From: Piromyces finnis finn
Lineage: Eukaryota > Fungi > Neocallimastigomycota
Assembly (NCBI GenBank): GCA_002104945.1
Contig: MCFH01000081.1
Coordinates: 1-64,000, forward strand
DNA length: 64,000 bases
Reading direction: 5' to 3'
The translations under genes were made by a program, and so were the position numbers. Every line of letters begins with the position of its first letter. Position 1 is the stretch's first letter. Shown piece after piece: positions 1 through 64,000 of this stretch. The notes under the pieces were generated by a model that had not been told where the DNA came from, did no database searches, and saw only the letters and a program-made list of their open reading frames with translations.

Positions 1-2785
1 AGCATCAGAAACAATAATATTCTTAATACTTCTGCTTGGAAGATCTATTCATAAAATAAAATAGTAAATTGATTTTTAATGATTATTTACTAAAAATATT
101 ATCTTTTTTTAAAAAATATAAAAAGTGCTTTAAAAAAAAAAAACTTACTATTTGATAATTTCTTTAAAGCAGCATTATTTGGACTAACAAAGATAACATG
201 AGCAGCTTGTAATTCAGTGATAGTAGCAGCCCATTCAGCAAGGTGTTCATAAATAAATTGATGCTTACTCTTTTCCTTTCCAAGATAATCCTTAATAATA
301 ATGACTGGATGGTTGTTGATCTATTTATATATATATATTAAAATTATATAAATATTATATAAAAAAAAATAATTAATAATTTAATAATTACAATATATAT
401 ATAATTATTTTAATTTTTTTATTATTTATTTTACTATTATTAAGATATATTACATTCTTATCATCGTTCTTTAAATTGATATTTTGATTAATCTTATTTA
501 TAGCAATACTAAGGAGTTCAAGAATTTCATTAAATTTGGATTGAGAATTAGAAGCAGATGCTTTTTTTTTAAAAATATATATATAATAATATTACAAAAA
601 AAAAATAGGTTTTTAGAATAAATAATAATACACAATATATATAATATGCAATACATACAATTCTTTTGACCAAGAGAATTCATTAAAAGAGTATCAAAGA
701 GATTACTTATAACACCAGTACTAACAGTTGGGAATACACCAATTTGACTAGCAAAGTTACTTAACATTTTGCTGGAATCTGGTTGCATAGCTAAGGCTTC
801 ACAATCAATAATAACATAATTGCTAATTAAAATATATATATATTTAGTATAGTTTTTTAAAAAAAAAATAATAATAATAAAGAAACTATAATAATGAATA
901 CTATCTACAATATCCACAATATATCCTAATATATATTTATTGAATTGAAAATAAAAATAATAAATAATAATGATTACTTAATATCCTTGATAAGTTCTTG
1001 AACTAATGCTGTCTTTCCAGAACCAGATGGACCATTAATAAGAATAAAAGTTTCTGGATTTTCTTTTAAGTAACTTTCGATTTGTTGTAAATTTTCTTCT
1101 TGTTCTTCAGTTAATTTTTTTTCATCATCATCATGAGATTTTTCTAACAATTTTACAAGCATTGCTGGATTCCAACCCACCTTTCTTCTTCTGAGTCTCT
1201 TTGATTTGTAAAAATTATATCTACCAGTGAACTTATTAACAACAAAGAAGATTCTAATTGGATCTAAAACATAGTAACCTAAAATAATAATACCACCGAC
1301 AGCAATTGGTAACTATATTTAATTTTAAACAATATATTTAAGTTAATTTATTTTTAATCGCTATAATAAAATGTTTATTTTTATTAATCATTAAAATAGC
1401 ATTTTTTTCTTAGATACGAACAATAATTTTTGGATGATGGGTGCATAAATGACTTATGGCACTAAAAAGCTATATATAATATATTTTATATAATAAAAAG
1501 TTTTTAAATGTTAATTATAACTAATATTTTTAAAGGTAATTTTCATTTAAAAAAAAAAAAAAATCTACTAACAGTAAGGTTATCATATTGAATAGTAATT
1601 TTAGTTCCATCGATAACACAATCATTTAAACAAATTTTTGCACTAGTAGCTGATCTTCTACTCTTGAAGATAATGCGGGCTTTATCATCATTCTTTTTAG
1701 AAGAAATTTCAACAATTGGTCCAAATTTTCTAAAGTGTCTGAAAAGGGTTTCCTTTTTTTTTATTATTATTGAAAGAATTAATGTTAAGAAATAATTAAT
1801 AATAATATTTCATGTTTAGCTATTACTTTTTTTTTTTTTTTTTTAATATATATATATTGCAATAGTTTGGTTTTAATATTTAAAATGTTTAATTTGAATT
1901 TAAATATTATAGCATACTCTATCTAATGATTGACCCTTGAAATCAATTAATAATCTTTATTTAATATTATATATTATTAAGAAAAAATAATAATAATAAT
2001 AATTCAAAGATTAATATGAAATTAATACTAATATTCTATGGAATTGGATATATATATATTTTTTGACATGATAATATAAAAACATACCTAGTACTTGGAT
2101 ATATAGAATCAACATCTTCAACAAATGGTACACCTTCGACTTCAAATACTCTAACTTTTCTACCATTACAAATACTCCATGGATTCTTTTCTAATAAATT
2201 ATCACGAATAGCCTTAAGAATTTCATCCTTATCACCATTGTAAGAATATCTAACAAAAATACCACCTTCCTTAACACTTGGTTCAATACCATTTAATTCA
2301 AAATAGCTTGGGAAAGCAGAAGGTAAAAATCTTTTTTTAGCATTTTCCATCATTCTAATTTGTCTACCTTTAGTGATAAATAGATTTCTAAAATCAAATC
2401 TCGAAATTTTTAATGGAAAAACATTATCAAACCATAAAACATTTTCTTTTAAACCCTATTTTTTTATTCATTATTAATAGTTTTATGATTATATATTATT
2501 GTATTTTTGTGTAAATATATGTAATGTAAAAGAAATTATTTAAATATATATATATTAATAATTCATTTAATATTATGAATATTAAAATATAGCAATTATT
2601 TTAAAACTAAAAATCACATTATTATCAGCAGAAGAAGATTCAAAACGTAATTGTTTTTGAATAAATGGTTTATTTATTAAAGTTTTTGAGTTTAATTGAA
2701 TATTAGTTAGAGAGGTTTTCAAGACAGAATTTAAAAGTAATCCTGACTTTGGATTTATTATACTCTTTTGGTATAAACCTAACAT
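1..2785 (-). CDS. YME2: Yme2/RNA12-like organellar inner-membrane protein (presequence, RRM, TM, P-loop domain); multi-exon, 3' end runs off the left edge of the window
   Basis: ATG at 2785. Exon 1 (2618-2785) encodes a basic, Ser/Leu-rich presequence ending LRFESS. Exon 2 (2088-2455) has LWFDNVFPLK and FEVEGVPFVEDVDSIYPS. A following exon has RRM-like ETLFRHFRKFGPI...ARIIFKSRRSATSAKNC. Later exons give DPIRIFF, Walker A GPSGSGKT, IDCEALA...FASQIGVFP and (149-320) PVIIIKDY...YEHLAEWAATITELQAAHVIFVS. All match remembered fungal Yme2 motifs. Some internal exon borders are only approximate. Confidence 0.85.
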
Positions 2786-3505
2786 TTTGTCTCTTTTTTT
2801 TATATTTTTATTTTTTTTTATTCTTTCTTTTTATTTATATATAATAATTACATACAGACTTTAATTTTCTATGTTAATTAAAATATAAGAAAGAATATAA
2901 CCAATAATACTATGATGTAATAAATGGATTTATCTATATTATCAGGATATACACTTTCAATAAATAAAAAAATAAAGAAAAAATTAATATATTTTTTTAT
3001 TCTAATTAATTTTAATTATATGAAAAAAAATTTTATATAACAAACTTTTAATTAATTATTTCACGAAAAAAAAAAAAATTATTAAAACGCAATTTAAATA
3101 AATAAGATTTTTTTATTATTTGTTCCATAATTTAAATAAAACTCTCTAAGCATTAATGTAATAATGTCAAAATAATAAAATAGTTAATTAAGAGGTTGAT
3201 AGTTGATGTATAATAATAATAATATATACTATTTTTTTTTATTTTCTTTTTTTTTAATTTTTTGTTTTATTCACACGACTTAGTAATAAATTAGCCACTA
3301 TAAAATAAATAGTAAAAATTATTAATATATAATTTAATTTTCTTTACCTATAAATTAAATAAAAACTGTATTTTATTATTGATATGTTTTATTTTACATT
3401 TAAGGAATATATTAATAAAATATTTATATCCACATTACATATATTGATATATAATTATTTTATTTTATTTGAATTCTACATTTTACAAATGTTTATTCTT
3501 TAACG

Positions 3506-3538
<33 letters not shown>

Positions 3539-6500
3539 AATTATAATTCATTTAAATTAGTCTTAAATTCTAAATGTCTTAAATATTAATATTTTATATT
3601 TACACATATAAATCATATTCTTGTTTCTTATTTTACATCAATCTATATATCTTTGTTTTTTTTATATTACATTAATTCATATTTAAATATAATCATTATT
3701 AATAAATAAATTGAAACATTAAACTTTTTAGCTTTTTTTTTTTTAAATCAATTCTATATAATATCAAGAAATTTTTTTATTATGACTTTAATAATCCTAA
3801 CTATATAAATATACAATATAAATATTCATATTCTATATAAAAAAAAAGAGAGAGAGATAACTAAAATATTTAGATACCTTTAACATAACAAAATATTAAA
3901 TTTATTGTATTAATACTTTTATTAAGGATTTTATTCTTATATTAACTATTTTATTATATAACTTATCAAAGCTTTTAATAAAATTTTAATGATTACATTA
4001 TCAAAACTAACTTGATTATGAGTTATAAATATAGTTGTTATAAATCAAACTTTTGATAAACTTTTTCTTTTTTAATTTCAAACTTATTAATATATATATC
4101 ATATTTAGCATTAATATTTAATAATTTAATAAATAAAATATAATATTTATTAATAATGATTTTTCTTTCAACCATTTTATTATATATATATGTTTTGTCT
4201 TTATAACATCTAAACTTTTAATAATAATAATATTATTATTATTAAAGATTATCAGTTTATAATTTAATTATTATTATGAAATTGTTTTAATTCTTTCTTT
4301 ACATTTTTTTACTATTCATAAAATATTTGACACTGCTTAGCTAAAATTTTATAGGCTAATAGCCTATAAATTTATATAAGAAATTATAAAATGAATTTTT
4401 AATCATAGTCAAAATCATTTTAAAAAAAAACATTTTAAAATTAAAAAACTATATTTTTTCAAACTAAAAGATTTTACACGAATTATAAAAAAAAATAACT
4501 AGATTATTATTATTTTATTAATATATCCTTTAAAATTTGATACTTGTTTTACAATAACTTTTCATAAATTTATAAAATAAAACTGATTGCCCATTATTAG
4601 TTCACAAATATAAATAAATATTTAAATGTGTGTAGTAGGGTAATAGTAAAAGTATTTTTATTATATAATTAAACATAAACAAAAAAAAATAAATATAATT
4701 AGTTAATTAAATCTATAGCATGGATAATGTCAATGGATTTTTAAATTTAAATATTATTCTTTTTTTTAAAAAAATCAATAATGATTCAAAAATTTAAATT
4801 ATTTATTAAATAAGCATATTGTATAATTAAATATATTAATTTTTCAACTAGTAAAAGTAATTTTATATTTTTCATATTTATATAAAAAACAAAATAGTAG
4901 GGGTTCAACAGTTCAACTAACACTACATCTTTGTTATTAAAGCAAAACTATTTTGTAATTTGATAAGCCATATATATATAAAAAAAAGCTAATAATTATT
5001 AAATTATTCTTTAATAAATAAAACTTGAAATTCGGGTTAGGTTATCAAATGATTTAAATTTTTATAATATAAATACGATTTATTTTTAATAAATAAAAAT
5101 ATAGACTAATAATAAAAATATAAAATAGATTATAGCTATTACTATTTGAAAGTCTGTTATTCTAATACGGATGTATTCTTTAAACATTTATGATCCTTTA
5201 TTATATATCACATAGTTTAATTATTTAAGGTGATGTCCTCATGCTTCTCACACCTATTTCTATCATTACACAAAGAATAACTTTAATTTTAATTTTTTTA
5301 TATATTTGTATATATTAATTTTGTATTCAGTAATTTAATTTATATTTCATTTACAAATATTGGTTAAAATTACAATAAAAATTTTTAGTGAAACCTTAGA
5401 AAAGGATTTTACTGAAAAATAATATAATTTAAAGTTTAAATTATGATTTATGAACTTAATTAAAATCTATTCCAAATAAAGAAAAAAGCAAATATAATTA
5501 ATACAAAAGTTTATTTTTATCATAATATTTTATAATAAATAAGGTTTATTAATGAGTTAAAAATGTGTAATTTTAATTATTAAAAATCTTTAACAAATCT
5601 TTAATTTCAAGTTAACTAGAAAAAAGACTAGTTTTAAATAATTACTATTTTATTTCTATTTTATAAGTTATCCTTTTTTATAATAATGTAGACTTTTATA
5701 ATATATCTTTCTTGAATTTAGCAATGTTTAATAAATACATGACAATACAAATTATGAAACAAGTGTTTATATAGAATAATATTTTATGGTAATAAATTTT
5801 GATGCAAATTACCATAATTTAAAATATTGACGGATAAAAAAATTAGAATATTGAATTTAATCCACCAATTTCATTTTTCTTACTAAATTGATATATAAAT
5901 AAATATATTGATTCATTATATTATTTATATAATATATATAATATTATTTGAATTTAAATCATAATCAACAAATAAAATAAAAATTTAATACATTATTAAC
6001 CTATAAATAATTATATTAATATCAATATATTCTAATATATGTCATTAAAAAATTATAACATATTATATACTCAATTTAATTATGGAATATTTTTTAAACA
6101 TCATCATGATTTATAGGATTTATGAAATACAAGAATGGAAACTTTAAAAAACATGATTTAAATACAACTTAATATTTAGCCAAATAATAATAATAATAAT
6201 AAAAAAAAGAGTATGAATATAAAAAAAAACAATAATTTTTCAATAATAAATGTATCATTTAAAATTAAAAGTAATTGTAATTACTAAAATAGATAGTTAG
6301 TATAGTTTCACTATTGAGTACATTAAAACTTAACATTAAATAGTTATCATTATAATATGATATCTTTTTTTTTTTCTATACAAAAAAAGATATTAGAATT
6401 TATATAGATTAGCCATAAAGTCATAATAGTAATCTCTTTTTAAATATATTTATGAGAATAATAAGTGTGTGGAAATTATATGTAGAATTATAAAAAAAAA

Positions 6501-8764
6501 ACCAAAGTTTTAGATAATATATGTCATCATCAACACTATAAAATGAGGTTTAACCAAGTGATTTAAAAGTATTACAAGTACATAATGGACATAATGGTTG
6601 AACCAAGTAATTTATTAATAAATATAGATTTGATTCTAAATATATAAATAGAAATAAATAATAATAAAATAATATATATAACATGATATTGATTATTGTA
6701 ATTTTAATATAATTATAACATATTATTATCTAATAGTATCATTTATTTGATTTTTCCCTCTTTTGTTTTGTTTTGTTTTATTCTATATTATTAATATATT
6801 ATATATATAATATATATAATTAAAATTACCAATCCTAATTATATGTAAAAATAAAAGACTTATCTTATTGGTAATAATATATAATAATATATAATACAAT
6901 AATATTGGAAAATATATGTTGCTGGATATTATTTAGGATTAAGGATAATTATTTTTTCAAATGACATAACATAGTAGTAAGCTTATGATGTATATATTAA
7001 TATTCTGGCAAATAATAACCTTCAATGATTATATCACATTCATAATAATGATAGTAACTTTATTAATAGTAGTAATTAAAACTAATAACGTTTTATTAAA
7101 CTGTGAAATATTTTATTTCACCATTTCTCTCTCATTAATTTAATCACTAAAAATAATAAAAACAAATAAAAATGCATAATAATCATTGACCTTTTATATT
7201 ATTATTTCTTATCATGATATACAAAAAAAAAAAAGCGACTAATGACATAAATTTAATTATTTGTAATTAAAATATTATGAAAACTTATTTTGTATGGCTG
7301 AGGTATTTTTGTAATATTTCTGTATTTATTACTATAAAATCTATTAAACATAAACATGGCGTCAATTAACCTTCCATTATTAAAAAAAGACTATTTTAAT
7401 AGTAATATTCATTTATTTTATTATAAACATAAAATATAGATAATACTGAATATTTTAATTATTAAAAATATTTACTTTATTATTAATACTTGCAAAAGTC
7501 TGATATGATATAAAAATAAAATTTATCAAACATTCTTTTCTTGTTCATATTTTAATTTTTAAATATTTAAATATATGTATAATAAGCCACAAAATATTAT
7601 ATTTTTTAAAAAAAAGTTTAATGGGAAATTCTTTATATAAAAATTAAATATATAGGATGAAGACACGAGTTCTTTACGGTTAACGACTACTTATAATCAT
7701 AGGTTCATTTTCAAGAATTTTATGAAAATTCCGTTTTATATACACTTTTTTTTATTTGGTATTTCAAAACTATTAAAAATAAATAAATAAAATTATATAC
7801 CTATTTAATAATTTAAGTCATTCACAATTTATTCCAAATAAGAATTTATTATTATTATTATTATTAGTAGTAGTAGTAGTAGTAGTATTCAAAATTTAGA
7901 ATTATAATTATATTTGATAAATTAGCACGCACTTATATCTAAAAAAATAGTAATTTACATTTCTCACACATTTCTCTACCATAGTATTGTTAGTTTTTTT
8001 ATAGTAAAATTTACTTTGGTATATAAAGATCATTTCAATAGTATTTCACATCTTTAACATTATTAAATTAAGCATTTACATACAAATAAGTCTTTTTAAT
8101 TGTTCCTTAATCAAACACCAATACTGTTCTTTTACCTTTTTTTTTTTTACCTTTCTAATTCCTTTTTGATAATTCATTTTCAATTTTTAATATTTGTTAT
8201 GCTAAATTTTAAATTATATATTTTCTTATTATTAATATAATAATATATAAATTTCAATTTATTAAGTATTCACTATAATATATTACAATATATTAAATTA
8301 ATTTTAAAAAATAAAATAAAAACAATTAATAAATTTTATTTTATATTCTTTTGGTTAAACTCTCTTTTAAAAGAATGAAACTTTTAAAGTTATATATATT
8401 CCAATATATTGTATTATATATTAATAATTTGTGAGGTATTTATTTTTATTAATTAATATATATTAATATAGAATAAATCTCTATCATTAGATAATATAAT
8501 ATATTATGTAATAGTAATAGTATAATATATTAATCTAATAATTATTTGAAAAGAGTTAAATGTCATATTACAACATATAAATATCAATATATATAATGTA
8601 ATATAATGTAATATACGTTAGATATATATTATTAGTATATTCATATATAATAAAATTATATAGAATTTTAATATCTAAAATAAAAAAGTTTAAAATAAAT
8701 AATTTTATATGATATAGGATTTGAAATAAGAGCGCAAATTGTTAATAAATAATCATATAACCAT

Positions 8765-8803
<39 letters not shown>

Positions 8804-9807
8804 CATGAAATATTAAATCATCACTCATAATTATTAAATAAATAATAATTATTACCTACTTTCTAATAATATAAAAAATAATAATAATAATAATTAATAA
8901 ATATTATTTATTGTTTATTATATACTTTTATATATATTTATAATATTTATCTATTTATTATTATTTATGACATTTTAAAAAATTATATAATTAATAATAA
9001 TATTTCATATAATAAAATAGTACCATAAATTTTAATAATTTATATAATTATAATAATATTTTCTTTTATTTTATTTTTTCTCTACTTTTTTTTTTCTTTT
9101 CAAAATTATTCAAAATTTAAAAAAAGAAAAAAGTTGTATAATATTATAGTATTAATATTCTAAATGATAATATTCAATAATCTTAAAAACTTTCAAAAAC
9201 AACAAATATATATAAAAAATAATAACAAAATACCTATATCATATTAAATATTAATAGTCTATTAACAAGGTAAATATCATATAAATTTCGTAATTATGTT
9301 TCTTATATATGCACACACAATTTCACAAAACAGAATTTGAAACCAAAAAAAATAAAAAATAAAAAATAGAAATAATAATAAAAATAAAAACAACATATTA
9401 AATAGTTAAAATAATATTAAATAGAAAAAAGAGAGAGGAATAAAGATATTAATTGGAAATAATTTTAATAGTAGACACTATAATAATAATTTAAATTCAA
9501 AAAATATGGAATAAACAATAATAATATAGAAAAGAGAAAAAAAAAGAATGGAAAAGAAAATAGATATAATATATATTGATTCTATCGGCATTTAGTAATA
9601 AAAAAAAAAAAGACACAGTAATAGCTTTAATATTGGAGAATTTTTATAATTAGAAATAATAAAACCTTTTAATAATATTAAAATATGGTAAATAATATAG
9701 CAAAAAAATAATGGTATTATATATATGGAAAAGCATTTGGAAATTTAAATATTTAATTTTTAAGAAACATATTTCTTAAAAATAATGATAATAATAATAG
9801 AAAATGG

Positions 9808-9851
<44 letters not shown>

Positions 9852-10263
9852 GAATAAAAGTGTGTTTTGTAAAATAAAAATTATTAGACTTTATATTTTA
9901 AATATGAAATAATGTGTATAAAATCCTAAGAGTTATTTATAAATAACTTCTACCATTTATAAAAGTTTAAAAAAAAAACTAATAAGTTATAATACCAAAG
10001 AATATATTATAATAATGACTTCAAAAAAAAAAAATAACATTTAATAAAATGTAAAAAATGTAAAAATATATATATATAAGAACATAAAATATTTACATAT
10101 ATATTAGAAATTTAATTTTTAATATCTTTTTTAGAATAAAAAATATTAAATTAACATTACATTTAAACATTTATATATTATATATATTATATATTATTAG
10201 TAATAAATCATATAAGAAAACTATCAAACTCTTTTTCTTTAACATTATAAAACTTTAATAATA

Positions 10264-13200
10264 ATGACGACAACTCTACCTGCAATATTACCTTCACTGA
10301 CGCCTACTTCTTCCCCAACAAGGGAGTCAAGTACTTATAATGAAAACGCTTTACTATCTATGAATAGTAATCAAAATATTACACCAATATCTTCCTTTTT
10401 AAATACAAATAATACACCAATAACACCAGATTCTTGTAATTCTTCTTCTTTTACTAATAAATTACCAAAAATAAAGCTTGTATTAAAACTACCACCTTCT
10501 ACAACCCCTAAAAAACGTTCTGTCTCTAAATCTACTTCAACAATATTACATAAACCAATAAATATCCCACCTTCTGATTCTTCCATTAATCATATAAGTA
10601 AAAATGACCTAAGTGCCTCAGCAAAAACTGCTATGATGATTGATGAAATAATGAATACACTTTTTGATACAACAGAAATTTTACTTAGAAGTCAAAATAG
10701 TGACCAATATAAGGCAAGAAAACTTAATAGTTCTGAATCTTCAAAATCAAAATCTAAAAATACAAAATTAAGGAAAATTCGTACTAGTGCCAGTAAAATT
10801 AAAAAGTCTCCAGTAAAAATAACACCAACCAAAAAGGTAATAAAGAAAAAGCAAACTCAAAAAATAAGTCAAGAATCTAATCATCTCAAAACAATTGAAG
10901 TCTCAGAAGGACAAATTGAAGACTCAATACTAGATACAAATACTATCGTTTCAAACTCTTTATCTGAAAATAAAACAAAAAAAACAGAAATGTCTTCTGC
11001 TACCATTTCAAATGAAGAATCAAATTTAATGAAAACTACCTCTTCCATTCAATCCTCCCCAAAATTTAAAAATAATGAAATTTCCCAACAAACATTTAAG
11101 CTCAAAAAAATAAAATTCATTTACAATCCAAATACTAATAGTGATGAAAATAATAATAATAATAGTGAAAGTACCACCCTAGAAAATGGAAACCGCAAAA
11201 GAAAGTCTAGTAATCAAAAAATTACTTCACCAAAGAAAAAGAGAGAGGTTGAAAATATCAATTCTGATTCAACAGAACTTTCTAAAAGTTTATTCACTAG
11301 CGAGAAGGAAGAATCCTCTACCCATCCAATTATTCACTTAAAAGTTTCAAGTAGTAATGATGGAAATGAAGCTTCAAAGGATGATGACTCAGAACAAACT
11401 CAAAAGAAGAAAGGTAGAAAGAGAACTACACCTACAAAGAAAACTACTAAAACCACTAAATCTAAAAAAGTAAATGATACTGCTATACCAATTAATCAAA
11501 AATCACCTCCACAACGTTCACCAGAAGCTCAACCTCAAACTAAATCTTACCAAATGTCAAAATTAAATTATGCTATCAACACCAGTTATACTCCTTCTTC
11601 CTCTAAATTGAATCTTTCCTATACTCCATCTTATATGAACCAAAATGATGGTAGTAGATTTAATTCTTATCTTTCCTCATTAAAACATAAACCAAGTTAT
11701 GTTCATTCCCCACTTACCAATTCCTTTACTTTTGATCAAACTCAAAATAGTATACCGGCAAATAAGGAGTATATTCCCTCTAAATTAAATATTAGTACAA
11801 CAGCTTATGATCCAAATCATAATAGCTATAAAATAAAAACAACACAAATCAGTCCAACCAGTCAAATACTAAAAAATAATCTTTTGAAAAGTAAAAGTGG
11901 TAAAAAGATCACTTCTAAATCTAAAAAAGAAAAAATTAGTATTATTGATGTATTGAAGCAACGTGAAAGTCAACTTTTTACCTCTTCCTCCAAAAAGCTT
12001 CACTCTAAATCCTCTATTTCATCATATTATGGTAAACCATCTCGTAAACGTTACTCAAGTTATGTAGATGAGGCCAAGGTTAAACCTTTATCAATTCAAT
12101 CCAATACCTCTTCTATTAATTCTACTGTATCTATTATTTCTACCCCACACCAAAATGATAATACCAAAAATAAACCTGACCTCAAAGCTACCTCAAAGGT
12201 TAAGAATGAGCCTAATAACATACGTGTTAAATCATTCTCTACCCCAGCATCACCTAAAAGTTTATCAGACGATTCCTTAAGAAACAAAGCACATTCTTAT
12301 ATTCAACGCTCTCTCACCTCTTGTAAATCATTGACTGAGAAATTTGAATTTCATTCCATTCTTGGTTACGGTTCCAATGGTGTCGTATTAGGTGCAAGAA
12401 GACGTTCTGATAATTTAGATGTCGCAATAAAATATATTTATAAAACTCCTTCCTCAAAAATTTGTGAAGAAGTTAACATTTTAAAAGAAGTTTCACCTCA
12501 CCCATCTATTATTCGGTATATTGATTCCTTTGAAGATAATAATTGTATTTATTTAGTTACAGAAAAATCAGGAAGTTCCTGGGTACAAAGTGAAGATACC
12601 AATCAAATTTTAACTTGTGAATCACCAGCAACTGGTCGTATTGTTTTATATTCTACCACTTGTAACACCAGTTCTCTCTTTGATTATATTGAACTCAACG
12701 GTTGTGTTCCACCACCAGAACAAAAACGTATGTTTAGAGATATTGCGGAAGCTGTTTATGCTCTTCACTCTAACAATATCGTTCACGGTGATATTAAGGA
12801 AGAAAATATTCTAATTGATAGCCATCATAATCCAAAACTTTGTGATTTTGGACATGCTCGTCACATTAGTAATAATTCACCACCACATTTCGCTGTCTAT
12901 GGTACTTTAGAATTAAGTGCCCCGGAACTTATGCCAAACCTTAATGTTCCAAGTCACCTTACTAAAAGCCATGTTGTCAAACGTTATAATGGTATGGCTC
13001 AAGATATTTGGGCTTTAGGTCTAGTACTTTATACTATGACCCACGGAGAATTACCATTAAATCATTCTAAAGTTATCAGTAAGGAAATTGATTTAACTTC
13101 TAATAAATACAAAGAATATCCATGTACCTACAATCGTAATCTCAGTAAAGGTAAAAAAAAAAAAAACTTTTAACTAATAGAATTATAACAAATTTTCCAA

Positions 13201-13374
13201 TATTGATTAAACTTTACATATTAACAATTTTTTTTTTTTTAATTATCATTATTTTACTTTTTTTAAATTTTAATAGATTGTATCCATTTAATTCGAAGAA
13301 TGCTAACTGTGGATATGAAAAAGAGAGCTACAATTAAAGAAATCATTAATCACCCATGGTTAAAAAAGAAATAA
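10264..13374 (+). CDS. Ser/Thr protein kinase, CAMK group, PIM/PAS-kinase-like catalytic domain after a long disordered S/T/K-rich N-terminus
   Basis: Exon 1 is 10264-13150, intron 13151-13276 (GT..AG), exon 2 is 13277-13374 (DCIHLIRRMLTVDMKKRATIKEIINHPWLKKK*). Motifs: LGYGSNGVV, VAIK, SLFDYIE, HGDIKEEN, DFG, GTLELSAPE, DIWALG. Confidence 0.9.
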
Positions 13375-13536
13375 TTTTTTTTTTTTTTTTTACATTTCTA
13401 ATATTAAGATATATAAAAGTAACTATTGGATTTTCTATATTAAAAAAAAATTCGTTCGTTTATCATTTATATTACAATTACATTTTTAAAAAAAGAACTA
13501 CATATTTTAATTGATCGCTTTTTCTGGAAAATAATT

Positions 13537-13574
<38 letters not shown>

Positions 13575-14996
13575 ATAGCATATCTTATTGTTAATATGTA
13601 CAAATAATATTTAAATTAATATTTTTTTTTTACTCTATTCATAGTCGACAACTAATATATTTTAAAAACATAAAAAATGATAATAATAATACCAATTATA
13701 CTATAAACTATTAAAAATAATAATAATAATAATAATGGTATTAAAAAAATCTTCAAATATTCAATAATTGGGTATATATTATTATTAAACATTTAATTGT
13801 AAATTTTTTATATAATTTTTTCTTAAACTATTATTTTTTTTTCTCGTTTTAATTTTTTTAAAAAAAAAAAAATATTATTACTATTACAATTATCACTGTT
13901 ATTATTTTCTACTTTTCTTTAATCTACAATAGAAGTAATAGCGAATATCATTTAAAAAAAAAAAAAAAAAAATAGATAGAAACACCATAATCAAAAGTTT
14001 TATATATAATAGTAATAATATTAATTATAAAAATTTTGAATTCTCATTTTTAAGTATCATTTTTTAAGCATTTATAATAATAAAATATATATATAATTAA
14101 AATCTATAGTAATCTTTTATATTAATTATAATTTATGAAAAGATAATGAGATAATAATAATAAAAAAAAAAAAAAAGACAAAATAAAAAGTTAGGAAAAG
14201 AAGAAAAGAATACTTGAATGCTGATGAAATAAAAACTAGTAAGTTTAATAAAAAGCATCACATAAAATACAAGTATATGATGCTTTTTTTTTTTTTTTAC
14301 AAAATTTTGTTATATTTCTTTAAAATCAAGTATAATTTTATGGTATGTAAATATTAATGTAAATATTAATATATATTATAGAACGCTGGACCTATATACT
14401 TTCTTTAATTTACCTAATTTTTATTAATATATATTTGTTCTTGTTTTTATTTTTTTTGGTTTTATTTTATTTTATTATCTATTCATAATTTAAAAGTTTT
14501 ATCTTGATAATATATATTATATATTATCATTATTATGTCATATCGTTTTTTAATATTTATATATATTATTTTATAAAAAAAAAAAAAGGAATTAAAGGAA
14601 CCTTTTGAAGATATTTCTTTCCTTCCTTTTTTTAAAAGCAATATATTTAGATGATAAAACTTCATCATAATTCATAAGCTACTACTATCTCTATTATTAT
14701 TTATTTAACTCTCAATTTTCAAATTCAAATTTATAATTAAATAGACTCTAATTTAAGTTATCTAAATTGTTTTTAAATAGTATCTTTACTGCTCTAATTA
14801 TTTTATTATTTAATTATCGTGTTTCCTATAAAAAAAAAGTGTATATATATAAATCAATAATAATCTTATTTAATAATTAATCAAATTTTAGTGGATACTT
14901 TTTTTTCAATATATTAAAAATATATTACAAAAAATATATTATATATATTCATTTCAAATAATAAAAAAAAAAATTATATCTTTTTTTTTTTTTTTG

Positions 14997-15050
14997 TGAA
15001 ATTACTATTAAAAAAAAAAATTATATCTTTTTTTTTTAATAGTAATTTCA
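14997..15050. repeat. Inverted repeat with a 23-bp perfect stem
   Basis: TGAAATTACTATT-A11-TTATATC-T10-AATAGTAATTTCA. The A-run/TTATATC/T-run core is also duplicated immediately upstream (about 14963-14995). Confidence 0.8.
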
Positions 15051-15207
15051 AAATCATAAAATCAAATTTTAAAATAACATATTAGAATTGATATATATAT
15101 TGTTATCTTTTATATTTATATAATAGCATACCTATTAAATTGTTAATATAAATGAAATAATTATTAACATACAATTTTAAATAAAATTTATAAATATAAC
15201 ATTCAAA

Positions 15208-16371
15208 ATGTCATTAAAAAATACAAAAGCTTTTTACGAAGAACTAGACAAAGAATTTATAAACTATAGTAAATTATTAGAAATAGCAAGAAAAGGCATA
15301 TTCTTAAAGGAATCTCTAACACAAAAATATCCACATGCTTTTATGATAGATATTAGTATTTTGGCTAATCAACATTTTACAGTAAATAATGACAATCAAT
15401 ACTATCGATTAAAATATTTTATAATTCATGTATCCAACATTGCAAACTGGACTCAACTTCAAAATAAAAATAAAAAACCAAAATTAAAAAATAAAAAAGA
15501 AATATTTTGTTTTTTTCCAAGTCATAATAATAACTATTGTAATATATGCGATTCTGTTCTTTCTAAACATATAACTAAAGATACCATCACACTTCCTAAA
15601 ATCAATTCACTTCTCATAATCAACGAATTCTTCCTTAAAAAACTCAATTCTGAAAGATTAATGAATAATATCTACTTGTACACCGACGTCTTTCACCATA
15701 ATTCATCATATTATTATCCAACAGATAATAAAACTTTTTACGATTATTTATTAAAATACAGTTTTATTGATATTGACACAAAAATTTTGTTAACCGAAAA
15801 ATTTGATTATACCGAAAATTTTTATAACCATAGTGAAATTAATCCATTTAGAATATTATTCGATATAACTTATTCTGATAATAAATCAAATCTTTCGGAG
15901 AATAAAAAAAACTATTTATTAAATAATAATGTATTCTACAAGTATTTTGAACAAATAAAAGATATTAATATCTTAAATCGAATTTCAAGTCTGTTTAAAG
16001 AAAATAAGCTTCAGTATGATGTATCTGATGACGATGTTTCATACAATCTTAGAAATATTTATCGGGTCCCACCTCATTTTCCACTCTCTACTCTTGAAAG
16101 GTATACAAATATGTTTTATAAGCCAAATAAAACAAGATTTAAATTCACAAAACGTTGTCATTCCTTTGCTGGCTATTGGAATCAAGAAATGGCTCAAGAA
16201 TTTGAAAAATTCATAAATGTAACTTTTACTGATGCTGGTATTCAATTCTTTAAAGATTGTGAGGGACAAATAGTAAAAAGATTAATTGAAGAAATAAATA
16301 AAACTGATGGTTTTATAAATGGTTATGAATTTGCCTATCTATATAATCGTTGTTTCTTAGATCGTTTATAA
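15208..16371 (+). CDS. Intronless hypothetical protein (387 aa), no recognised family
   Basis: 1164-bp open frame in DNA where long ORFs are unlikely by chance, with an AAAATG start context. Y/F/N/I/K-rich. Has a possible H..CxxC..H cluster and a degenerate EF-hand-like DGFINGYEF near the C-terminus. Confidence 0.65.
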   Translation: MSLKNTKAFYEELDKEFINYSKLLEIARKGIFLKESLTQKYPHAFMIDISILANQHFTVNNDNQYYRLKYFIIHVSNIANWTQLQNKNKKPKLKNKKEIFCFFPSHNNNYCNICDSVLSKHITKDTITLPKINSLLIINEFFLKKLNSERLMNNIYLYTDVFHHNSSYYYPTDNKTFYDYLLKYSFIDIDTKILLTEKFDYTENFYNHSEINPFRILFDITYSDNKSNLSENKKNYLLNNNVFYKYFEQIKDINILNRISSLFKENKLQYDVSDDDVSYNLRNIYRVPPHFPLSTLERYTNMFYKPNKTRFKFTKRCHSFAGYWNQEMAQEFEKFINVTFTDAGIQFFKDCEGQIVKRLIEEINKTDGFINGYEFAYLYNRCFLDRL

Positions 16372-16603
16372 GTAAAATATATATTAAATTATATATAATA
16401 AAAGCATTATAACGAAATGAATAAAAAATTATAATAACAGAAATAAAGATAAATTAAAGAATATTCCATTATAAATGGGAATAAAAAAAAATGAATGATA
16501 AAATGTTTTTTAAATTATTAGTATTTAAAAAATATAACCATTTTTAAAAATAATTTATAAATTTCATCAATATTTATATATATATATTTATTATCTACAA
16601 TAT

Positions 16604-16654
<51 letters not shown>

Positions 16655-19600
16655 CTAATCTCCTTGCATTTATTTAAAGATATAATTACTTGTTCGTTTA
16701 ATTTATAATTTTTTTAAAAAGGTTAAAAGTAAAAATGAGAAAACCTAATCTTTTAGTATGAAAGGTTAGGTGATAAATTTACTAAAATAAAAATTTTTTA
16801 TAACCCAAAAAAAAACTTTATATCTTGTTATTAGTATTATTTTATCATTGAAAATAAAAGAAATAAATACATAATAATGTATGAATAATATATAAATAAT
16901 TATCAAAATTATTTTATAATATTTATTTTCTTTTTATCAGTATCTTTTAATATTAATTTATGCATGCTATTTATTATAAAAAACTTATTACATTTTTTAA
17001 TAAAATTTTATATATACTAGCAATAGTAAAAGAATCATTATCATGGTATTATACATTCGTATTATCTTCATTAACAATCATTTTTCTGTTTTTTGATTAG
17101 AAACTTTTTAAAAAATTAAACTAAAATTATTTAAAGTAATTAAATATATAATAATAATAATGATGATAATAATAATTACAATTATTTTAATATTCAATAT
17201 TAACACTAAATTAATTTTTAATATTTGGATATCAAAATAAAAAAATAAATAATTCCTAATAAGAAGTTAATTATTAAAGTTGCAACAAAAAAAAAAAAGT
17301 TTATATTTAACTTTTCACTTAAAAATATAACAAATGAATATTTACTATAGCTTATCATTTTAAGTAAGCAGTAAAAATTTTCTTTTTAAAAAATACTTTG
17401 TAAACTATTAGAACTTTTAAAAAAGTAGTAATTATAGTACCTATTTTAACAACCATAATTTTATATAAAAGTACTATTAAAAAGTATACAATTTTAAATA
17501 TATAATAAATGGTATAAATTTGAATTTTAAATAATAATATATTAAAATCTTCAAATTTTAATTAATTAAATATGCAATGTTTTTTTTTTTAATGCACTTA
17601 AATTTTATTATTCATATGTTAATATAATTTTTTTTTCTAAAAATATAATTTTTTAAAGTGTATTTATCACTTTTTTTTTTTTCTTTTTTTAAAAAATACA
17701 ACAGCAACAGCAACACAACAATGATATTATTATTTATATTTTATATTTTACCATATAGACATTATTTTTTGAGTATAATATTAAACGTTCAAATAATTAA
17801 TAAAATTTGTAACATTAAAAAATAAACATAAATAAATGAATGAATGAATAATTTAATATATAAATAAATTGTTAAATTGGAAAGTTCCAAAGTATTACAA
17901 ATAATTTAAACATCACTTTATATACAATTTTGTTTAAAATAAATTGTTTTTTTTTTTTTTTATAATTTCTTTTACTATATTTATATCTATATTTTATTGT
18001 ATTATTCATGATTATTAAATTTTACAAAGAAGCTTTAATATTTCATTATAAAAATAATCTAACCTTTAGACAATTTTTAAGCCGTCTCAATTCGTCTCAC
18101 TTTCCCTATAAAGCGCCGTCATTTTCTTAAAATATTTATTTTATTAAAAAAAAACCGTAATATCAAAAAGATATTACTAATTAATATTTAATAAAGATGA
18201 TGAAAAATAAATTTTTTGATACAATTAAATTATATATATTTTCAATATATTATGAATAAAAAAGAAAATAAATTTTTTAATTTTTATATATTATATAAAA
18301 TATATTGTATATATATTAAATTCAGTATCATTTATTACTAAAATCTCATTTTTGGAATATATAATTAAAAAAATGGAAATTTTTTAAATTTTAATTAAAG
18401 TTAATATATTATTAAATACATTTTAATATATATAATATATATAAATATAATCATTTTTTAATTTAAATTCGTTGGTAAAATAAATTAAAAATAAAATATT
18501 AAGTATACATTTGATTTTTAATTTAACTATAATAGTATAATGTTATTTAAGTTAATTATTATATATATGATAAAAGTTCAAAATTTATTTAATAAAGTTA
18601 TGAACTAAGAATAAAGTTTAATTATAAAACAAAGTTTTTAATATGTACCAAATGTAGTATATTTTAGTTTTTAATATATTGTTTGAAATTAAATCACATT
18701 AAAATACTATATAATGTTTTAACTTTATAATATATATTAATTTATATTTTTAAATCAAATGGAAAATAATTATATTATATATAATTAATATATATTAATA
18801 TAATATCTATATTTTACACACTTTTTCATTTTTTTTATATTTATTTTATTGGCATAATTTAAAATGTTACATTATAATATATATTAATTAAAACTAAACA
18901 ATTGATTGATATATATTCTAGTTTAATATAATATACTTCAATATATAATATTAATTTATTCCTATTATTAATGTAACCTGGGTAAATTTTATAGTTTAGT
19001 GTTGTATTATGTAAAAATTAAATGAATGAATTAGATAAGTAATAGATAAATGCATAACTTTTTTTTAAAAAAAAAGAAACCCAGCTTTACTACAAGAAAA
19101 GAACAAAATTCAAAATTATATAATAAGAAAAAAAAAAAACTTTTTATTTGAAATAACTAAAATTTCAATTAATAAAATTGATGGAAAAATATTTTGAAAG
19201 ATTCTAGTAATTAACCCTCATTGGAAAAATTCAAAATGACTTAAAATAGTTACAGTTTTTTTATTTCATTTTATTGTATTAATAATTAATTAATTAATTA
19301 TTGCGTTATATAATACGCCATATATGCTTTAAAATTATAGAAACATATTATAATAAAATGCACCAGTATATATATTTATAATAAAATACATTAATATATA
19401 TAGCCACTATTATATTCACAGATACATTATATTATTTCGATAGATAAAAAAGTAGCAATTTTTAACAAATAAAATAATATGTTAATATATTATATTTTAA
19501 ATTAAATTAAAATAAAATCATATATTATTTATATTAAATGAATATAAGGAGAAATGATTGAATTATTTTTTTATTTGTATTTTTCTTCTTCTTTTTACTA

Positions 19601-20516
19601 ATATTATTAAGAATTATATTAAATATTATTTTTTAACTTTTTATTATTAAATAAACTTTATTATTATTAATTTTAAATTATTTCAAATTAATCTTAGCAT
19701 TTAAATAAGTATGATTGCAATTTTTCCTTTTTTTTTCTTTTCTTTTTTTTTTTTTTAAAAAAAAATAAAAATATTTAAATAATAGAATTGAATAAATAAT
19801 TGGTTTAAAATTTAAGAATAAAGTAAACAAGAAAAACAAAAAATAAAATATAAGTAAAATCGAAATAGCGAAATAGAAAAGAAAAATAATAATATAATAA
19901 AAGATAACTTTTGTTATTTATTATTAATAGTTTTCGTTTTTAGAAATGATTTCAAAAGGAAATAATAAAATTATCTAAAAGTTAATAAGAACGTTACATT
20001 TTACATTTATATTGTAAATTATTAATAATATTATAAATAACAATAGAAAAAATATATATACTAATTTTTATCTATCAATACTAAATATCAATAACAACAA
20101 TATTAATATTTCTTATTAGAAAATTTAAAATTCAAATTCAATAAATTAAAAATCTGATAATTTTCTTTTTTGAAACATTTTTATTTTCATTAATATTATA
20201 AAAAAAAAATAAAAAAAAAAAAAAAAATTGAATTAAACAGTATCATTAACAATAATAAAATAGTAAATCAATTATTTATATTTTATTTATTAATATATCA
20301 ATGAATTTTTAATAAATAAAATATACGGACTATTTTTTTTTTAAAAAGATATTAAATAATAATCGAATTATAATAACAATTAAAATAGTCTTTAAACTAT
20401 CAATTTATTCAATAAATAACATCGTTGAAATCAATATTTAATTAAAAAAAAAAAAACTTTTTGAAATAAATAATTCAAAACTTAAATATTTAGTTATATA
20501 ATAAACGTAATATATA

Positions 20517-23086
20517 ATGATAGTATATGAAGAGGTAATTAAATAATAATATATATATGTATATTATATTTAATTATTAAATTTATATATAAATTTATTT
20601 GTATTATATATATAGTGCCCAGCAAATAATGGGTGTGCAGATGATTCTTTTTCCAATGATGAATTAGATTCTGATACTGAAATTGAAAATGCTTTAGCCA
20701 TTATAAATACCGAGATTAATGAAAAAATCATAAAAAGTGGATATTTAAAAAAGAAAGGTGAAAAGAGAAAAATATGGAAAAGACGTTGGTTTGTTTTACG
20801 TTCAAATAGATTATCTTATTATAAAAATGAAAAGGTAATTATTTTTTATTTATAATTAAATTTAATATGTATTATACTATAATATCTTACTATGCTTTTA
20901 ATTCAAGTTTTATTAATTTTTATTTATTTATTATTTTTAAATAATATTTGAATTTATTTTTTGATAAATAAATAAAAAATTTGAAAATATTAATATATAT
21001 ATATATATATATATATACAATTTAAAAATATTAAAATATTTATTTTTCAATTATTAAGGAATACAAGTTATTAAAGGTTATTCCATTAGATGATATTAAT
21101 TCTGTATATAATTGTGAAAATCAACAAAAGTATTTAAATTCTTCATTAAAATCAGATAATAATCCAGTATCACCAAAACCACCAAAGCAAAATTTAAGTA
21201 ATGCTTTTTATATTAATACAAATGATCGTTCTTTCTTATTACAAGCACAATCCATGAATGATAGAAATCAGTGGATTAAAGCATTAAATTCAACTATATC
21301 AACTAAAAAAACTAATGCTCATGATTTTCTTGTTAATAATAATATTATTTCCAAGGTTGATAATTTAGACCAAAATATAAATAATGATGATAATGCTTCT
21401 GGTGTTGTTAATCAAACTCAAATTAATAATTTTAATTCAAATAATAATATCAATATTTTTGATAATACTCAACAATATGGATCAAATGAAGAAATTGAAA
21501 AAATGAACGAAATGAATGATATTGTATCACAAATCCCAAAGGTTAATGTTAAAGAAGATTATAGTAAAGTTTATTATATAAGTAATAATATACCAAAAAT
21601 ACAAAAATCTAAATCTACAAAAGCAGTTAATTTTTCAACAAGTGCTCCAAGTGTTCATATTTTAATGGATGAAGAAAGTGATAATGGTACTGAGGAATTA
21701 AAGGATGAAGAACTTTCCTATGAAGAATTTAAAAATACAATTATTAAGGATGAAAATGGTGATATCATTTGTAATAATGAAGAAAATTTAGAATTTTTTA
21801 ACAGTGATGAAATCTTAAATGCTATAGAGAAAAAATTAAAATACGAAAATGAAATCAATAATCTCAGTTCACCAACTAGCTATAGTAGTTATTCAATGAA
21901 TAAACCTATTTCAATGGTAAAAAGTGAATTAGAGTCATTCAAACCTAAAGGTAAACCACATGTTGGTTTTATTTCAAAAGAAAAATTAGAAGTGGATGAT
22001 GATGATGACGACGACGAAGATGATGATGAAGACGAAGACGATGATGATGATAATGATGATGATGAAATCATAAGTTCTTCCTACGATGAACGTAATCCAA
22101 TATATATACAGAAAAAAGAATTTTTGAAACAACAAATGGAGAAAGATGTTGTTGTTCAACAAGGTTATATGTATCAATATCGTAAAAATGCATTAAAGAA
22201 AAAATGGAAAAAATATTGGTTTGTTATTAGAAGTGGTAATTTATTTATTTATAAAAATGAACAAGAATATGTTGTTAAATCTATTATTCCATTAGAAAAT
22301 ACTCTTGCAATATGTGAAGTAAAGAGGACTAGTAGAATTGGTAGAAAAGGTAAAAAGAATAGAATTAGATATTGCTATCAATTAATCCAATCCATAACGC
22401 CAAAAATTCCTGAAAAAAATCATTCATTTGATTCCATTTCTTCTTCAGTTACTAGTATTTCAAATGAATCTTTACTACTTAATAAAAATACTTGTAATGA
22501 ACCAAGTGAACTTAGTAGTTCATATTCTTCCAGTGCTTCTAATCAAAATGCTATGATTGAAGAAAATGTTATGTCACCTATAGATACATTAAGTAGTAAT
22601 ACATTATCATCAAATAAACAAAATTCCGTTTCCCAGTTAACAAATAAACTTGAAAATGTAAATATTAATGAAAACAAAACAAATAATAATTTGTTTGATA
22701 ATAATAATAAAATTAGCAAAATAGAAGAAAACAATAAAGAGAATAATAGAAATATTGATAATACATTAAATAAGGAAAGAAAACTCCAAGATGAAGATAT
22801 TGACGCTAAAAAGAAGAAAACTACAAGTATATTAAAAATTAATATCGACAATAGAAATGTAAACAATCTTGATTCTACTAATAATTTAGATGATTTAAAT
22901 AAGAATAGAGGTAAAAGAGGGTCACTAATAAATACAATGTCACCAAATAATAATTTGACGACACCTATTACTCCAAGAAAAAAGACTTTTGTTAAAGTAT
23001 TTACTTTTTCAGCTCCAACTGAAACATCTAGAAAAATTTGGATAGCTAATTTACTTAATGAATGTGAAAAAGTTCAAGAAAAATGA
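20517..23086 (+). CDS. Tandem PH-domain protein (Opy1-like architecture)
   Basis: Exons 20517-20534 (MIVYEE), 20616-20834 and 21059-23086, joined in phase with GT/AG. PH1: KSGYLKKKGEKRKIWKRRWFVLR...RNQWIKAL. PH2: QQGYMYQ...WKKYWFVIRSGNLFIYKNEQEY...FTFSAPTETSRKIWIANL, split by a long low-complexity insert. Confidence 0.9.
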
Positions 23087-23818
23087 ATCTTTTATGTTTA
23101 TAGAATGACTATTTAAATTATATTTATAAATTCGTACTAAAGCAAAATACTAAATTGTTATTATCAAAATATAACAATAACAAATAACAACAACAGCAAA
23201 AAACAGAAAAAAATTATAGTTTTATTTTTATTCTTAATATATATTTATTAAAGTATTATATTACTTAGTTTGTAAATCATAATAAATGTTAATTAATTAT
23301 AAAAATTTAATAGTAAAGTTAAATATAAAGAAGTATATTTAAATATATTAGTATATTAGTTAATATGATTAATTAATTATTTTTTTTTAAAATAACAAAG
23401 TAAAAAAAAAAAAAAAGTACATAGTACTATTACTATTATTTTTTATCTTATAACTCAACTATAATACTCAATATTCAAAAAACAAAAAACAAACAAACAA
23501 ACAAAAAAAAAAAAAACATTATTTTAACAAAATTAATATTATTGTAAATAAAAATTAAAATAAAATAGAAAATAAAAAATCACATAATAATAATACTAAA
23601 AAAAGATGGAAGTTTATTTTTCTATTATATATTAGTTAATAATATATATAATTTTAAACATTCTATTTTTTCTTCCCATTTAAACCATATTTTAATATTA
23701 CCAATTGATATAATATATCTTTTATACTTTTAATAAAATGTTAATTATTAAACATAATTTTTTTTTTTTCTTTTATTAGAAAAAATAATAAAAATAAAGA
23801 ATAATATTGTAATATTGC

Positions 23819-26303
23819 TTAAACCTTGAATCCATAAATGAAACCATTTGTCCATTTTGGAACATTGATATTTGGGTATCTACTTAACCAAGGTTGACGG
23901 AATGGATTTAATTGGATAGCACTAGTACTAGCTGGGAATCTAATATTACAACTATGTCTAAGAATGTGTTTGCCAATTTCACATTCAGTTTCTGAACTTT
24001 CAATTACCATACAAACGGTACTTTCAACTGTTTTACCAGTCTTGGTGCGAATTGGATCAATAACTTCATATTGGAATAAATTCATGGTTTTTGTTTCCTT
24101 TGGTTTTATATCTTCTTCCTTTTTATTTTCTTCTTCTCCTTCTTCTTTTTTGTCTTCTTCCATTTTTTCTTTATCCTCATTTTCATTCTTTTCTTTTTTG
24201 TCATTTTCATTTTTAACCTCAACAGTAATATTATGACTAAATAAGTTTTTGGTGGCATCAATACAAATAACAACATCAGCTGGATATTTATCAATTGGGA
24301 AACTAGAATAGTTAGTACGAGCAAGATGTAAACGAATACAACTTTCAAAAGTTTCAGATTTAAATTCAATACTTAAATCACGACGTTTGGCTAATACAGT
24401 TTGTGTCATGTATTCTTCATAAGGTTGCTTTGAAAGTGGTAAAGCAGCCATTTCTGGACCAATAAAGAATATATCTAAAGTAACATTTCTAATTAAAGGT
24501 AAAAGACATTGATAAAGTTCTAATACTTCAATATTGGTTTGTGATGGATTGACAATGTGAATACATAAATTAGTACCACTAGCAAGAGATAACTTTTTTG
24601 GAAGATCACGGAATTGTGGTGTTATTTTATTTAAAATATAAAAAATTGAAAGAGGAGTGGTGAGAAGAAGAGCTGCTGGATAGAAATCAGAAGCTTTGGC
24701 TTTAAAGTAATCTTTCCAGCAACTAATAACTTTTGGTGAATTTTGGAATCCAGATTCTAATGAGAAATGCTTAATCCATGGTAAAAATTCTTCTGGGAAA
24801 CCATCATTTAAGTCTCCATGATTTTCATAGTATTTATCAACCTTTTCTTTAATATTATTATCGTTTTCATTTTCAGTTTTGTTTTCTTCTTCTGATTTAA
24901 CTTCATCATTCTTATTATTTTCATCTTCTTGGACGTTTTCTTCGGTTTTTAATTCACTTTCTTCTTCAGGTTTTTCTTTATTTTCTTCTGTAGATTCTTT
25001 TGGTATTCCATTGTATGGTAAACCAGTCATGGCTAAACGATGAGATACAGTAAATGTACCATCGAGAATTTGAGGTATTGCCCATAAACCACCTACCTTT
25101 GTTTTTATTTTGACACTGCTGGAATCATTTTCACTGTTAACAGAGGCTTCAATTTCTTCTTTAGTATACATTTCTGGGAAAATTAAATGCTCATCTAATG
25201 ATTTTAAATTAAGATATGGGATATAAGATAATTCCTCAACTTGACTTTTAGCATGCTCGACATGAGCTTGCATTTGCTTACAATAGAATTTATGAAATTG
25301 CCAGTCATTTACTTGACCTTTGCACATATATAAAATATTATTTTTAAATATATATAACATATATATTGTTTTAAATAAATAGATAATTAATAATTCGATT
25401 TTTAAAATTTAGATTTTTAAATGTCATTTTCAAGAAATATAAATGATATTTCTATATAATAATTACATTGTCTTTGGCAATAATTAACAGCTTTACATCT
25501 TGAACATCTGAAAATTTTTAATAATGGATTAGAACAATGATTACAAATTAAAAATGTTCCATTTTCTTCTTTTGGAATTTCTTTAACAATTTTTATTCCA
25601 AGTTTTTTAAATGGTGCAACAATTTCTTCTTTAATTTTATTTAAGGAGGCTTCATCCAAGGATTTTTCGGATATTTCATCATCAATAATAAGATAAAGAG
25701 GTCTTCCATTAATGATGCCTCGGTTCATTGGAAAGACTGAAGCACGACATATAATGGTGTAAAGTTCTTCAATTGTTGGAATATGTTTAAATGATTCAAA
25801 ACCTACTAAAGGATCTGGTTCATCAATTTTTTCAGTTTTAGATAAAATGGTAATATTGACAAGATATAAAACTACATCTCCCTTTTTATTTATTATATTT
25901 TATGATTGATAAATAAATTTCAGAAATCCATTTAAATTATTATTCGCAATGATAAATCAATTTATTATTTTTATTTTAAATATCATTCCATTTAATATGA
26001 AAATGTATTATTAGAGATTATTATATAATATGTATAATATATAATATTTTTGTAATAAAAAAGTATATATATATATATATATATAAACATTATTAATTTA
26101 TTATTAAGGTTTTTATAAATATTTTTTTAAAAATTTCATTCAATTAATATATATTTATATATTAATCTCTCTCTTACTAAATTAGCAGTTTGAATAGAAA
26201 GTTTCCAAGTTTCTGCTCTTTGAGGAACATGAGAGGCCTGTTCTAATGCATCTTTTTTTTCTTTTATTCTATCAGATTCGGTAAATGGATGAGATGTAGA
26301 CAT
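23819..26303 (-). CDS. MYND zinc-finger protein with an MSS51/ZMYND15-like C-terminal domain
   Basis: Exons 26178-26303, 25467-25881 and 23819-25317. Splicing reconstitutes CNHC..CSRC..YCQRQCQVNDWQFHKFYC (MYND). The C-terminal LLTTPLSIFYIL..LCIHIVNP..LDIFFIGPE..QLNPFRQPW resembles the MSS51-like C-terminal domain, from memory. Confidence 0.75.
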
Positions 26304-28112
26304 TTTTATTATTGGTAAATTTCAACAATAATAATAAAAAAATTTTTATTTCTATTAAAGATTATTTTTACCCAATTATTTCTTTTATTTTAAATTGTTC
26401 CATAGATAATTATAATTTTTTTTTTAATGGTATCAAATGCTTTTGAATCTTTAATAATTAAAATTTAAAAGGTGATTTTATAAAAATTAAAGTTTAATCA
26501 ATTATAAATTTACAAAGATTATAAATAAATAATGACTAGGTATAATGTATTTAGCTAGTTTAATTAGAAATAGGAATAGTAATTTTATTTAATTTCTAAC
26601 AGGATTAAAAATCAAGGTTGCCAAAATTTGACAATTACAAAGTAATACTAACCTTTCTTTTAGTCTTCAACCATTAATTTTTTAATTTTTGTCTTAAACC
26701 TTCTAATATTGACAATTACTAGTTAATAATATATTTACATAGCTTTTGGAAGAAGTTTAGTATTAATAACAAAGACAATATATAAGAAAAAATTATTTAG
26801 CATTTATATAAAATTTAATATTTATTTAATATTCTTGTTTTTTTTTTTCTTTGATTTACTAATTTGTTATATATAATACTTAATATTTTTTTTTTCTATT
26901 TCATCATATATTTTTTTTTCTTTCAAGAATGAATTTAAATACTTTATACACTAAAATGACTATAAAATAATATTCATTAGATAATTAGGATTATCATTAC
27001 CAATGTTATTATTATATATAAGACTTTTAAAATGTTCTTTATTAAGGAATTTGAAGTTAAAACTAAGTATATAGTCAACCAAAGTTGGATTCTTTGATGA
27101 AATCAGCTTTTAGAAACTTTAATATCTAGTATTTATTCACTTTTTACATTTGCAAGCTAGTAGAATATATATTAATACTCCTACTGTTTATATTATAATA
27201 AAAGGAAACTTTTATTTCTAGTTTATTTTTTTAGTAATATTACGGTTTATTTTTTTTTTTTAAAATCTTTACAAATCAAAGTTATTTAACAAACAACTAT
27301 ATACATATAAATATACTAATTTTATAGTTTAAGTGTAACTGAAAAATAGAAACGAAATTATGATCAACATTAGTGGCTGATCTTACTAGCTTATCTACTA
27401 ATTTTTTTAACCTTTTCAATTAGTGTACTTATTGTTACTTTTTTAAAATACAACAAATATCTTTGAAACTTGTATTATATTAATTAATTTAATCCCTATT
27501 AAAAAAATTAAAAAAAAATTTTTAAATGAAAATAAATAAAAATGAATGTATTCTGGTGGTCTTAATTAAAAATTAAAAAAACCTTTTGTTATACTAGAGA
27601 ATAATAGTTATATTTGATTTTCAATGTAGCTAATAGACAAAAAAAAAAATTTTTTTTTTAAAGGACATGATTATGATCATCAAGCTTGTACTGCTATTTA
27701 ATATTAACTTTTTTGTTATTGCTTCAATTTTTTTATCATTGGTCAATAACTTAAAATGAAATTTTAATAAGGAGTATAAAGAGTGCTTTAGTAATTATTT
27801 AAAATGAGCAAACAAAATAATAACCATTAAATTTAACATTAATTTTTCTAATACCATTTTTTCAATAAATTTTTATAAATGTGTCTAGTTTAATTTGACT
27901 TTTACAGAGTTTTTTTTTTTTTTTTTTCCATCCCTTTAAGTTATTAATATTAAAATCTTTTTCTACAAGAAATTTTTTTCTTTACACTAAATACTTATAT
28001 GTATTACTATTTACTGAATAATTATTATTAATTATTTTATTATTTAAACTAATGAAGAAACCAGAAATATCCAAAAAATAGTATTTAAGAAAATAAGTAA
28101 AATACTTGAATC

Positions 28113-28150
<38 letters not shown>

Positions 28151-28637
28151 GAAAGGAGAGTATAATTTTTTGTAGCTATTTAATTTATAAGTTTATATTA
28201 TAATAAGTAATAATACATATTGATAATATTAAAAAATAAGAAATAAATAAATATAATATAATATATAAAGATATAAATATAAAATAAAATATAAAAATTA
28301 TTTAAGTTGCATCATAGGTTTGAGGAATTCTGCAATTTATACTGTGTGAGATATATACCTAATAAATTAAATAAATTAAATGAATTGAATAAAATAGAGA
28401 AGTAATATAATAATATGACAGTGTGGTGTCTGTCTATTATACCCTGTTACGCGTCTTTAATGATTTCAATTAATAAAATATAAATATTAGACTTTGTTTA
28501 TGTAATATTAAGAAAGCTCCTTTGTCATATTGATACAACGTCGTTGCACTTGATTATATTTTATGTTTTATTTAACGTATAAAAAACCAACTTCATAGAT
28601 AATAAGGAAAGCTGCGAGACACTATATATATGAAACA

Positions 28638-28941
28638 TGTCTTACAGTTTTTCCAGCATTGATATTTTTGGCTGTTCCTTTAAATCTTTTGAACATTGAC
28701 TATTGTTTACCAATAATATAAGACATTATTCATATTAGAAGTTCTACAGTGACCATCAAAACATTGATTATTTAAAAGTATAATTATTCACAAAATATTA
28801 AAAATTAGGTATTATGCATTAATGTATTCTAATTTTCTTTTTAACGGCATCAATTATTTTAAACTTTATTATTAATTTAATTAAGTTAATTAAAATTATA
28901 ATAAAACTTTATCATGGATAATCTCCATAGCTCTTTTGGCC
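28638..28941 (-). mobile_element. Decayed relic fragments of the same LINE family (at least 3 pieces)
   Basis: 28638-28715 aligns to the ORF C-terminus (TGTCTTAC...CTTTTGAACATTGAC..CCAATA). About 28786-28830 aligns to the 3'UTR. 28833-28941 is a 3' end (TTTTCTTTTT-AACGGCATC...) with internal deletions. Confidence 0.7.
28929..28941. repeat. Target-site duplication 1, AGCTCTTTTGGCC (partner at 33618-33630)
   Basis: Exact 13-bp direct repeat; the left copy abuts the unit 3 tail. Confidence 0.85.
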
Positions 28942-29876
28942 TTTTTTTTTTTTTTTTTTTTTTTTTTAACGGCATCAAAATATTTTAAACTTTATTATTA
29001 ATTTAATTAAAATTATAATACATGTAATAAAAAAAAAAACTAAAAATAAAAATAAAAATAAAAAAAATATGTTTAAATAAACACAAATGAATAAAAATTG
29101 GGTATAATGTATTCTAGTAATTTTAATTAAAGTAAGAAAGCCACTATCATACTAAAGTATAATAATTGTATTTGACTTCCAATGGGACACCGAGCCAAAG
29201 ATCAAAATTTTGTCATGGAACAAAATTATGATCTCCATTGGTTGCGCTGGCCCTCCTGGCCTGTCTTACTGTTTCTTCAGCATTGACGCTCTTGGATGTT
29301 GCTTCAAACCTTTTGAACATTGACCATTGCTGGCCAATAGCAAAAGGCATGATTTTGGTTAGAAGTTCCGCGGTTACCGTCAAGAATGGTGTTCCTTCGT
29401 TAGTACCAGATTGAATCTGACGCTTACAAAGTTCTTTCCATTCCCTTGAATTGTAATTAATATTGTTAAAACTTCTTCCCCCAAGAAGGAATTAAATATT
29501 TTACTGCACACACTAGAATAATCATACACATTAATATTCACCGGATTATTAGAACTATTACTATCATCAACTAAATTACTATCTAAATTAGAATTATTAT
29601 CATCACTATTGCTATCATTACTAATATTATTATTTCTATTACTACTATTGTTATTATTACTATTGTTATTATTAATATTATTACTATTACTATTACTGTT
29701 ATTGCTATCTCTGCTGATATTAACATTTTCATTATTATTGATAGGACTATTGGAATTACGTTGACTGAAAAAATTTAATAGATGGACTATAGAATCATAA
29801 TGTTTAATACGGATATCTCTAAATGTTGGACAATCTAAAAACCAATGTTTAATACTTTGATCTCCACACTTGCAAC

Positions 29877-29880
<4 letters not shown>
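28942..29880 (-). mobile_element. Non-LTR retrotransposon 3' fragment (unit 3): CCHC region, 3'UTR and A26 tail; frameshifted
   Basis: T-run 28942-28967 next to AACGGCATC. Encodes CCKCGDQSIKHWFLDC. One base is missing (GGAATTAAAT vs GGAATTTAAAT) relative to units 1 and 2. Confidence 0.9.
29868..29880. repeat. Target-site duplication 2, ACTTGCAACATGA (partner at 33606-33618)
   Basis: Exact 13-bp direct repeat; the left copy abuts the unit 2 tail. The terminal A comes from TSD1 rather than the element (element reads ...CAACATGG). Confidence 0.85.
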
Positions 29881-29911
<31 letters not shown>

Positions 29912-31677
29912 GGCATCAAATATTTTAAACTTTATTATTAATTTAATTAAAATTATAATACATGTAATAAAAAATTAAAAATAAATAAAAATAAAAAAAA
30001 TATGTTTAAATAAACACAAATGAATAAAAATTGGGTATAATGTATTCTAGTAATTTTAATTAAAGTAAGAAAGCCACTATCATACTAAAGTATAATAATT
30101 GTATTTGACTTCCAATGGGACACCGAGCCAAAGATCAAAATTTTATCATGGGACAAAATTATGATCTCCATTGGTTGCGCTGGCCCTCCTGGCCTGTCTT
30201 ACTGTTTTTTCAGCATTGACGCTCTTGGATGTTGCTTCAAACCTTTTGAACATTGACCATTGCTGGCCAATAGCAAAAGGCATGATTTTGGTTAGAAGTT
30301 CCGCGGTTACCGTCAAGAATGGTGTTCCTTCATTAGTACCAGATTGAATCTGACGCTTACAAAGTTCTTTCCATTCCCTTGAATTGTAATTAATATTGTT
30401 AAAACTTCTTCCCCCAAGAAGGAATTTAAATATTTTACTGTACACACTAGAATAATCATACACATTAATATTCACCGGATTATTAGAACTATTACTATCA
30501 TCAACTAAATTACTATCTAAATTAGAATTATTATCATCACTATTGCTATCATTACTAATATTATTATTTCTATTACTACTATTGTTATTATTACTATTGT
30601 TATTATTAATATTATTACTATTACTATTACTGTTATTGCTATCTCTGCTGATATTAACATTTTCATTATTATTGATAGGACTATTGGAATTACGTTGACT
30701 GAAAAAATTTAATAGATGGACTATAGAATCATAATGTTTAATACGGATATCTCTAAATGTTGGACAATCTAATAACCAATGTTTAATACTTTGATCTCCA
30801 CACTTGCAACATGGACAGTAGTTAGGACAAACTGGATCAACAAATTTAGCAGCTTTGGCAACTCTAGCATCCAACTTGTATCCGCTTCTTGCTTTCAATA
30901 GCCAGTAGAAGCCATAGGCAAACTCTGGGTACTCATAACATAATTTAATAAAATCTTTAGTTTCAATAAACTTATTATCATCATAATATTGCGCTTTGAT
31001 TGAATTCCCTTTGAGATCTTTCCAATAAAAGTTTTTAACTGCTTTAACATCTCCATGTTTCTTTAGCTTTTTATCAAGTATCCTACTTGATTTGCACCAC
31101 GTGTATTTTCTAAATTTAGGAATGTAATTGACAAGGTGTGAGATAATACAATTTGAGTTTTTCCATTTGTTAAAACATCTAATCTGAGCTAAAGCACATT
31201 TGGCTGACAATGGAGGAATATTCAAATCTTTTGAGATAGAGTATAAAGATATAAACGATACAGCTTTATGAACTCCGGCAACCCATCGTATTCCTTTGTT
31301 AACATGCTTCTGAGCAATCCTAGACCTAGCTTTGTTGGATCCAAGTAATGGTGCAAAGTATGAAACTCTGCTAATCACTTGTGAGTTAAGTACTAGCTTT
31401 TTGAAGGGAATAGGAATATTAGGATTTCTTAAGAATTTACTGACTGAAAAAAGTCCTTTCAAAACCTTGTTATTAAGAGCTTTAATTACTGGTTTAAGGG
31501 ACAAATTCTTATCAAATGGAACACCAAGATAAGTATAACAATCAGTAGTTGGAATGGGTTGTCCTGCTAAGTAAAATGTTGGATCTCTCTTGATCTGATT
31601 TTCTATTGATTCAGGACGAATCACCATCGTTGAACATTTCTGGATACCAAATTCCATTTCATTATACAAGGCCCATT

Positions 31678-31680
<3 letters not shown>
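29881..31680 (-). mobile_element. 5'-truncated non-LTR retrotransposon (unit 2): RT thumb, CCHC zinc knuckle, 3'UTR and A28 tail
   Basis: ORF from EWALYNEMEFGIQKC..CYTYLGVPFD (post-catalytic RT region) to CPCCKCGDQSIKHWLLDC. The 3' end is GATGCCGTT(A)n. Confidence 0.92.
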
Positions 31681-31724
<44 letters not shown>

Positions 31725-33605
31725 GGCATCAAATATTTTAAACTTTATTATTAATTTAATTAAAATTATAATACATGTAATATAAAAATTAAAATAAAAT
31801 AAAAATAAAAAAAATATGTTTAAATAAACACAAATGAATAAAAATTGGGTATAATGTATTCTAGTAATATTAATTAAAGTAAGAAAGCCACTATCATACT
31901 AAAGTATAATAATTGTATTTGACTTCCAATGGGACACCGAGCCAAAGATCGAAATTTTGTCATGGAACAAAATTATGATCTCCATTGGTTGCGCTGGCCC
32001 TCCTGGCCTGTCTTACTGTTTCTTCAGCATTGACGCTCTTGGATGTTGCTTCAAACCTTTTGAACATTGTCCATTGCTGGCCAATAGCAAAAGGCATGAT
32101 TTTGGTTAGAAGTTCCGCGGTTACCGTCAAGAATGGTGTTCCTTCATTAGTACCAGATTGAATCTGACGCTTACAAAGTTCTTTCCATTCCCTTGAATTG
32201 TAATTGATATTGTTAAAACTTCTTCCCCCAAGAAGGAATTTAAATATTTTACTGCACACACTAGAATAATCATACACATTAATATTCACCGGATTATTAG
32301 AACTATTACTATCATTAACTAAATTACTATCTAAATTAGAATTATTATCTTCACTATTGCTATCATTACTAGTATTATTATTTCTATAACTACTATTGTT
32401 ATTATTACTATTTCTATTATTACTATTGTTACTATTACTATTGTTACTATTACTATTGTTACTATTACTATTGTTACTATTACTATTGTTACTATTACTA
32501 TTAATGTTATTGCTATCTCTACTGATATTATCAATTTCATTATTATTGATAGGACTATTGGAATTACGTTGACTGAAAAAATTTAATAGCTGGACTATGG
32601 AATCATAATGTTTAATACGGATATCTCTAAATGTTGGACAATCTAATAACCAATGTTTAATACTTTGATCTCCACACTTGCAACATGGACAGTAGTTAGG
32701 ACAAACTGGATCAACAAATTTGGCAGCTTTGGCAACTCTAGCATCCAACTTGTATCCGCTTCTTGCTTTCAATAGCCAGTAGAAGCCATAGGCAAACTCT
32801 GGGTACTCATAACATAATTTAATAAAATCTTTAGTATCAATAAACTTATTATCATCATAATATTGCGCTTTGATTGAATTCCCTTTGAGATCTTTCCAAT
32901 AAAAGTTTTTAACTGCTTTAACATCTCCATGTTTCTTTAGTTTTTTATCAAGTGTCCTACTTGATTTGCACCACGTGTATTTTCTAAATTTAGGAATGTA
33001 ATTGACAAGGTGTGAGATAATACAATTTGAGTTTTTCCATTTGTTAAAACATCTAACCTGAGCTAATGCACATTTGGCTGACAATGGAGGAATATTCAAA
33101 TCTTTTGAAATAGAGTATAAAGATATAAACGATACAGCTTTATGAACTCCGGCAACCCATCGTATTCCTTTGTTAACATGCTTCTGTGCAATTCTAGACC
33201 TGGCTTTGTTGGATCCAAGTAATGGTGCAAAGTATGAAACTCTGCTAATCACTTGTGAGTTAAGTACTAGCTTTTTGAAGGGAATAGGAATATTAGGATT
33301 TCTTAAGAATTTACTGACTGAAAAAAGCCCTTTCAAAACCTTGTTATTAAGAGCTTTAATAACTGGTTTAAGGGACAGATTCTTATCAAATGGAACACCA
33401 AGATAAGTATAACAATCAGTAGTTGGAATGGGTTGTCCTGCTAAGTAAAATGTTGGATCTCTCTTGTTCTGATTTTCTATTGATTCAGGACGAATCACCA
33501 TCGTTGAACACTTCTGGATACCAAATTCCATTTCATTATACAAGGCCCATTCATTAACTCTTCTAAGCATCTTTTTTAAGCATCCTCTTGTTGGAGCACA
33601 AATAA
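31681..33605 (-). mobile_element. 5'-truncated non-LTR retrotransposon (unit 1): RT thumb, CCHC, 3'UTR and A41 tail
   Basis: 536-aa ORF at 31960-33570, near-identical to unit 2 apart from SNPs and a longer Asn/Ser repeat. The frame stays open upstream (FICAPTRGCLKKMLRRVNEWA), i.e. it is cut just after where the RT xADD motif would be. Confidence 0.92.
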
Positions 33606-33617
33606 ACTTGCAACATG

Positions 33618-33704
33618 AGCTCTTTTGGCCTGTCTTACTATTTCTTCAGCATTGATGCTTTTGGATGTTGCTTTAAACCTTTTGAACATTGACCATTACT
33701 AGCA
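33618..33704 (-). mobile_element. Right half of the older relic copy that was interrupted by unit 3
   Basis: GCTCTTTTGGCCTGTCTTACTATTTCTTCAGCATTGATGC... aligns to the young copies with mostly C>T/G>A differences and continues the relic at 28916-28941. Confidence 0.8.
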
Positions 33705-34081
33705 AGAGTACATTTGTATGCAAGATTAAACTTTTTTTAATTAAATAAATTATTAATATTATTATATACTTTTACTTAAATAATAAATAAGTGTAAGTGA
33801 TAAAACTTAAAAGTCCACAAAAACATACACATTTAAAATAATATACTCATCAACTCACAAAATAAAAACAACCGATAATACTATTCTACACATTTAATCC
33901 TTATTTTTAATTCCTTATACACAATAATTATAAATTTAATTTGTTATTTCTATTATTTCTATTAAAATAAAACTTAAATTGTATACATTTTTTAATTTTA
34001 ATATGATAAATGAAACATTTATCAATAAGACAGACTTTATTATATTTGCATATATTATAAAGAATTTTACATTCAATATAT

Positions 34082-35155
34082 TTATTCGAATTTTCTTTCG
34101 AAAGCAGCAATCTTTTGTCTGACACGGTCCTTTCTTTGCTTGAGGTTGCGCTTTTGGGTCTTGAACTTCTTGAGTTGAGTCTTTTGTTCTTCGGTAAGTG
34201 GAGCGCGTTCCTTCTTGGTGAATTCTGGGTTGGCACGGATCTTCTTGTGAGCTTCAGCGTACATACCTTCAAGATCGTCAGCAGAAACACCAGCAGCAAT
34301 GAATCTGGAGAATTGCTTCTTGTACTTTTCTTCATCTTCTTCTTCAAGAGTACGCATGTATTCAGCGACGTGTTGACCGTAGATGTAATCTCTGAGGACT
34401 TCGGAGTCGAGGCTCTTTTCTTCAGAGTCGTAACCTGGGAATCTGGTTTCACTGTGTGGAATGAGAACACCACCATCAGCAGCACCCTTCATAACAGCGA
34501 AGACCTTGCTACCAGTAGTAGTACGTCTAAGACCAACATCAAGGAAAGCCTTGAATGGACGTGGACCTTCTTCGTTTTCTTCAACTTCGAAGAATTCACC
34601 GTTAGCTTCAGTGACACCTTCGTATTGGGAGTCAAGACCGAGCTTCTTAAGAACACGACGAGCGGCAAGGAGACCAGTGGCGTAAGCAGCAGCCCAGTTA
34701 GTTAAACCAACCTTAATACCGTAGTTTGGTAATTCGTGAGCGTAAGCAGCACTAACGATGTAATCACCTTCAATCTTGGAGTAAACGAATTGAGCAACAA
34801 CATCAGTGTTAGTGAAACGGACAACAAGTCTGTACTTTGGAGAGTTGTACTTGTTCTTGGCTTGGGTAACTAATCTCTTACGAGCGTAGTAATCAGTTTT
34901 ACCCTCTAATAATTTTATTATATATTATTAATACTAATATATTATAATATAATATATATTTAATAATATAAACGATACTTACCACGTCTTCTTCTGTATT
35001 TGACTTGGTAACGCTTGAAGTAAGCCTTGTTCTTGACAGTCTTGACGAAAACCTAATTTAAATTAAATTCATAAATGGATGAATAATCATTAATTAATAA
35101 CAATAACCTTTAAAATAAAACATCATAATTAAACTTAAAAACAAAAAATTACCAT
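34082..35155 (-). CDS. RPL5: 60S ribosomal protein L5 (uL18)
   Basis: Exons 35153-35155 (ATG only), 34983-35052 and 34082-34905 give [36 protein letters not shown]...[12 protein letters not shown]...[15 protein letters not shown]. Strong highly-expressed codon bias. Confidence 0.98.
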
Positions 35156-35429
35156 TTTATTTAATAAATATATGAAAGAGAGAGATCCTAAATAAAATAA
35201 TTTCTGAAAATTTTTATTTTACTTAATGAAAAATTATTACAGCCAATCAGAATTTAATATTTATATACATATTATATACTCAAAATATGATTGGTTAATT
35301 GAAGATTCGTTTGAATATAGTGTAAGCGGATTCAAGATCCATATAATTCTGTCTCTTTCAGATCTTCCTCAATTTTTTATACAGAGGGCTAATTTTGTAA
35401 ATTTATAAAACAAAGTTAAAATTTTAAAC
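35156..35429. promoter_or_regulatory. Putative bidirectional ribosomal-protein promoter
   Basis: 274 bp between divergent ATGs. Contains TGAAAATTTTT (RRPE-like, 35205-35215), inverted CCAAT boxes AGCCAATCA (35241-35249) and TGATTGGTT (35289-35297), and AGGGCTA (about 35385-35391). Confidence 0.55.
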
Positions 35430-36163
35430 ATGGTTGAGGTATATGAATATTAATGAATGATTAATAAAATATAAATAAAAAAATTTGAATAAGTGTTGTG
35501 TTTAGTGCTAAATATGTTTTTTAATGAATGATATTATTATGTTTATATATGTAATATATAATCTAACTTATTGTATTATATTACATTATATATATGTAGT
35601 TCAAGAAGATTGTCGAAGTTGGTCGTGTTGTCATGATCACTTACGGTCCAGATGCCGGTAAATTAGCCGTCATTGTTGACATTATTGACCACGCCAGAGT
35701 AAATATTAATTATATTGATGGATGAATGATTTTATGATATTATGTTATTAACAATTAAAAATATAAAACAATAGGCTTTAATTGATGGTCCAACCACCAA
35801 CGTTGCTCGTCAAGCTATGTCTTTCAAGCGTCTTAACCTTACCGCCGTCAAGGTTGCCAACCTCCCACGTGGTGCTTCTTCCCCAGTTGTTGCCAAGCGT
35901 CTTGCTGACCAAAAGATTAGTGAAGTTTTCGCTAAGACTACTTACGCTAAGAAGCTTGCCGCCAGAGCCGCCAGAGCTAACCTTACTGACTTCGGTCGTT
36001 TCAAGCTTATGATCGCCAAGAAGCAAGTAAGTTATTAAAACAATTATTGATATAATATTTTTTATAAATGCTTTAACATAGTAATTAATTCACATTTTTT
36101 ATATATTATCAGCGCCGCAATGTTATTAACCGTGAATTTGCTAAGCTTAAGAAGCAAAACTAG
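35430..36163 (+). CDS. RPL14: 60S ribosomal protein L14 (eL14)
   Basis: Exons 35430-35438, 35600-35698, 35775-36026 and 36113-36163 give [42 protein letters not shown]...[18 protein letters not shown]. Confidence 0.97.
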
Positions 36164-36354
36164 ATTAATAAGAAAATTGCCCTTAAAATAAATTTACAAT
36201 AAAATAATATTGGTAAAATAATTATGTTTAAAGTTATTACATTTTAAGTGTTTTGATAATATATATTCAGTTATTCAAAATATAATACAGGAATAATTAA
36301 TGGATGAAATAATATTATAAAGTTAAACAAAAATCAATATTGGTTTAAATATTT

Positions 36355-38202
36355 TTATTTATTAATTTTATTATAACAATTAAAATGAACAATTTTTCCA
36401 TTTGAAGTTTTAAAGAATTTTTCTTCAAGTATTTCATTATCACATAGAGAGCATTTTGTATTATTATCAATAATTAAAGGCGGTATTTTATCCAAATGTT
36501 TATTTAAAACCATTTTTACCTAGATAATTATAAAACTTTAAGAATAAAGATAGTTATAGTAAAAAAAATAAAGTATATATAATATTTACGTTTGTATTTT
36601 CTCCTTTTACAATGTTTTTTATAATTTTTGTTTGTTGTTCGATGTGGATGGAATTTCTAATAGATCTAGTTAAAAAGCTATTTAAGATATTTAATGACCA
36701 GTGTAATGGAATAATATCTAAAACCTCTTTAATTGAAAATTCTTGGTAAGATGAATTCAATAATTTTATTATTTTAGGAGCAAGTAAATCCCTGTTTTCC
36801 ATTTTAATATATAATCTTAATAGTGTTAAGTATAACGATTCATTTTTTTTTGGAAGTGAATTTAAATGTAAGTCTGATAAATTTGGTGAATCTTTTGTTT
36901 GGTTGTTGATTTCATTTATATCTGAAGTTGATATTTTCATTGCTAATTTTTGTTTTTCACATTTTTTTTGATTTTCGTGACAATATTCTTCTGCTCCATT
37001 ATAGTCATTTAATTGATGTAATAGTATTTTTAATGCTTTTTCATGTTCAAAAGACTTTAGAAATAGTTTTAAATTAAAAGAATAAATGGAATATTAAAAA
37101 AGGTTAAGAAAAAAAAAAAGATATTAAATAATTTTGGGAATGTGTAAATATAATATACTTATTTTATACCTTTGAGTATAAATATACTTTTTCAATCATT
37201 AGTATTTCATATTTAGCTAATTTCTTCAATAAATGACTTGGATTAATATATTCTGAAGTTTGAATAAAATTTAAGAATTTTAAGCGACAATTAATAATTT
37301 CGTTTGATTTATTTGACTTTAAGTAAGAAATATATGATAAATTTTCTGATACATCATTGAAATCTTTATCTGTTATTGTATATATATAAAAGAAAGTAAT
37401 AAAATATATATTTTGAGGTTAACTATTACTTTATAAATATATTTTATTTATAATTTACCTATCTGTTCAAATTTGTCCATTGAAGTTTTAGTATATTCAA
37501 TAATAGATTTAATATAACTCAACCCTAAATTAGTATGGAATGATGAATCCTATTATATTTTTTTTTATATTATATTAAAAGGAAAAGTTAAAAATTAAGA
37601 AACCTAATTTTTTTTTTTTTTTTTTTTTTTTTAAATATTAAGCTTAAAATACTAAACCTTAGTTTTTATAACATATATTAAATATTCTAAATAAATTAGA
37701 GCGGCTTCATTCCATTTTTTTTCTAAATAAGAAACTACATTATTTTGATCAAGATCTTTATGTTTTTCAGACATAAATATCTATTTTTCAAAATTCAATA
37801 TTAATATTAATAGCATAAATAAAGTAATATTTTTAGTATTGAAATCAAATAAATTATTAATCATATTATTTATAATATTACCTTTGCTCCTAACTTTTGG
37901 TTTTCATTTAAAACCCATTTTGAGTATTTCCAAACTAATTCTTTATCTTCTGTGTTTGAAAGAAAATCAACAATAAATTGAATTCCTGGGAAATCAGTAT
38001 CTTTTAATTGCTTTGATTCAATTCTATAATTTTATAAATATTTAAAAGAATTAATATATGAAATAACTTATTATTTAATTTATAATCAATATCTACTTTA
38101 GCCATATTTCTAAAGCTTTTTGGAATAATCCCTTTGATTGATATAATAAACCCATTGCATAATATTTCTAAGTATATTTTTAAATATTTATTAATGTTTA
38201 AT

Positions 38203-38273
<71 letters not shown>

Positions 38274-40988
38274 TTATTTTACCTTTTTTTCTTTTAATAT
38301 TTCGATAGATTCTTCAATATTGCAATAGTTTTCTTTTTTGATTAAATCATATAATTTTTTGTCATTATTTTCTATATAGAGTTTTAATAAAGTTGTATCT
38401 ATTTCCTATAATTTTATTATTATTATATATATTAAAATATTAAAATCAATGAAAATATAATTTATATTTATATAATTTAAAAAGAGTTACTTGTTTTTTT
38501 CCTGATGCTATTTGATTTTTACGTGAAAATTTCAAATATTTCATAAGCATATTTTTTGCATTTTCATAAAATGCTTGTGAAAATGATATTTTTGTTGTTT
38601 CATCAATATCTTTATAATTCTTATTCATATGATTTGTAACTATGTTGGATATAATATATTAACATTTAAAAATTAGCTGTTTATTTAATTTTTAAGTAAT
38701 GCTTATAAAATATTTACTTAAAGTGTTAATGGAATCAGGTATTATATCATTATATTCAAGTTTTATTGGTGATGTTAAAGGTGTTGGTATTCTATATTCT
38801 TCAAATAAATTAATAAGATTTATTGGACTAACGCTTCCTTTTTTAAAGCACTCTAATGCATCATCAAATAATGTTTCTTTCATTAATACATATCCTGCAT
38901 TTCTGTAAAATTGTCTTAATTTTGCTTCCTATAAATATTATGAATTTATTAATATAATAGTTTGAAAAAATTATATATATGTATTTTAAAATACCTTAAT
39001 TTCAACATAATATTCATCTTTAAATATGTCATGTTCAAGTAAAAATAAAGCATAATTAACATATTTTCCATTCATCATTTCTTTCAACTAGAAATAAATT
39101 AAATAATCAATGTAGGAAAAATATATTTATTTAAATATTCACAAATATTTTAGTAATAATAATATATATATGTATATTTTCGTTATAATTACTTGGAAAT
39201 CTATAGGTTTCATTGTTAAGGCGAATAATTTATTACTTGAATAAAGAAGAACTTTTATATTAAGATTTTTGGCATCATCTTGTTGATCATTATCGATAAA
39301 AACAAGCCTAACATTTGCAATACGAATGGGTTGTTGAACATCTTTAGGAATATATATGTTTTGAATTAATTTTTGATCTAAAATATTATGAATTGCTAAT
39401 GCATTATCATCCATTAACGCTAAAACATATGGATATTGAAATGCTAATGTTTATCATAAAAATAATAAGTAATTATATCAGTATCAAGGTAATTTATTAA
39501 TATATAATACTATTATTATTAATAATTATTATTTAATTACCGATTGAATTGGGATAATATTTCCATTGTAGTGTTCCTTTTATAAATTTCCATATAAAAA
39601 TATTTTATAAATATATACAAAATTTATAATTAGTTATTTGAATTATTTATAATGATTTTACTTTATTATATTATTAATACCTCTTGTTGCATCACCTTTA
39701 GGTGAAACAAATACACCTAATCCCATACGTAATAATTTAATTAAGAATCATTTAACTTGAATTATAATTATTATTGTGTAATTAAAATATAAATATTTAT
39801 TAATCATATAATTAAAAAGGATATCTTGTGCTGTTGATGTAACAAACATAAATTCATCTTTATCTAATACATTTAATAATGGTTTTCCATATGCTTGATT
39901 ATGTGAAAATAACGGAATACTTTCTCCGGTTGTTATATCGAATATATAATAAGAATCATTATCTGCAATACAGACTTTATTACTATAACATTTCATTTTT
40001 AATATATTTGAAAAATTATGTGGAAATTCCTATTAATTATTATTATTTCATTTTTTAATAAATTAGTATAATTATTGTATCTTTTTTTGCTTATTTTCTT
40101 ATAAATAAAATAACAAACTTTTACAATACCATTAATTGATGAACACCATGGTCAAAATTTACATATTCAATTGAATATCTTTTCGCAATACAAATTTGAA
40201 GATTGGATGTAACAGCTTCATCTGTACAAACATTTAAAACGTTTTTTATTGGACTTAGTTTTGCTGGAGGTATACTATTTAATGAATTTGACTCAAGAAA
40301 AACAATTGAATTATCTACGATCGAACATATGCATATTGAATGTAAAGTATAAATTAATTTATTGATTTAATAAATATATATATTTAATATTTAATATATT
40401 ATTTTAGAAAATGAAAATTGAAAAATCTTGTATCCCAATAAATACCGCATAAAACAAGTAAAATGGATTCTGAAGGTATAATAATTATTTTATTAATTGG
40501 CTTTTTATCCGATACAGTTTTTCTTTGAACATAATGACATTCACTTTTGTAGTACGAAAATGTACCATCAATGAATTTCTATTTATTATCATTATCATTA
40601 ATAAATATTTCAATAATTTTATTTTTTTTAATTTTAAATAAATATAATTACATTTTCATTTTGTGGATATTTATTAATCATAAAATTTATAATGCTCCCA
40701 TCAGAAGTACCAACATATATATTATTATCTATTAAAATTATAGTATCAATATATAAAAGTATAATAAATATTACAAGTGTAAAACATAGGATGTCGAATC
40801 TAATAATTTATAATAAATAAAAAAATACCCCAAGTTTCAATGCATTCTATTTGTATATTGGAATTCAACTGAGTATTAGTAGAACCTGAGCGAATTTGAA
40901 AAAGTGGATTACGTATTCCAGGTTTTTCCAATGGGATTTTATCAATTAATTCTATTAAAGTGTATGGTTCATTTTTTGGGACTAACAT
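36355..40988 (-). CDS. VPS3: TGFBRAP1/Vps3 (Vps39-family) tethering-complex subunit: CNH domain, clathrin-like repeat and C-terminal zinc finger; many exons
   Basis: Segments KVCIADNDSYYIFDI, GLGVFVSPKG, QYPYVLALMDDNALAIHNILDQKLIQ, EVLDIIPLHWSLNILNSFLTRSIRNSIH, and a final exon CSLCDNEILEEKFFKTSNGKIVHFNC. Internal exon borders not all resolved; Vps3 versus Vps39 is from remembered motifs. Confidence 0.8.
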
Positions 40989-41530
40989 ATCAACTTTTAA
41001 ATAAAATTAAATAGAAAAGTGAAAATAAAGTAAAATAAAATAAAAAATTAAAAAAAAGAAAAGAAAAAATATATGTATTAAAAAAAATATTAATAAAGAT
41101 AGATTGAATATTTTATTTAAAATTTAATCTTTTAATATTATTTTTCAATTTGAAATTTGATTATTTATAATTTATTTATTTTTTTTTATTTTATTTTATT
41201 TTTTGTTTTTTGTTTTTTTTTTATATTATTTAAAATTTATAAATTTTTATAACATTAATATATTAAATAAATCTATATAAAAAATTAAAAATTTTTTATA
41301 TCCTAACACACTTAGAGATGTAATGAAATAATTAATTTTATTTTAAGATGTAGTTTTTTTTCTTTATTTAATTTACTATTATTGTTATTTTTATTATTTT
41401 AATTATATTCTTTTCTTTTCTTTTTTATTTATATTATTTGATTTATAATTTTCTTGTGATATTTCTACATAAATTTAATAAACATGGTTTAAATAATTTA
41501 ATTCCATAGTAATTGCATAATACTGTTCAG

Positions 41531-42806
41531 TTATGAATTAATGAGAATTTCAGTGGCCCTATATTTTTAAATATATATATAAATATTAACTAACGAAGAC
41601 ATAAAATAAGAAAATTATATAAATTAAATTTAACAGTTATATACCTTGTTGGGTCATTATTTGCTTGAATAAGAGCTTGCTTAATGCGTTCTTCATCTCT
41701 GAATCCCATATCTCTTAATAAATTAATTAATTCTCGATCAGGAGTTGCTGTTGCTTGAGTACGGAATGGAACATTAGTATTCTGTGTTGGGATGGATAAT
41801 GATGGTGGCTTCTTAGTAGATATAAATGGTGAAATGAACTTTTTAACAAAGCTTTGAATGGCCTTTGGGAAACGCCATTTTTTCAAACCTAATACATTTG
41901 CTTCATATAATATTCCTGATACAATACCAATAATAAATGATGGAAGTGTACTTATTGATTCTGATAAATATAACTGAATAATAAATTTTTTATATTGTTA
42001 ATGAGTAATTCATCCATTATATTATTATTATTATTATTATTATTATATAGTTTTTATTTTATTTTATTATATTTACTTGGAATGCGAGTAAATACACAAA
42101 GAATTTATCAGAAAAATTAATTCCTAATATCTTCATAGAGTATGATACTGGTACATTTCTGAAAAATAAAAATAAAGTTGAGGCGATAAGAGCGTATGGT
42201 CCAGAAGGAATTACTGCTTTCATATTTAATGCATGTGCAACAATTACATATATTGTTTCTAGGGTGGAAGATAAAACTCCTACACTAATAATATAGCCTA
42301 TTATTACATTTTATTATTATTATTATTTTTATTTAACAATTAATAAATATGAAAAATATCTATTGTCACATATAATTTTATATTAATTAAATTGATAGAA
42401 TAATTATTTCATTTATTTATCATTACACATATATTTTGAAGAACCTCTTTGTCTTTCAAGAATACGAAATTGGTATAAAAGTAATAAACCAAATATCAAT
42501 GAGCTAGAATTTGAAAATACTATTATTTAAAATTTTAAATAAACATTAAATTTTATATAATTTATATACATTTATTAGCAAATTGAATAATTATATTTAA
42601 TGAAATTTCAATTATTAATTAATTTAATTACCTGAATTTTTTGTGATAATTTTATGATATTGTTGTCTTTCTATATTTTGGTAAGTTAAACTATGAGTAT
42701 GTCTAGTATCCATTATAGAAGAAAGAAAAGTATGAGCCGAAAAGGCGACCATTGATAATTTAGTTACTGATGCATTTGTAAAACCTTTAAACCCTGATGC
42801 TAGCAT
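41531..42806 (-). CDS. DSC2: UBAC2/Dsc2-like rhomboid pseudoprotease with C-terminal UBA domain
   Basis: N-terminal SGFKGFTNASVTK; YQFRILERQRGSSKY; SGPYALI; C-terminal UBA INLLRDMGFRDEERIKQALIQANNDPTRATEIL (last exon 41531-41558). Confidence 0.85.
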
Positions 42807-43943
42807 TTTTATTTTCTTAATTTTTAATTTTTATATTTTATTATATTTATTTTTAGTTATTTATCTGGAATTATTTTTACTTTTTTTTTTTTTTATTTTA
42901 AGAAAAAAAATGATAGATTTATTCTATAGCTATTTAATTGATTTTTATATTTAAAAAAATAAAAATAGAAATATAAAAAAATAATAATTAGTTATATTAT
43001 AAAATTGAATTAAAAATAAAGCATAAAATAAACCAATGTTAGTTAATTGCATATTATTAATATTAATTTTTATTAATGTTATAACTTTTTCTTTTTACTT
43101 ACATACAATATAATATAATATAATATAATATTATTTATTTTGCATTGTAATTTTGTATTTTACTTTGTAAAAATAAATATTTTATTTTCCATTTTTTTTT
43201 TTTTGATATACTAAATAAGCTATACTAATTTATCCATAATTAATTAAATGAATTTAATATAATAATTTAATATATACATTATGTATACAATATATACATT
43301 ATGTATTACACCAATGGTTAGTCCATATTATTATTCTAAAAAGAAGAAGAAAAAAAATGATTAATAAAATAAAAAGAAAAAAAGTACTTTTACTTAATAT
43401 TAATAAATAATTAGAATATATATATTTAAATTTTATTATACAATGAATAATAAAGATTATCAATGACTATTAAGTTAAAGTTTTACTATTAGTACTTTAT
43501 TTATGTAGAAAATATTAAGCTTAATTCTTTCATTTATACTAACAATTGATTAATATTATTTATACAATAAGATTACATCAAGTATATTTTCAATTTTTAT
43601 AAAACTTTGATAATATATAAAATTAAAATAATTATGTTTATATGATTTTTTAAACCAAAAATATTATAAAATATTTTTTAAACTTTAAAAAAAATTTTAA
43701 AAATTTTATTTAACAAAAAAAAAAAAAAAAAGAGGAATACTTTTAGAAAAAATTTTTTTATGTTTTTTTTTTTTTTATTTTATTTATTTAAAAAATAAAA
43801 TATAGTTGGATTAATGCATTAGATTTTAATATTCAAAATACATACAATTCAAATATGTTTAATTTATGAATATATATATATTAATTTATAATAAAATCAA
43901 TTTTAAATCTAATTGCTTAATAACTAAATAATAATAAGATAAT

Positions 43944-49451
<5,508 letters not shown>

Positions 49452-50199
49452 TTATAAATTAATTAATTTATTAATTTCAATTAATGTGAAGAAACTTTTT
49501 ATATATATATATTATTAAAAAAAAAAGTATGAGAAAAATTCTATACCTATACTATAAAACTCAGATAGTTTTATATATATATAAAAAAATATCTTTTTTA
49601 TATATATTTACACAAAATAATATTATATTAATGTCAATATATTTTTAAAATTAAATACACTAGCTTTTTTATTTTTTTCAAAAAAAATTTTTTTTTAATA
49701 TGTATAAAATTTATATTTAAATTTAAACCTTTCAAATTTATTTAGTTCATTTATTTATTTTTTTAAAAAAATAAAAATTACAAATAATAATATTAAGTTA
49801 TTATTATTTATGTTGCACTTAAAAACTATTAATAATTATTAATTAAAAATTTAGTAAATGAATGTATTTAATAATATTTTAAATAAAGCATCATATACCA
49901 ATCAAAAAGAAAAACTTTGATCTATTGCAAATATATTTAATTTTATCATAATATTTTTTAAAATTTTATCATGAAATGATATAAAAATTTGTTAATATTT
50001 ATCAATATTAATATGTTAAATCTATAATAATTATAATAATAAAAAAAAAAAAAACATAAAATTTCATTCACAATTAATTGATTTTTATTTTTTTATATAT
50101 ATAGCATTTAATTATTTTGCTTCTTTTTACTTATTTATATTTCACATAATTTACATACATATTAGTTAATTTAATGTTAAATTCTTATATTATCTGCAA

Positions 50200-53175
50200 A
50201 TGGAAACATTAAATAAAATTAGCAATAAAAGAAAATTTAAATTTAAATTAAATGACCGTCAAAATTATAATAAAAAATTAAAAACTAATATACAAAAAGA
50301 TAGTGACCTTATTAAATACATTATAAGATGTACAGAAAATAATACAAAATTATTAGAAGATTTAAAATACAATTTTAAATCCAATGAAATTTCAAACTTT
50401 ACCAAACGTTTAAAAAAGTACATTGCTAAAAGAGAAAAAATCGAAAGAAGATTTAATAATAAAATTTCAAACAATGAAAATGAGGGTAATGAAGAACAAA
50501 TAGAATTTTCTTCAACAGATAATAGTAATACACTTGATAAAAGTTCAAACCCAGACTCAACTTCTATAAATTTTGTATTTACAGATAGAAAGAAAAATAT
50601 AAAGGAAATCTTGATAATTAAACCAATAAATGAAGTAAAAGAAATTAAATATAATTATTGTCAACTAGATACAACAAATAGATATATAATTAAACGGATT
50701 AAAAAGGATAATTTCGTTGAAGCCTATAATAACGATCTTGACTTTAAAAATTTCTTAGCTTTAAATCATCAACTCTTTGAAGGTAACATTTCAAATGAAG
50801 AAAGTGATAATAGAAACATTCTAAATGACAAAGAAATTTTGAATGCGAATGAAAATAAAGGTTTACTAGAACGTAATAACACTAATTATCATAATGGTCA
50901 TAAAGAAATAAATGATATGGGTGATAGAAGTAACGTTCAAGATAAATGTGAAAATAAAGGTAATTAATGAATATAATATATCTATTTTAATAATGTATAA
51001 TAAAATATATAGTAATGGTAAATTAGATAAATATTAAAAAAAAAATAAATAAATTAAAACAAATATATAATTAATTGTTTATTCTAAAACATATATATAT
51101 ATATATATAATGTTTTTATAGAAAATAATCGACACAATTTACAAGAACAAGAACAAGAACCAACAGTTATTTATACAAATGAAAATCATAAAAATAGTAC
51201 TATTAATCAATCTGAAAATGAAAATGTAATTAATGAAGAAGAAGATATACCATTCCCCTTTTTTGCTAAAAATTCTTTTGGATTATTAGATGAAAATGAA
51301 TTCGATAATAATCATAATAATTCATTCCAACACTACTTTTCTAATAATATAAATGAAAAATATAAAATTGTGTATGGAAAAGAAATGCCACATAATTTGA
51401 ATGGTAATAAAATAGTTATAATTATTATTTTTTTCTACTAAAATAAATATTATAGTATTAACTTTTTTTTTTTTTAAAAAAAAATATATATATTAATAAT
51501 TTCATTGTGTATAATTATTCATTCTCTCTTACATACAGAATTTGATGATGGTGATAAAGAAAATAATAATCCACATGAATTGATGTCAGAAAGAAGAAGA
51601 TCAAAAAATGATAGAAATATGAAAATTCAAAATTCTAAACAGAAAAATTATATTCATCACAATACCAGTAACAACAATAATACTGATAACAATAATAATA
51701 TATTAGATTCAGAAATTGAAACTTTTAGAGCTATCAATCCAATCAATAAAAATGATATTGATAATTTTAACGAAAGTAATATTAATATTCTAAAAAATGT
51801 TTTTAATAAAGAAAATAGAAAGAAAAAGTCATTTCTTTCTTCTGGTAATAATAAAGGTATTTACAATGATAATAGTCTAACGGAAATAAGTAGTGAAATT
51901 AATAATCCTGTAATTGATAAAATTATTAAATTAAACAAAACCAACAAGAATTCCAATAAAGCTTTAAGTTCAAGTATTAATAAGGAATTATACCTAGATG
52001 AATCATCATCCTTTTCTATCCCTCCATCCATTGAAACTTTTGAAGCTTCATTAGAATCACAGCTAAGTCATTCAAAGGAATTACCACCTGAATTAAATAG
52101 GTGTTCCACCTTAATTGATAATAAAAACTCAAGTAATAATAATAATAGTAATTCCAATTGTCAGAATCATCCCTATGACTATGATGATGAAGTAAAAGAA
52201 AATAAAAACAATGCACTTGTTAAAAGTAATGAAAACAAAAATAGCATAGACACTACTAATCTTTGTAATCATCAAGAACAAGAGCATCATCTCATTATAG
52301 AATCAAAATCATCAGTCAATCCTATTCAAAATAATACCAATGATATCGTTAGACAAACTTATTTGAAAAGAACAAGTGATCTCAAAGCCTATTGGCCAAC
52401 CTTTACTTATACCATTGAAGATCCATCTTCAAAAGACTTTACCACAACCATTCAAAAGAACAGTCCATTTTCACCTTATTTACAATATCTCATTCTTTTA
52501 AATAAAGAGCTCAATAAAAAAAATGAAAGAGAAAAAGATGAGCAAGTTTTGAAAAACAACACCATAGGTGGATATATTGTTATAAATAAAGATATTAAAG
52601 GTAGCTGGACGAACACTGAAATAATGAAATATATTAAAAAGCAGCGTGTTGTAAATAATGAATTGAATCTTTTAATACCATTAAAATGTGTTGTCTATGA
52701 CTGTTCGCAATACAATAAATATGTAAAGAAAGAAAGAGCAATGTATTATCTTCGTCTCTATCAAAAGCTAAATATGGAGAAACATACCACGTATATTGAT
52801 GTAATTCTTGAAAATATTAATTCTGAAGATGTATATGATTACGCCTTACTTTTTTCAGTTCCTGTAGAAGCCTTTGATATGTATATATGTAAGAATGAAG
52901 AAGAAATAAATTATCATAAAGCCGAAGTTCATATTGAACATTCCAATAATGAATATGACCATTTTAAAGTTTCATGTATTCTAGGATCCAATACTATTCT
53001 TGAATTTATTCAAAAATTAAGAGTATGTCGAGGATTAGATTATGATAAAACGTTACCTACCCTTTCTCAATTAAACATTTACGATAAAACAAAAGAAAAT
53101 GAAAGAAGACTAAGATTATCAAATACACAATACGAACTATTTAAATTACGTGTAAAGAATGGAAAAGAAGAGTAA
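50200..53175 (+). CDS. Hypothetical 3-exon protein: Asn-rich disordered N-terminus and a globular-looking C-terminal region of about 270 aa
   Basis: Exons 50200-50959, 51122-about 51403 and about 51539-53175 join in phase 1 with canonical GT/AG. No family recognised. Confidence 0.7.
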
Positions 53176-54696
53176 AAAATCAATGCTATAAACCAAAAAA
53201 AGAAATCACCCTATTTTAATATTAAAATGAATTTTTTTTTTTTTTCATTTTGACTTTTTTTTTTTTCCGAAAAGAAAAAAACTTTTATATAGTATAGATT
53301 TTTTGTTTAATATTTTTATTATTAAAATTTTGTTGTCCCTTTAATAATAATATACACATCTCTAATACATGCATAACATACATATCTTTTATTTTTTGTA
53401 AAATAGTCTATTAAATACCCATTTCCCCCTCCTTTTTTAATTAAAAAACAAAAAAAAAAAAAAAAAAAAAAAAGCTATTATTTTAATAAAACAAATAATT
53501 TTATGTTTAATCTAACCCGCACACATATATTTAGTCTATTAGCATTATATTACATATCAATAACTAAAGATAAAGAAATTAATAATTCTATTGATATAAT
53601 AAAGTAATTTTCTTAAAAAAAGAAAATATTTTATATAATAGTAAATGCTTTTTTTTTTTTTTTTATTTTCTTTATTTTTGTTGTGTTGTGTAAGTTGTAA
53701 TACATTTAATTTAATTATTTTAAAAATAAAATTTTATTTTTTTTTAATTCATTAAATATTTATTTTTTTTAATGAATTTTCCTGTGATACGTGCAATCAA
53801 CTGGCGTTAATTTATAAACTTTTCGTGTAACCTTTTAATTTATAAATTGTTTATATTAAAGTTAATAAACTTTATGGTTACCTGCTGCTGCTTTATGCAA
53901 TGCCATCTAAACTTTGTAAAAGTTTTTTTTTTTTTTTCTTTATATATATATACATCTATATCATTTATTATCTAATATTAATAAAAATAATTTATTAAAT
54001 TATATTAATTATTTAATTAAATATATTAAATCTATTTTTTCTTTTTTTATTTCATTGATATTTTAAAAGTTTTTTTTTTTTTTATAATATATGAAGAAAA
54101 TAGTATTAATATATAGAATTAATTAAATAATAATATATAAAAAGAAATAATAAAAGGGTACTAAGTGGATAATAATAATAATAATAATAATAAAAATAAT
54201 AATATATAAATACTTTTTTTTTTTCCAACATTATTAAAAAAATTATTTATTTTTGTTAAAAAGAATATTATAATAAATATATTCGAAAAGAAAAAAAAAA
54301 AGAAGAAAAGAATAAACAATTTGTATATTCTTAAAAGTATATACAATTGGTAATTTAACTCTATAATATATTTTTACAGATAAGCTTAAACATATAAATT
54401 TTCAAAAGATTATTTAAAATTGTATTTTTTAAATCTATCTTTTTTTTATTATCGCAAAGTAAAAATAAAAAAAAAAAAGTAAAAATAAAATAACAAAAAT
54501 AAAGTATTTAAAACAATAATTCATATAAAATATTTATTAATAAAACATAAATCTTTTAAATAATAAAAAAGATTAAAAAACAAAAAAACAAAAAGTTTAA
54601 ATTAAAATAATTTTAAAAAAGTTTAAAGTTAAAGCAACTAAAACATTACAAAATAATAATATTATTTAAGCAATTAATTATTGAATAGAACCAAAA

Positions 54697-54882
54697 ATGA
54701 ATGATATTATTTGCTACGTTCTTCTTGTACTTAACGTAATATTCTGTTTAAGTTTCATTGTCTATACATGCAATGAAGAACTAAAAGATAAATCGGAAAA
54801 AGAATCTTTATTGGAAAAGAAATCTAAAACAAACAGTAAAGAATACGATCTTAAAAATATTGTAATAAGTCAAGAAGAATAA
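54697..54882 (+). CDS. Possible 61-aa single-pass membrane microprotein
   Basis: AAAATG context, a 22-aa hydrophobic stretch (IICYVLLVLNVIFCLSFIVYTC), then a charged tail. Less AT-rich than its flanks. Confidence 0.35.
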   Translation: MNDIICYVLLVLNVIFCLSFIVYTCNEELKDKSEKESLLEKKSKTNSKEYDLKNIVISQEE

Positions 54883-55677
54883 TTAAAATAAACAAACAAG
54901 TAAACATTTGTGGTCATTCTCTAAACTATAAAAGAAGTTAATCCTCACTTAAACATTTCTTAATTTAATAATATTTTTATAAATTTTTTAATTAATACCT
55001 AAAAAGTTATAAAGATATTATACAACGTTAACATATCTATAGAATATCCAATCTTTTATGTTTTCAGAAAATGAAAATAATAATACATATCATTTTAATA
55101 GCGAATATACAAATCTAATTTTAATTTAATTATTTAATTGCATAAATAAAAAAAAAAAATACATTTTATTATAAAATTCTTTAAAGTTAATTCAACATAA
55201 TAGAAATGGAAAAAGTTACTAATAATGTATTATTTCTATTATGATATCTTAAAATATTTTTAATAACGAAATAATCATTTTTAATTTATATTATTGTACT
55301 TTTTATCTATGTATATAAAGTAAGATAGTATTTAATATATATATCATAGAATATGAACTAAAAAAAATAAAAATAAAAAAAAATAGTAAAAAAATATATA
55401 ATAATGGTGTATGAACTTTTTTTTTTTTTTGATTATTGTATATAGAAAGAGAGTAATTTTATTCATTTATTTTTTATAAAGAAATAAACCTAACAAAATA
55501 GTTAAACCACCAAGGTTTTAATATTTTTATTAAAAATTTAAAAAGGTGTTTTATGATATAATAATTAAAACAATAATAAGAAAGGTTAAAAGTGTATTCT
55601 ATATATAAATTATCTTTTTATTATTATAAAAAGTTTTTATATATCATTTATTATTATTATCATTATTATTAATAATT

Positions 55678-55708
<31 letters not shown>

Positions 55709-56303
55709 TATATTCCTTTTATCTATTAAAAGTTAAGATTATCAATGATAAATTTTAAAATTATCAAAAGATTTTTTTTTTTTTCTCTATAAAGTAAATA
55801 GTATTAGAATTTTAAAAGTATATATTGTTATAAAACGAAGGTGCATAAAAAAAAAAAAAAAAAAAAAAAAATTAAAATTAAAATTATCAAAACTTTAAAA
55901 GTATTTATTTTTTTTCTCCATCTTTAACTAAATCACAATTTTATCTCTATGTAGATATGAAGAATTTGAGAGATATAGAATTTTGAAAATAACTCTCCCT
56001 TTGAAAAAAAAAAAAACACCCACCCACCCACATTAATTTTCATGGTATTTAAGTTGAAATGATAATAAACATTATATACATTTATTTTTTTAAAAAAATA
56101 GTTATTTGCTTCTTTTATTATAATAAATTAAAATAAATAAATAGTTAAAAAAAAATAGTATACAATAATATATATATAAATAAATAAAAACAAAATAAAT
56201 AAATAAATAAAAAAATATTATTTACAATTCTATATTTATAATTAAGTAGGATATTAAAATATGTATAAAAAAAAAAAAAAAAGAATAAAACAGGAAAAAA
56301 AAA

Positions 56304-58391
56304 TCAAAGTGTCATTAATCCCATATGTTCTGGATTTTTGAATGGGAATACAATTAAATTAGATAAAAAGACACCGATAGTAATCCACATAGATACTGTG
56401 AACATACTAATTGTAAATTGTATACCAGTTTCAAAATTTTGATCAATAAGGAATGCCAATGAACCCTTAACACCAACTGATCCAGGAACTAATAATAATA
56501 CACCAATGATAATAGGTATAATTGCTAACTTCTTTCTAAGCTTAGCATAGACATTACTGACAATACCAACCGCTAAAGCAGCAATAATAATAGAAACTTC
56601 ATTTGGTAATTCAAATTTATTACCAATCAATGTAATAATATAAGAAATTAAAGTGGTGAAAACCATAATTGGGAATTGTGAAGCATTTGCATAGAACATC
56701 ATATTTAATGAAATACCAAGGAGTGGGAACATTAATATATACCAATAGGTACTTGGTGAAGCAACAATTTGACAGGTTTGAGTTGTGGAGGAATCAAGAA
56801 CAATAGGAACAGTAATAAATTTGGTCATGTGTACCCCAATAGTAATACCTGCACCCATCATAAAAGAAGTGACTAAGGAATGAATTAAACGTACAGTACC
56901 GGAAATCATATTTCTTGAGGCTAATTCAATAAAACCAATAGTAAAGTTTAAACCAGGAAGAAGATATAATACGGCAGATAAAATATCTGCTGTAAAGTTT
57001 ACACAGTACTTTGGAAAGATACCTTGAATGATTCTTAGTGTAGCTGAAGCACCTAATGAAGCTAACAATTCAACTAAATGACTATGGGAAGTGAAAAATA
57101 AGGGTTCATAGTAGGTAATTATACCAACAATTAAACCAACAAATCCACTTACAATAGAATCGAGCCATGTACCACCAAAAAGAATTGGAGAAGCGGTTGC
57201 AGCAGCAACAACATAACTGAAAAATTGCCAAAATACAGACCCAAAGGATGGTGGTTTACCAATAACATAATCAAGTTTATTGATTGCAGAAGTCAAAACT
57301 TCCTTTTCACACTTTTCTAAACTAATGTTAGAATCATTATCAATGTTTTGAATCTTGTCTTTGATTCTAGAAGAAAGGTAATTATCTTCATTACCTGATT
57401 CTTCTTTTTCCTTATCTTCATGACGGAAGCCTTCTTCCTTATCCTGAATATCATCTACGGAATATACAGTAATATCATTTTCTTCATAGACCTTTTCATT
57501 TTCTATATCATTGTTTGAGCTAGATTGGCCATTTCTACTGATGTGATGAATATCACTAATGCTATTTGATTTTTCGATATCAATAACAACAGAATCTTGA
57601 TCATCTTCCTTTTTATCCTTTTTACCTTTTTGTTTATCCTTTTTATTACTCTTTCTTTTACTTTTTTTGTCACTTTTTTCGTCTTTTTGTTTCGTTTCCT
57701 TGTCTCCCTTATTTTTATTGAATTTAGATTGGATTTCCCTTATGGCCAATTTTAATTCATAGGTAATTTGAACGACTTCTTCTAATTTACCTAGATTGTA
57801 ACCCGTTGGGGTGAGTAACAAGTGACTTTCGGAGTTAAGTGTTTCATTGTTATTATAGTTGGAGAAGGATAAGAGGATAAGAGTTGGAAAACTGGCAAAT
57901 TCACCTTGAAGACCCAATAATTTTGAAACAGAACGAAGGGTACATTCTGTTCTAAAAGTAGGAGAACCATAAAGATAGAGTGCTTTTCCTAAACGAACGA
58001 TAAAATCTTCTTTATCAAATTGGTATAAAATATGATAACAATTTATATCTTCTAAGCTATCAAAACTTTCATCATCCTCAAAGTTATCCAAGTTAGATGG
58101 CTTCTCTGGTTGATAACGTGGGATACTAAACATACTACTAGATGGCTGTCTTCCTCTATTTTCAAAAAAGGATGTATGCCATGAACTTTTTCTTAAATTA
58201 ATTTGATAACTTAATGTAGATTTATCGGTGATAACTTCATTTTCTGATGGGCCGGTAAGAAGTCCTCTTGGAGGGGTTTGCCTACGATATTGGAATGGGA
58301 AATTACTAAAGCGAACGTATTTTTCAACTGTTCGTTGATTTACTTCTTCATTTTTACTATCACTATCTTTATCATTGTTATTGTTGTCATC

Positions 58392-58425
<34 letters not shown>

Positions 58426-60144
58426 ATATCTTCAATAATTTCATAGGTAGTAGTGGTGGTAGTTGTGGTTTTATGCTTTTTACGATTACGATTATTTACT
58501 TTGTAAATTTGAGATTCATCTACGTTAATAATTTCGGCGTCTTGATCATACGAAGTATTTTGGGACACCATTATACTATTTAGGGTTGATGCCTGACTTT
58601 GATGTAATGAAAAATTGGATGTGTTATCCTCGTCATTAATATATGGATCATCCTTGATATTACTTTTTTTTTGGTATGTTGTTGAAAACACGGAATAACT
58701 ACCACTTGGTGATTCTATATTATTATAATCCTCTCGGTAAGATTCTTCGCTAAAATCACTTGTAGGGGATATGATGTTGTTATTTGGATTTCTAACGACT
58801 ATGCTAATTGAATTATTATCATATTCAGTAGGGTAATTATTTCCTGTATTACAATATCTTCCATAATCGCTAGAATGTTTTCTATGATTGATTGAAATGG
58901 ATTCGTTATACGGTAAACTGTTCTTTCTTGTGGAATTTTTATTTTTATTTTGAATATTATTTGGTCTATTGTAATTTTCTGTATTATTCCTTCCATAGTC
59001 ACTACTGCATTTTCTATGATAGGTTGTTGTATTTATTGTATCATTTAATGGTATGTTATATATTTTTGGAGTGTCATCTTCATCACAGTCCTTATGATCA
59101 TTTTCCTCGAGACTTCCTTGAGATGGAATACAATTAATATATGGTTTTACATGGTTATTATTATCACCGTATGGAGATAAATTATTTTTCATGTTTACTA
59201 GAGGCGACGTTATACTATCGCTACCATCACTACTGTTATCTGAAAGAAAACTATGAATTTCAATATTAGAATGTGTATGTTTTATTTTTTTCTTATCATT
59301 ACTGGTATAGGTAGTAAATGAATATAATGATGTTTCACCATGCTGCATATCTGAACCTTTGACTTTATAAAGTTGTTGTGTAACTTCCGATATTTCTACA
59401 GCTTCATTATTGTCATCGTTTACAACTTTACGAGCATGTTGGTAAACTGTATGAACAGCTTGTTTTTTATTTGAGTGTTTTCCATTATTATATGGATAAC
59501 TTGGAGGACAAAGAGAATTTGGGTTATTAATATTGGAAATCATGGTCATTGGTATATGATTATTATTTCTAATATATAATTTCGAGGTTGAGTTAGAATG
59601 ATGAATATTACTGTTCATTGGACTTGAAACTGAGGAATTTGTTGTTATATCAAATGGACTATTATTTAAAGATCGAGGTGAAAATTGATTTGGTGTTTTA
59701 GGTCTTTTAGGAGTATTTGGTCTTGATGGATGAAGTGGTGAAAAAGATTGGGAATAGGATGCTGAGTTATACGACAATGGTGTAAAAGGTTGAGGAGAGT
59801 TAGTTTGGGAATTATAAGATAAAGGAGAAAATGGTTGCGGTGAGTAAATTTGTGTATTAGGGGATTTTGTATTTTTTGGTATATGTTGAGTATTATATGA
59901 TTTTAAATTATTTATATTCATTGGCTTTTTGCCTTTATTATTAAAACTTTTATAGATAATATTATAAATAGATAATAATAGATAATAATAATAATAGATA
60001 ATAATAATAATAATAATTATAATAATAATAATAATAATAATTATAATAATAATAAGTAATTAATAATATTATTTATGTAAAATTCTTGAAATATTAAAGT
60101 AATATTAAAAAAAAAAAAAAAAAAACTTACTCTGAAATATCCAT
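56304..60144 (-). CDS. PRM10: PRM10-like ThrE-family (DUF1212 + DUF3815) membrane transporter with a long disordered N-terminus
   Basis: FIVRLGKALYLYGSPTFRTE, YNLGKLEEV, PILFGGTWLD, LYLLPGLNFTIGFIELASRNMISGTVRL, LLVPGSVG; about 10 TM helices. A probable mini-exon 60131-60144 (ATG GAT ATT TCA GA|GTAAGT) splices in frame to 59946. Confidence 0.9.
59960..60055. repeat. (ATA)n-type microsatellite inside the predicted first PRM10 intron
   Basis: Directly visible ATA/ATAG/ATT variants. Confidence 0.85.
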
Positions 60145-62074
60145 GATATATTAGAAAAATTGTATTAAAAAAATAATTGGATAATGTAATGAACTATTAG
60201 AAAGATCCTTTTTTAATTCTTTTTTTTTTTTTTCTTTTCAAATATAAATTTATAAAATAAATGTATATTTTCTTTAATAATTATTTTTTATTTCTCTATT
60301 ATTTTAAATAGTTATATTCCTTAATATTGTATTATTCTGATATTTCTTTTCGATGATATTTTTTATAAGCTATAAAATCAATTAAAGTATGGATAATTTG
60401 TTATAGTGTAATTATTGCATAAAGATTATTTTCAAACTAATTTTAATTTAGAATATAAACTAATAATTGTAATTAGGGTTGAAATAAGGTGTTTTTTGTT
60501 GATTTTCGTTTTTCAACAATAGCTGTTCAATATTAATTTATCTTGAAATGGCCATATTTTTTATTTTTAAATCATTAAAATGTTTTTTTTTTTATTTGGC
60601 AAAAAAGATTCTTTTTATATTATTTTAAAAAAGTAAATGAAAACTTTAAATTTTATTATTTATTATAATATATTGTAATATATTGTTATTATTAAAATAT
60701 ATAGATTTTATTTAAAAAAAATTTTATTTAAAAAAAAAACATAAAAGATGATTTATTTATATATTAATTTTAATATATTGTATTATATTGTAATATATAG
60801 ATAATCAATTATACAGGTTTTTTTCTATTAAAATTTTTGTTCAGGTATGGGAAGTGGTTTCCATACCAAAAGTCACAATGAAAATTAAAAATTTAAGAAT
60901 TAAGATTATTTAATAATATATTTAATTATATTGTAATATATTTAGAATATAATATCAATTTATTTTTTATTAATTAACTCTACCATAATTTTTGAAGTTT
61001 TTTCTATTTTATTTTCTTGTTTTTCTCATTAACTTTAAAAGTATTTATATAAACTTTAATTTATAATACGACACCATTCAAATGGATAAATGAAAAGTGG
61101 TATATGTTATTATTAGTAAGTTATTATTCTTTTTTCAAAACACATTCCTTTTTGAAAGAATCATCATTAGCTTTTTTTTTTTTTTTAATAAAATCTAAAG
61201 ATTCTAATACAATTGAAAAAAAAAAAAAACAATTATTTATGAGATGCCTAGTGTCATCATAACTATTATGCTTTTTATGATTAATATTAAAATTAGAATT
61301 ATTTTAATCATGGAGGTAAGTGGAATAGAGTATTGAAAACTTAATTTTTTTATATTAAATAAAGTTGGTAAAATGATGTTGAATGGAATTAAAATATATT
61401 AAAAGATGACAGAAAGGATAAATATATATTTTTTAAATTGACTAAAGTAGTTTTTTTATCCTAATGATATATACCTACCAATTAAACTTTAAAAATTATT
61501 GTTAATACACTTTAAATTATTCATTTTTCATAACGATTAAAATTAATATTTATTACTATTAATAACCTTTTTTCTCTCTCTCTCTACTGTTACTATTATT
61601 ACTATTTTTATTAATTGTCATCATTAACCATATTTTAATATCTACTCGATCACTTCTTCAAACAATTTTATTATATTTATTTTAAATAATAATAATATTT
61701 TAAATATAACTCATCCGCCTTTTTTTTTTTTAATATTATTATTTCCTTTTCTCCTTTGTCTACGTAAATAAATAGAATCATTTCTTTAGGTAGATGATAA
61801 AATAAATTAAAATAAAAAGATAATTGATGAATCGTAAGTGCTATCCTTTTTTTACATGTTGGTTTACCCTTGACCATTTCTTAAAAGGATTGGAATAGCA
61901 AGGTGTCATTTCTATTTTTCATCTAATATAAAGATTTTATTATATGAAAAATAAATTAAATCCATATATTTAAATTAAATCATTCAATTAGATCATGTTA
62001 TTATTTATATATTACTATTAAATCATGTTATTTATTTTTTTTATATTAAATATTATAATTAAATTTTTATAATA

Positions 62075-62117
<43 letters not shown>

Positions 62118-63528
62118 ATACTATTTTTTAGTTTTATAAATTATAATAAACATTAACTTTTATAATTTCATCTCTTTTTCTATTTAGTAATTCTTCTGTT
62201 ATATGTATATTTAAATAATTAAAATTAAAACAATACCATTAGAGGATAGCATAATAAAAGTATTCATTTTTAGTATTTAGGAGGAAGAAAAACCTTATTC
62301 TGGATAAAAGGATAAATAAATTTTTATTTCATTTTATTATTTTGTGGCGTATAATACCTTTAATATTAATTTAATTCTAAAAATTTAATATAAATCATGA
62401 ATTATATATGGCTTAATATATATAATAAACTCAAAATATGTCAATAATATTGTAAGAACTCATTTTATTTTTTTTATTAGAATTTTAAAAAGTAATTAAC
62501 ATGTAATATTACTTTTACAATATAATATCAAAAAAAAAAAAAAAGACTATATTCTATCATTATAATTAATAGATTATTCTTTTTTAATAATTAAGAAAAT
62601 GGCTAAAATAAAATTTAAAACAAAAATATTTAAAAAGAAAAATTAAATATATCGTTAGTTTAAACCAATCTATTATATTTTTGATACATTCAAAGTATTA
62701 TATATAATATTATATAATTATAAAAAAAAAAAGTTTTAAAGGAATATAATAGTAATAAATGAGATTATGAATAGTTTAATACTAAATAATTCTATTTTAT
62801 TTTACTATGATTATATTAGTACATGTAAAAATAGTATAATAGTAAATTCATTTACCTAAATTTTACCTAAATATAAACTAAATACAAATTTACTTTTTTT
62901 ATCATCACAAAGAATTTTTAATTAAAATTCTGTATTTTTTTTTTTTTTATATATTTACCATTTTCTGTATCTTTTCATTTTTTTCTTATGGTAAAAATGT
63001 TTTTAATTACGAAGGATTAGTTAACTAAATCTTCTTTATTCTTAAACCTTTTTTTTTTTTTTTTTTGAAATAATCTTTATTAGTATTGAAACTCTTATAT
63101 ATGAATATAATGGCTGAATTGAAAAAATATCTTTTCAAAAAAGATAATTAAGCGATTATTAATGAAAAAAAAAAAAAAAAAAAATAAATATATATGTATA
63201 TATATGTATATATAGTAAAAGTAATAATGCTACAAAGAATCTTTTTTTTTTTTTGATTTTAACTTAAATGGATAAAAATGAAAATAACAATAATAAAAAT
63301 AATAAATCAATACCATTTAAAATAAAATAAAAAAAGGAAAAAAAAAAAAAAAAAATAGATTATTATATACGTATATGTTTATATTATCTTTTTTTTTTTT
63401 TTTTAATTTTTATTATTTTTTATTTTTAATTTTATTTCATTAGGTTTATTATATATATATATTTATATTGATATAAAAAATTCATTATTGAATTTTTTTT
63501 TTTTACTTCCTTTCGTTTCCGTTCTTCT

Positions 63529-64000
63529 TTAATAATGACAACAGACGACAGAACGATCATCACCTAAGAAACTCATATACTCAATAAGTATTCTAGCCAT
63601 ATTCTTTAAATTTTCATGATTTTTAATAATTATATCATTATATTTATTTTTAAAGGTACTGTAGTATTTGATAACACCATCAGAAGCTAAAATAAAAAGT
63701 TTTAAATCACAATTAAGAACACTAATAACATCTGGTTGTCTTTTTAGGCCAGGAGCTCTCAATTTATGATGAGGATGGAAATTCATGAGAGCGGAACAAA
63801 GAATAGAAGAGGTATCAAAAGATTCTGGAAGTCTAATATGATTTTTCAATAGTTTTTGCCATCTTTCTTGTTTTATAATAAAGGAACGAATACTTTCATA
63901 GGTATAAGTTACCGGCGATATAGTTCTTAATTCTTCAATGGTCATACCTGTTTTTTCAAATTCAAATTTGAATCGCTTTGGATCAGAAATTGTATGACCG
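63529..64000 (-). CDS. C-terminal part of a hypothetical protein; frame open to the window edge
   Basis: The frame continues upstream of the annotated Met (GHTISDPKRFKFEFEKTG-MTIEEL...), giving at least 156 codons without a stop. Coding-like composition; no family recognised. Confidence 0.6.
   Translation of the reverse strand, partial: GHTISDPKRFKFEFEKTGMTIEELRTISPVTYTYESIRSFIIKQERWQKLLKNHIRLPESFDTSSILCSALMNFHPHHKLRAPGLKRQPDVISVLNCDLKLFILASDGVIKYYSTFKNKYNDIIIKNHENLKNMARILIEYMSFLGDDRSVVCCHY

Follow-up and report, generated by a model that had tools for sequence, protein, structure and literature searches.

Successive nested LINE insertions behind the RPL5 gene of the anaerobic fungus Piromyces finnis

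What leads several copies of a LINE to stack head to tail, all in one orientation, just behind a ribosomal protein gene? The question is raised by a locus of Piromyces finnis in the 64-kb stretch of DNA analysed here (contig MCFH01000081.1, positions 1 to 64,000; the window), for which an earlier note had proposed successive insertions at a near-fixed position downstream of RPL5, chosen by position rather than by sequence.

Architecture of the pile and order of its members

The pile extends from 28118 to 33706 on the minus strand and consists of APE-type LINE copies arranged head to tail, namely two decayed relics (A and R) and three young, 5′-truncated copies (units 3, 2 and 1). Mapping onto a full-length copy of 5.56 kb that was newly recovered in the present work (the reference, ref) identified all the members that the earlier note had described, three young head-to-tail copies and decayed relics on the minus strand. 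The array that it had delimited at 28638-33704 is indeed present, but its left limit was wrong: the array reaches ~28118 because relic A belongs to a second LINE family and has a probable A31 tail.

Relic A, the oldest copy, is a 3′ fragment of a family-2-like LINE (28149-28760, minus strand) recognised by nucleotide and amino acid matches: positions 28370-28599 match the family-2 3′ region (69%, E 7e-15), and positions 28638-28759 match ref 5124-5245 (76%) and the C-terminus of the ORF (55% at the amino acid level). A run of 31 T on the plus strand at 28118-28148 is tentatively assigned as its poly(A) tail, and the sequence before it, ...CTCTCCTTTCCT(A)n, appears to resemble the family-2 tail ...CTCTTCCTAGTCT(A)n of a second P. 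finnis locus (L002). Relic R lies in two parts on the minus strand. Its 3′ part (28826-28941; 87% to ref 5472-5545) has a decayed tail and a GATGCCGTT end and carries GATGCCGTTAAAAAG at 28837-28851, and its 5′ part (33631-33706; 92% to ref 5173-5245) forms the RPL5-side edge of the pile. Genomic copies elsewhere read through this 5′ part uninterrupted (loose ends at 33625 and 33629).

The three young copies, delimited by their tails and by reference mapping, lie between the two parts of relic R on the minus strand: unit 3 (28942-29880, ref 4603-5558), unit 2, which is the 3′ part of an insertion X (29881-31681, ref 3735-5558), and unit 1 (31680-33605, ref 3685-5558). Their tails, read on the plus strand, are T26 (28942-28967), T28 (29881-29908) and T42 (31680-31721), with 40-42 of these last T assigned to the tail, in agreement with the 26, 28 and 41 A counted previously. 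Unit 1 is truncated just after the RT FADD motif and carries an ORF of 536 aa that is open through to its natural stop; RNA and DNA contigs of other copies continue beyond 33605 into sequence encoding ...CCGGLFADDI.

Exact 13-mer searches confirmed the nested 13-bp target site duplications (TSDs) at 28929/33618 and 29868/33606. TSD1 (AGCTCTTTTGGCC on the plus strand) occurs in the window at 28929 and 33618 only; its 3′ copy is the final 13 bp of the 3′ part of relic R (28929-28941) and its 5′ copy (33618-33630, minus strand) lies within relic R. Likewise, TSD2 (ACTTGCAACATGA on the plus strand) is found in the 64 kb at 29868 and 33606 only. Its 3′ copy is the final 13 bp of unit 3 (29868-29880), and its 5′ copy (33606-33618, minus strand) is made of 1 bp of TSD1 and 12 bp of the unit 3 5′ tip, the latter also present in units 1 and 2, where they are internal to the LINE. 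The 5′ end of unit 2, CAAGGCCCATTCA (31667-31679), is identical to 33541-33553 within unit 1, which agrees with the site equivalent to ~33542-33554 at which the tail of unit 1 had been said to join. Local alignment returned no convincing TSDs for relics R and A.

The exact nested 13-bp duplications place the insertions in the order relic A, relic R, unit 3, unit 2 (X) and unit 1, from oldest to youngest. As the note had suggested, the pile is younger toward RPL5, being built of successive independent insertions with the newest nearest the gene, and identity to the LINE family drops with distance from RPL5 (units ~97.6%, relic R 87-92%, relic A 76%). Among units 1 to 3 themselves a molecular-clock ordering was discarded, all three standing at ~2.4% from the reference with no age signal. 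Units 2 and 3 differ by 1.24%, while unit 1 differs from both by 2.5-3.0%; thus, the units are not duplicates of each other, their source RNAs were independent and the extra private changes of unit 1 reflect a different source lineage. Overall, at least four independent insertions took place, or five when units 1 and 2 are counted separately. Since these two units share one TSD pair, they may be one event instead of two. At the junction between them the unit 1 tail abuts truncated unit 2, and the final 50-52 bp of unit 1 (33554-33605) may belong to insertion X. To test for a ‘dimer’ source, a second copy of the junction between units 2 and 1 was sought in every retrieved locus and found in none.

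A pile of this kind could also have been produced by tandem duplication or unequal crossing-over, or be an assembly artefact of a repeated family. N. lanati does have a tandem higher-order repeat assembled from pieces of LINEs (locus L040; period of 4.1-4.4 kb, 91-96% identity) and, among the DNA contigs listed over 32900-35400, a stretch free of internal repeats, none bridged 33605-33631. On the other hand, the three distinct 5′ truncations, the separate tails of unlike length, the two nested exact TSD pairs and the larger distance of unit 1 from unit 2 than of unit 2 from unit 3 argue against such an origin, and mis-assembly does not produce matched nested TSDs. We therefore give this explanation next to no weight compared with successive insertion.

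The element and its genomic setting

The full-length copy has a 765-bp leader without a long ORF and one long ORF in which a ~240-aa N-terminal region is followed by APE, RT and a Cys-rich end. Exo_endo_phos was detected above the Pfam cut-off at residues 243-454 of its 795-aa N-terminal ORF (E 3e-6), for which no solved relative was found, and RVT_1 with an E value of 6e-33; the L002 copy is open over 1221 aa across APE, RT and the C-terminus. Among solved structures, the RT ranks closest to human L1 ORF2p (E 1e-22, followed by R2 with 1e-16), and the separate ORF1 upstream of ORF2 characteristic of the L1 clade is replaced here by a single ORF. The endonuclease N-terminal to the RT, the RT itself, the poly(A) tail, the variable 5′ truncation (ref 4603, 3735 and 3685) and the TSDs (11-14 bp, but 37 and 45 bp in two long cases) are those of an APE-type non-LTR element. 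The label of a fungal LINE given in the earlier note was correct, and in the recovered copy the RT and endonuclease are domains of one ORF. The family is abundant (1448 DNA contigs); no further copy of it was found elsewhere in the 64 kb.

RPL5 (uL18) was identified through Pfam Ribosomal_L18_c (E 1.5e-16) and has its stop at 34082. Its last exon and 94-nt 3′-UTR occupy 33988-34492 on the minus strand, as defined by Pfam and RNA contigs, and its poly(A) site lies at 33988, where RNA contigs from two runs start with a non-templated T12-13. The pile therefore begins 282 bp past the poly(A) site. Between them, at 33707-33987, an AT-rich single-copy spacer with a DNA depth of ~200 (against 1e5-7e5 summed over the LINE) and an RNA depth of ~0 contains no recognised gene or motif, no Rfam match at E<=10 and no B box. 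The three datable insertions are located 358-435 bp beyond the poly(A) site and their nick sites 452, 464 and 529 bp beyond the stop, as expected from the previous estimate of sites within ~90 bp, 450-540 bp past the stop. Unique sequence and genes flank the pile on both sides, the neighbours being expressed housekeeping genes (RPL5 and adjacent ORFs), and the pile sits in the RPL5 3′ flank, distant from the promoter side of the next gene. Young LINE copies are absent from the AT-rich spacer of ~2.4 kb on its far side (25728-28117).

Target sites and candidate cues for integration

The datable insertions entered 89, 101 and 166 bp from the RPL5-side edge, all of them into LINE sequence of the same orientation. 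Under a model of uniform insertion in the spacer, this clustering has a probability of ~1.2e-4 (1.4e-5 with orientation), the statistics being post hoc and the sample that of ~ten loci reached via annotated LINE fragments. The ‘near-fixed position’ of the note did not hold, as the distance of the sites from the edge varies between 89 and 166 bp here and reaches ~500 bp in L002. Its statement that the targets share no obvious consensus did: no shared motif was present in ten insertion sites aligned at the nick, with TSDs ranging from 9 to 54% GC, and the sole trend was a T as the first TSD base in ~8/10, judged by eye. This differs from sequence-specific LINEs of the R1/R2/Tx1 type, which use one conserved target.

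Copies inserted in copies, forming co-oriented nested clusters, occur in the window and at loci L002 and L007. In L002, an old relic holds a family-2 LINE, into which a full-length family-1 copy and another copy of 28 bp have gone; all share one orientation and lie close to the 5′ end of the host, at ~45-500 bp from the edge. LINE-in-LINE nests in hosts longer than 900 bp were located at fractions of 0.00, 0.03, 0.08 and 0.09 along the host (P about 7e-5). Nests also cross families of 37-41% amino acid identity without nucleotide homology at the site. Co-oriented stacks are also present in N. lanati (Neocallimastix) and A. robustus (Anaeromyces). That stacking recurs at another locus, in two other genera and across LINE families argues against recognition of a specific sequence. 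Across loci, pile edges begin roughly 300-1000 bp past stop codons. Stacking is not required, since at locus L001 a solitary full-length copy sits in plain AT-rich, non-LINE DNA ~1 kb past a gene stop. Less in keeping with entry at the 5′ edge, a SINE lies at a fraction of 0.91 along the LINE that hosts it. The protein index listed just two annotated proteins of P. finnis derived from LINEs; a first metagenome scan for copies gave no matches and a second one gave 32 short LINE-only contigs without flanks.

LINEs were co-oriented with the upstream gene in 8/9 cases (P 0.02). Because the genes at these loci are themselves mostly co-oriented (27/37), this orientation could reflect selection or replication direction, and it is what would be left if insertion were near random and selection spared only copies of harmless orientation in dead DNA behind gene 3′ ends, so that piles built up passively in the safe places of a compact genome. 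The position of the pile in the RPL5 3′ flank, away from the next promoter, and the many trials offered by an abundant family are in line with such a process. However, all positions inside a pile should be equally neutral, yet insertions fall at 0-9% of host length and, behind RPL5, no more than 166 bp from one edge while the pile grew to ~5.6 kb, and the far-side AT-rich spacer received no young copy. Insertion free of any targeting thus seems to us quite improbable.

Another explanation would be that the LINE DNA itself is recognised, through sequence, structure or RNA-DNA homology in the manner of Zepp or Cnl1, the position behind RPL5 being accidental. It would account for the entry of all three datable insertions into same-orientation LINE sequence, for the LINE-in-LINE nests at other loci and for the seamless 5′ junction of unit 1 with X, as expected from cDNA annealing to a homologous target; Zepp does build nested clusters (PMC3446292). 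The three targets, though, lie at different element coordinates (about ref 5246, 4603 and 3735) without a common motif, and nests cross families that offer no local nucleotide homology. In addition, relic R seems, tentatively, to have entered DNA outside any LINE, ~65 bp upstream of relic A, the full-length copy mentioned above went into non-LINE DNA, and sequence recognition does not explain a 5′-edge bias in truncated hosts that lack a common 5′ sequence. We consider self-recognition an unlikely explanation, if one to be taken seriously.

Dictyostelium TRE3, found 14-450 bp downstream of tRNA genes (PMC5006619), raises the question of whether an unrecognised or decayed tRNA or Pol III gene beside the pile is being targeted. 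ARAGORN detected no tRNA gene in the window or within 10 kb of the copies in ten long related loci, searches of the window and of five loci gave no Rfam family at its gathering score and, around the pile, nothing relevant at E<=10, and no B-box match was found within 26 kb of it. These scans agree with the note that no tRNA is nearby and led us to reject a Pol III landmark, which is very improbable.

The reading that we favour, with somewhat more than even confidence, is a pile-up guided by a cue that is regional or positional and sits at the upstream border of the LINE DNA in the 3′ flank of a gene. Under this reading, at least four co-oriented insertions would have occurred by target-primed reverse transcription of APE-type single-ORF LINEs of two related families, every new copy entering ~0-165 bp from the RPL5-proximal (5′) edge and pushing older copies away from RPL5. 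Relic A would have come first, followed by relic R at the 5′ end of relic A or slightly upstream of it; unit 3 would then have landed 76 bp inside relic R, and insertion X 1 bp from the 5′ junction of unit 3. Last, unit 1 would have entered X ~50 bp from its end, and homology to X would have resolved the 5′ end of unit 1. The integration complex would pick its site by the cue at the upstream LINE edge, which is probably not a DNA motif, self-homology or a Pol III gene; a chromatin boundary and the stretch immediately behind the poly(A) site of a Pol II gene are candidates. ‘Near the 5′ edge of the previous copy’ fits the sites as well as ‘at a fixed distance from a landmark’, and their distances from the poly(A) site are no more than compatible with a Pol II-termination landmark. 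It is a doubtful, more specific proposal that LINEs of Neocallimastigomycota read a positional mark at Pol II gene 3′ ends (termination zone or chromatin boundary) and integrate co-directionally, so that piles grow from the gene-proximal edge. Taken together, the clustering beyond uniform chance, the lack of a motif and the recurrence across families partly support regional rather than sequence-based targeting at this locus, the part of the earlier claim that fell being the fixed position.

Relation to known LINE arrays and targeting systems

To our knowledge, mechanistic detail on sequence-independent site choice by APE-type LINEs exists only for Dictyostelium TREs and their Pol III landmark. 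This fungal lineage may use another one: LINEs of several families insert at the gene-side edge of older copies, in the same orientation as the upstream gene and with no Pol III gene in the vicinity. If so, the problem of ‘safe’ integration would have been solved a second time, independently, in a genome that is compact and rich in AT, and the growth of repeat piles in anaerobic-fungus genomes would be explained. With a mark at Pol II gene ends, this would be the first case of LINEs directed to Pol II terminators independently of sequence, the counterpart of TREs, which are directed to Pol III genes; if only nesting and selection are at work, the locus is an ordinary, well-resolved example of LINE stacking.

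A search of the available literature found no report of LINE arrays in anaerobic fungi. HeT-A/TART of Drosophila and MoTeR of Magnaporthe attach to the ends of chromosomes or to telomere repeats and form no TSDs. Their arrays share with the RPL5 pile the head-to-tail order, the common orientation and the age polarity, but the pile is internal, with genes on both sides and an exact 13-bp TSD at every datable member. Homology-assisted 5′ joining or template switching resembles the junction of units 2 and 1, where the cDNA may have annealed to homologous target DNA or the RT may have jumped between templates, and accounts for that junction alone, not for the pile.

The Dictyostelium TRE5 and TRE3 elements, which the note had taken as precedent, are also APE-type LINEs of a compact AT-rich genome whose sites are chosen by position relative to a landmark and not by target sequence, and for which several hits at the same landmark would be expected. 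The comparison fails on the tRNA criterion: TREs have two ORFs and are strictly tied to tRNA genes (~50 bp upstream or ~100 bp downstream; PMC5006619), within ranges of ~50 bp upstream or ~14-450 bp downstream, whereas the present element has one ORF and no tRNA or Pol III signal. Cnl1 of Cryptococcus neoformans, a fungal non-LTR element, forms arrays of full-length and truncated copies that are subtelomeric (10.1101/2021.08.11.455996), in contrast to the apparently internal pile with TSD-defined nesting 282 bp past the RPL5 poly(A) site. Zepp of Chlorella/Coccomyxa, whose 5′-truncated, poly(A)-tailed copies are nested in each other into multi-kb clusters of non-random distribution (PMC3446292), shares this organisation with the RPL5 pile. 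Each chromosome carries a single Zepp cluster, presumed to be centromeric or terminal, while the piles described here lie between ordinary expressed genes, are apparently numerous and show inter-family nesting and a bias of entry at the upstream edge. The RPL5 pile is, in sum, a variation on known LINE nesting and targeting.

Architecture and order of insertion of the LINE pile behind RPL5

The gene upstream of the pile, in the sense of the LINEs, is RPL5/uL18. RNA contigs from two runs start at 33988 with 12-13 non-templated T, which places the RPL5 poly(A) site at this position and gives a 3′ UTR of 94 nt; the 77-nt intron (34906-34982) is spliced out in RNA contigs. The pile edge on the RPL5 side (33706) is located 376 bp past the stop codon (34082) and 282 bp past the poly(A) site. 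RNA depth was about zero in the spacer 33740-33990, and the RNA contigs, which cannot exclude rare transcripts, gave no sign of stable read-through past RPL5. The next downstream gene, also on the minus strand, has its ORFs at 23819-25728, so the spacer measured ∼2.7 kb before the pile arose; of this, the pile takes up the tenth closest to RPL5.

All the sequence features claimed by the earlier note, exact 13-mers and tails, are present in the window. AGCTCTTTTGGCC is confined to 28929 and 33618 and ACTTGCAACATGA to 29868 and 33606; CAAGGCCCATTCA is found at 31667 and 33541, and the tails read T26, T28 and T42 on the + strand. In the coordinates of the full-length reference copy at the P. finnis locus L001, the three young units span 4603-5558 (U3), 3735-5558 (U2) and 3685-5558 (U1). 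The entire young block splits an older copy, relic R, into an RPL5-side part (33631-33706; reference 5173-5245, 92%) and a far part (28843-28941; reference 5472-5545, 87%). Relic A (28638-28759, 76% to the reference) is a separate and older copy, since it overlaps R in element coordinates, and is a member of family 2, a second LINE family defined from the P. finnis locus L002 whose 3′ end reads ...CTTCCTAGTCT(A)n. Positions 28370-28599 match the family-2 3′ region (69%, E 7e-15), and the tail of relic A is probably the T31 run (28118-28148). On these grounds, the array recognised by the earlier note is present but longer than it had been drawn, with a span of ∼28118-33706.

Within 27000-36000, all six A/T homopolymer runs of at least 12 are T on the + strand. 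Two of them, T12 (27250) and T18 (27910), lie beyond relic A, and 27503-27626 weakly matches the LINE 3′ UTR; older minus-strand retroposon relics may thus be present farther from RPL5 (27250-28148).

The first target-site duplication (TSD1, AGCTCTTTTGGCC) encloses 28942 to 33617. The second (TSD2, ACTTGCAACATGA) is made up of 12 bp from the 5′ tip of U3 together with a single base of TSD1 and encloses 29881-33605. This nesting gives the order of events: R came first, U3 inserted into R, and a further insertion, X, went in at the 5′ junction of U3. The successive insertions proposed earlier, with the newest on the RPL5 side, are therefore borne out. At present X comprises U2, an A40-42 tract and U1, with one TSD pair serving both units and U1 continuing seamlessly across the point where U2 stops. 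Three readings fit this junction: U1 went into X at a point ∼50 bp within it, its cDNA end then being joined through homology to X; the reverse transcriptase jumped from one RNA onto the tail of another; or the template was a read-through “dimer” transcript made at another pile. A second copy of the A(n)-TGAATGGGCCTTG junction was found in none of the other loci examined. Depending on the reading, the locus records five or four independent events. The pile was built by serial endonuclease-dependent TPRT with ∼13-bp staggered cuts, in one orientation and with the newest copy nearest RPL5.

Divergence is 1.24% between U2 and U3 and 2.5-3.0% between U1 and either of them, and the Asn/Ser repeat of U1 is 60 bp longer than in the other two. 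Unequal divergence, three truncation points and nested TSDs exclude tandem duplication of the units and make an assembly artefact very unlikely. No DNA contig among those listed bridges 33605-33631. That LINE stacks can undergo secondary amplification by duplication is indicated by a Neocallimastix lanati locus (L040:7660-26040), where a block of LINE fragments is repeated in tandem with a period of 4.1-4.4 kb (at least 4-5 copies, 91-96% identity). For the pile itself, we regard duplication or artefact as extremely improbable.

The family-1 LINE

AT content is very high across the window, with 13-34% GC per 2-kb bin. The best protein match of the repeat ORF was to a partial Piromyces finnis hypothetical protein (97% identity), and the copy at the locus of this match (L001, GCA_002104945.1) shares 95-98% DNA identity with the window repeat. 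These identities assign the window to P. finnis or a very close relative. A full-length copy, the recovery of which the earlier note had proposed, was found here: L001:5784-11950 is a solitary LINE of 5.56 kb, not counting a nested 595-bp SINE-like retroposon, with a leader of 765 bp, an A24 tail and a TSD of 11-13 bp (TTTCTTAAAAA(A)C). The 3′ end of family 1, to which U1-U3 belong, is GATGCCGTT(A)n. Family 1 codes for a single long reading frame. From the N-terminus this holds an unassigned region of ∼240 aa, an endonuclease of the APE type (Exo_endo_phos, E 3e-6), the reverse transcriptase (RVT_1, E 6e-33) and a Cys-rich C-terminal end with a weak zf-RVT match. The closest solved structure to the reverse transcriptase is human L1 ORF2p (E 1e-22), R2 being next. 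In a second full-length copy, at L002, 1221 aa are open across the endonuclease, reverse transcriptase and Cys-rich domains.

DNA and protein searches revealed no other copy of the family elsewhere in the 64-kb window. Since 1448 contigs of the DNA run match 32900-33605, the family is abundant. Each of the three RNA runs gave contigs matching the LINE over the same interval, with depths from hundreds to thousands, against zero in the adjoining single-copy spacer; taken over all its copies, the family appears to be transcribed.

The family-1 copy at L002 has its first 121 bp tandemly duplicated (L002:1371-1666). Also, a 5′ module of ∼150 bp is common to family 1 and the otherwise unrelated family 2 (∼90%; L002:978-1128, L001:5784-5955) and is possibly a mobile promoter or 5′ RNA module. 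The 595-bp retroposon inside the full-length LINE (L001:10833-11427) is non-coding, ends in A41, contains a stretch resembling a tRNA B box (GGTTCGACCCC), is flanked by an exact TSD of 13 bp (TTTAACAATATCA), and has a 3′ end different from the family-1 tail, making it a candidate SINE.

Choice of insertion site in the window and at related loci

The three datable insertions lie 89, 101 and 166 bp from the pile edge. Their nick sites are 452 (U3), 464 (X) and 529 bp (U1) past the RPL5 stop codon, that is, 358, 370 and 435 bp past the poly(A) site. Under uniform insertion into the spacer as it was at each step, the probability of this clustering is ∼1.2e-4, or ∼1.4e-5 with the shared orientation; these probabilities are post hoc and the effect size is large. 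The LINE pile is real, well resolved and statistically non-random.

The three targets fall at three different element coordinates. When ten targets in the window and at related loci were aligned on the nick, no common motif emerged, in keeping with the lack of an obvious consensus noted earlier for the pile. TSD GC content ranged from 9 to 54%; the sole trend, judged by eye, was T as first TSD base in ∼8 of the ten. TSDs measured 11-14 bp, except for two of 37 bp (L002:1333-1369/7059-7095) and 45 bp (L004:9866-9910/11203-11247). Of the proposal that targeting is position- rather than sequence-specific, the positional or regional part is favoured, but a near-fixed position and a terminator as the landmark claim more than the data show.

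At L002, nested LINEs, all on one strand, start ∼300 bp past the stop codon of a co-oriented gene. A 4.6-kb family-2 LINE (TSD TTGTAAGCAGGATA) splits an old relic, having entered ∼45-70 bp in from the 5′ end of the latter. This family-2 LINE in turn has two interruptions: the full-length family-1 copy, 352 bp from the host's 5′ end (TSD 37 bp), and, another ∼70 bp along, a family-1 tail fragment of 28 bp (TSD GTTAGTTTGTTA). Nesting of a family-1-like copy in a family-2-like fragment, close to the fragment's 5′ end, is also seen in the Neocallimastix lanati set (TSD TGTTGTCCATATT). The four LINE-in-LINE nests with hosts longer than 900 bp have fractional positions of 0.00, 0.03, 0.08 and 0.09 along the host (P ∼7e-5). 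Self-targeting, as in Zepp/Cnl1, would account for nesting, and we consider it a minor possibility: the nests cross families that have only 37-41% amino acid identity and the ∼150-bp 5′ module in common, so recognition of homology or self-sequence explains them poorly. Two insertions are counter-examples, the solitary L001 copy in plain AT-rich DNA ∼1 kb past a stop codon and the L001 SINE-like retroposon at 0.91 of host length. Passive accumulation in a safe haven under selection, which leaves an edge bias within already dead DNA unexplained, seems to us rather unlikely.

Co-oriented stacks downstream of co-oriented genes were also found in Anaeromyces robustus (L004, L041) and Neocallimastix lanati (L005, L007, L040). 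LINE and upstream gene share their orientation in 8 of the 9 cases (P 0.02); this may reflect a broader strand effect, since 27 of 37 flanking genes (L001-L007, L040-L042) are on the LINE's strand too. The latter count suggests same-strand gene clusters, or a general rule of LINE orientation with respect to transcription or replication.

No tRNA or Rfam family was found in the window (for Rfam, down to E≤10 in the surroundings of the pile) and no B box near the pile, in agreement with the tRNA-free neighbourhood noted earlier; nor does a tRNA lie within 10 kb at any of the ten long loci. A Pol III landmark, lost or unseen, is accordingly very improbable. On balance we favour a regional choice of site, in which the upstream edge of LINE DNA already present in a gene's 3′ flank would attract the complex. 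The cue would be neither a DNA motif, nor self-homology, nor a Pol III gene; candidates are a Pol II termination zone and the transition from nucleosome-poor AT-rich spacer to the GC-richer LINE body. In the window, a rule of distance from an external landmark and one based on the edge of the preceding copy differ by no more than tens of bp, and the data fit both.

Comparison with known LINE systems

Among the papers searched, none on LINE arrays in anaerobic fungi was found. A telomeric array is ruled out by the TSDs and the internal locus. The closest working parallel is Dictyostelium TRE, where the APE LINEs of a compact, AT-rich genome are likewise directed by position. However, association with tRNA genes is the defining criterion of TREs (PMC5006619), whereas the pile has no tRNA, and the ORF structure differs. 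Zepp and Cnl1 share the nesting of copies (PMC3446292; 10.1101/2021.08.11.455996), but the pile, which lies between expressed housekeeping genes, is apparently neither centromeric nor subtelomeric, its insertions are not site-specific within the element, and several families take part. The rule of site choice at the locus is probably positional or regional, and neither sequence- nor tRNA-based.
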